Part shown: positions 1 to 64,000 of the stretch, piece after piece
Position numbering within the stretch: the stretch's first letter is position 1
Layout of the letters: every line of letters begins with the position of its first letter
NCBI GenBank assembly: GCA_012295275.1
Contig: CM022672.1
Coordinates: forward strand, 18,786,001-18,850,000
Length of the DNA stretch: 64,000 nt
Reading direction: 5' to 3'
Source of the DNA: Chrysomallon squamiferum
Lineage: Eukaryota > Animalia > Mollusca
Made by a program: the position numbers and the translations under genes
Notes under the pieces: model-generated
The model's input: the letters and a program-made list of their open reading frames with translations, nothing else
Told to the model about the DNA's origin: nothing
Database searches by the model: none

Positions 1-1022
1 GTAGTAGTAGTAGTTATAATACTAAGTTTTAGTATTAATTGTATTTTATTTTATTTTGTTTTTATTTTTATTTTATTTTTTTTATTTCCATCGAAAGAGA
101 CCTTCTTTGAAAGCCGTGTTGTTTTGGAGATTTTTATTTTTATTTTTATTTTTTCTAATTTCAGCTGTGAATCCTGTGTCACACATCCACTGACTCATAC
201 TTCTGAATTCAGAGCAATGTCTTTCAGTTAATGCATCATTTTTAAATTTGACAACACTAAAGAACTGCATGACAAAACTATGTGGAGTAAACAGTTCATA
301 TTTTAAAAATAATCAAATAAAAATACCAGATCGAAGTAATTATTCTGCATCAGTAGAAATAATAACACTTAACAGGCGTTAACTTTAATAATAAAAAACT
401 AAATCTTAAATCAGAGTTATAATGTTACAAGAAAATAAGTAACAAAAATTTAGATATAACTGTTTCTTACAAATCTGATCATAAATTACATTTGTCAGGA
501 GCGGACTGACATGATGGAGAGAGTCCATATCTGCTCTTTCTATTTTACTTTTTCAACCAGTAGTCTTCATCTTCTTTATTTCTTTATTGTTTTATTATTA
601 ATTTTTATTATTGTTAATATTATTATTATCATTATTATTATTATTTATTCTTTTTTTTAAACTATTTAACATTCATGTATCAAAACAAATTACGTTTTAA
701 AATGCAGGAAAATAAATAATTAAAGTACCTATGAATTCAACTGTCCAAGATAATTTTTGATATTAACTACAATTACATTGCGTTTGTTCTTTTTGTGTCT
801 TGTTAATCTAATCTACAAAAACCGAATGAACAAAATAAATAAAAGAAACACAAAATAATATATTAATAAACAAAAATATCATGAAATAAAAAACTTGAAA
901 TTTTTTTAAAAATTAAAAAAAAAAAAAAAAAAAACACAACAAAAGCAACAAAATTAACACGAAAATGACTACAACTCTAAGCTATCCGTCACTGTATGTA
1001 AGAGAAAATAAATAATGATAAA

Positions 1023-1195
1023 AGTTTTATTTAGCGAGACGCCCAACTCATTTTTGATCTGTAGTTAAATAGAATCTTACTGACTAATTAGCATACCTAT
1101 AATGAGAGAAGAAGCCCTCTGTCGCCGGGCCATAGGCTACTCTTTTCAGATCAGCAGAAAGTAATCTTTTAAATAAGGTTTCCCATAGGCATTGT
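1023..1195 (-). mobile_element. SINE family A, 3' fragment
   Basis: gagagaagaagccctctgtcgcc..ggctactcttttcagatcagcagaaag is similar to the reverse complement of 44550-44610. Confidence 0.55.
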
Positions 1196-1299
1196 CTGGT
1201 GTGTGGGTAAAGTTCAGTGGACTAAAGAAACTAGAGCAACATAGTTTTGCCTCGACCACAGCATTAATATAATTTTATGATCATTATTTATTACATTCA

Positions 1300-1808
1300 A
1301 AGTATAGTATAGTATAGTATAGTACAGTACAGTACAGTACAGTACAGTACAGTACAGTACAGTATAGCATAGCATACATAGCACAGTATAGTATAGCACA
1401 GTCTAGTATATAATAGTACAGTATTGTACAGTACAGTAAAGTACAGTAGTATAGTGTGATGTGGTACAGTATACTGCAGTGGTATACAGTACAGTATAGC
1501 TTGGTACTGTACAGTACAGTATAACTTGGTACTGTACAGTATACCTTGGTACTGTACAGTATAGCTTGGTGCTGTACAGTGTAGTACAGTACAGAAAAGT
1601 ATAGTACAGTACAGTATAGTATAGGCACAGAACAGTACATCACAGTACAAAATAGTATAGAATAGTATAGTATAGTATAGCACAGCATAGCATAGTAAAG
1701 TATAGTACAGTATAGAACAGTATAATATAGTATAGTATAGTATAGTATATAATAGCATAGTATAGTATAGTATAGAATAGTATAGTATAGTATAGCACAG
1801 CGCAGTAT
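1300..1808. repeat. (AGTAT/AGTAC)n pentanucleotide satellite with an internal higher-order unit
   Basis: Direct inspection; cttggtactgtacagta-like unit four times at ~1500, 1525, 1545 and 1565. Confidence 0.9.
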
Positions 1809-2624
1809 AAATAAAAATTAACCACGCTTTGGAAGATGACCAAGATTATATAAATATTTTTTATGTTAACAGAAACTGATTGAACATATTTAAGAACATT
1901 TTTAAAAAATTGGATAAAAAATCTTCTTATAATGTGTGCACGTGGTACTGCTTTGATATATTCATATTTCAATAAATGAGATATAAAACAAAAGTGCCTC
2001 TGTAATGAATGAATGCAAATACAGACTCTTTACTTTGTGCACTTTGCAATTCTAATGCCTCATTAAGCGATCGCTTGCTGAATACAGATATAACAGTATT
2101 TTTTTTTTCATTCATCAGACGGAGATAGAAAAAAAAAAGCCACCTAATCTCTAAAGATCAGTTTACTGAATGTGCAGCGTCTGTCAGACTCAGTGACTCT
2201 GTGGTTAAGCTACGAGTCTTTGACATGTAGGCTCTTAGATCGCATACCCTGGACTGACTTAGTTCATTTTATGGGGATAATTGATTGATTTCGATGGCTT
2301 GAATGTGGAAATCAAAAAATGATTTAACAGTGAAATTAAAAAAAAACAAAAAACAGGAAAGAGTCTGCGAATAATATATTAATATTTATATACAATATTA
2401 CAAAAAATATATATATATATATGTATTTATTGCTAGAGAAATTAATATTATTGAAAAATTGTAACTGACAGGTATCAAATTCAGCATTTATCCTGCGTCA
2501 GTTATAGTTTCTTTCCTTTATTCATAAAATAGAGATTTGCAATTGGAAAATAATAAAAACAGAATAAGAAAAAAATACACTTTACGAGGAATATAATTGA
2601 TTTGGTTGATTCATTTGTACTGAA

Positions 2625-3010
2625 GAAAGAATTGTTTTATTTCACTGTCATCACATTTCTATTTTGAGGACATATGACGTAATACACGTGGTTGTCAGAA
2701 GACAGGAAATCTGAGGTCGACGGGATATGGCTATTTATTTTCATTCAGGCATCTTTTATGAGCATCTTGTTATAAATGGTAAAGCGCAAACCAAGGCTAT
2801 AGAAATATCATTAGCGAGACACTAGCTGTATAGTGATACAGTCGAACAAGTTCACAAGAAGGAGTTGATCCCGACACCTATGACTACTGAACCTTACGAT
2901 TCAACCATTGAACTACAGGCCAGCTCACACCACAACCTTTGATTAACCAGTGTCGTAGAGCATTGGCTAGATCTGGAAATAAGCACTTAAAGAAGCCCTG
3001 AGGAAGATTG
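2625..3010 (-). mobile_element. SINE family A copy plus an adjacent fragment, highly degenerate
   Basis: Minus head gagctggcctgtagttcaatgg..gggatcaactcc at ~2860-2926; tail gaaagaattgttttattt at ~2625. Confidence 0.5.
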
Positions 3011-3534
3011 TTCCTGCAGTCATTCAATAGTTACGTATTCTATCCATGAAACGCTTTACAAAATAACCTCCAAGATTAATTTTCTATAGATCGTCTCAAG
3101 CTAAAAGATGTCAGTTTAGTTCAAATCCCGACAGAAAAGATCACGTTAAGTAAGTGAGCTGATATTCATTTATTGTCCCGCTTAACATATCGCCCTTCAG
3201 TGGAGACAGTTATCATTACGCCAGATATGTTTATATTGCTCAATAGGACAATTCGATGATCAGTAAATATGAACTGTAAATAAGCAGATGGATTTAAAAT
3301 ACGACTGTGCTTTGAGAGTACAAAGAGAATGACCTTTCACTACAGAAATGTCATCATTTGTTCAGAGTCGAAATGAGATAATGGGAAAATAATTAATAAC
3401 TCATTAATAATAGTAGCAATTGTGATAATAATAACAAGAAGAAGAATGACAACGACAACGAATATTATGATGATGATGATGATTATTATTATTATTATTA
3501 TAATTATTATTATTATTGTTATTATTATTATACA

Positions 3535-3536
<2 letters not shown>

Positions 3537-3567
<31 letters not shown>

Positions 3568-3572
3568 AAGAG

Positions 3573-3660
<88 letters not shown>
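3537..3660. repeat. (AG)n microsatellite
   Basis: Direct inspection; other (AG/CT)n tracts at ~14371-14490, 20769-20881, 34140-34244, 46908-47050, 48523-48579 and 51254-51363. Confidence 0.95.
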
Positions 3661-3661
<1 letters not shown>

Positions 3662-3929
3662 AATCATTGTTACATATGTACTTGAGTTATTTTAGCCCAA
3701 ATATAAACAGTCGAAACGATAACCAGATGTCATGCACGTTTACAAAGATAATATTATTGAGTATAATAAGAACTTAGTAAACAAAATAATGCTAGCACGT
3801 TTTAACAATCTCACTTGTTATTGTGCAGTAAGCAAATTCCATATGCCACCAAAATAAAGGTGTATGAATTTACATGATATTTGACCAAAATTTCGGTTTG
3901 TTAAAACAAGTCTTGGGTTTTTATAATTT

Positions 3930-4395
3930 AACATTTAATAGGAAACAACTTTATGAACATTTATTATTTAATATTTGGTTTTAAACATTTTTATATGTGT
4001 TTATTATCGAATATTTAACATTTGTATGTGTATTTATTATTTAGTATGAAACATTTATATCAGTATTTATTATTTAACATGAAACATCTGTATGTGGACT
4101 TAATTTTGAATATAAAGCATTTGTCTACGTATTTATTATTTAATATGAAACACTTTTCTGTGTATTTAACAATAAACATCTTTGTATGTATTTGTCATGC
4201 TTATTTAACATAAAACATTTATATGTGTATTTATTATTTAATATGAAACATTGTACTGTGTATTTATTATTTAATATGAAACACTTGTCTATGTATTTAT
4301 TATTTATTAATATTTAACATATGTCTGTGTATTTACTATTTAATACGAAATATCTTTATGCATATCTTTTATTTAATATTTAATATGAAACACCA
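3930..4395. repeat. Degenerate ~33-bp minisatellite
   Basis: Unit ~tttgtatgtgtatttattatttaatatgaaaca; explains the 11-aa periodicity of ORF 4022-4213. Confidence 0.85.
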
Positions 4396-4435
4396 TTGTA
4401 TTATTTATTTATTTATGTATGGATTTGATTTGTTG

Positions 4436-4519
<84 letters not shown>

Positions 4520-5540
4520 TAAATATCCAATATAGACAGTGTGAGCCCTCGAATGTCTGTCTGTACATAATGGATAAATTACATTCAGTATTTTTATACT
4601 GGTTATGTTTATTTGGATTTCCCGCTTGTAAATGCGGTAACGTACACTATACCCTTAAAGTAACCGATTTTTATTTCAGTGAGGGATGATCCATGCTATT
4701 GTAACAAGAGTAATGAAAAAATATATATAATAATGGTTAGCTATCTTATTGCATTCTATTCTTTAAACAATGTTTTCTAATTAAGATCACATACGAATAT
4801 TAAACTACTTCTCACAAAGATAATTAGTGGTATTCATTTATGATCTCGCGGATAATTAGGTGCATAATATCCTTAAAAACATTGGACACTGTATGATGTT
4901 AATGTGTATTGTTATGCTTTCACCTAATTTTTTATTTTATTTTATTTTTTTTATTTTTTCACTGTACTGGCTGAACCGAACTGAATTGAACTTTAGATAA
5001 GCTCAGGCTGAAGTCTACACTATTACACCTAGTGCAAAGCAATAAATATCACTGTGATGAAAAGAAGTGCATAAATCCATGCGAAAATAAACGCTAGATT
5101 CAAGAACGAAATTTAAAATGTTCTATTTAACGACAGTTACATATCCACACATTTCAGTCTTCTATCATAATTATGCATTTTAAACTTCTATTATAATTAT
5201 GCTTTTTTTTTTAATCTTCTGTTATTAAGTATGATTTATATTACATGAAATACGTTTATAATTCACGCTTTATATAGTTCTCTGAACGTACGCAAAGAAC
5301 AGATAGAAGAGACAAACGATTTACAGTTTTAATAAATCTTGAACAAGCAATATTCAAAACAAAGCATCAGCAGGATTATTTGCACTTACTCGGAGCTTTC
5401 CTTCCCTTGCGGTTCCACTTTCCAAATACATGTCAGTGCAGCTTCAATACGGTCACTTAATACGTGAGCAAAATGAGCACAGTGCTTTAATATAATGCAA
5501 AATTATTGTTTTTGAGAAAACAAAATGAAATTGGTTCTGA

Positions 5541-5581
<41 letters not shown>

Positions 5582-7083
5582 GAGGATCGGGCGAGCCTGA
5601 TTTTCATTCTCTAAGTGATTTCTGTACAAGTGATGTTTTTTTTTACAATTCCCAGTGCTGAATTTTGCTGGGAAAATCCCCGGGTGACGTTTTTGCGTAC
5701 AGCAATTTGAAAACATCTAGTTTAACTGAAAAGAATTTATCGACTGATTATTTTTAGATATTTATGTCACTTTGAATCATTTCCAAATATGATATAAAAT
5801 AAAATTATCTGCGTTCTTTCAAACTCCTCTTTTTATTTTCATAAATAGTGCTTTTTGCCTGTGTTCATCACGAAAGGTATGAATCGATTACCATCGAGAG
5901 AGGAGAAAGAATATTATTTATAGAGAGCATTTCAAAACCTTTAAAAATTGTTCAAATTGTTATATATTCATATATATATATATATGTGTTTGTGTTTGTC
6001 TGGCGTCTGATGTAGAGCGTATTGGCGTTATTCTCTTGTTCTATTGGGCTTATTTCTTTTCTTTTCTTTTCTTTTCTGTTTTTCTTTTTTTCGATAAATG
6101 GTATTGGCGTTCTGTCCATGCATGCTTTTATCGTGAGTGTTCCTTCAGATGAGTGCCAGCTGGATCGGATAAATAACTGAAGACGTGCATCTCTTTACTA
6201 CAGCAAGTATTTCTGTTATTGTGAGAAACTCGGTGCAGTGGAAATAAAACAGAAAATGTTGCATGTTGACATGAATGTCTAGGTTACCGGACTACGATTA
6301 CCTTGATCGCGATTAATGAAAAACGTTTGTGTAAATATTGAAGATTAATGATGAACTTCTATACAAATATTCGAGACTACAGATAACAATAATTTCCGCC
6401 AGTTTTGTAAATGTTTTAAAACATTGTGTCAACTTCATTAGCAGATTTTTCACTCGCTTCTACTGGAGAGAATACGCTGACGTTTGGCTAGGAAACATCG
6501 TTTTCCGATTAGATCTACGATAATTCTGGCTACTATTTTTTTTTTTTTTTTTTAATTTTGAAAGGCAATATCATATGTAGCTCCCAGTTTAAACTGAGTT
6601 ATGTAAGGAATGGAGATGATTTGTTTGAAGAATCTGAAATCTACTTCCTGGTTCAAACGTCTGTGTTATTTCTATAATTTCATAACAGATATAAAATTAC
6701 ATTAGTCTGGACATAGATGAATATCTTAAGACTTACAAACATTAAGTTCATGGTAAGATTCAGCACAAGAAAATCCAAGATTTTGTATGTATGTATGTGT
6801 GTGTATGTATTTAAGTATCTACGTATGTGTGTATGCACGTATCTACATATGTATGTATGCACGTATGTATGTATGTATGTATTTATATGTGTGTGTATGT
6901 AAGTATGTATGTATGTATGTATCTTTGAGTGTATATATTTATGTATATAATTTTCATATAAAACTAGACAACACGAGATTCGATATAGTTAAAATATGTT
7001 GTTTATTATGCATCCAGTATCCAATTGAGCTAAAATTCAAAACAGACTATCGGTGGAGTCTAAAATCCAAGATGGCTGAAATA

Positions 7084-7223
7084 CATGGTTTTTAGTATAA
7101 AACGATAATAACCTTCGTTAAATGAAATCATCTATCCCACTACAACCTATCTCATGGTTTTTAGTATAAAACGATAATAACCTTCGTTAAATGAAATCAT
7201 CTATCCCACTACAACCTATCTCA
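7084..7223. repeat. Perfect 69-bp tandem duplication
   Basis: 7084-7152 is identical to 7153-7221, with CA microhomology at the junction. Confidence 0.95.
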
Positions 7224-8069
7224 GGTCCGAATCCTTCATTACAGCGACACCTTCATTCAAAGATTAGTTATAATTCACTAGCCGGACCCAGGCCAGACTC
7301 CATTAACAAGCAGAGCGCCACCTACAACATACAGGCACAGACAGTAACGAGATTATCTCCCTTGTCACGGTTGTCTGTTCATTTAAGCCAGACGGAGAAA
7401 TATAATGGTCTCAGCGTGGTTAATCCACCTTCGACTATTAGTTTACACAGTTTGCCGTAACAGACTCAAACTGAATTCAAGACACGATGCGGATCTGAAT
7501 AATAAAAGCTAATTTATATAAACACTACTGAGTTCTGAGTTTGTACGTAGTTTAGAACATAAATTAGAAGAAGACTTCAGATTATTAAACCTTTGTATAT
7601 AATATCTATCTATCTATCTACACACACACTGTTTATCTGTCTGTCTGTCTCTCTCTCTCTCTGTATTTATCTATCGTTCTTTCTTTCTTTCTTTCCCTCT
7701 TCCAGAGTCACAGTAGTATTGTAACAACATTGTGATTTCTTCCTTTCTAACTACGGTCACGTGAACAGGGAATTACATGTTCAGAAAGCATCTATCTAGG
7801 AGGTATATTTATATTTATATATTATTAAACATTAAATAAATTAATGCGTTTCCGAATATGTACAAAATTACTAATGTTTTGCATGATGTAAACATATTAT
7901 TTTATTATCTGAATGAGTATTTTATTAATTATTATCATTCTTTTATTTTATTAGAATTTAAATGAGATAATTATTAAAATTGCATTATTATTAACTTATT
8001 AATAAAATTATTATTTGTTATAATTATTATTAACATATTATTATTATTTTAAAATGATTATCGATTAAT

Positions 8070-8089
8070 TATTATTATTAATATGATTA

Positions 8090-8157
<68 letters not shown>

Positions 8158-8176
8158 TTATTATTATTATTATTTA

Positions 8177-8231
<55 letters not shown>
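8070..8231. repeat. (ATT)n microsatellite
   Basis: Direct inspection; others at ~4437-4520, 16880-17072, 37645-37720 and 47780-48025. Confidence 0.95.
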
Positions 8232-8459
8232 CTGGTTTCTTACGTTCTCTACTGAAATCGTTGTCAACGTTTGTTGTGGTATCAGATAATTACCTTTCTT
8301 CACGAGGATGTTGTAATGGATGACAGGAAGTTGCTAACTTCATCTGACTGCTTTGTTTTCTTTTGATGCATTTTTTCCGTCCTCTTGCAATACTAATTAG
8401 TAGTGAGTGATTATAACGCTGTTTTATTTTATTTCATTTTATTTCATTTTGTTTTTCAG

Positions 8460-8516
8460 AACTTACCTCTTTATGTCAACGAACAAAATTCTCAAATTTC
8501 TGTTGTGAATCATCAG
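8460..8516 (+). other. Candidate 57-nt internal exon (unverified)
   Basis: Long U-rich acceptor ..ttttgtttttcag|, donor CAG|gtaaaa, open phase 0-0 frame NLPLYVNEQNSQISVVNHQ; no homology recognised. Confidence 0.25.
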
Positions 8517-8812
8517 GTAAAATAAAAAATAAAATCATTATTGGTGAGGTGTTTTTTTACAACATAGCAGATGATTTGTGCTTCATTATTTTATTATATT
8601 ATAATTGCTTTATTAATTCTTACTTCAACTGCTCTATCGATTTTCTCTCTCTCTCTCTCTCTCTCTCTGACTTTTCTACATATATCTTTCTCCGGCTGTT
8701 CGTCTCCTCATATTTATCTCTGTTAGTCCCTCTCTCTTTCTCTCTATCATATATATCTTATTCCATGTCTTTCTCTATTCTTCTGTCTTTCTGAATACAT
8801 CGAATACACACA

Positions 8813-8847
<35 letters not shown>

Positions 8848-9843
8848 TCACACTCACTCATACATGCGTGGCTATAGACTTATGGAGACAAAAATACAGT
8901 CATGTAAACCTGCGTGGGTGTTTTCGGATCAGATCGTCACCAACCAAGTCATTAGCGAATCCATACAACAAGCACATGAAACAATTCACTGATCCATTTA
9001 ACTGAAAAACTCCATCGATCTTACTAAAGTGCTGTTTTTTTTAAACGCAGCCAGCATTTAGGAAGATTTTTTTTATTTTTCTCTCAAATATTTGCCTCAT
9101 GTTAAATAGGTTTACAGTAGCGTTATTTTAATTACGTTTAAACACCCTTCCAGAGCCTGTGTCGTCTGCATCCCTCCTCCGATATCGGTTGTTTCCCATG
9201 CTGTGCTTTCTTTTGAAACCCTGATCGAGTGTTGCCTTGAGATGAGACACAATTAATGGCTTGTTGAAAAGAAGATGATACTGTTTACGTCTCCGGGAAT
9301 TACAGTTTTCAACGGGCAGAGAGACGAAAGAGTAGGTTTTCGAATATTTTAACCAAGGTCATTTTTCAAAATCGAGCAGTAAAGGTATTGATCCGCGCGT
9401 GAAAAAATAGTTCGTAATTAGCTTGGCGTGTTTGTTTAACAAAATAAGATTTACAGTTCAAAACATGATTGTTTTGAAAAAAAAAAAAAAAAAAAAAATG
9501 TCAAGAAAAACACGTTGTTGTTGTTGTTGTTTTTTAAATCAGAAGAAAATTAAAATTACATCGATTATCTTTTCATGAAAATTCAAAATTGAACAGATAC
9601 TTTTTTTCTTTTGATGTTCATGAGAGCAATAAGCACACACACGCACACCTATATATATATATATATTAAATGTTGTAAGCCAATAACAAAAGAAATTAAA
9701 ACGTACTGAACAGATAAATTATCTAAATATCATTACAAACTGTGAAAATATTTCCTGAACCAATGTTCTATTTTCTCAAGACTTCTGACTCGATTCTAAA
9801 TACGTTCTCTTGCAATCTACCTGCAGCTGAAAAACGTAATCAG

Positions 9844-9874
<31 letters not shown>

Positions 9875-10358
9875 TTAAATCCGAACACGAAATTTTAATA
9901 TAACAGCCGCTAAAAATAGATCTGTTAATGCGTTCTCACGAAATAGTACGAAACTGCGCAGACAGAGTTAGCTTTCTCGGACGCTAGCCGCGACGGACGT
10001 ATTTTCTCAGAAAACGGCTGTCGGAAGCATGGAAGAAAGACGTCTTGACAGACTGATCAGCGTAATTCGGCTGACAAGTTTCACAGTGGAAGACAGCGAT
10101 ACCATACTGAGTGTCGTGTTTTCTCAGAAAATAAAAACACAAAGTCTGAGATCAACATTCGCCGTGAAATCTAAGTTCGGAAGGACAAAGCATAACATTT
10201 CAGCGTGGTGGTATTAAAATATTTCCAGACACTGTGCCTTGAATAATAAATGAAATCTAAATATTTCTGACTCATTCTTTCTTTTTTTTTTTTTTTTTTT
10301 TTTTTTTTCTCTCTATCCATGTTTGTCTCTCTTTCAGATCTCGTTCATTCCGATGTAA

Positions 10359-10489
10359 CTTTTAATTCTTTCACAGATAGATAGATAGTTAAATAGATAG
10401 ATAGATAGATAGATAGATATATAGATATAGATATAGATATATGGATGGATGGATGGAACCATGGAGTACATTTTGGATGGAGATCATAT

Positions 10490-10529
<40 letters not shown>

Positions 10530-10707
10530 TTAGATAGGATAGATAGATAGATTGAAACAGACAGACAGACAGATCAGATAGATAGAACTTTTAATTCTTT
10601 CATAGATAGATAGATAGATAGATAGACAGACAGACATAGATAGATAGATAGATAGATAGAGAGATGGATGGATGGATGGATGGATGGATGGATGGATGGA
10701 TAGATAG

Positions 10708-10765
<58 letters not shown>

Positions 10766-10868
10766 GATTGATATTTATTCACCTATCAAACCATAGTACA
10801 TTTTTAGATCATATAGCTAGATAGATAGATAGATAGATAGACAGACAGATAGATAGATAGATAGTTAT

Positions 10869-10917
<49 letters not shown>

Positions 10918-10950
10918 AAGACAGACACACAGACAGACAGACAGACAGAC

Positions 10951-10993
<43 letters not shown>

Positions 10994-11067
10994 AAAAGAC
11001 ATACAGACAGATAGATAGATAGATAGATATAGACAGACACACAGACAGATCATATAGATAGATAGAT

Positions 11068-11115
<48 letters not shown>

Positions 11116-11185
11116 TAGATAGATAGATAGATATAGATATAGTCACCTATCAAACCATAGTACATTTTTAGATCATATAGCTAGC

Positions 11186-11272
<87 letters not shown>

Positions 11273-11573
11273 GTAGATAGAACAGATAGATAGATAGATA
11301 GAAAGATAGACAGATAGATAGATAGACAGACAGACAGATAGATAGCTAGACAAGCAGACAGACAGAGAGACAGACAGACATAGATATATATATATATATA
11401 TATATATATTCACCTATCAAACCATAGTACATTTTTATATCATATAGCTAGCTAGATAGATAGATAGATTCACCTATCAAACCATAGTAAATTTTTAAAA
11501 GATAGATAGATTGATAGATATAGACAGATATAGATATATCGACCTATCAAACCACAGTAAATTTTTAGATCAT
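10359..11573. repeat. Composite repeat: ~42-bp unique core alternating with (GATA/GACA/GGAT)n tracts
   Basis: tcacctatcaaaccatagtacatttttagatcatatagctag at 10779, 11143 and 11410, partial at 11470 and 11539. Confidence 0.9.
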
Positions 11574-12200
11574 TTAAGAAATGTTCAGAAGCTTTAAACG
11601 GTTTTTGTCAGACGTTGTTGGTGAGATCATCACTGTGTTTTTCACTCCAAGAAAAACTCGAGTAGTATTATCAGTCGTAGCTGGCCAGTATTTAATCAGG
11701 GGGCTTCGTTCTGAAAATAGTCTCTAAACGATAAAATTAAAGGAAACATTATAAAGCCCAAAGAGTCGTGTGCGGTTCTTGACAATTAAATAATATCGAT
11801 CTTTTCGTGTCGTCCTGGCCAAAACGTGACAGACTTCCTCTAACATTTGTTCTATTTCCTCCACCGCTGCCTCGCTTCCCAAATAAGTTTCCACTCCTCT
11901 AGAAAGGTGACAATGGCTTTTAAAAGTGTCGATAAACAAATCAGCCGTGTTGTAGTAAGAAATATGCTTTCCTGCCTGATTAGAAGTGTAGACACTTTAA
12001 AACTGATTAGCTTCTGCTGTGTGTATTTTGTTTGACGGCGGACCAAAGACAAATATTTCAAGCATTTGGTGTCTTCGGGTCCCGTGTCCTGTGGGTGTTG
12101 CATTTTATTTGATCTGTTCGCTTTATTTATTTATTAGTTAGTTAGTTAGTTTGTTTGTTTGTTTGTTTGTTTATTTGTCTTTCCTTTCTCTTTATACTAC

Positions 12201-12233
<33 letters not shown>

Positions 12234-12939
12234 ATATTTATTTTATGTGTTTATTTATATATTTATCAGTTAGTTGTAATTAAAATTAATATATGATATT
12301 AATACTTAGAAGATTTAAATAAAAGTGCATATTTGGCATACAAAATGTGAAAAAGCACTTTTCACAACAACTGATGCAATCTTTCTAAGTGTGTCGCCAT
12401 GCCCACGCGATGTCAGAGAGAAGTTACACCTATTAGTGACGTTTATACAGGCCCAAAAATACACACACGCTGATAGAAATTAATCAGGCTTTGCTTGGGA
12501 AATGAAACAGTTGATTTATCTAAACATCTCTCAGTTACTTAACTCTCAGAGAAATCTTACGCGTTTGGCTTCAAAGACAGATTACGTGTTTTGTCCCTTC
12601 CTCGCTAATTTTTCTTGTGCATTTTATTCTATCTAGGTTTCCTAACTTTGTAAAGTTTTTTTTCTGTTCCTTCTGTCATATTATCAAAGATGTATGAGAT
12701 AAATAAAACTCTAGCTGTTTGTCTTAATTGGAATTGTAAAGTTTTTTTTCTTGTATTAAAAAACATACAAACATTCGTGCGGTTTTGATTACCGTTTTCA
12801 AAGAAGAAATTTAAAAAAAAAAAATTTAAAAAAAAAAATTGGTGTTTATTTGTACTTTCGAAAGTTAAGCCGGCGAATATTGTTCTGTTTGTAACTTTCA
12901 AGTACGTGGAAATTTGATAATGTTTTTAAATTTATGTAT

Positions 12940-13093
12940 TGTATAAATTCATATATGTATATATGTATGTATGTATCTGGGAACATATATGTGTATGTGT
13001 GTATGTATGTATGTATGTATGTATGTATGTATGCATGTATGCATGTATGCATGTATGTATGTATGTATGTATGTATATATGTATGTATGTATG

Positions 13094-13127
<34 letters not shown>

Positions 13128-13222
13128 TGTATGTATGTATGTATGTATGTATGTATGTATGTATATATGTATGTATGTATGTATATATGTATGTATGTAT
13201 GTATATATGTATGTATGTATGC

Positions 13223-13257
<35 letters not shown>

Positions 13258-13505
13258 TGTATCTATCTATCTATGTATGTATGTATGTATATATGCATCT
13301 ATGTATGTATGTATGCACGTAGTAAGTATGTATATGTGTGTAAGTATGTATGTGTGTATGTATGTAAGTATTTATTTATGTATGTATGCACGTATGTATG
13401 TATGTATGTGTGTGTATGTAAGTATATATGTATGTATGTATGCGGGTATATAATTTATGTATGTACGTATCTATGTGTATGTGTGTACATAATATGTATG
13501 TATGT
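12940..13505. repeat. (TATG)n microsatellite
   Basis: Direct inspection; similar tracts at 6786-6930, 18250-18590, 29005-29243, 30852-31085, 41596-41790 and 50806-50878. Confidence 0.95.
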
Positions 13506-14375
13506 ATCACTATCTGTGTCTCTTTCTTTCTTTCTTTCTCTCAAAAACGTTTCACTATGAACACGTCTGTATCAGTGTAGAGATATGTATTTACGACTGA
13601 CCTTCAGACAGATAATTTTATCTAATTTGTCTACTCTTACTGTTATCACAGCCATTACCGTCATAATTATCAGGAACAACTTTATCTTCGTCTTTACGCT
13701 GATAACACTAATAAACGAGCAAACAATTAACAACAATCCAAAAGCATCCACCAGAAGAAAAAAAAAAATGAAAAAAAATTTAGAATATCGATGTTTCCTG
13801 CAGTTTACCAAACAGCTGCAGCTACAAATTACTAGTTACTTTAAAGACTATACAACGAGCAGTAGAAAAATGTTTCCTGCAGAAACCTAATAAAAAAAAA
13901 TCTTGTTGAAATGAAATTACTCAAGATGACGAGGAGGGGATAGTGTCTGTACATTGTAATTAACCTTGTACTCGAGTGAAAAGATTAAAAAAAAAAGAAG
14001 AAAAACCCAATAATTTCTTAATCCATCACCAAGACTGATCATCAAAAGAGGTTGCGCGTTATACTAACGGCGCTCGAAATCGTGCGAAAAAAAAAAGAAA
14101 AAGAAAAAGAATGCATCTGCAGTCACATGAAAGCAATCATTAAATTTAGTTTATTTTTCCGTGGTGTGAGATGTTAGCTTGTCGGTGGTAAACTCGCCAT
14201 CTATCAGTCATGAACGAGTCTGAGTACAAGATGTTAGAATCTGATTTCATGTTTACCCTTCATGAAGCAAATTAGTCAGACAGCGTAATTTCCATTAATC
14301 ATGCATTATTATCTCTTTTTATTCTTATTTTTTTAATTCTTAATAGATTCTTAAAGTTTGATTTATTTAAGGAGA

Positions 14376-14493
<118 letters not shown>

Positions 14494-15029
14494 CTCTTTT
14501 GATATATTTCTTTTAACAAGAAGAGAAGAACGCTTATTTATCAATAGCAGAAAGAGAAAAATACATAAGTGGATACTTTTGATTTGTATGATTAAACTGT
14601 TTCCGTTGACGATAATTTCGATAGAATCAACATTGAAAAATACATTCATTTTCTTTAACCATCAAAACAAATTTGGAAAACGACTAATTATTTATTTGTC
14701 ATTCGTCTCTCTTTGTTGATATTAAACTTTATGTTAGACTGCATTTATTCGAATCTAATTTTGATTCGTGTCTATTTTGGGATCTGTTGTCTAATTTATA
14801 TTTTATAACGTTATCCATAGCTGTCACAATTCTCTTACGTGTTTTGTTATCATTTTGAATTACTTTATGCCGATGATCATAATTAAAATGACTGGTATAA
14901 ACGGGGAAGCGTATAATCCTGATTAAAATAACAGTGAGTGGGAGTTGACACATTTACAGTAACTTTATTATTCTTATATAGAGAGCACAGGAAGCTTTTA
15001 TAATTACCTGTTTTACTTTAACACACACA

Positions 15030-15098
<69 letters not shown>

Positions 15099-17007
15099 TA
15101 CATACACACACATATTTATTCTAGAGTGTCCATACAAAAGATACATACTGATATATTTCTACGATAAATTGTTTCATTTTTTTTGCATGTCTGTGCATTC
15201 AGTTAAAATATTTTTTTGTCATTACAATACTTTTGGAAACAACAATTCTCATCTTAATTAAAACGATAACTGTATTTGTTATTATGAATTGTTCACTCCC
15301 CAGTGATTTTTGAATATTATAAGTATAGTTCTAATATATTGTTTTGATGATTCTAAATTTTATCACTGACGGTCAAGCCAAAAGAAATCCACACACACTT
15401 AATCTGTGACATTTATCACGACATATTTAGTGTTAAGACACTCCAGCTTTCTATATTTAATAATCTTTTTTCTTAGATATATTGTTATATTTCCTAGAAT
15501 GGCATCCTTTCAGTCTGTGTCGACCAATACGAAATGTTTAAATTGGAACCTCCTCTCTTTGTAGTTTCCTGATATCACTGTGTTAACTGCTAAGCTGTCA
15601 CGTGAAAAGCCATCCTATAATCTGAGATTTCCCACACAACAGATTGCTTTGTACGCATTGACTTTTCTCCAAATTGGTGACAATTTGGTCACATTTCTCT
15701 TCAGCTTGACGAAACATCAGAACGAATCATCAATAAATGACATCATGGCCAAGCGAACAGTCTTAAACATTTTTGTTGTTTTTGTAAAGGAACACTGTCT
15801 GTAATCAGAATATTTGTTTGGAGCCTATGATGATGAGCAGTTGCAATCTGATGCTGGAAACCATCTGAGAAACATAAACTCAACTCCAGACGTAACTAGA
15901 TCGTTTTTCAATAGACTCAGTAGACGTAGCGAACTGAGCCATTGGCTGCAGTTTTCGACGCATCGGTGTAATTAAATTACCAAAAGAAAGATATTTATAC
16001 AAAAAACAAAACGAAAAGAGCCGTAAATATTTAGTTTATGTATGCATCATCGGTGATCTGTTTCTCTCGTGCTGAAGACTGGTTGATGGTTCTGGAATCA
16101 TATTTGTAATATGTTTGTTTTCTCTGCACGGCATTTGTCAAATTGTGGTTTTGTGTTGAGACGTCGAGATCAAAGATTATATCCAGTTTCATCTTTTGTC
16201 GATTATTTAAGTTCAGTATACTTCAAAAGTTAAATTATTTTCTACTGAGAGGCGTTGAATATGTACATATACAAATATGTTATGAACTATCATTTTCCAA
16301 CGTAGGTGTTAAAAACATAGTTAGGCTATATGGACAAGTAAACAGTAATCCTACACCTAATGAAATGTAATTATATACTTTTAAATAACCGCTGAGTATT
16401 ATACCATTTTTAACACCAGAAAGTAGAGTAAAAAAAACCCACATATATATATATATATATTCTAAAGTTATATGTGGCAATATACGGACTTATTGTAAGA
16501 TTTTAGATTTTAGATTTTTGCTTCTACTCAGCAATATCATTAGTTTTATAAAATAATAAATAGAAAGAAGGAAAGTTTACCAAATGATAAAAGAATAATT
16601 CATCTCTCTTTCTTCGTGAAATGAAAAAATTTCACATTTATTGGCCTTCAGAGGAATTAAAAGCCCTCAGTATTCTGTTAACAAAATCCCATGAGAAATA
16701 AGCTCAATAATAAATGCAGAAATTTATTTCAATAAATAATGTTGGTTTGTAGTTATTATTCATAATGGTTAACGTGTGTTAGAGTGAAAACTGAGATTTT
16801 ATAACAGATAACTGAGAGATGAAGTTGATTTATTTGTAAATCATTAATGCTGTCCTAAAAAACATATAAAACATTTGACACCTAATACTATTGTTGTTGT
16901 TGTTGTTGTCGTTATTGTTATTACTGTTATTATTAGAATTATAATCAATATCATCATCATTATTTTTACTATTATTATTATTACTATTATTATCATTATT
17001 ATTATTA

Positions 17008-17075
<68 letters not shown>

Positions 17076-17309
17076 ATATCTGAGGTAAATGGTATCAAAT
17101 AAAATAATTCTAATAGTCTGTTATTACACTTTCTGTTTCTTCAACTGTCACAGATTTACGATAATGTATAATTGTGAAAGAAACTGACTAATTCAGTTCC
17201 TTTACATATTAGCTCAAAGAGATTTTAGTTTAATTAGTCAAATAAGCATTTATCTCCAGTGAAGGTAAAAAAAAAGATCAGTAATGAGCAGATCATTACA
17301 GTGCTTTCA

Positions 17310-17535
17310 GACGCGTTCAACACATTTTATTTACAATTCTGTGGCACTAGGCATACGGTTAAGGACCACTCAGTTAAGCAGAGAAAAAACTCCATGAGCT
17401 AACCTTTATGACAAGCATCTATTACTTCAGTTGTGCAGGACTGGCTTGAAAGAGAAATTGCCTAATGAGTCCTCAAAGAAGGATGGATCCAACAGTGGAT
17501 CGAGCGGACATTATAGCACTAAGCTACGTCTTGTC
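17310..17535 (-). mobile_element. SINE family A copy, degenerate
   Basis: Minus head gacaagacgtagcttagtgc, B-box-like GGATCCATCC, 3' part caacacattttatttac..ggttaaggaccac. Confidence 0.65.
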
Positions 17536-18246
17536 TTTAAAGATAATGTCTTGTGTTAAATGATACAACACTTGATGTTTTTTTTAATTATAATAATATT
17601 TAACTCAGATTTTCCATTCACCTCTTCACAATATAATATAACAAACTATTAAATGATATATAATTCTTCCAATTTTTTTTTTTTTTTTTTAAGCTATGTC
17701 TCCAATAGTTAAAATTGTTCATAAGCACAATGTAACAGAGTATATTGGCATTACGAAACCAGTTAGCTGCAATAACTGAACCCAGCTTGCTTCTGCTTTA
17801 AAAAGTGGGTCTACATTTTAAAGAACGTGATTTTAAACACTGGACTTGTTTCATTCTAATATATCAAGTGGACAGAATCGCTGCTGAAACTTCCACTGTG
17901 AAATACATTTGTATCAGACAACTTGTACAGGTAACTTTCCTCACAAACATAAAATTAAATTATTGCCAACTCTATAATTATATGAAGTATCTGGATTTAA
18001 TTCCTACTCTTGTGAAAGTGTTGTATCAAATCTTTTCTGAATTCTTCACGTAATGGTCTTGGTGAGAGTGACCTTCCTTCAATTCAACGTGTTTCTATGG
18101 TTAGGTTATTCAGTGACATTTACTTTGTAATACGCCACAGTGATAATAATTAAGTAAGCGTCTTTGAGGTAACTACGACACACGTTCTGAATCGTCCTGA
18201 TTACTTAATTAATAACAACAGAGACGATCTGGGTGTTGTTCTTACA

Positions 18247-18285
<39 letters not shown>

Positions 18286-19854
18286 CACAGACGCAGAAAG
18301 AGACCAACACACATAAACACACATACAGACACACACACACACTGACACACATACATACATGCACTCATACATACGTACATACATACATACATATATACGT
18401 ACAGACATACATGCATACATGCATACATACGTACATGCATATAGGCATACACGTACACACATACATAGATACATATGCACACAAAAACACACACGCATAG
18501 ATTCATACATATATACATACATACATACGTATATGCATATATAGATATTCACACACATACATACATTCACACAGCAGCACATGTGCATGCTTGTTATGCA
18601 TTTCAGTGTATTAAATCAACTCTGTAACACTACCTTTCAGACAGGAAAAGCGTCTGAGGTCGTCTTGCATACACATTATTGTTGCTAACTGACCAGGCGT
18701 GTGTCTGTCACAGTTGTAATATTACTCTGCTGTGTCTGTCACCTTCATCTCAGTACTGCTCAGACAATATTTCCTCAGGAAGAAGGCCGCCAAAAACACG
18801 AGAAGAAAATTATCATCATCAGTTTGTTTTGAAGCGACTGCTGTGACAAGTCCTACTTCTCTGTCGACGACGTTGCAACAGATACTAGTATTTCGTTGCT
18901 ATTTTTTATTTTTTTTATTTTTATTTTTTTTTTTTTTTATTTTATTTAATTTTTTTTCTTAACTTTTCGAATTTCTTTTACTTCTATTTTTTTATTTATT
19001 TATTTATTTATTTTTTTTATTTTTTTTTTGTTTTTTTTTTTGTTATTGTTGACTATGTGTTACGAATGTTATGGCATCCGAATTCCTTTTTTTTTAACTC
19101 TTCTACGTTAGAAAATAAGTGTGGGTGTGTAGGTATGTGTGTCTGTGTGTGTGTCTGTGTGACTGTGTGTGTAGATGTGTATGCCTGTGTGTGTGTCTGT
19201 GTGTGTGTGTGTGTGCATATGTATATATTTACCTCTATGACCTCCATTAGCCGAGATACTTTTCATATCTGAGTGTCATTAAACTCTCATTCACTGAGTT
19301 AGTCCTTTGATGAACATAATACGTGTGTGAGTAACACATACGTATACACAGACACTCAGACCCACACACAGACAGATACACGTAATGGGAGTCATACTGG
19401 TAACACACATGAACACACTGACAGTTATTACTTCACTGCAAAACAGTAATTGAAGTGAATCATATGATTACAGATAGTTAAAATTTTGCTGAAAGCAATG
19501 TCCTGTTGCGTAACATTTTCTAGAGAAATAACAAGCAAATGGGTTTGAACTTTTGATGAATAAACATGTTATGAAAGTAAGAGTTTAATAGCCTAGAATA
19601 ACCATGTTACATATTACGTTTAGCTATCATTTACTTTGAAAAAAAAATAAAGTTTTAGAAAAAATATATTATTTAGTAGTTATATTCATTCAGTAAATGG
19701 TAATTTAACATGAGTAATAAAAATAAAAAATAAAAAACATAAAACAAAACAAAACAAAATAAAAAAACCCAGTGAAATATTTATAACTATTTATTTCAAT
19801 GACTGGCATAATGGAGTTTGTTATTTGCATTTTTTTTTTTTTTTTTTCTAACAG

Positions 19855-19988
19855 ACAGAGAACCGCATGTCGAGGCCTGTGAAAAAACTGTCGCTAGAGA
19901 CTGTCCAGAACGGGAAATAGTGCAAATAGACCATTGTGGAGAATATACGTATCTTGATATTGACAGCGATAGAAAATATAAAATGTAA
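19855..19988 (+). other. Candidate terminal exon (unverified)
   Basis: Poly-T then ctaacag| acceptor; open frames REPHVEACEKTVARDCPEREIVQIDHCGEYTYLDIDSDRKYKM* or TENRMSRPVKKLSLETVQNGK*; ATTAAA just downstream. Confidence 0.25.
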
Positions 19989-20765
19989 CCAAACCTTAGT
20001 ACATATTAATTATTAAACATGCATTTGTTTATTTGCATGTTTGTTTGTTCTTTCTTTTGTTTTTTGTTTTTGTTTGTTTGTTTTGTTTGTTTTGTTGTTT
20101 TTTTGTATATGTGTCAGGTCTTTTTTTCCCCTTTTGTTTGTTTAATTCACATCATTTTTATACTGTCACACCACACATTTGTATGTCAAGAAAAAAAAAA
20201 AAGTTCAAATATCTGACTTTAAAAGAAATGAACTTTAAATTCAAACAAGTCGTAATTTCCCCACGACAGCACTACGATCGTCGTATCGTTTACTAATTTT
20301 TTAATACCCGGACACAGACGTTATGTCAGTGATTCATGTGATGCGGTGTATAATGGTCATTAAGAACACAGCCTGTAGATATGTAAGTAATACTGTTTCG
20401 CATCACGCAGCTCAGCATGTTGTGCAGTCAAGTCACTGAAATCAGAGAGGCTCAGCTGAAGTTATGTAACACTTCAGTCGCCGTTGGAAACGAGCGATTA
20501 ATTTGACTGTGACTCGAAGAATTCGAAGCAGCTCGGATAAGTTCGACTGGTGCACGTTTAGCCAGACTTTAAATAAAGTGCTTATCCGAAATGTGTCATT
20601 AAGTGCTCAGCTGTCTTACGTTTTGTATTTTTTTGATTAAGTAAAAGATTGTATATACATGTCTATGCGTATTATATTTAAGTACGTGTACACACGCAAA
20701 CACACACACATAGGCACATAGGTATGTTATTATTTCTGGATGTTTTTATCTGTGTGTGTGTGCGT

Positions 20766-20884
<119 letters not shown>

Positions 20885-22570
20885 TTACTCGACAGTTTTG
20901 CACTATCTAATGTTACTTGCTTGTCTACACAAGTCACACAGAAGATTGTTTCATGAGCCGACTGATTTACGAGCGCACATTGACAGTGTAATTAAATCTG
21001 CTCAGAAATCACATTCTCGGCAACAAAGACAAAAAAAAAAAAAAAAGCCCAACATGTACCATATTGTGTATTGATCCTGTTCAGTGTCTCTCATCTTGCC
21101 GAAGAAAAATGTGACCACTTCGTCACCAATATTGCGAAGAGACAGTGCGTTCAAAACAGTCCGTTGTAAACGACACAAATTGGACGGGTGTCATTAATTT
21201 TGGCTTACCCGTAGTAGTAAATAAATCAGTTTACAGGCCTACTAAATATGTCATGGTAGAAGACAGTGATTGTTTGAATATCTTTTAGTTTCACATTCTA
21301 GAACAAAACTGAGAATATTCAAAAACAGTAAGATTAAAAAAAAGTCAATGGTCACAAAATGTTTCATAGTATGAGACAAATATCGCAAGAATATAACTCA
21401 TTTCTTACATTACTTCAGTTAAAACAAAGACATTAAGCACAGAGTTACCGAACATGTAATTATTTAACACAAATGCAGTGTATACATATTATTATACGGA
21501 TGTCTTTGGGTTTTTCGGCATTATTAGCAATTATACTTGAAAGTATTTCGGTATAATAGTTGAAAACTGTAAAGACGTTCATGCAGGAAAGACAATCGAC
21601 ACTAAACATATCGTATTAGCAGACATAAATTGTATGAGGGTCCTTTATCTTGTCATTATGATGGAGTATCAACAATTAACCAGGACAATACTCAGAAATT
21701 ACAGAAACAATTTGTAGAAAAGTCAATAGGTACAAAGCAATTTGAAAAAGGAGACTCGAACTAGACTGATTTATTTAGTGTAGATTCAGAAGTTCACACG
21801 ATTATATAAGCAGACTAGCAATACAAGACGCAGAAATACTCGGGAACAGAAGACATAATTTGCAAACATCATAAATTCAGCAATAATACAAGCAAACTTT
21901 AAGTCGAGTAGCATTGTACAATACGAAACACTCGGGTATCTTCTGGTTTCACAGTCGTATCAGACATCAAACCAATAGTAAAACAAAAATTAAAAGACAT
22001 TTAAGAAAACAGTATACAGAGATGACAAATTTTACAAAGATATTCGACAGAATAGTCAGATTTATTTCGCTTCATTGTTTTGGCATAAAATAGCAAAAAA
22101 AACACACCAAGAAACTCTAATAAAATTTCATAATAGGAAACGTAGGCTGAACGGATGTCTTTTGCATTGACATTTGAAAACATTTTTTTTTTCTTCTTCT
22201 TCTTCTTCTTCTTTTTGCCACCGTCAAAGAAGGAATCTACAGAGACAATATTAGAAAAGTTAATCGGTTGTAGGAGACATAAATTGCACGGGCGTCTTTT
22301 TGTCTTGACATTGCAGGACAATTTTTATCAATTTTACAACTGAACTAGGAATCTTCAAAGACTGATGAGCTTCAGGGTAGAGAGACTGATCTTCGATCGA
22401 TGGTCACTGACGTGGTTATCAGAGGCAGTGATAGAGCTTACGTGATCCAACGAAAGATATTTTCACAGCGCAATTTTCGCAATAAAATGAAAAATATTCA
22501 AAATATTTTTTTTTTCATTTTTTTTTTTGCATTCGTATTCAGTTAATTACAAAAAAAAAAAAAAAAAAAA

Positions 22571-22880
22571 GATAGATAGATAGATAGATAGATAGACAGA
22601 TACACATACAGATAGACAGATACATAGACAGATAGGCAGATAGATAGACATACAATGACAGGCAGACTGATACATAGATAGATAGACAGATACATAGATA
22701 TAGATAGATAGATAGATAGACAGACAGACAAACAATCAGACAGATAGAAAAATAGATAGACGGACAGACAGATATACAGATATACAGATAGATAGAGAGA
22801 CAGATACATAGACAGATAGATAGATAGATAGACAGATAGATACATAAATATTTACCATACACATATACAGACAGATAGGA
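22571..22880. repeat. Degenerate (GATA/GACA)n microsatellite
   Basis: Direct inspection. Confidence 0.9.
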
Positions 22881-23499
22881 AGAGATGTAAATATTCACAT
22901 ATCTATGGGCATTACTATAATTATAAAACTAAATATAATAATAATAATAATAATATAATAATAATAATAATAATAATATATCTACCCAGATAAACGTTAT
23001 CAACAAGAAATAACTCTTGATAACAGAAAACATTACAAAGAACAATAAAAGGAATCTAGTGAACAACTTGCTAGATTCGTACAAGAAAACAACAAGAATT
23101 GTTCAAAATAATTGGTCACAATTAAATCACGTAGGAAACAAAATGAAAATTGATTATCTCCACATCATCATCTTCGCTGCCTATTTTACGGATCTCTTTT
23201 ATTAGCATTCTTAGACTTGTTTCAGTGAGAATAAACACTGAAAGCACATCTCTCTTTATCCTTATCTCATTCTCTTATCACGAATACTTTCATTACAGTT
23301 CATTAAAAAAAAAGAAGTATAACATCCTGTTATTATTCGTGTTTGTAAACCCACTGCTAAATTAAGAGAGCTTTAGATGTTCGGAGAGTGTTTGCTATCT
23401 ATTTGTATGTAACAATGATAAATATGTATTTTTTTTTTCCCAATGAATTCTCGCAGTTAAAAACCAATTGTCCTAAAGCCAGGTAGGGTATACGGTACT

Positions 23500-23910
23500 A
23501 AAACGTAATCGAAAATTATACATTCGAAAAATATATTTATATACAGTAATAAAATAAAATGGAAAATGAGTGGGCCTACGTTCGTAAAACGTGATGGAAA
23601 ATTATATGTAAATAAAACTTAATGAAATTATACATTATAGAAACATAATTTAAAACTATTTGTAAATAAAACATAACGATAATAGAAAATTGCATTGTTA
23701 GTAAAAAGCAATGAAACGTTGTGCATTACGTAAAAGCGCAGTAGAAAATTATAGATTAGGTAAACGTTTTGGAAAATTAAACATTAAAAACATAATGAAA
23801 AGTATATACTAGAAAAATGTCATATTAAAGCGTAAAAAGTAAGAAAGAAAGAAAAGAAAAAAAAAAGAAAAAATAAAGAAAAAAAAATTTTGGAAAATGT
23901 ATACATTAGG
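23500..23910. repeat. Highly degenerate ~30-bp minisatellite
   Basis: Recurrent aaaac(g/a)taatggaaaattatacatt-like unit. Confidence 0.55.
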
Positions 23911-24254
23911 AAAAGGGGAGAATCAGATGTATTCTGAAATAATAATGACACTTGTATTATAATGCATGGTTTAATGTACAAACAAAAGATACATCTCCCG
24001 TTCACATCGTTCAGAAAACCACAAGGAATAGTAAGAAGTAATATTGATTGTCTTATCTTCAAGACGCTGTTTTAACAATGATAAACACTGGTTTCTTTTT
24101 TAACTAAAATTAATGGTATTGGATTTGGAAACCATATAACGATAGTTGCAAAAGATATGCAAAACTTCAAATGTCTTTAATATTTCCTATCAGACAATAA
24201 TATGCATTGAAGGAAATGTCACGGAGGATTCCCCTCAGTTGTAAATATACGATT

Positions 24255-24841
24255 CAAGGAAAAAAGTCACAGGAAAAAAAGTCACAATATTTTATTAAAA
24301 TTAATAAATACATTAGAAATGAAAGATGGATGAAACACATGTTCTTTGATTTTAATGTCGGCCCTCAAGGTTCTCTGTAAGTCTGTTATCACTGAACCTC
24401 AACAATTACAACTAGATTTTTTGACGCATTTCCACCACAACTTTGTTTTGCGAGTTGCATGTTTGGTATACATGAACCCCTCATAACAGAATTTTGTTAC
24501 CACCCTTATTGCTATGAGCAATTTCCATATTAAACATACTTCTGATACTAGAGCAAGCTGGAGAATATATAGTGAAACAGATTCTAACCTTGGACATTTT
24601 ATAAATCATTTACAGTAGGAAGTCCTCAGTTTAAATGTATCCTAATCAGTAAGCTAAACCCAAGTTAGACCCAATATGAAGCCTCTTTGTTTAATCTAGC
24701 CCAATCAGTAAGGTTAAAAATTACCCCATGCTTACTATGATGCCACATTCAATACTCTACAAACCCATACATTATGTAACTTTTTTCCTGTGCCTTTTTT
24801 TTTTTACTATAGTAAACTATGACTTTTTTTCCAGTCACCAA
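24255..24841 (-). mobile_element. Deleted MULE-like DNA transposon with terminal inverted repeats
   Basis: Left end ggaaaaaagtcacaggaaaaaaagtcaca (~24259-24286) is inverted to tgtaacttttttcctgtgcctttttt and atgactttttttcc (~24775-24832). Internal minus peptide RLTENLEGRH ~ RTxNxxEGWH. Confidence 0.6.
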
Positions 24842-26476
24842 ATATATATATCTGTCTCGGGTAGGTTACCATCCGAGTCGGCTTGGCTCTAGTGGTATCC
24901 GATATAGGATCTATGTATGCAATATATATATCGCATCACGATTTTGTACAGTAGAACAAAACAAACACAAGACACTTAAAAACTACAGCAGCGCTAGCGA
25001 TGAACATTCAATATAGCAGTAAACAGTAACTGTCATATGTCACGAGTTATTTCAGTCAGCACAGCAAATATATATTTATATAACTAGTTACCCAGGTCCA
25101 GTCTGAACTCTTACAGTGCGTCCAGTGGACAGCGACAGTTCTCTTGGAATCGTTCCACATTTCTCACCTAACAAACAAAAATCTACGCTCTTTTACCTAC
25201 GCTCTGTCGCCAGATCATTCTGCGAAACAAAGGCCCGTAACACCTACCACTCACGTAGGTGATGATTAATCCCGCAGTTCCCAGGCTTTTTGTTCATTCA
25301 GCAGATATTTTACAGGCGGAAGATTAAAAACATTCTTCCATCAGAGGACGATATATATATATATATATATAATTGTATAGGTAGTTATCACTGATTATCG
25401 ATAAAATATTGCATTTTCTTTTTCTATTATAGAACAGTTTTTTCCAAAATTTATGTATCGAAGACGCTGGTCACATAATACCGTATGTGACAGTAATAGA
25501 CTCTTTTTGAAATGAAGCAAAAATACTTAGACGAGGGACCTGGGGGCCACACAAGGTCCCTATAAGTGCCAACTCCAAAGCAAAATCCTCGATTCTAGCC
25601 CATTTATAATTTATATTTTTAAAATAAAATCTTTGTATATAAGAAAATTTTTTTTTTTTTTTTTTTAAAATCGTGTTTCGGTATGTGGTATTTGCCTCAG
25701 TCTACTTATGGCCATGCCGTATCAGCATGATCCTAGCGTAAATTACGCAACAGTCTTGCAAATAATAACCTTAAAGCACCGAGCGGTAAAAGCAGACAAA
25801 ACAACATTTAAACCTAAATGGAGTCACATCTCCGTCACGAAAGTATTGTTTAACCCACTGACATTCAAAAGTAACATGATTAGCAAAGAAGAAATGATAA
25901 TTGATCCGTAAGTGGATTATTTTGTAAATCTCTCGTGCAGCACGTAAATTCTGCTTGGTCTGTTTACACAGAAAGCTATACTGGTCAAACACAGTGCTAA
26001 ATTCGTTAACGTATTGGTTGTTTTTTTGTGTGCGTGTGGTGTTTTTTTGTTTTTTTTCACGAACTATTTTCCTCCAGTTATCGTCACGTACATGATCGGT
26101 TCTGCAGCATTTACGTGCACGATGTTATTTTATTAAAGAAAGAGTGATGGCTAATATGTGGTCCACGTTTAGAAAATAAGCTTGTTTAATTTAAGTTTTA
26201 ATAATGAATATTTATTTGTGTTCCAGAATTTAATTTTCTAGGTTTGTTTTTCTTTTTTTTCTTAATGCATTTTTTTAAAATGTATTTCCGTTGACACTGA
26301 AATATAATTTATTCACAGGTGATGCAGGGATTAATCTAGATTTTGTATTCTGTTGTATATTATTTTAAATATCATATTATTTATAAAAATAAAAACAGAA
26401 TGAGAATAGTTTCAGCTATATATATATATATTACAAGTGAATCGAACGTTATTACATTCAGGTATATTAGAGTACA

Positions 26477-26793
26477 TAAATTTACATATAAAAGTTTTTT
26501 ATAATTATAAACCATAAACTTGAAACTTCTCACTTCCCAAATTTTAATTAAACAAAAAACAATCAATAATTCCCTTCATTATCCTGTTATTTTTAAGAGA
26601 TAAGAATAATAGTGACATTATTTTAAAGAATATCGAACCGTTCGATATTTTAGCTATGGTGACAGTTAGCTAATTACAGGATTGCAATTACAAATTAATA
26701 ATATTATTTGAAATTAATAAAATTTGTAACGTTTACGCATAATGTTATGTTCTACGTATTTGTATGTTCTGAATACATATATTTTGTCATTAA

Positions 26794-26878
<85 letters not shown>

Positions 26879-27345
26879 GCTCGCTCTCTCTCTCTCTCTT
26901 TCAGTAACCACAGTAAAAAAAAAATCTTCTTCATAACTATTATGATATAATATTTTAAAACTAAAAAAAGAAAAAACATTCCAACTTAAAAAGAAAAAAG
27001 AATAAAAATAAAAAATAAAAAAACTCTTTCGAAAAAATACGTGTCTAAAACGAAATTATCTTGATAATTACAGAATTAAAGAATGTCATTTAAATTAAAT
27101 TTAAATTTACATGTAAAAGTTTTTTATAATTATAAACCATAAACGTGAATCTTCTCACTTCCCAAATTTTAATTAAAAGAAAACAATCAATAATTCCCTT
27201 CATTATCCTGTTATTTTTAAGAGATAAGAATAATAGTGACAGTATTTTAAAGAAATTCGAACCGTTCGACATTTTAGCTATGTTGACAGTTATATCATAA
27301 TATATATCATAATAGTTATGAAGAAGATTTTATTTTACTGTGGTT

Positions 27346-27437
<92 letters not shown>

Positions 27438-27476
27438 AATGACAAAATATATGTATTCAGAACATACAAATACGTA
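26477..27476. repeat. Local duplication plus inverted duplication (A-B-A'-B'inverted)
   Basis: A 26477-26668 ~ A' 27102-27292 (direct); B 26753-26949 ~ reverse complement of 27303-27476, including the CT/AG tract. Confidence 0.9.
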
Positions 27477-28775
27477 TTTAAATGATATTCTTTAATTCTG
27501 TAATACATTTAAGTACTGTACTGAATGGTACTGAAAACTGAAAAATAATAATAATAATAATAAAGAACCAGAGAAAAATACAGTTTGTATATAAATACAA
27601 AGACACTGAAAAAATCTGCGACGGACACACCCGCTGACCTGTCAGAAAGCGTGCCCGTCGTAGACGTACTTCACAACAGCTTTCTCTGATTAGCACGTTC
27701 ATTTTTATTCACATTTCACGAAAAAAATTCTGTTGCATATATCAAGTAATTTCGTGTTGGTTTTAACGAAATAGATTATAATTTCAGAGGAATATTTGAA
27801 TCTGTAATTAAATATGATAAATCCCATTATTTTGCGTCAAGTTATTACTTACAGAAAATATCAAATTATCGGGGATATTTTAATCTGCACGGTCCCACTT
27901 GCAAATCTGTCGAATTTTCTGTAATCTCTTTAGTATGATTACACCAGCGGGTTTTCCAGTAAACTTGTTTTAGACAAGGCATACGTGAGACGGAAAGAAT
28001 AAACGCTCTAATAAAAATTATTTCATGTTATTTTATTGTTTTGGGCGACCTATCATCATCGCTCATAACAAAAATAACGGTGTTATGAAACGTATGAACC
28101 TCGCCATTTTAACCTTTAGAGGTTCGGTTCGAAGTTGAATTTCAAAAAGGCCATTATAAAGAGAGTTCTAAAATATAACAAACTGAAAACGTAACAGAAA
28201 GAAAGAATAAAACAATCTGGAACAATGACAAACAAGACCCGTATGGGAACAAGAGTGATTGTGTGTGGGGTGGGAGCTCGCGCGTTTCTGTTGGTGTGAA
28301 TCTGTTTGTGTGCGTGTGTTCGTGTGTTATATGCGTGCATGTGTGTTTAGGAATTTACGCACTGGTAAAAGATGCCAAAGAGCAACCATATCCTCACATC
28401 TAACAGTTTCCGCTGGTGAGACTGAAACGTATGATCGGACTCGACCATTATATATTCTTCAATACTCGTTGACAAACATCGTGACCTGCAAAACAATCAG
28501 TTCTTTGTCTCTTTTTTTAATTTATTTTTCTCTGCACTGTTACTGTATTTCGATAATGATACAAACTGACAACGTAGAGGTCATCTCTTCTTCTCTCAGC
28601 AGCGAGGGACTTTTTTTTATGCACCTTCTCAGATTCAGTTTGCAATTTTATCGTCTGCTTTGAAGAAACCCATTCATTCTTCGGAAATAACAATAATATT
28701 ATATGAATCTTGAATGACATATGTCGTGCTGTTTTCATAATGTTTTTAACCAAAGTATCCAAAAGTAAAGTTTAT

Positions 28776-28819
<44 letters not shown>

Positions 28820-30496
28820 GTGGTTCTTTCGAATTTTATTTTGCAACGTTTGTTTTAGAACAGTACTTGGATGAGCAGTGTGCCGGCAACAATTTTATCT
28901 TACTGACATCACTGAACCAAGCAGATATTTTTATATTTATTACATGTGGACTTTTGTTAATGTTTATAAAATATATTTAAAAACAAGTTTGCTTAACCAT
29001 GTAGGTGTGTATGATATATATACGTACGTACGTACGTATGTATGTATGTATGTATGTATGTATGTATGTATGTATGTATGTATGTATGTATGTATGTATG
29101 TATGTATGTATGTATATACGTATGCATGTATATACGTATGTATGTATGTATGTATGTATGTATGTATGTATGTATGTATGTATGTATGTATGTATGTATG
29201 TATGTATGTATGTATGTATGTATGTATGTATGTATGTATGTATGATAGCACAATGACCCCCTGCCCTCAGTTTCTGTTCCCCTGTGTTGTCAGCTACAGC
29301 CAGAAAATCATCCCCAACCCAACCCCAAACTTCGAATAGGCTCTATCCTGTAGTAATCTGAATGTGTTACGTGTGGGTTAATTTATGTTATAATTATCAT
29401 CTAATCATTGACGTAATCACATTAATGTAAATCGATATGAAAAAAAAAAATAATAATAATAAAATGATAATGAAAACTTTATAATAATAATTCTCAGCTG
29501 TTGGGTATATTATATTTTATGTATGCTATATATATAGAGAGATAATGAAAAACAAAAATGAATCGTTTTTATTGCCGCAGTGTTTGACAACAGGTGAAAA
29601 CGGTAGAGGTAGACATTAATCTGATTGAAAGCAGCATGTTTATGTGTGGAACTCGATGTAACATAACCAGTGAAAAACGTGCGAAGATAATAACAACCAT
29701 AATGACATTTCCTATTTGGTTTCACAGTTTTAATCAAACGAGGTGCGCTGAATCAACATAAATAATGTATAACAGAATTACAGTCGTTTCAGTTTTCGTT
29801 AATGAATACAGTTCAAAAAACAACAACAACAAAAACAAAAAAAAACGTCTGCTGATATTTTTTGTTAATGTGAATGTGAGGCAGAAAGATATGTATAAAT
29901 GTGCACAAAATGGTTATCGCACAGGTAAATGAATAAATGTTTCATTTGTAAACAAACTGGCTAATTAATCTTGGCTTAATTAAGTTTGTTTTTTTTAATA
30001 ATAATTTATGAGTCAATGCAAAACATTTTTTTTTTTTTTTTTTTTAAAGTTTTTTTTTAATCTTCCTGTTATCTTGTTATTGTTGTTTGTTTTGGGGTTT
30101 TTTTTGTTGTTGTTGTTGTTTTTTTGTTGGTATTTGTTAGTTTTGGGGCTTTTTTTTTTTTTTTTTTTAATTGATAATTAAGAATCAAAATAACTTCTCA
30201 CATCTCACACTATTCCTTTTCAATTAGCAACAAATAATCTTTTCTATGTACCCATAGACAGGAACATACCGAACACGTGATCGTACCGTGTATTTAGTTT
30301 AAAAACATTTCGAAATATACTCCAAAGAGAAATATTCCTAACAATAATTCCTGTGAAAAGAACAAATAAAAATCTGTTCTCCTAGTGCTTTTGCCTTCAG
30401 TGTGACGAATTTCAGGTTGGATAGAATCTCAATGAAACGCACAAACGTGATGCATTATTATCAACAATTAAACAAGAAAATTTATTATTATAAATA

Positions 30497-30840
30497 CAGT
30501 TGTACCTCGAGTTACGAGTGCTCCAACTTACGAGTTTTCCGAGTTACGAGCAGTCGCCCATGCGATTTTTGCTTCGACTTTCGAACCAAAATTCAAGTTA
30601 CGAGTGAGCTTCAGATACGCCGCCGGTACTTGGCGCAACGAACAACACAACATCCGCCCAGCATCCCTCGTCTCACTCGTTTACTTCGCCTGGTGACCTC
30701 GCTGCGGAAGCATCTCCGTTGTGTTGTGTTCGCGTTTTCTGTAGTATTTTGCCCAATTTTTTTCCCACGAAGCACGACATTCTTTTGTCTTTCGTCGTTT
30801 TTTGCATGCATCCAAGATTATAAATAATTTGTATATTGTT
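30497..30840 (+). mobile_element. pogo/Tigger-like (Tc1-mariner) element, left end only
   Basis: TA followed by CAGTTGTACCTCGAGTTACGAG; TTACGAG repeated four times, three at 16-bp spacing, as in Tigger-type TIRs; GC-rich relative to flanks; no partner TIR seen. Confidence 0.6.
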
Positions 30841-31936
30841 GAATAATAATATATGTATGCATGTACGTATGTATGTATGTATGTATGTATGTATGTATGT
30901 ATATGTGTATGTGTGTGTGTGTGTGTGTGTGAGTATGTATGTATGAATGTACATATGTATGCATATATGTGTGTATGTATGTATGTATGTTTGTATATCT
31001 GTATATATGTGTGTGTGGGTGTATGTATGTATGTTTGTATATCTGTATATATGTATGTGTGTATGTATGTATGTATTAAAATGTATGTTTCGATGTAAGT
31101 AAATGAGTGCTTGTACAATTATATATATGTGTCACCAGCATTAACCTTCTGTTAATAATATGGACGAAAGATCGGCTAGTGAACACATTTGCTATGAAAA
31201 TAAAGGTATTTTTAAAGAAAAAGAAAAGAAAGATAATTATTTGAAGATAGTTTATTTTACTCGAGTGCTATTTTATTTATGTTTGTATATATATAGATAT
31301 ATATGTGTGTGTGTTTGTGTTTGTATATATATATTATGTGTGTGTGTTTGTATGTATGTATATATGTGTGTGTGTGTGTCTGTATGTGTGTCCAAGTGTG
31401 TTTGTATGTATGTGTCTACACATACACACAGACACACACCCACACTCAGGTACCGAATAGGAAGAGGATCACTTGTACAGACAGACAGACAGATTAACTT
31501 AGGCATCATGATGAACAATAGTGTTGTTCTTTAATACTAAATATAAAAAAAATAAAAATATAAAAAAATTTGAGTAATTAAGTATTCAATGAGAAATTAA
31601 AAGATAAATACCAAACACATATTAACTAAATAAATATATTTATTTATTAACATGTGATAAAATATTATCTGAATAAAAGTAATTTAAAACAGCAACGGAT
31701 GCATATATCCTCGTGGTATCGGTTTTCACAAAGATAAACAATAATTTCGCGTTATGCACAAATAACGATATTTTTCTTGTTACAACTGACAGAGACATAA
31801 GGTAATATATATATATACATGATTAAACTATTAACATTAAATTCAATATATATTGCGAGTTTCTTTTTTTTTTTTTTTTTTTTTTGGTTTCTAGTTAGTA
31901 TGTGTATGCCGTAAGATTCTTACATTTTTAATGTGA

Positions 31937-32264
31937 TATGGGTTTTGACGCAGAACGTCGACATCCAAGAACAATAACTCCAAATAACTGGAGACGATGT
32001 ATGGTGTCCCATCAATGCAATGATGATGATAATAATTGCCAGTTGGGAAAAATTAACAGCATTTAACAATTTTTTCCGCATCATTTTGTCAAACTATCTT
32101 CAATGTTTTAATTTTTGGGGTTTATTTTGTTACCTTTTTGTTTCATTATTAATTTATTAATACCAAACTATTTTCTTTAACACACTTGATGTTGAATAAA
32201 TGATGTTAAAAAGTAATATTCACTTAAAAGTCGTTGTATCCTGGCTTAATACAATCGTATGTAC

Positions 32265-32296
<32 letters not shown>

Positions 32297-32663
32297 TACA
32301 GCCCATCTAAAATAAGAACCAGTGAAATTTTTGGCCTTCCATAAAAATTGATTGACGTAGGCGTGGCCTAATTGTTTAATACTGTTCTGAATGTCAACAG
32401 ACGGCAATGTTTCCTGCAGTTTGTGAGTGAAATTCATTTACGTATAGCTAAAAAAGTGCCTTATGAAAAACAGTATTTTTAGCTTTGTGGTTATGTTAAC
32501 TGTTTAATGTTAGCGCAAACGTGCGAATAGGAAGCATTGCTTTGTTTGGCAGGTGAAAAAAAAAAACCTTCCGTAAACAAAATCCTCTTCATGTGACGTC
32601 ACAGTTGTTGTTTTTGATGTTTATGCGCACTTGTTCTTTAACGAACGTGCGTCAAAACCCATA
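31937..32663. mobile_element. Candidate MITE bounded by a 16-bp perfect inverted repeat
   Basis: tatgggttttgacgca (31937-31952) and tgcgtcaaaacccata (32648-32663) are exact reverse complements; an extra partial copy gcgtcaaaac follows at ~32666. Confidence 0.5.
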
Positions 32664-33099
32664 CCGCGTCAAAACACAACCGCGATATGTACAGGAAACA
32701 AAATTTAAAAATATTACCTCATAATCATTTCGTTACGTAATAAACTAATTTACATTAATTTCAAAATTCGTTAAAGAGCTGTTCTGAATATCTGACACCA
32801 CAGTCTAGTATCACAGAAATCTTTTTTAAAAGATTGTCATATCTTAATTATAGTTACAAATGGTTAACAGTGTTTATCATTAAGATTTCTTTCATAACTA
32901 GGTGACCAGTTAATCAAAAATATGTATAAAATATATTATATCTGTAACGTTATTTTACAATTTGTAAACAGCTTCAAAATTATGAAGGTTGTAATGTCGT
33001 ATGTTAAAAAATAATAATAATAATAATAATAAAAGTTGCAGATTTGGTTAAGAATTCTCGTTAAAAATAAAATTCAACATAAGAATGAATATTTATAAA

Positions 33100-33550
33100 A
33101 TTACATAACTATCACCGTTAAAACATTAACATTACAACCAAATTAATATAACATTTACAACCCTACATTACAAACAAAGTATTCTATAGCAAATACAGTA
33201 ATAGTAACAATATAAACAATTTAAATTACAACTCTACATACACAAAATACAATAACATCACAGTAACAGTTACAAACAATTTAACATTACATTTACAATT
33301 ATAACATTACAGTTACACACAGTATTCTGTAACTTTACCGTTACAATTGCAGCATTAAGGACAAAACGTACTCACTGTATTCAGAATAATAAAAAATAAC
33401 AGTGAATCAAGTTACAATTAACATCATACATTAACGTTACAATCATACGAAAATTATGTCTACAATTTAAGAATTACAACATTAACATAAAAATAACAAA
33501 AACATATGAGTTACAATATTAACGTTACCATGGAAATTAAAATTTACGTA
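33100..33550. repeat. Low-complexity decayed repeat (ttaacattacaa-like)
   Basis: Recurrent ttaca/ttaac/acaat motifs, G-poor on the + strand. Confidence 0.55.
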
Positions 33551-34140
33551 TGAACTTATTTTTAACTTGTTAATTAATGGGTGTAAGTGTCAGAAGAGTG
33601 AACTTCTGATGTCATGAAAAAGTAGCAGCCTGGATTCTTTTATATGTATCTAGTATTAATAAAAATTAAAAAAAAAAGAAAAACGAAAAATTAAAAAAAA
33701 AAAAAAAAGACTGGGCTTTTGGTGTATATGTTATGGGAGAACCGATTAACACTGTAAATGATATTGTAGATTAAACATTAAGATCAATATTACATTAATT
33801 TTATAATTATAAAGCATCACTATTACAAATTTAATATTTACAAATTGTAACATAAATTGTTCCGTTTTTCACCATTTTTTCATTTTTTTTTTTTACCTTT
33901 TCATATTCTCTAAACTTATACTACGAATATGTGGTATTATCTTTCTAACCTAATGAAGAAACATCTGTAGAGAGCTGAGTTTATGTTAACGTTGAAGAAT
34001 GTTAAAAAGTAATTATGTCGGCACGAAAAGAAAAAGTGAGATAAACCTGTTGGTCAAAATGTAGCAATTCCATCAGTGAGTTTGCATGAACATTACACTA
34101 CAGTATTAATATCATAATTACAACACACATTTATAGCAGA

Positions 34141-34248
<108 letters not shown>

Positions 34249-34339
34249 GTATCTTCAATATTTAGCACCAAAAAGGATGCTATGAAGCAAGGCTGCTTTG
34301 GTCTAGAGGTTAAAAAAAAAAAAAAAAAAACGAAGCTAA

Positions 34340-34394
34340 TGTAATAATTGGTGTGCACGTGTTTACATGACGGGCCAAGGGTTGCCGACCCCTG
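34340..34394. mobile_element. Solo hAT (Charlie-like) terminus
   Basis: GGTTGCCGACCCCTG at 34380-34394 is the reverse complement of CAGGGGTCGGCAACC, a typical hAT TIR; no partner end found. Confidence 0.45.
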
Positions 34395-35536
34395 ATTTAC
34401 AGTTTCACATCTTATCATACATCAGTAAAATGTTATCGAAACATTAAGCACTGGTGCCTTTTTTCTTTATTTAATTTTTGCCCTCCTAATTTAGGGTCAT
34501 CTGGTTGTTAACTGTACGTGAGGGAATTGTATTTGTTTTGTTGTTGTTGTTGAGGGATTGTTCTTAGGTTGGGTTTTTTTTTTTAATTATTATTATTATT
34601 ATTAATTTTAATTTTTTTTTTTATTATTATTATTATTTATTTATATATATATTTTTTTTTTTTATGCATAAAAAATCGAAATCATTTCGGAGACATATAG
34701 AAATGTAATAATTATTATTAATCCACTGAAACAGTTTAATAACAAATATTATAATTATGTTTCAGAATTGTATCGTTTATTTAGTGGTAAATTTAAATGA
34801 TGAAAGTATCTGCGGGACCATTTGCGGGACAAGTGTGACCAGAAAAGCGTACTTGAACTTGATTGTGATATAAACTCAATGGTAACTAAAAATAAAGATT
34901 TGTACACTTGATTTTTTTTCTTTTTTTTTTTTTCTTTTCAGCTATGGAGTGAACGCGTAATTAACCGCAATGAAATTAAAGATATGCGATGCACGTAAAT
35001 TCATTAAAAGCTGTACATCTTTCACTGCTGACAGCCTTGTAAATTTAAATTTCAAAATACCTTTGTTATCTTTCATTTAAACTAAATATTCTAAAAACTG
35101 GTTTTTGACAGATATTTTTCATTCAGTATTCAACACAATGAAAAAAATATTTTTAGAATGTAATAAGTATCTTTATAAATATCTGATCGACATGTTAAGT
35201 ATGTCAGCTAACGTTTTTTATGCTGAGTATTTATTTTAATATAGCATTCACGCCTACCGCTTTGTTCGTCTCCGTTTTCTGTCTTTCTCTTTCATTCTTC
35301 TTTCCCCTTTCCTTCTGTGTCTATCTTCACTTCTGCCTCTATCATCTATTATATTTCCTTCTCTGCCTTCTTCTTTCAGTCTCTATCACTTTTTTCTTCT
35401 CTCTCGCTCTCTCTCATTTTTTTGTTCCTTTTTCTACCGCTACTTCTTTAACACGATATATATTTTTTTTACCCCCGGAATATGAGTCCACATATTAATA
35501 TCTGTTACCTCTAACTTATCGAATACACCCTTTAGA

Positions 35537-36526
35537 TTACAGGTCAATTAAAGATGGAGCAGTAGCCTTTGCAAAAGGCTGATATTCGTCAGACTGTGGC
35601 AAAGTAAATTCGGGTTTCATGGAAACTCCGTTAGCCTTCTTACCGTTGTCAGACGCTGCCATCAGTTTTATTGCTGTGTCTATGTTCTTCTTGTACTGTT
35701 CTGAATAGGTTTTTGTAGACATGAGACTCGGTGTCAGTGACGTGAATCCAGTATAAAATGGAAGAAAGAAAAGCGTCATTAACATGAACAGTATCAAAAG
35801 TCCATCTGGTGTAAGAATTACCACGAAAACAGTACAGACAATAGAGAACACAGAGTAACCCCACAGATGTTTGAAACTGGACACAAAAGGATTCGATATT
35901 TTAAATTCTTCTTCCACTGCCCGTTGAGGAATCCATTTCGCACTGGGGGATATATTTGCTTGGAAAGCACGCACAATACGCACACAACCCACAATAGCTT
36001 CTGGTGTGAACTGAAGAATTGATGCCAGTGTTTCTAGTGCTACGTATTTATAGTTCTTTCTGGTGCACGTAGCAAATTTAGGAAATACCAGTATAAGAAA
36101 CATGATGATTATAACTGTTGCATATTTGTATTTCAAGTGAGTCTTGTATTTAATAATAATGTACGCTAGCAGTGTAGGTTTCATAAACATTTGTCTCAAA
36201 GCTGAGTGAGCTATGTAAGAAGATACAAAGTCTAATTTTGATTCTGTTCTCAGTTTTGTGGCATTAAATTTGTCTCCTTGCACCATTCTCTGCAACCATC
36301 TCATTGGTTTACCAAAAACGTTTTTCCAAAAGTACATGGACAAGAGAACTTCTCCTCTGTTCCATCTTCTTTCTCGAATATTCCACGACACATAGTTGTA
36401 AGGTGGAGCTTCTAAAAGACGGACAGAAGCTACATAAAGAGGTTGCAAAAGTGCAGCTTCAAATGTATCATGACTTAGAACATCGATAGGGACACATTCC
36501 TTTACATTGTCTCTTGTCCCGATCAC
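35537..36526 (-). CDS. opgH: C-terminal ORF (329 aa) of the OpgH-like glucosyltransferase: SHD and RxxRW motifs plus membrane domain
   Basis: ORF track; SHD at 36467-36475, RERRW at 36362-36376, WIPQR at 35921-35935. The frame is open upstream to 36559 (KNTIYIEKVIG), so the GTG is probably not a real start. Confidence 0.88.
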   Translation of the reverse strand: MIGTRDNVKECVPIDVLSHDTFEAALLQPLYVASVRLLEAPPYNYVSWNIRERRWNRGEVLLSMYFWKNVFGKPMRWLQRMVQGDKFNATKLRTESKLDFVSSYIAHSALRQMFMKPTLLAYIIIKYKTHLKYKYATVIIIMFLILVFPKFATCTRKNYKYVALETLASILQFTPEAIVGCVRIVRAFQANISPSAKWIPQRAVEEEFKISNPFVSSFKHLWGYSVFSIVCTVFVVILTPDGLLILFMLMTLFFLPFYTGFTSLTPSLMSTKTYSEQYKKNIDTAIKLMAASDNGKKANGVSMKPEFTLPQSDEYQPFAKATAPSLIDL

Positions 36527-37575
36527 TTTTTCAATATAAATAGTGTTTTTATCATTGCCTTACCGAAATACGACGACTGACCAAGAAACGACATGATGGC
36601 GTTTGTCATGGGTTCATAAATGGCCTGGCGCATTTTCTCGAGATGCATGAACATGGAGTCATCAGAGGCAGCAGTCAGCTCGATCGACGGCTGGATTATT
36701 CCACGATCCGGATGTGCTGCCGCGATGTCCAGCAAAACAAACACTGAACCTTCTGGAACTCCGGTGTCACCGTCCAGAACTAAAGTGTAGTCAAACTTGC
36801 GACCAAAAATGTTTTCTACGTCTTCAGAGTCGTAGAACAAAGGCTGGCCGTACGGTCTGGCGAGTTTTCCGTAATACTCAGGATCTGTGTAAGTGTAGGC
36901 GTCGTCATCACCTTCTGACAACAGCATCAGATCTTGGTACTGTCCACACTTACGTAACACTCTCGAAACTCGGTGAATCACCATGAATTCTCTAGCAATT
37001 TTCTTGCAGATTTTCTTCAAGTATCGTCCAAGAAAGACTGATCTGTCCATTTTGCGAAAATAGGACCAAAGGTATTTTACGTGTACTGGATCAACGGGCG
37101 CACCAAAAGCAAAATTTAATCCTTCTCGAAAAAGGTCGTCGTAAATGAGAGCACGATAATTGTCTCTCACCTCCAGTTCGTACTTTTTAAGCTCGTCAGA
37201 GTTCGTGGCACTCACAAGAACTGCAGAAATCTTCAGCGACAGGTTTCCCATGTAGGCTTTATACATCGTTTGTAAACATTCGTCAATGTCGTCTTTTGTT
37301 ATTGCTAGTAAATTGTAATTTAGCACCAGAGTCAAATTGTCGTCATTGGTTTTGTCAATGTGGCGTTTTTCTCCCCCGACTACCAACGTCACAATCGTCT
37401 GCACCGGAAATTCCATGACCGAGCCTTGAAGTACTCCAAGAATAAAAACGAGAGCAATTCCCTGAACTACGTGAGTGCGAGACCAGTCTATGTTTAAAAT
37501 GTTCAGAACTGTGAATATTACAGCAAGTGATATCCAGAAGCTGAAGTATATAAATACTCGATTCGTTCTTTTCAT
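35537..37575 (-). CDS. opgH: OpgH/MdoH-like glucan synthase (GT2, membrane-integrated), intronless, one frameshift at 36546-36550; 679 aa if repaired
   Basis: Collinear motifs versus E. coli OpgH (reference motifs recalled, not aligned by tool): HRVSRVLRKCGQYQDL ~ RRRRRVKRKSGNIDDF; YTLVLDGDT ~ YMVVLDADS; AHPDRGIIQ ~ ANPNAGIIQ; SYFGKAMIK ~ YWGHNAIIR; VLSHDTFEAALL ~ ILSHDFVEAALM; EAPP...RERRWNRGE ~ EELPP...RDRRWCHGN; LVFPKF ~ LFLPKL; LETLASIL ~ LEVLFSVL; WIPQR ~ WNSPQR. Two N-terminal and several C-terminal hydrophobic segments. In-frame stop upstream of the ATG at 37575. Confidence 0.9.
36523..37575 (-). CDS. opgH: N-terminal ORF (350 aa) of the OpgH-like glucosyltransferase: TM helices plus GT-A domain up to FGKAMIK
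   Basis: ORF track; RKCGQ at 36940-36954, DGD (DxD) at 36766-36774, GIIQP; start context gtaccATGa. The last 7 residues (TLFILKK) are out of frame relative to homologues. Confidence 0.88.
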   Translation of the reverse strand: MKRTNRVFIYFSFWISLAVIFTVLNILNIDWSRTHVVQGIALVFILGVLQGSVMEFPVQTIVTLVVGGEKRHIDKTNDDNLTLVLNYNLLAITKDDIDECLQTMYKAYMGNLSLKISAVLVSATNSDELKKYELEVRDNYRALIYDDLFREGLNFAFGAPVDPVHVKYLWSYFRKMDRSVFLGRYLKKICKKIAREFMVIHRVSRVLRKCGQYQDLMLLSEGDDDAYTYTDPEYYGKLARPYGQPLFYDSEDVENIFGRKFDYTLVLDGDTGVPEGSVFVLLDIAAAHPDRGIIQPSIELTAASDDSMFMHLEKMRQAIYEPMTNAIMSFLGQSSYFGKAMIKTLFILKK

Positions 37576-37661
37576 GGTACAGTTGTTTTTCAGCTTAACT
37601 TAAATCAAGATCTTGATATTTTTAGAAGAAAAAAAATATATTTCTATTATTTTTATTATTA

Positions 37662-37704
<43 letters not shown>

Positions 37705-38514
37705 TATTATTATTACTATTTCGGTAAAATCCTCACTGACTCAACCTGAGGTGTGAATACCTTAAACTTTCTAACTACAGGACTGCACCGTAAGGCCGGC
37801 AGTTAATGAAAGATTTTTGCACTGTGTTTATGATTCTCCAGTCAATCAAATCATTTAGCTCATTCTATTCGTTGCTATTGCATATATATTTTTTTCATTT
37901 CAGATAGATATGCTTGGTTTCTGCGTAGGCTTGTGAACTGAGAATGTGTCACGTGACAGGATAGGCTGCGTGTCGTGCCGGTGGGATCTGGTATATGAAA
38001 AAAATAAAAGCGATGTGGGGGGGAAAAAAGAATCATCAATGAAAAGATATCGATCACGTAATCTGTAGCACCATGATAAATATCTGAAATAAATGAAACG
38101 AAAATATATAATTTTGGAATCAGAAAAAAAAATTAATGACTAAATTATTTCGTATTCGAGCTAGTTGCACAACATCTAAACTTTTGCAATTCTCTATCCA
38201 TTTTACTTGTATTATATCTGTTTTCGTCAAGTCAGCTAAAAGCAGTTGCATTTAACATTCATACTTTTAAAAGAAAATAAGAAGAAATTATCTGTAACTT
38301 TAATATCTTTATTTGAAATGTGTTTAAAACAAACATAATGATATTTAAAAACGTTATTTATTCATTAGACTAAACATAATTAAATAGCTTGTGATGAAAC
38401 TAAACAACAGTGATGTATATGTATCTGGGTAGAGATATCGGTTACTTCTAGAGAACCAATTAAACGTCTAATTAATTATATATGTAAATGTGTTGAAAAA
38501 ATACTTCTTCCTAC

Positions 38515-38611
38515 CGGCAAATAGCAAAGTTGTGAAATATTTCAGTTGCTGTGCTTGCTGATGGTTTGTTTATCCCATTTTTTTCACTCTCCTCTACGTC
38601 ACTGCACGCTT
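38515..38611 (-). other. Candidate exon upstream of the OpgH-like gene (unverified)
   Basis: Minus strand ttttatttcag|AAGCG...GCCG|gtagga, 97 nt; one open frame ACSDVEESEKNGINKPSASTATEIFHNFAIC. Confidence 0.25.
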
Positions 38612-39151
38612 CTGAAATAAAATTATAGGAACTCCGCAGTAATCTCCAGATTAAAATGTTTGTGTATCAGATGTTTTTGATGTGTTTAATATATGTATGT
38701 CTGTTTATTCTTTTTAATTAAATGTCAGATGATAATTCGAATAACAGCTGTGTTACAATATTGGTGAAATTCAGCAGGATTCACGACGTCATCAAATCAG
38801 TCCATGCTGCGGTTGGCCAAGATGGTCGGAAAAAACAAAATGGTGAACAAAAATCACCGAGAGGTATGACGTCGTCACCCATTAATCCCTATTCCTTTGT
38901 ATAAGAATATAAGTACTTAGTGTCAGATAAAGAGAAAGGGGACAACCACTAAAGATTCTTATCCCGAATTTTACTTTCACTGTCAAAACAAATCCTCCGG
39001 TCGAATGGCAGCTGCAGCTCTGCAGAGTCTCGTTGTAAACCGGCATTCTAATCTTCGCTGGATAAAGCAAAGACTGAAAGCGGTTATTCCCCATACATGT
39101 TAAAGTTAACCTATATAGTCATTTATTTGTAAATATCGATTTTGTATGTAG

Positions 39152-39322
39152 TTTAGGATTTTGAATATTCTCTGTCGTATGTACGTCCGATTAGACTCTG
39201 CACATAGAAAATATTCGGGAACGCACTGGTGCAGGAGGACAAAGTCCAATCACGAACTCACAAACCCTGTCAGATGCCGCTGACGAGTCTCGAACGCATG
39301 GCACCCATTCACCCTCACTCCG
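39152..39322 (-). mobile_element. SINE family B copy
   Basis: tttaggattttgaatattctctgtc..gcactggtgcaggaggacaaagtccaatcacga..ctcgaacgcatggcacccattcaccc, closely matching the copies at 42.5 and 50.1 kb. Confidence 0.7.
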
Positions 39323-40740
39323 AAAGCGGACGATGTATGTATGTATGTATGTGTTTATGTATGTATGTATGTATGTATGTATGTATGTGTGTGTGTTTGT
39401 GGTGTTTTATTTAAAAACTGGAGAAAAACTACGTAGATATATTACAAAATGAATTCTGCCCGGGATTGATATTTCATCTGGATCTCGTTTTCCTGAACTT
39501 TGAGATGAATTTCGGCGTATTTTCACTCACATCCATTTTTTATTCTTATCGAAAACTTTCCTTAAACCATGGTTCAAGTCTTGCGGTATTACGTATTACA
39601 TTAAACGCAGTATTATGAAAGCCGGGTATTTAATAACTCAGTACAAGTGTTCACGAGAAATTAAACAATTTAATTAAAGACGTCATCGCCTATGCCCAAA
39701 TACTTTCATCTGTAATTTTTACCAGTTACTACTTTATTGTCCACTGTACAAAAGTACCATTATCTTTTTTTTTTTGCGTAGGTATAACTGTTAACCTATT
39801 TAACTCCTGTAAAAGACCGTTTTATCGCTGTTAAATAATAGTGCATTTTGCTCATCTGTTGTCATATCACCGACTGCGTTATCATAAAGCTCTGCTCGAA
39901 TTCTCTTTGTTAAAACGTTCTGATGGCATTACGTACATATCTTGCTGATTAGGTTTATCCAGGGACACCCACCACTATTAACTAGATGAAAAGGTTCAGT
40001 GCGCAATTTATTTTTAAATTATAGTATGATGAAAATAAAATATGCTTATTCATATTTCTTCAATGCAAAATAAGAATACAGAAAACAAGTTTAGTTAATG
40101 TGTATAAAATAATCACTCTTCATTTTTTACAGTTATTATTCACGTGGTTCGAACCAATATTTATATGAAATGAAACGTTTCAGTTAATATTAACACACAC
40201 ACACACACACACACAACACACACACACACTTATATACAAACACACACACGTACGCACACATATATATATATACATAATTTTAATCTCAGTATCTTTTTTG
40301 ATGTTATAGAAAGTTTTTCGTTGTATTATTTTAATAATTTTGTTGTTTATTGGTTGTTTGTTTGTTTTTAATATCATTGTTACCCTGCAGCTATACTGAA
40401 GAAATGTTTTAACAGTAATATAATTCAGTGTTTTTCATTATATCTAGATATACATATATTTAAAATTTAAAGCTAAACATATGCTTGTAAGTAAATATGT
40501 ATGTATATGTATGTATGTATGTATGGATTTATGTATGTATTTATGTATGTATGTAGTATGTATGTATGCATGTATGTATGTATATATGTATATTTTGTTC
40601 GTTTAGTTGGGGTTTTATTTTTATTTATATTAAATACGTGTAATATTAAATACAAATATTAAATAAAAACAAACACATTCACTGTGTTATTTCTGTATAA
40701 GTCGTCAGTGTATTTCTAATATTTCAGTAAAGAAGAAAGA

Positions 40741-40984
40741 AGGACCTTGAAATAATGCGAGAGGCTACCCACTACCACAACACCATAAAGCTACTCTTTT
40801 ATGGTTAGCACAGCAAGGGAACTTAAAAGAGAGCCGCTCTTGTAGACAGGACAGTACATTCCACAGCCTATAGAGAACTGACTGGAACAAAAAAAAAAAA
40901 TAGTCCAGGAGTCCAAGGGAATCACGCGAAGACACCCAACCCACCAAGAGAAGATACTCTACCATTGAGCTTCGTGTCGTTCCC
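40741..40984 (-). mobile_element. SINE family A copy, degenerate
   Basis: Minus head gggaacgacacgaagctcaatggtagag; body gctactctttt..ttagca..caaggga..agacagga similar to the other copies. Confidence 0.6.
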
Positions 40985-42450
40985 TTACTTTATTGAACTG
41001 TGCCGGTTACACACAATACAGGTGAACGATATAACAAGATAAGATGTGATGTTTACAGATATGTCATCGTGTCAAATCAATCAACATTTTATTGCCGTTG
41101 GAATAGGTGCCGTTCTCTGGCAAGCAATACTTTATATATAACCATGGCGCTCTCGTGTTTGTTTTACCGCTATGATAATATTATGATTTCTTTCAGTCAT
41201 TTAAAAAACATAAATGTGCTTTCAGTCGTTCACAGATGCTGCCAGCGTATTACTGAAATGTTTCTCCGAAACCATAAAAAAAAAAAAAAAGAAGACAAGA
41301 ACAACAAAACAAATGAGATTTCGATTCTATTGTTGATCTATCGTGTTGGAATTGTTCATAAAGGGCAGTGAGCTTGTCAACACGGAACAGTTTTATAAGG
41401 ATAATTTAAACTAATGTCAATATTCTAGATGCTCATTATTCTCACCGCTTTAAAAATACAAATAAAAAATGAGAAAAAAAAAAACAACTAAAAACAGAAC
41501 TATAACTTTTATCTACGATTTAAATTCATTATTACGGGCAGACTAATTCAGTGGGCAAAGATTAGATTAACTGTTGTTAACATTTCTCCTTTTAATGTAT
41601 GTATGTATGTATGTATGTATGTATGTATGTATGTATGTATGTATGTATGTATGTATGTATATGTGTATAAATGTGTATGAATGTGTATGTATATGTATGC
41701 CTTTGACGAGACTCGCATATATGGTGTATGTATGTATGTACGTACGTTTATGTGAGTGTGTATGTATGTATATAAGAATGTATTTATGTATGAGTTTTAT
41801 TATATTAGACTTGATCACGTACAATGATATCGAGCACTTACTGAGATTTTATGTCTGTTTCACTTTAACATTACAAATATTTCATTTTAGCAGTTGAACA
41901 GTAGTCTTCATTATATATTCATCTGAAATTCGTACATGTCAACTGCCAATACAGAACTAATGCAACATGCACCGATTACCCCTACAATTATTACGCTTAA
42001 CATTCATTTTATGTCTCGCGTTTTTAAACTTGATTCAATGCAGACGTATATCTTGCATCTGTTTGTCAAAATCCTCTCATGTTATTTTTATTTTTATTTT
42101 TTTTTTTATTATTATTATTATTCAAACATTTGTCACCAAAAAATGGCTGAAAGTGACAAAACTGCAATTGGTGTGCATATTCTAATTCAAATAATTTTTT
42201 TTGTAAATACATAGATAGATAGAGAGACAGACTGACAGACAGACACAGATGGATGGATGGATGGATGGATGATATGTATATCTATATATTTAGGGATGAA
42301 TATTCTGTTGTTTCGAGTTCGTTTTATTAGATTCTGCATATAGTCAGTTTTCAGGAAAAGAACTGAATACACAGACAGATAAAAACAAAAATTAAAAATA
42401 TATTAGTTGCCGGCAATTACCGAGACAGCATTCGTATGTATGTAATGTAT

Positions 42451-42616
42451 TTTGGGATTTGAATAATCCCTGTCTTATGTACCTCTGATTAGACTTTGCA
42501 CTGGAACAAGTGGACAAACTCCAATCACGACCTCACCAACCCCGTCATACGCCACTGACGAGACTCGAACGCATGGCACCCATTCACCCGCTCTCCGTTA
42601 GGCCAACAAGACAACC
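42451..42616 (-). mobile_element. tRNA-derived SINE, family B, with intact Pol III boxes
   Basis: Minus strand A box TGGCCTAACGG (42595-42605) and B box GTTCGAGTC (42562-42570); body shared with 39152-39322 and 50078-50197; ends in an ACAT-type tail. Confidence 0.7.
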
Positions 42617-43547
42617 TAAATGAGTTGCTTAGTAACCGAGGGCAATCATTGCTTCCCACGAAGCACGGCCGTTGTTCGTTTTTCGTCTTTTTTTGCCTGC
42701 ATCTATTTTGATTCCAGTTTGCTCTGATCTTAAAGCTTGTGAAAAACAACAGTAAATGTGGCAGAACGTAACAATAAAATATCGTCTAATGTTTTTTTAG
42801 AGTATTTTTCTAAAATGAGCGATGTTTCCCATGAATTCGATTCTTCTAGAATGACACAAGAATTTGTCATCTTCTCTACTGATATTCACAAATGATTGTT
42901 TTATGTAGCTAGTTATGTAGTTAGTTAATTTGCTTAAATACTCACGTTTTCTCTTTCTGCCAGTCCACCGGTGGAAACCATGATCATGTCATTCACATCT
43001 GTGCATGTATAGAATAAATCGAAATCGAGAGATAATTTTGTGTTAGATAAAAAAAAAAAAAAAACATATATATATATGTGTGTGTATATATATATACATA
43101 TATACACACACATATATATATTTCCATTATCTGGGGTAAAAACCCCAAAGAAAAGAAAAAAACACCAGAAACCACGTTCGTTTTGTTTTAATTTTACAGT
43201 GTGCTAAATTCTGTTGTTTCCACACAAATTTCGAAGCTTATGAATTTTACTGTAGGAATGTTGTGCTTCTATATTTAGCAGTTTGTTCATATATGTGTGT
43301 GTACATGTATGCGTCTATTTACCTATCTATATGTATCTAGTACGTATAACTACACTGTTGTTGTTTTTATTTGAAATCTAACAACGCAACGAATTACAAG
43401 TACACCTAGACATAAAATTACTATGAAATCACGCAGATGAAATATATACATATACATATATACATATATCAATAACATACAAACAAACAAATATATGTCC
43501 ATCTATTAACCCTATAACATATATTTAGGAGTATTAGGTGCATCTTT

Positions 43548-43629
<82 letters not shown>

Positions 43630-44396
43630 GTATGTATGTAAGTATGTATGTATATGTGTGTGTGTGTGTATATAGATATATATATATAGATAGATAGATA
43701 GATAGATATTCTTGCATTGATAAATATCGTCTATTTGAAAATCAGATCATTGTAATCTATACAAACAACAGTGTACATTATTTGAATTGCATAATTAGAT
43801 AGCAAACTTTTAAAAACAAACAAAAAATTCTCACTCCGTTTGAAATAATTTTTAGATATAACTGGTCCGCTGTTGCTTTTTCGAATACTACATTTACTAC
43901 TACTTCTATACTGCTAACTGCTGTTGCTGCTTCTACTGATACTACAGGATTTCGTCATTTCAGTAATACACCTAAAGTTATATATTACAATACAGAGTTC
44001 GCTGTCAGCATGCATAAAACGTACAACTTGAAATGTTGTTATTGATTTGAATAATTCATAAATTTATAAAAATAAATAATAATATCACGAATTTTTTTTT
44101 TTCTGCCCGACTTTCATTATTATCCACAAATGACAAAAAATAATAATAATAATAATTATTATTATTATTAAAGGAATTTAATAGCAATTCCTAGTTTGGT
44201 GAAATTTGTCTCGTTTTATGAAGAACATTCAACGTCGTGTCTTTTCTTCATAAATATAAAATGTAGATTTCGCAATCGCCTGTTAACAAATGATTATTAT
44301 TATTATTATTATTATTATTACTGTCATGTATGGAATAAATTTCAACAGCTGTCAAAAGTTTATTTCACAGACAAATGTTAAATTATATATTATTCA

Positions 44397-44635
44397 GGAG
44401 CGAGACCTAGCTCACTGGCAAAAGCGTTGTTTCGAGGGCCTTGTTGGATCGATTCCTCTTCGTGGACCCACCGAACAATTTCTCGTACCAACCAGTGATC
44501 CGTAATTGTTGTACCAAAGTCCGCGACGTGTGCTGGCTGTAAAAGAAGACTTTGCTGCTGGCTGGGAAAGAGTAACTCTTGAAGTGGTAGCAGCGAGATT
44601 TCTCGTTCGTTATCTGAGAGGTACTAAACCCACAT
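44397..44635 (+). mobile_element. tRNA-derived SINE, family A
   Basis: A box TAGCTCACTGG (44408-44418) and B-box-like GGATCGATTCC (44446-44456); body (ttgctgct..aaagagtaac..gtgg..cagcg) similar to minus-strand copies at ~1.1, 2.8, 17.4 and 40.8 kb. Confidence 0.7.
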
Positions 44636-44778
44636 TTCTGAGATAAAATATTTTCTTTCGTCTTTTTATATGTAAATGATAAAACAATGACATATTCAAC
44701 CGGAGTAAACAAAAAATTAAAATTAAAAATTAAAAAAAAAAAAAAAATTTTACATTTGTTGTTGTTGTTTTTCTTTTC

Positions 44779-44822
<44 letters not shown>

Positions 44823-45573
44823 TTTTTTTTTTTTCTTCTTTTTGTTTTTTTTTAGTATCAGGTTAACATTCATTTTGATGGAAGAAAAGTGACAAGGGAA
44901 ACAACTCATGTTGCAAAACAAATAAACTGAATGGAATTATCTCCGAAGCTGCTGATGCGTTGAGCTGTTTCTTTGGATTGTTCAGTATTTATTGTTGTTG
45001 CTGCTGTTGCTGCCGTTGCTTCTGCTGTTTTTGTAAAGTTTGTTCTTCTTCTTCTGATTTCTCGACTGTGAAGCTGAGGATATATTTTTAATAGTTCTTT
45101 CTCATATGTCTGAATAAAATAAAATCTCTTATTTTTTATAACGAAAATTAATTACTGATTTCATACATGGATTTCGGGTTTTATGTGTATGTGTGTGTTT
45201 GTGTGTCTGTGTATGTATGTGTGTGCATGTGTGTGTGTGTGTATCTGCGTTTGATTGTGTGTCTGTGTGTCTTTATGTGAAAGTGTGTTTGTCTAAATGT
45301 GTATATAAGTGTGATGTACGTGTACTTTGATTTTTAAAAGGACATGAATAACAAGATATTTCTGCTTACAAAAAGAACTCTTGCTGATAATCGATATGGG
45401 TGGAGTCATCGTTAAACAGGTGAATGGTTCATCCAACATAATTGAAAATATTTGTTGGGAGTGGGAAGGGTGTGAATAAACCAACACTGAAATTAAAATG
45501 AAAATTAAAATGATCAAAACATACGTAAATTTAGTCCCTGGGAAAATACACATATCTTTTCTTTCTTTTTTTT

Positions 45574-45604
<31 letters not shown>

Positions 45605-46371
45605 GGTTCTACGATCAATGATAACAAAATGGTTTAAAAAGCACTGGGGAAGAATATAACAGGTAAATGATGGCAACAGCGTCCTTACTTATTTATCATT
45701 ATACATGACAAGTATTAAATAACAGAAAGTATTATGTTTCCAGTTGTTGGTTACATAGATAATTACAATTTCGTCACGGTGATACATGAAATTTTTATAC
45801 AAATAATTAAAATGACTAGTTACCTGTCAGTTCACTGACTCAAACACACATTTATAATCGATCGTATTTAGGTTCATATTTCAGACGTCACAGGGGTTGT
45901 TTGGAGGTGTTTTTTTGGGGTGGAGAACTGCTTGGGGTTTTTCGTGGGGGTTTTGTTGTTATTGTTGTTGTCTTTTCTTGTTGTATTTTTTATTTTTTTT
46001 TATTATTATTTTTTTTGTTTTGAATTTTTTTTCTTGTTGTTTTGAGTGTATTTTCTTTGTTTGTTGTTGTGGGTTTTTATTGGTTTTTTGGTGGGTTTTT
46101 TTTTTGAGGGGCGTATTATTATTTTTGATTGTTTTTCTTTCTTCTTTCTTTGCTGTATTATGATTGTTATTATTAGTGTTGTTGTTATCTTTTTAGGGAG
46201 AATATTGAGGGGTTGTTGACAGTGGTTATCATTTTAATTTATTTCGTGTTTATTTCTGTTTTCGAAAGGGAGCGTGTCATTTTATTTTGTTTTCTTTTTT
46301 TCTTTTTTTATTTTTTTTTTTATGTCAAAAACTAATTCATTTATCTGTTGTTTTTTCATCTCTATTTATTT

Positions 46372-46402
<31 letters not shown>

Positions 46403-46902
46403 GGGAATATGTAATTCCCTTTTAGTTTCGATGCGTATATTTCTTTTATATTTACGTGATATATCATTCAGTTTTCATCTTTTTCCTTAATCCCAGCTAT
46501 TGTGTCACAAACACAAAGACTGCTGTCATGATGATATATCTGATTTTATTAACCATTTCGATACGATAAAACAAAGATGTTTTGTCAAATTACTGACTGA
46601 CTGACTTATATTCACAAGATAATTTAAGTTTTTAAAATAATTAAATGTTTTACAATATTTGCGATGATAATGATAATACAAGATTATTAATTTAATTTTA
46701 TTTTGTTTGGTATATAAGTTCATGAGTTTTATTCTTTATTTTATTGCTACAGTTTGTAGCGAATGTCTACATGATCATGGTCATAAGCGAAAAAATCATT
46801 CGAAATTTACAAATGAGTACTTTTTATTTCAGTTAAAATTTGAATTACTACTTGATCTGCAAGTCCAATAACCATATATATCCATATCATGTCAAAGGCT
46901 TT

Positions 46903-47027
<125 letters not shown>

Positions 47028-47397
47028 GAGAGAAAGAGAAAGAGAGAGATGTAAAGCAGACGTCAGAAACGTTACACAAATAGAATTAGCTGAGGGTGTG
47101 TCAATGGGTAAACAGATACTCTAACAAGAATTACTCATACGTATGCGTGTGCTATTAATAGGTTTTATGCGTGCACATAAATTAAGATTATATTTTTGAA
47201 ACTCAGTAAACATGTCTTTGTGCTTGGGGTTCATGAAATCTTTTCTTTGGCTTGAATGAAACTACAAACTGGTTTGGGTATGTTGTCTGTGTACACTAAA
47301 ACAAATGACATCACTCCTGTGTTCTGTTTACTTAGATTTATTTTTATTTTATTTTTTTTTATTAAATCTTTTGTGTATTTCCACAAATTTTCTTTTT

Positions 47398-47433
<36 letters not shown>

Positions 47434-47559
47434 CTTTATTACTTAAATTTCTTCTTTTTTTTCTTTTCTAATCTGAAATGAAGGAAGGTGGCTTATTGTG
47501 ATTCCATGTCAGTCAATTAATGAATTCTGATGTTTCCCTGCGCAAGTTAATCCTTTTTC

Positions 47560-47830
47560 ATAGCGAGATCCTTTCAATATGCACCACGTGTTGTTGACGT
47601 GTATGTTCTTTCACTGTCGCGTTATTAACTTTTTAATGGCGTTATAATTTGTTTACGTAAATGTAAATAGTTTTCGTTTTGTGCTGCTGCTGTTTTCTTT
47701 ATCAGTATTCTTAGGTTGATAAATCTTTATTTTTTATTTTTTATTTTTTATTTCGTCGTCTAGGTGTTTTTCCGTAATTATTACTGTTATTATTATCATC
47801 ATGATCATCTTCATTATTATTATTATTATT
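47560..47830 (+). repeat. Diverged ~260-bp dispersed duplication, copy 1
   Basis: ttcaatatgcacca(c/t)gtgttgttgac..gtgctgctgctgttttcttt..tgataaatctttatt..tttcgtcgtct shared with 54863-55100; both copies run into ATT/ATC tracts. Confidence 0.85.
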
Positions 47831-47866
47831 ATTATTAATGTTGTTGTTATTATTAATATTTTATTA

Positions 47867-47922
<56 letters not shown>

Positions 47923-48179
47923 GTTGTTGTTGTTGTTATTATTATTATTATTGTTGTTGTGGTTGTTATTATTATTATTATTTATAATAATTATTATTAT
48001 TATTATCGTTATCATTATTATTATTTGTACTTTCTTGGACGTGCTCTACATTTTTACTTTATTTTAATTTTTTATTTTTTATTTAATTTTATTTTTATTT
48101 TCTCTTTATTTTTATGTTTTTAAATATATATTTTTTCTAAATACGTCTCTTTATTATTTTTTTATATTATTATTATTAC

Positions 48180-48219
<40 letters not shown>

Positions 48220-48521
48220 TTTTTATTATTATTTTATTTTATATACTTTATCCTTTTTTTAATGTAACAGTTTTTACATCTTTGCCAGCATTATTATACG
48301 TTACATTTGCCAGCGGCAGTGAGTTTGTTTCATTCAGTTTTATTTTCTTACTCTTCTTGTGAGGGAGTGTGGTAAATTTATGGGGGGGGGGTATTTATTG
48401 TTGACAGAGGAAAACGTATAACAAAGGACATAGAAATCAATTTATATGTATTTGTTTTTCTGTCTCTCTACTTTTAGTCTTTTCTTTTTCCATCTCTCTT
48501 TTTCTATTTCTTTCATTTTTT

Positions 48522-48581
<60 letters not shown>

Positions 48582-48826
48582 GTATGTGTGTGTGTGTGTG
48601 TGTGAAATATTTCACGAAAAAGACAGAGTAAGAGCCACAGGTTTATGAAAACTGAATCAACAAACGTCTTGGTGTGGGTTAAAGCATCGTTAATTTAATG
48701 TTAAAATATTCTATACGAGACAGAACTTCTGCGTGCATAGATGAAGTTTAACCATGCAAAATGTCTAGTGATGAATAAAAATAAAAAAATTCTTATGGAA
48801 ATTTTGACATGCCGCGTCCAACAAAC

Positions 48827-48861
<35 letters not shown>

Positions 48862-49770
48862 AATATTTTTAAAGATATTCATTACAACATTAATAAATTA
48901 AAAAATAAACTGAACAAATATATAATTGTACTGTGTAAAATAAAAAAATTTAAATTAATAACAAAATTTAAATAATTATATTAAATGAAATAAAACTGTA
49001 AATAATTATATAAAATAAATAAAAATGTAAATATATTCTATGAAAATAAAAAATAATAATATTTATAAAACGACATAATACAACAAATAAAATAAAAGAA
49101 CCAAAAAGAAGCAAAAATGAAAAAATATTGCAATAAATAAACAGAAGTTTAGAAAAATTAAAATAAAAACTGAAATTAAAATAGATACCAACTCAAACAA
49201 ATAAAACAAATATATGAACATTCGACTCTCAAACAAGTCGAGCAAACAAATAATAAATGAAAGGAATACTAATTTACGAAGATAAACAAAAAAAAAAAAA
49301 ATAAACAAATAAATAATCATATAATAATAATAATTATAATAATAATAAGAAGAAGAAGAAATACACAAAATAAAAAAATATATATATATATATATTTAAT
49401 AAAAACAAAATATTAATAATAAAAAAAAAAAAAATGAATTCTAAAAAAAGAAGAAGAAAATATTTCAAAAACTCATATCAACACAATAAAAATAACCGAA
49501 CGAAACGCAGCTGACAAAAGATTAAAAAAAAAGTAAAAACTTCAGCGACAAAACTTCAGCACGAAAACCAAACAGATCAGTAAACGTTTAGCGAGAGTAA
49601 ATTCTGAACAGAATCGGTGTACAGTATTTTCACAGTATTGTCACGAATGCCTGTAATAAAATAACATTGATGTCCATCTCTCACTGCCTGAATCCTCACC
49701 AAGAGTTCCGCATTGTGTAAGGTACACATACCTATAGGTCACTGTAGATACTTGGGTGTGTATGTATATA

Positions 49771-50025
49771 CAGTGGCGTGCAGAGGTCTGGTGATATCCA
49801 GGGCCAACTCCTTGATTGTTTGTCCCATAGATTCAAGTATAAGGCCTTAGTACTGAGAAATATTACGAGAAAGGAAGATATTTTCAATATGTAAACACAG
49901 ATGAAATATAAAATAAACACTTTATTCGATTTAGATATAAATTATTTTCTCTGATTGGATCGCCCGCCCCTATTTGGACGCCCGGGACCACTGCTCCTTG
50001 GGGCACCCCCTCATCACAGCAGTTT
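49771..50025 (+). mobile_element. hAT-like MITE, degenerate
   Basis: Starts CAGTGGCGTGCAGAGG, has GC-rich subterminal blocks at both ends (gggccaactc / gcccgggacc..gcaccccctc) and an AT-rich core; right TIR only partly matches. Confidence 0.45.
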
Positions 50026-50077
50026 GTATGTAGAAAGGTAAGAACACACGTTTGTATTGTATGTGTGTGTATATGTA

Positions 50078-50197
50078 TTTTAGGATTTGAATATTCTCTG
50101 TCTTATGTACGTCTGGTTAGACTCTGCTCATAGAAAATATTTGGAAACGCACTGGCGCAGGAGGACAAAATCCAGTCACGACCTCACAAACCCCGTC
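50078..50197 (-). mobile_element. SINE family B copy, 5'-truncated
   Basis: Closely matches 39152-39270; lacks the tRNA head. Confidence 0.7.
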
Positions 50198-51248
50198 TAA
50201 CATATCTATGTATGTATGTGTATAAATGTATCTATGTATACGTGTATGTGCGTGCGTATGTGTGTTGTTTGTGTTTGTGTATGTATATGTACGTATATGT
50301 GTACGTATATGTGTAAATAAATGTGTACGTATAATGTAAATAAATGTGTAGGTTTATATTTCGTTCTGCGTTTTCTCAAAATTTTAAAGTGGTGACTTGC
50401 GTCACTTTGACGTAACAAAGCTGTACAGTCATTTGCGATCAGACGTGTTTTGTGCAGTAAACAGACGTTTTTGCTACGATTCTTATAAATAAAAAATTGA
50501 AAAAAAAGATAAATTGGCATCATATTACACCATGGGGCAGCAACACAATGAAAATTAGTATCAGTTTGCTTGTACTTCGCGTTGTACTGCTGTACGTTTT
50601 CACTCCATTTAACATCATCACGTTCTCTATTTTTTAATGGTTTGGGTGTAGTCTTCTTTTCTTTACTTTTTTTTTTGTTATTATTATGCTTCTTTTTTTC
50701 TTTTTTTATTGCATTTCCTTTTTTTTTATTGCTTTTTTACTGTATGAAGGCTTTTATCTTTTTTATGAACATATACATGAAACATCTGTATACTAAAAAA
50801 TATAAATACATATACATACATACATACATACATACATACATACATACATACATACATACATACATACATGCGTACATGCGTGAATGAAGGGAAGAGAGAG
50901 TAAGAGAGAGAATGAAAGAAGAACATAAAGCTGTATATATTCAATTATATTTTTATCTTTATTGGTTCTGTGTGTTTTTGTACGTTGTTTTTAATTCATT
51001 TGTTGGATCTGCTATACAAATGTATTGTGTATACTAATATTTTATTTTATAATTAATATTTTTCTTGTTGTTTATTATTGTTTTTGTGAGACGCAGCATA
51101 GAAAGATAAATATTTTATTTCGCTTGACATTTTACACAGCTAAACTTCGTCACAACACACAAAGTTTCTGACCCAAGTAGAATATTTTAACACTGAACAC
51201 TAAAAGTCATACCTGCAATAAAATTTAAAGAATTCAGTTTTCATAAGC

Positions 51249-51366
<118 letters not shown>

Positions 51367-52689
51367 CATGAAATTCCGTTTTTAAGTGTATATGATATCA
51401 TTCTCTGATCATTTTTTCGTCATTAAAATAACAATGTGAAGATTCGAATGGACTTCTTGTGATTTTATTTTAAAAAGTATAGCAAATTTGAATAGATCTG
51501 CAAATGTAGTTATTTCATTAAATACTAAAACATATGATTAAAATATACATAAATAAATAAATAAATAAATAAATAATAAAATTAAATTAAAAAAAATAAA
51601 ATGAATAAATAGAGTAGAATAAAAGATAAACTACTTTAATCAGGAAATACAAGTATGTAGTAACAGAAACAGTTAATCCAGCAATGGTATTTTAAAATTA
51701 AAAATATATATTTATAAAAAAAACAAATAGTAGATTAATTACCCCAATTACGATACATCACGTGTTTCAAATACCATGAGCCTTTAATCAACATGTCTCC
51801 CAATGCTACAATTTTTATTACGTGTTTGTTTTGTAGAGTTTTTTTTTTTTTTTTTTAGGTATCACCACCCTACATACCTACTGTCTGGTGTCTGTAATGC
51901 TATGAATTTATTTCTGTAGACTTACACGAAATGAGCTGTAGTATCATGGAAATAGCCACCTCTGCTGCTTAATTTTGCATACCACCCACATTATTTGATT
52001 CAGTACAATCACACCATTTGTTTCGTGACTGGTTATAAAACTGGACCCGTTTTTATGACGAAGCCAGCTGCGACATATTACATATATATATATATACCTC
52101 TACCTATATCTACACTACTACTACTTTATTTTCATAATAATGATGATTGTGATATATGACTAACCAGACATCAACGTCAGTGTCATAAAAAAATCAAAAA
52201 TAAAAGAAGGAACAAAAAAAATCAAAAAACATGTTAAATATGATTTATTACATTTCCTTCAAAGGTAAAACGAACGAGACAGAAATGAAATGTTACTTTT
52301 TTTTTTTTTTTTTTTTATGGGTGTTACTTTAAGAAAAGCGAATAGCCTGAAGACGGCGGCTGTTTATATCTGTACGTCTCAAACGACAATAATGCGACTT
52401 TTATTTCAGAAAAAGATAAAACGTAACAGTTTTTTATTATTATTATTATTATATATTTTTTTTTTTTTAAACCAAGCCTACGTTCTCTTTTCATTTTCAT
52501 TGATGACAAACAAACAGGTCTCAGCTGGACGTTCCAAGCTTTAATCCTTCTTGCCAAGTCATACCCTTATGTGTGAATGTCCATAGACGTTGATCTTTTG
52601 TGTTGTAATGGTATAAAAAATATATTAAAAGTATTGGAGTCTTTATGCTTCAGTGTACACAATTTAGGTTAATTTTTACCGAGTGCAGG

Positions 52690-53260
52690 CAGAGCATGAT
52701 AATTTCAATAACTGTGTTATTTTCGGAGTGCAAACAAGTCGGTGCCAATTTATAATTCTGTTTTGGAACATACCAATGTCAATACCAATTATTTTGTTGT
52801 TCCGGACCGTTTTTATGTTAATATTAAGCTACAGATATGTTAATACTCATTATTTTTGTTTTTATCCGCAACATTCATATATTTATATTAATTATTCTGT
52901 TGTTATGGAACATATATATTAATATTAATTTCTGTCTTGTTGCGGAACATGTATGTGTTAATACTAATTATTGTGATTTTTTTTACGGAATATATAATGA
53001 TACTAATTATTCTGTTATTACGGAACATTTATATGTTATATTATTTTAATTATTCTACTGTTACGAAACATATAAGTTGATGCGTTTTTACGGAACATAC
53101 AAGTTAATATTTATTATTTTATGTTTATAGAACATTTATACGTAAAAAGTAATAATTGTGTTATTCCGGAACATTTTTATGTTAATATTAATTATTCTAC
53201 TGCTGCTCAGCATATATGTTAATACTAATTACTGTGGTATTAATACTAATTACAGTGGGT
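52690..53260. repeat. Degenerate ~35-40-bp minisatellite
   Basis: Recurrent tgttaatactaattattctgttattacggaacat-like unit. Confidence 0.8.
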
Positions 53261-54264
53261 ATTTATTATTGTTATTATTATTATTAAGGTAAAGTGAGGG
53301 GGAAAGCAGGCGAATTCGGTTGAAGCCGTGACTTGACATAAGTCGTATTAACCTGCCACAACGAGGGAATAATTTGTAATTTTATTTATTTATTAATTTA
53401 TTTTATTTTATTTTATTTTATTTTATATTATTTTATTTTAATTTTTTTTTTTATTATTACATTTTTTTTTTTTTTTTTATATATTTATTTTATTTTGTAT
53501 ATTTTGTATATTTTGTATTATTTATTTATTTATTTAACTTTAAAACAGCAACCATTCGCATTGCACACAGACCGCTTTGCCTCTAATCGTAACACCATAA
53601 AACTGTAAAGTCAAAATATGACGAGCAGGGAGTGCATCGACAAATAAATATTAATTTTTTTTTTTTTGTACGAACTTTTCAAGCAGTCGGTTCACAAACA
53701 AATACGTACGGGAGTGTACAGACTTTGGATCTGTCCTCAGGATGAGCGTGTTCGATTAGCGCAGTGATAACCCACTGGCGTCGTTATGTCAATGTTTACA
53801 TTCACGTTGTTGAGCCGCCCATTTCACTTACACAAATGAGTTACCGCTGAATAATAATAGCTACGTCTGAACATATTTCATGACGAGTGACATACAGACA
53901 AAACTGATGATATTCAATCACACAACAAATCTGGTAAAAGGAGGGTTCCATTAATTCAGAAAGAGGAGGTGCAGTCATCACAGATGACTTGTGTCGATAT
54001 TTAGCAGTTATTTGGGGTGGGATTTTATTAAAATACTTTAAAAGTTTAACTTACCTGTAAAATAAAAACAATTTTTTTTATAATTTTCCATGAATAGTTT
54101 ACACGAGACGTTTTTTAAGATTGGTTGAGCTTCAATTTTCAAATTAAAGGAGGAATCATCTCACCTTTTGTTATATATTACTGAAGCAGTCAAAGATAGC
54201 AAATGATGAAACAAAGGTGATTTCAGTCTAGTTTATTTTCCAAAGACCAACAATGGACTAACAT

Positions 54265-54600
54265 TTGACAGTCCGACAAAACGGGAGAAGGAATCAACAT
54301 ATTCTGTTGCAGATTTCTGTCCTGACAAGAGGATGATTTGCTGTAGGCATATGTCAAAGTCAAGTTGCCAACCTTCCACCAAATCTTAGCTGTAAAACTG
54401 TAGCTTCGAGAAAGTCCTGTTCTCTCTTAATCATATTTATGAATTTAAAAACGTTGGGATGACTTCTGCCCTCGTCTTCAGTTCTGAACATCGTCTTTGT
54501 CCTGGCACCATTTGTTTCGAAACGGTTCCAGACTTTTCTGCCGCAAATCTTAAAACTTGTGAATCTTCTAGATTGGTTTGGATTCTGAGTAAATGTTCCC
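54265..54600 (-). mobile_element. MULE/Mutator-type transposase remnant (C-terminal part)
   Basis: Minus translation WNRFETNGART..GRSHPNVFKFINMIKREQ..LQLRFGG then EYVDSFSRFVGL. Matches the WN..RTNN..EGWH..HPNI..FI..L..EQ pattern of animal MULE transposases, with the NNxxEGWH part lost. Confidence 0.65.
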
Positions 54601-54862
54601 TTTAATGACTCTGACTATAGCGACTGGAGCATCCAGCCGTATCACTTAATCCCTTACTAATCCCTTACTAATCCCCAGAGACTGCGTGAAAACATTCACG
54701 TGCTAATCAGAGCAAGCTGTTGTGAAGGACGTCTAGCTAAGACAGTGATATCATTTTATTTTGTATATGACTCGACATTAGAATGGGTAAAGCAGTCGAA
54801 ATTCAGCGAGTTGAGAGACCGATCATGCGGTAACAAAATAAAAAATAATAAAAAATAAAAAA

Positions 54863-55100
54863 TAGCAAGATACCTTCAATATGCACCATGTGTTGTTGAC
54901 TCACATTCTACGTGCTTCCGTGTCGCATTATTAACTTTTTAATGATGACGTTACAATTTGTTTACGCAAACGAAAAATTGTTTTCGTTGTGTGCTGCTGC
55001 TGTTTTCTTTATAGGTATTTTTAACTTGATAAATCTTTATTTTTGATTTCGTCGTCTTGTGTTTTTTCGTAATTATTACTATTATTATTATCATCATCAT
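54863..55100 (+). repeat. Diverged ~260-bp dispersed duplication, copy 2
   Basis: Same orientation as 47560-47830, about 7.3 kb away. Confidence 0.85.
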
Positions 55101-57049
55101 CATCATCATCATCATCATTAGCATTATTATTGTTATCATCATCACCATCATTATTGCTATTATTGTTGTATGATTATTATTATTTGTGTTGTTGTTGTTC
55201 TTGTCGTTGTCAATAGCCATCATAATAATTATCACTATCATTATTTATTTTTATGCTATATTTATGCCTATATATTTTATTACGATCTCATAATATTAAG
55301 TGTGGCACACGTGCATAATACACTAACTATATAAACTTTTTTTTTTTTTTTTTCTTAACGTACGATATACGTGTATCATTAGCACAACCAGTATATATAT
55401 TACATCGCCCTTCTAACACGCGGTATTATTTGATACAAAAATAAAAATGTTAAACGTCACTCACCATTAATCTATTGCATATCCACGTTCTAAATAAACG
55501 CTGACAAGAAACAGACGCCATTGTTTTCTACCGAATAGCGTCTGCTGTTCGACTTTGCTTGACCTATTACAAATACACAGCTGTTTATACAGTTACACAT
55601 AATTCGTCGTTAGGCCTTGGTATATTCTTTGTGCACTTTTATCGTCAAAAGTTCTCATGACATAAATAATTTATGAAAAAAAAAAATGAGGCCTACGACT
55701 GAAATTTTCGCTCGTTGACAGTAAAACGCTTTCTAACATGGTGATAATGATAGATAATATAAAATAAAAAATCTGGTTGTTGATTACTAGCACGTTGGGT
55801 GGGGTTTTTTTTTTATGTACACTTATTCGCAGCTTCTTAAATGATAAAAAAATGATAATAAAAAATTAAATAAAAAAGTTTCAGGGTAATGACAGTAGAG
55901 GGAACTTCCTAGTTGTAATCGTGCTCGGAAATATAAATTTAATATGTCGATCTGTGTGTCGTAGAACGCGTGTCTATGCGAATGTGTGAATGTGTTTATA
56001 CGTAGGTGTGTCTCCATGTGCGTGGTTATGGTTTTATAGTTATCTGAAGCTGTTTCAAGACAGTTTGTAATTTATATAACTCTAACTAATCGAATTATGG
56101 AATTATTGTTCCACTGCTGCAAAAAAAAAAAAATAGAGTTTTGATATGGCAGACAGGTGCTATGATTGTATTGTTTTAACTAAATATTGAGTCCATTTGT
56201 ATGCAATTTGTTATCAGTTTGTATTTAAAATATAAAACTAAGTTCATACATTTTTCACAAGTTAGTCACTGATGAAAAACCTACTGTCCTAAAGAACACA
56301 TACAATGATGGTTACCCGCGGTTATTGAGCAACATTTTATTATTATTATTTCTTTTTTTTAAGGTTGTCGTGATGGCCAGACGGTAACGTCTTTCCCGCC
56401 TCCATTGTGGGAGGGGTTCGTGGGCGTCAAGGGTGTGTTGACAGTAAATTCATGTCTTTCTATTTTTTCTAGATTTTGCAGTTGGCCGCTGAGTCTCTCT
56501 GCCGTCATTATATTGAATTACATACACTGAATTACTTCTGGCTGAACTGTCCTGCTGACTGTTCGTTTTAAAAAGACAGTAAATTATTATGTCCTCTTTT
56601 ATATATGTATTGTTTCTTTCTTTTCTCTATCTTATTTACTGATTTTGTTTTTGTTTGTTTGGTTGTTTTTTAAACAAAAGACATAAAGACCGACATATCG
56701 TTGCAGATACAAATACGCAGACATGGATATACTAACAAATGTACACATATATATATATATATATATATACATGTAAAACGGATAATAATATTATGTGTTG
56801 TTCATTTGTTTAATAAAGTGTCACATGTATGACATATTACATTATTTACATAAAAACACGTTGTAAAATTATTACACTCGAGTACAACATTAATTGTAGA
56901 TTAAAATGAAAACAATTACCATACAAAAAAAAAATAATAATAATAATAAAAAATGATTAATATAAATAAAGTGGTCTTCTACAATAATAATACAAAATAT
57001 AATTTAAAAAATTAAATAACTAGATAATTAAAACTAAACATACCATTAA

Positions 57050-59300
57050 ATGAGAAGGCTCTTGCGCAACTGAAACACAGTCAATAAAATGCCTGGAATT
57101 AAATGTTGTGCTTTGTCATTCATTATTAAAAGTAATCGTTCATTTGCAGATACAGTTTGATAATATTCATAAGAAAAATTCATGTGTTCTTTCAAAAAAT
57201 ATCTAGTTAGGTTAAAATAGTCAAATGTGCAGTTCATTTTCAATATGATCCTTACAAAAAAGGACAAACAAGTTCTGTTAATGCAATAGTAGGCCTGTTA
57301 TATCTTCCTGGTTCAGTATTTAAAGGGAGTTTACGAGTTTTAAATTTGTATACAACATTTCTGTGTGGTAGGGTAATATTTACGTGAGGATATAAATCTG
57401 GACATTTATATATATTTTTTAAGTTGTCAATAAAATCCTTAATATGTTACCATTTAATGTATTTCTAATGTAACATTCCATAAAACGTTAAAGCAGTCTT
57501 GTTCATCATTTCTATTGAAAAATACCTTGACTTCAGTTTGATTTCAAAAGTACTCAAGCAGCTTTCCCTAACACCAGTTCTAAATTAATACCAGTTTTCT
57601 TAGTACCATTTGGAATGCTGCCTGACAAAAGTCTTTCATTTTCAGTTTTGGCCTAATTTTAATTCGACCCGTTGCTAAGTGCGCATGCCCGCCATCCCAT
57701 AGGACACTGAACGCGAGGCAACGACGAATGGACTAGCTTTGTTTTCAACTGTATTCACTACAGCAAGACCATGCAAGCCACATGCAGCGCATCACAGAGC
57801 AGTACTGGCTCAACGAAATAAAGTAATTTCGCTGCAAGTTATTCCAACTCCTGCGTTAAGAAACGTGGGATACAGACTAAAGAGGGAGCTGTTTGCGTAT
57901 TTTCCTGACACGCCTTTCTTGAATATTACGTACTCATCTAACCAGAAGCCAAGATATTTTGCGTGTTCATCGAACCATGAGCGAAGATAATTATGACCGT
58001 CAGTGCCTTTTAAAACATGGCCACCATTTTTAAAAACAACATCTGATCAACACGTCGGTAGGACATTGTTTGCATCAGTTGCAAACTACATCAAGCGGTC
58101 GCTGCATGTAGGTAACAGGACAACAACCTCTGAATACATCAACAGCGATTTACGTGTATCATCAAGTTCAGCTCCGCATTCCAGTCCTTTAATTTCATCA
58201 TCTCTAAATCATGCGAATAAAGTCGGTTAAATTTCACATCCTTGTTGCATTGCATTTGCGACATGAAAACGTGGTAAATCATGTCCAGTCACTCTAAAGA
58301 GACATCATACATTATCAAACAATGAGTATCTTGATGTAATTATACAAAATGCTGCTGACACCAGTTGTTGACAATTTCTATTTACCGAATAAAAAGCTTT
58401 CCTAAAATATGGACATGTTGTTTTTCCATGTGATCCATACAACTACGATAAACCCATTTTGTTCCTGAGTTAACTGATGAGATTCGTCATGCAATTTAGA
58501 CAACCTAATATTTTAAATATCTCAATACAGTTTACATGGAACTTACAATAAAATGATACATCTATATGTCGAGGGCTGGTGCTTAACTGTACCATTAGTT
58601 TTCATAACAGGACTGACCATGCATTTGTTCCAGGAACTTGGGACTGTACTGAATAACTTGAATAAAAAGACAGTGCAAACACTATTTTTTAAAACTTCAG
58701 CTGGAATACGGTCAACTCGAAAAGCTTCTAAAAGTTTTGCCTGAGTCACGGCATTCACTTTCTACTAACAGCTGAGTTTAATTCACGAACAAAAACTTCA
58801 TTCTTGGACTGAGCTTGCGTATTTAACCCAGCTTGTTTTGTGAATTGCCTATGGTCACTGTTAGTATTTCTACAAAAAAAAAAATGTATCACCACTGAAG
58901 ATAGATTTGAAATCCTCCATCCGTCTGTTTAAAACTGCGTCGATATCGCTCACTAAATCACCATCTCCGCAGATTACCTGCAATAGGATTTTAGACTCTT
59001 GATCGTTCGCAATGCCCAAAATTCTTTAGTTTGTTTTTCTCCCCACAAAATGTTTTGAGTTATTTTAAAATAAATCGTCCATTAACAGAGTTGGTTTATT
59101 TATTTGATGAAGTCGTTTATACTAACTATTTAAACGTTCACACTCTTTCCTTGCCGTACGGTAATTGTGTTTGAATCGCTTTTTAATACCTATCATTAAG
59201 CATTTAACCAAGTCGTATTCAGCTACACACACTTTATTCCATTTAGTGGATATCATTCCAATACGCTTTATTAGACAGCCTTGTTGGTTTTAGTGTTTGA
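57050..59300 (-). mobile_element. Decayed non-LTR retrotransposon (LINE) ORF2: reverse transcriptase and C-terminal Cys/His region
   Basis: Minus-strand peptides in RT order with stops and frameshifts: DRIPAEVLK..VPSSWNKCMVSPVMK..PSTYRCIILL (58543-58758); QEQNGF..SCMDH (~58430-58475); QQGCEI*PTLF (~58215-58250); LLMYSEVVVLL (degenerate YADD, ~58115-58150); KYLGFWLDE (~57930-57960); LPLNTEPGRY..VCPFFCKDHIENELH (~57225-57330). Confidence 0.85.
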
Positions 59301-60194
59301 CGTAAAGTGTACAACACACACATCAATAGATTACCACTACGTTCATTTATCACCACTTGAGTAAAATAAACAGGCATAGTTCCCTCAGTTCACCATCGAA
59401 GACATCACAGAAAACGTTATAATTACTACGTAACCCGTGTAGAAGTGGTATCAAGTGAGATTGTGTCTCAGACTTTGTCGTTCGTTGGTTTCAAGTTGCC
59501 GGCATACATTAGGTCTCATTATCATAACACTAAGATACATAAAAAATGTAAATAAATAAATTAATAAATAAAATAAAAATTAATTAAAAATTAAATAAAT
59601 AAGAAGAAAATCAAAACTTGCTTTATGCTAACTACATATATCTGTATAGTTGGGATGCACCAATAAGTTTTTTTCATAGAGCGAACTGTGGCAAAAGCAA
59701 GTCTCCACTATGATGTCCCAATTTTTTTCGTCAAATATGCACTTTATCACGTTCTTCTGACACACACATACACACACACACATGTTAAAGCTGAAGCCTT
59801 TTTGCCCAAGATTTTTATTGTGAAAAAAAAAAACATTATCTCTAAATATATAAACAGTAAAAAAAAAAAAAAAAAAAAGAAAGAAAAAATGGAAGAAATT
59901 AGTCACTTATATTTTCTGAAGCAAAAGAAATAATTTTTAGCACATGTTGAAAACGAAAATATTTTAAACCATTCATAACATTATAGCTGATAATAAAATG
60001 ACTCACATATATATATATATAGTTAATAATGTTTCAACACCTTCTCCAACAATTCAGCTTTACATTTTTGTGTTGTTCTTTTCATACGTATGTGTGTACG
60101 TTTGTGCGTGTGTGTCTGTTTGTGTAGATGTGTAATATATTTACTTAACTTATACACACAAGAACATATATTGCTCTCTCTCTCTTTCTCTCTC

Positions 60195-60650
60195 ACATAC
60201 ACATACACACACAATGTTTGTGCATATACATACGTATATATTATATACATACATACATACATACATACACACATACATACATACATAAATACATAAATAC
60301 ATACATACATACATACATAAATACATACATACATACATACATACATACATACATACATACATACATAAATACGTACATACATACATACATACACACATAC
60401 ATACATACATACATACATAAATACATAAATACATACATACATACATACATACATACATACATAAATACATACATACATACATACACACACACATACATAC
60501 ATACATACATACATACATACATACATAAATACATACATACATACATACATACATACATACATACATACATACATACATACATACATACATACATACATAC
60601 ATACATACATACATACATACATACATACATACATACATACATACATACAC
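60195..60650. repeat. (CATA)n microsatellite
   Basis: Direct inspection; source of the YVCM/HTYI ORFs. Confidence 0.95.
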
Positions 60651-63360
60651 ATGATGTAAACATAGAGACTCTGGAAGGGGGACAGCCAGACAGAGAGATC
60701 AATAGATTTTCGAGTGTGTATGATTGATTTGTTTGTTTTTAAAATGCACAATTATAACTACAAAAGCCGAAAGTCAACATAATACAGAACCAGCAGAAAA
60801 TCTGCACGAAACTGCAAAGTAAACAGACCTAAGATGATTTCAACAACAACAAAAAAAAAAAAAAAAAAAAAAAAAACATTTTATAGCTGCCATGTTTGTA
60901 ATATTTTAATATCTTAATATTTATAGGTGAATATTTCATTCGGGGGTATTGATAGTGCAACCTTTTTATAAGAATATCACTAAAAAGACAGCAGCTTTGA
61001 TTTAATGTTCTTATCACGCTATCTCTCTGTCTCTTTAAAGCAATGTCAAAGGACACTGCACAAATCTTTTCGGGATAAACAATTACGTCTTCTTTGTGAG
61101 CCGCGTGATGTCACACTTTTTTTTACCTTTTCACTGCATGAATATCTGAAGTGCAGTTAATACAAATTTAGTTTTCCCATAGTTAACGCTTTTTATTTAT
61201 TTTTTAATATTTTTATTTATTTTATTATTATTATTATTATTGTTGTTGTTGTTTTTGTTTTGGTTTTTTATTCATTTGTTTGTTTGGTTTGGTTGTTGTT
61301 GAGTTTTTTAAAATTTCTAATGCATTTAAAAATTCGTGAAAGATAAAATTTCTGACTAAGCCAAAGTCACGCTCTAAATATGGACCTGTTTTGTACCATA
61401 AAGTTTGAAAAGTGAGGATTATTGGGGGGTGTATGTGTCTTTGTCCTTGCTGATGTGCAAATGCTCCGCTAAAAGAAATCCCATACGAAAAATAATATAA
61501 GATAAAAATTAAATCTTCAAAAAAAAAAGAAAAAAGAAAGGTTCTGTTTTACTCTGATTCGTTATAATTTTAATATTATTTCCAGAACAACGAAATTACA
61601 TTTATAGGAATCAGAGACAGTAATTATTTTATTTCACTGAAGTATTTAATCTTCGATTTATGAAAACCCTGAACATAAAGCAAGCTTAGGCACGCAGGCC
61701 TGTAGACAGTATAAAAGAATACACAACAGCACAGTCATTTTCAGAGAGGAAACTTGAAAGTTAACCCTCTGTTAAAATATATAAATACTAGACTCAAATT
61801 GACAAAATACTCATACACAAATACATACAGACACCGGTATAATATTCAGTCTTTTCTTTTAATTTACATGACATTGCATACTAGTATAAAACTTTCATGA
61901 TAATTTCCATATATTAAATAATTTAACCTACGGTGGAGAGTATCACCACTCCCCTCAAGGTGGGTGTGTCATCACTCACCAAGTGACTCCTTGTCGCTAC
62001 AGTTTTTGTGTATTACACAGACACACACACTATGCAGCGCTTCGTCCCCCCACCCCCCACCCTCACACAGATACACATACTCGTCTGTTTCTCTAGTGTT
62101 TTATCATATATATATATATATGTATTAACTAGATAATGAAATATTTAACTTACAGAGGTTTTCTCTGAATCTAAGTAATCCCCCGGGAGAACACTGTTTT
62201 GCCCGAACTGCAAATGTGAGTTTGTTGATATTTAATGACGTAACTTAATTGTCGACGTCATTTATTTGTTGTTATTTAAGTTTGTTAGTTAATTGTCGAT
62301 GTCATTTATTTGTTGAAATGATGACGTCATATAAGAAATAAAATTATAATACCTTATAACTTATATATATATATATATATATATATACACGATCTAGAAA
62401 TATATAAAGACTGGCTGACTCAACCGTGGCGCTGTTGTGTTAATACTTTAGCTTTTTCAAAGTAAATTACAAACCTTAAAATCACTAAAACAAAAGCAAA
62501 ACTCTTTTCGTTCGTTTTCCAGATACGTCTTGTAGACAAGTGACTCCCTTGACAGGTCCCTCATTTATTTAAACGAATTTTCCCACGGATATCAGATTTT
62601 GAAAACTCAACAAAGAAAAAAAAACGATTTTTTGTTAAACTAGTGTCACAGAGGTGAACTTAGTATATTCTCAAATTCAATAAAAATTGTAATATTTCAA
62701 GCAATTACTATGATAGCGGCAAATTTAGTAAATTTCATTCAACTCAAACTCAAGAATCGTAACAGAACACTGAAGTATGAACGACATTAATCATACTTTA
62801 AACAAATAAGCTGCTAAGGAAAAATAAACTTTAACTCAAAAGGATGTCAGCATCATCAAACAAGCAGAACAAACCTAACAGAAAAGGCGATGCAAAATAT
62901 AATTTTCAATCCGATACACCAACAACGATAAGCATGATAATCATGCAAGAAGCTTGAAAAATGAATAAATAACGGGCAGTTAAAACCTACGACAATCACT
63001 TACGTAATCGATTTCGGTCGGATACAAGATAAGGGGCTACAGCTCAGTGCCTGACTTGCGGGCGTGGTCCCTGATGAGCTCGTTAATTTTCACACCCATT
63101 CAGAGCGAGACACATCTGATTAGCCCATAGTGTCCAATTTCATGGTGCGTTAGAAAAAGCTAATTATATATATATATATATATACGTATGTCGTGCAAGT
63201 GTCTTATTTGCGATAATGAACTGGGCATGGCCTGAACATCATTAGTTGACACTTAATTTATCTTGAAACATTTTGAAAGAAAAATTAATAACAATAACAG
63301 CGATCAAGTTTCCACCCCGCCAAGTTTGGTGATAAATTAAAACAAACCAACCAAAATGAA

Positions 63361-63393
<33 letters not shown>

Positions 63394-63398
63394 GTTAC

Positions 63399-63447
<49 letters not shown>

Positions 63448-63542
63448 TTTTTTTTTTTTTTTTTTTTTTATATATATACACTAAAAAATAAAATAATAAT
63501 AATAATTATAATAATAATAAACATGGAAAAAAGAATCGGTTC

Positions 63543-63573
<31 letters not shown>

Positions 63574-64000
63574 TTTTTGTTGTTGTTTTTTTTTTTTTTT
63601 TTTAACTCATAATTTTCTTCATAGTTGACCTTTTAAAAGAAAACAAAAAATACAAAAATAAATTGTTTTACAGGTGTACTGAATTTGTTTTCACGTAAAT
63701 GAATGACATGCTTTCTTTTAACAGTTAACATATACCAGTGTTTCCATTCTGAAATAATTATCACTGCACTTCAACAAAAAAAACATGTTTATTTTATTAC
63801 AAATCAAAAGGAACGCATTTCATTAAGGTTTCTTTGCTTTTACTGAACAAAATTTACACTGGTTTAATGTAAATAAACTAAATAAAGTGATTTCCTTCTA
63901 TTTTTTTTTTCTTATTTTTTTTTTTGACAAGGTGTTTGGTAGCTGTTAATTTTCCTTTAACTATCTTACTTCGTAGAGAAACTGTTATTCAGTTTCGTGC

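Follow-up and report, generated by a model that had tools for sequence, protein, structure and literature searches.

Results

The locus and its coding evidence

The window, that is, the whole stretch of 64,000 nucleotides analysed here from Chrysomallon squamiferum, carries on its minus strand, at 37575-35537, a coding region that translates in two frames of 350 and 340 aa. When the frame break is bridged with an X, a frame of 679 codons results. The alignments with homologues contain no gap of intron size, which indicates a single exon, in agreement with the intronless coding region of about 2 kb described in the first-pass annotation. The gene and the repeats around it are arranged as follows.

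36547..37575, minus strand: 5' part of the coding sequence, residues 1-343, comprising two membrane helices and the greater part of the GT-A domain; 80% identity to residues 1-343 of homologue P0002
within 36547..37575, minus strand: start codon, in an ACCATG context
35537..36550, minus strand: remaining 3' coding part, for residues 344-679, which includes the catalytic SHD, the RERRW motif, the interface helices, the membrane helices of the C terminus and a low-confidence tail; 71% identity to P0002 residues 343-677
36545..36550, no strand: loss of one base in a T-run of the assembly, causing the frameshift; the extra base is present in contigs of runs X1-X7
37645..37720, no strand: (ATT)n microsatellite, upstream of the gene and 70 bases from its start codon; X4 and X5 have contigs that extend from the gene into it
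34141..34244, no strand: (CT)n microsatellite, downstream
39145..39322, no strand: interspersed repeat, with copies at 50072 and 42445 in the window

The frame break is probably an assembly error, because contigs of all seven conspecific runs (three studies) carry one extra base at this position. Record 21 of X5 (36389-36998, with two other differing letters and one gap) bridges the break fully, and the gene has no further lesion. The coding sequence has a GC content of 41%, the window as a whole one of 31%. Among the listed sites, 18 of 26 altered codons have silent changes, where 22% would be expected (p 4e-7); the variants cover at least 29 coding sites, in which alleles and paralogues are mixed. 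The pN/pS among conspecific variants was 0.13. Paralogues are visible as conspecific contigs that are about 87-89% alike and as elevated depth over the centre of the gene, copy number and synteny being judged from run contigs.

Run contigs also join the gene to its surroundings: those of X1, X3 and X6 connect the 3' end with non-coding flank, and those of X4 and X5 connect the 5' end with (ATT)n. The first-pass annotation had placed host-type repeats directly on both sides. Of the three repeats, (ATT)n does adjoin the gene, but (CT)n and the interspersed repeat lie 1.3 and 1.6 kb off. The latter had been called a SINE at 39152; it is an interspersed repeat with two other copies, but neither ARAGORN nor Rfam gave a hit for it, leaving the SINE identity unsupported. 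A run from a second organism (X10) had a match of only 50 bases, at the gene start, no phage match was found, and 18 other frames of the window gave no opgG-type Pfam hit. The window gene is a genuine gene of the host animal.

Distribution of the family

Full-length relatives with 52-72% identity were found in 19 mollusc genera (snails, clams and one argonaut), and also in hemichordates (acorn worms) and one nemertean, the homologue of Haliotis being 72% identical to the window protein. Species names are attached to 38 of the 119 hits, namely 35 molluscan, 2 hemichordate and 1 nemertean, and among these named hits there was none from vertebrates, arthropods or nematodes. The homologues sit on chromosome-scale animal contigs of up to 140 Mb, and the family has been duplicated repeatedly in gastropods, bivalves and a cephalopod. 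More distant relatives occur in protists, in giant viruses (31-33% identity) and in a few uncultured bacteria (25-27%); a scan of prokaryote genomes with two motif patterns yielded four loci among 51 pattern matches. The gene is accordingly not peculiar to this animal.

ABC-transporter domains, with ABCC as the nearest type, are present in 23 of 28 long relatives, and the protist members are found in one to three copies inside an ABCC-like exporter. One family member is fused to an MFS transporter. The neighbours of the bacterial and viral relatives (39 proteins scanned) gave no hint of a nucleotide-sugar pathway. A GH128-like domain on Batillaria P0079 is a probable gene-model fusion, as it was seen in one of 46 scanned records and is absent from Batillaria P0006 and from the window. 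Our literature search, in which some queries were loose, found no paper on the family and no functional study, as the first-pass annotation had expected; the main text of the hemichordate genome paper does not mention glucan, glucosyltransferase, MdoH or OpgH.

Relation to OpgH, Cgs and other synthases

The gene had been identified as a bacterial-type OpgH/MdoH, an identification that we do not retain. Each half of the window protein alone gave no hits in Pfam and in single-sequence PDB searches. Against the MdoH models, which were the best family models, the halves scored 24.3 and 13.4 bits. The full-length homologues P0002 and P0004 reached 48.8 and 48.6 bits, whereas the MdoH cut-offs are 328-1131 and the E. 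coli control scored 1662. On the one hand, the NCBIfam hits of the family were exclusively MdoH models; on the other hand, the PDB hits of the family profile at E < 0.001 were exclusively Cgs. Profile-profile probabilities were 98.6 for OpgH and 98.1 for Cgs, so the family is about equidistant from the two, with an identity of about 24-30% over 160-250 residues. Because this identity is so low, the donor and the linkage cannot be fixed from kinship.

The trees gave a similar picture. By FastTree, six OpgH rows formed their own clade (support 100) apart from the 85 family rows (99), and in a quick IQ-TREE run with three OpgH rows, OpgH again stood apart; the OpgH rows used were few and plasmid-derived, and fungal OpgH sequences were left out. 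The 96-row tree was made without P0162, P0191, P0192 and P0226, which were removed by a coverage filter. In these trees the family is a third long branch beside OpgH and Cgs. The proposed protein search and tree thus confirmed a relationship to beta-1,2-glucan synthases, but outside the OpgH clade. The family is best read as an ancient clade of putative membrane synthases that is distant from OpgH and Cgs and belongs to neither.

With OpgH/MdoH (NCBIfam PRK05454 models), the family has in common a membrane GT2 architecture with N- and C-terminal helices, a stand-alone size of 600-850 aa, and the RKxG, LDxD, SHDxxEAAL, RxRRW, PK and W motifs. It differs in its identity of at most 30% over about 170 aa, in its separate long-branch clade, in having GK instead of GHN and in lacking both the first Asp and Pro-x-x-Asn-Glu; moreover, OpgH glucans are periplasmic, whereas a eukaryotic host has no periplasm. 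With Cgs/NdvB (GT84), it has in common the fold, the equivalents of D624, D739 and R773, the GK and QP motifs and a predicted six-helix membrane part. Cgs, however, is a chain of about 2800 aa with N-terminal, cyclisation and phosphorylase domains, which the 679-aa window protein does not have, and the P0002 model accounts for residues 1-640. In addition, the D527 equivalent is replaced and the Tyr694 primer loop is not conserved in the family.

Processive GT2 synthases known from animals make chitin or hyaluronan, and tunicates also have one for cellulose. These enzymes resemble the family in their membrane-embedded GT-A domain and D,D,D,QxxRW-type layout, but they gave weaker fold matches than Cgs, and the window halves have no Pfam family hit. 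Chitin synthase carries GEDR and QRRRW, in contrast to the SHD and RERRW of the mollusc family. The family belongs to none of these three kinds of synthase.

A eukaryotic parallel is found in fungi. The OpgH-like glucosyltransferase of Verticillium, Fusarium oxysporum and Metarhizium is likewise a eukaryotic and probably horizontally acquired protein that is related to beta-1,2-glucan synthases from bacteria and has an uncharacterised product. PMC3145793 places the fungal genes beside OpgH of Rhizobiales, whereas the mollusc family lies outside OpgH.

Motifs of the active site

In the window protein the motifs follow one another as RKCG (208), VLDGD (266), GIIQ (292), LSHD (367), EAAL (373), RERRW (401), PK (499) and WIPQR (near 548). 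The positions that bear on catalysis are listed here.

37312..37317, minus strand: Tyr87-Asn88, family-specific, with Tyr in 82 of 85 rows; the counterpart in OpgH and Cgs is x-Pro
37207..37209, minus strand: Ala123, where GT2 enzymes have their first conserved Asp (by spacing, the position of Cgs D527); Ala in 68 and Val in 14 of 85 rows
36928..36954, minus strand: RKCGQYQDL, residues 208-216; Lys and Gly common with OpgH and Cgs, QYQD a family signature
36766..36774, minus strand: DxD, Asp268 and Asp270 (85/85 and 81/85 rows); aligns to Cgs D624
36467..36475, minus strand: SHD with the predicted catalytic base Asp370 (84/85 rows); aligns to Cgs D739
36362..36376, minus strand: RERRW, residues 401-405; aligns to Cgs R773-W774

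All the motifs cited earlier for OpgH are therefore present and in order, but they are not specific to it: RKxG, LDxD, SHD and RxxRW occur equally in 5/5 Cgs rows, and the catalytic motifs RKxG, LDxD, SHDxxE and RxRRW are found in the family as in both OpgH and Cgs. In its GK and QP motifs the family resembles Cgs and not OpgH, and the WGHN motif, the PxxNE motif and the first Asp (LSD) of OpgH are missing. This first GT2 Asp occurs in at most one of 85 family rows vs 6/6 OpgH and 5/5 Cgs rows. Of the D,D,D,QxxRW layout, DxD, the catalytic Asp and RW are thus present and the first Asp is absent. Across the animal, protist, viral and bacterial members, 81-85 of 85 rows retain DxD, the catalytic Asp and RxxRW, and on the acceptor side SHD, E373, E389, RxxRW, G408 and W548 are common to the family, OpgH and Cgs. 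The Tyr694 primer position of Cgs is Tyr in 5/5 Cgs rows but not family-wide, part of the family having a nearby Tyr; where Cgs has this primer loop, the P0002 model has a helix (308-331).

Membrane topology and predicted fold

The hydrophobic helices at both ends of the protein, as first described, were recovered.

37414..37551, minus strand: predicted membrane helices 1 and 2, residues 9-27 and 36-54 (hydropathy scan and homologue model)
35741..36205, minus strand: C-terminal membrane region, residues ~458-612, with four predicted membrane helices and interface helices (homologue model)

In the C-terminal region, the hydropathy scan alone gave two helices in the window protein and four in P0048 and P0087. 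The fold was compared through the predicted model of homologue P0002, which is 75% identical (pLDDT 90.5) and has a GT-A fold beneath a membrane domain, as in the membrane-embedded GT2 superfamily. Its best match was Cgs (Z 24.0, rmsd 3.3 A over 502 residues, TM 0.54-0.59), spanning model residues 1-617 and Cgs 402-982 with a structural identity of 14-15%. Lower values were obtained with cellulose synthases (Z up to 17.8, TM up to 0.44), the non-processive PcManGT (Z 16.8, 331 residues), hyaluronan synthase (Z up to 15.4) and chitin synthases (TM about 0.25). This ranking upholds the earlier view that the protein is of the glucan-synthase rather than the chitin-synthase kind. The preference for the Cgs fold is partly a library effect, since no OpgH structure was among the PDB hits. 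The fold predicted by the model is thus similar to that of Cgs, with two N-terminal and four C-terminal membrane helices.

Discussion

We consider that the window holds an old, conserved single-exon animal gene, and we give about even chances to the reading that its product is a membrane synthase which uses a nucleotide sugar on the cytosolic side of the membrane to build a beta-1,2-linked glucan that is exported separately. In this reaction, Asp268 and Asp270 would hold the donor diphosphate together with a metal, Asp370 would act as the base on the acceptor hydroxyl, RERRW would bind donor and acceptor, and the transfer would be inverting. The remodelled pocket of Tyr87-Asn88, Ala123 and QYQD may bind the nucleobase. 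Considering that the first UDP-binding Asp is lost, UDP-glucose is less certain as the donor. Cgs has six membrane helices and no export channel and relies on a separate ABC exporter (PMC10901819, PMC11842490), and the compact membrane part of the family would likewise form no channel; in this case, a short product may remain intracellular or be carried by a distinct transporter protein.

The family may instead be an active glycosyltransferase of the same clade with other chemistry, using a different nucleotide donor or sugar (for example, for beta-1,2-mannan) or adding one or two sugars non-processively to an exported lipid or small molecule. We regard this as the main alternative, possible though less probable than the glucan reading. 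The product specificity of GT2 enzymes shifts readily, and the family-wide loss of the first Asp, the new Tyr-Asn pair at the nucleobase pocket, the unconserved priming Tyr and the predicted compactness of the membrane part all suit such a change, as do the insertion into ABCC-like transporters and the MFS fusion. Typical cargo of ABCC transporters is conjugates and lipids, so a small glycoconjugate product also fits. However, the acceptor-side residues are kept, PcManGT fits worse, and the characterised OpgH and Cgs sister clades both make beta-1,2-glucan from UDP-glucose (PMC10901819, PMC11842490). A catalytically reduced protein that senses or binds nucleotide sugars and makes no polymer is improbable: the lost Asp would agree with it, and OpgH of E. 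coli doubles as a regulator (PMC11389396), but DxD, the catalytic Asp and RxxRW persist in nearly every row.

Two further readings concern the gene copy itself. That the assembly copy is a true pseudogene or null allele beside functional paralogues would explain the broken frame and is compatible with the divergent contigs and raised depth; we hold it to be quite improbable, as the extra base is found in 7/7 runs, near-identical contigs included (reads of the assembled individual are not among these), no other lesion is present and the variation is silent-biased. That this one animal recently acquired a genuine bacterial opgH, or that the sequence is bacterial contamination, might be suspected from the intronless frame, the GC above the window mean and the MdoH models as best family models. 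This reading is already contradicted and carries very little probability, since the protein is 72% identical to that of Haliotis vs at most 30% to OpgH, scores far below the MdoH cut-offs, falls outside the OpgH clade and is joined to host repeats in independent runs.

The proposal of horizontal acquisition from bacteria therefore survives in altered form: no recent bacterial transfer is indicated, but a bacterium-to-animal transfer in deep time is plausible. In the careful 27-row tree, built without OpgH, Cgs and the shorter virus-like P0162, P0191, P0192 and P0226, protist members group with molluscs at 97/99. Animal monophyly was not rejected (p-AU 0.235), and a nesting of protists inside animals is not established. 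The origin would ultimately be bacterial, with entry into animals before the mollusc classes split, possibly via protists or giant viruses.

In summary, it is possible, at somewhat less than even probability, that molluscs, acorn worms and ribbon worms have a fourth class of animal polysaccharide synthase, which would form a third lineage of beta-1,2-glucan synthases, distinguished by a remodelled nucleotide pocket, and would have moved among bacteria, protists, giant viruses and animals, and that molluscs make their own beta-1,2-glucan. In bacteria, beta-1,2-glucan is a host-interaction and osmotic factor; if the proposal is true, this polymer would add a new type to the polysaccharides of animals. 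Because the family lacks the first Asp, it can serve to test what determines donor choice in GT2 enzymes, and the giant-virus members and those inside protist ABC transporters offer a path along which the gene could have travelled and a hint about how the product is exported. With a single-exon enzyme of 680 residues, a predicted catalytic Asp and known diagnostic glucanases, the proposal is readily testable. That molluscs have retained and duplicated a relative of beta-1,2-glucan synthases suggests that a major phylum, to which farmed oysters, scallops and abalone belong, has a carbohydrate product that has so far gone unrecognised.

The gene and its flanks

A frame scan located the gene as follows:

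35537-37575, minus strand: two open frames that overlap, 350 and 340 residues long

Joined with X at the junction, the frames give 679 residues, and in this read-through all motifs named in the first-pass annotation were present in the same order. The coding region also proved intronless, as had been claimed: six homologues span both frames over their full length, and no gap in the alignments has the size of an intron. Coding GC was 41% versus 31% for the window, the start codon context was ACCATG, and no second copy was found within the 64-kb window. The (ATT)n and (CT)n arrays on its flanks were confirmed. At the position of the proposed SINE (39145-39322) lies an interspersed repeat that occurs twice more in the window; ARAGORN and Rfam gave no matches in the window, leaving the SINE label unproven. 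Other features of the window were:

7084-7223: exact 70-base tandem duplication
10357-11576: degenerate tandem array
11727-11996, minus strand: weak saposin-like match (PF05184, 21.4 bits; cut-off 25.2, not reached), which may be part of a host gene as an exon
26477-27476: pair of direct and inverted repeats of 190-200 bases

Nine public runs from three studies, none recorded as RNA, cover the stretch, and seven runs of organism A (a conspecific, X1-X7) and one of organism B (X10) were compared with the window. In X1, X3 and X6, contigs run from the 3' end of the gene into non-coding flank, and in X4 and X5 from its 5' end into the (ATT)n array. Among the records listed, contigs of all seven organism A runs carried one extra base at 36545-36547; a 611-base contig with two other differences (X5, record 21) fully bridges the break site. 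A real null allele is an unlikely cause of the frame break. In the organism A runs, contigs about 87-89% alike and the raised depth over the gene centre indicate that at least one paralogue exists. Contigs of six of these seven runs skip 110 bases at 36998-37109 and have unknown letters at the joint; a segment of a divergent paralogue is the probable cause. Purifying selection acts on the gene: from at least 29 coding variants, in a set that mixes alleles and paralogues, 18 of 26 changed codons were silent versus 22% expected (p 4e-7), and pN/pS was 0.13, not near 1.

Distribution of the family

The closest sequence to the window protein was P0002 (75% identity). The N-terminal half as query retrieved 119 longer proteins, 38 with species names (35 molluscan rows, two hemichordate and one nemertean), and both searches together named 19 mollusc genera, which we take to be 7 gastropod, 11 bivalve and 1 cephalopod, plus Saccoglossus, Glandiceps, Ptychodera and Tubulanus. 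Identity to the window protein was 52-72% in molluscs (highest in Haliotis rufescens), 50-54% in hemichordates and 38% in Tubulanus. Near-consecutive locus tags suggest tandem arrays in Sinanodonta, Dreissena and Glandiceps. By these relationships the host would most probably be a mollusc, closest to the gastropods. The top Atlas match was a 63-member cluster, 90% eukaryotic with Mollusca commonest, in which no common Pfam family was found. The automatic name 'glucans biosynthesis glucosyltransferase H-like' is attached to two records. Fusion partners of the transferase seen once each were an MFS transporter (P0090), a formin FH2 domain (P0112) and a PF11790 glycoside hydrolase domain (P0079); these fusions may be artefacts of assembly or gene modelling.

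Among the 122 representatives from an exhaustive search were proteins of Chromosphaera perkinsii and of Abedinium folium, and a cluster with Noctiluca scintillans. Giant-virus contigs carry full-length relatives (31-33% identity); the members at L001:10001-11803, L002:7661-9508, L005:2800-4749 and L046:7890-9815 are compact (600-650 aa) with intact catalytic motifs. L002 has an NCLDV major capsid gene, and topoisomerase II directly precedes the family gene in L002 and L046. Yasminevirus A0A5K0U8N8, a GT2-like protein and the best viral fold match in BFVD (TM 0.55, 12% identity), may be another distant member of the group. A two-motif scan of genomes of 185,579 prokaryote species gave 51 pattern matches, of which four were family loci (Elusimicrobia, Omnitrophota and two Gammaproteobacteria MAGs; 25-27% identity). 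Bacterial members lie inside giant proteins of 1800-3300 aa (L008:3790-9264, L011:2-7447, P0198, P0210), and a second, ordinary GT2 domain precedes the unit in L009, L010, P0180, P0198 and P0210. Metagenome open frames L031:72-8978 and L032:198-11159 (2969 and 3654 codons) have family-like units and weak GT2 matches. Annotated OpgH and Cgs-type proteins showed only 24-30% identity over 160-250 residues.

ABC-transporter domains occurred in 23 of 28 long relatives, seven of the 23 from EukProt or MMETSP. In protist-type proteins of about 2000-3340 aa (P0120-P0122, P0124, P0126, P0128, P0299-P0313), one to three whole transferase units lie mid-way in an ABCC-like transporter, some extra units lacking catalytic motifs; the transporter portion of P0124 most resembles ABCC2 and ABCC4. 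The unit follows the first Walker A motif, and P0309 and P0124 show a signature-like motif after it; from sequence it thus appears to be inserted within the first nucleotide-binding domain.

Phylogeny and predicted structure

For the trees, an identity filter reduced 223 domain units to 96 rows. FastTree gave three long-branch groups: 6 OpgH rows, 5 Cgs rows and 85 family rows, the last with support 99. The same picture came from a quick mixture-model run of IQ-TREE on 51 rows. Because OpgH, Cgs and the family form separate groups in both, the family lies outside OpgH and the window protein is not an OpgH, as it had been called. The family splits into one side with Chromosphaera, Noctiluca, Abedinium and bacterial MAG proteins, and another with Tubulanus, giant viruses, hemichordates, molluscs, rows without species name and a second set with EukProt and MMETSP protist transcripts among its rows. 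The careful 27-row tree joins this second set to the molluscs, apart from hemichordates (97/99); molluscs and hemichordates as one clade were acceptable in the AU test (p 0.235). Chromosphaera is a relative of animals and falls on the opposite side, and therefore simple vertical descent is not favoured. The trees are compatible with more than one donor and direction of transfer.

The P0002 model (pLDDT 90.5, pTM 0.88) had three Cgs entries as best structural matches (TM 0.54-0.59), in match lists that contain no OpgH structure. VIA gave Z 24.0 against Cgs (rmsd 3.3 A, 502 residues); cellulose synthase reached 17.8 and hyaluronan synthase 15.4. Profile-profile comparison hardly separated OpgH (98.6 over 321 columns) from Cgs (98.1 over 457 columns). 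PMC10901819 describes D527 and D624 of Cgs as UDP ligands, D739 as base and R773 of the RW motif, with a six-helix membrane part, no export channel and a Tyr694-linked primer. Like Cgs, the family keeps the equivalents of D624, D739 and R773; among 85 rows, Asp268 was kept in 85, Asp270 in 81, Asp370 in 84, Arg404 in 84 and Trp405 in 82. Lys339 is common to the family (84/85) and Cgs, whereas OpgH has Asn. The first Asp, matched to D527 by spacing (213 versus 212 residues ahead of the catalytic Asp), has been replaced by Ala in 68 and by Val in 14 of the 85 rows, yet all 11 rows of OpgH and Cgs have it. The x-Pro motif of OpgH/Cgs is replaced by Tyr87-Asn88, and the Cgs primer Tyr has no family-wide conservation.

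Discussion

We consider that there is about an even chance that the protein is an inverting transferase on the cytosolic membrane face, which would extend a glucose chain by beta-1,2 linkage and would have no channel of its own. The main rival is less probable: an enzyme that uses another donor, transfers another sugar or has a lipid as acceptor. The replaced first Asp speaks for it, and the acceptor-side residues shared with OpgH and Cgs speak against it. The ABC fusions suggest a product needing a transporter and leave unspecified which product. Bacteria export cyclic beta-1,2-glucan through an ABC transporter, according to work cited in PMC11842490. There is also a report of cyclic beta-1,2-glucan in Chlorella.

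A non-catalytic sensor is improbable; the replaced first Asp would fit it, but the catalytic residues are kept in nearly all family rows. About as improbable is a pseudogene copy, for which the broken frame speaks, and against it the extra base in the run contigs and the selection on the gene. Recent OpgH transfer or contamination is very improbable, given the tree position, the low identity to OpgH and the contigs that join the gene to host flank. PMC3145793 places the OpgH-like genes of wilt fungi, which are eukaryotic, beside Rhizobiales OpgH, and PMC11389396 deals with the substrate of OpgH and with a mutant that is catalytically dead.

In the literature searched, which was largely open-access, no work on the mollusc family was found; the family is auto-annotated and apparently unstudied. 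A role in mucus, shell or egg capsule, as listed in the first-pass annotation, is conjecture. In summary, this is a real, old, selected gene, and its family forms a third lineage, not yet described, within the OpgH/Cgs group.
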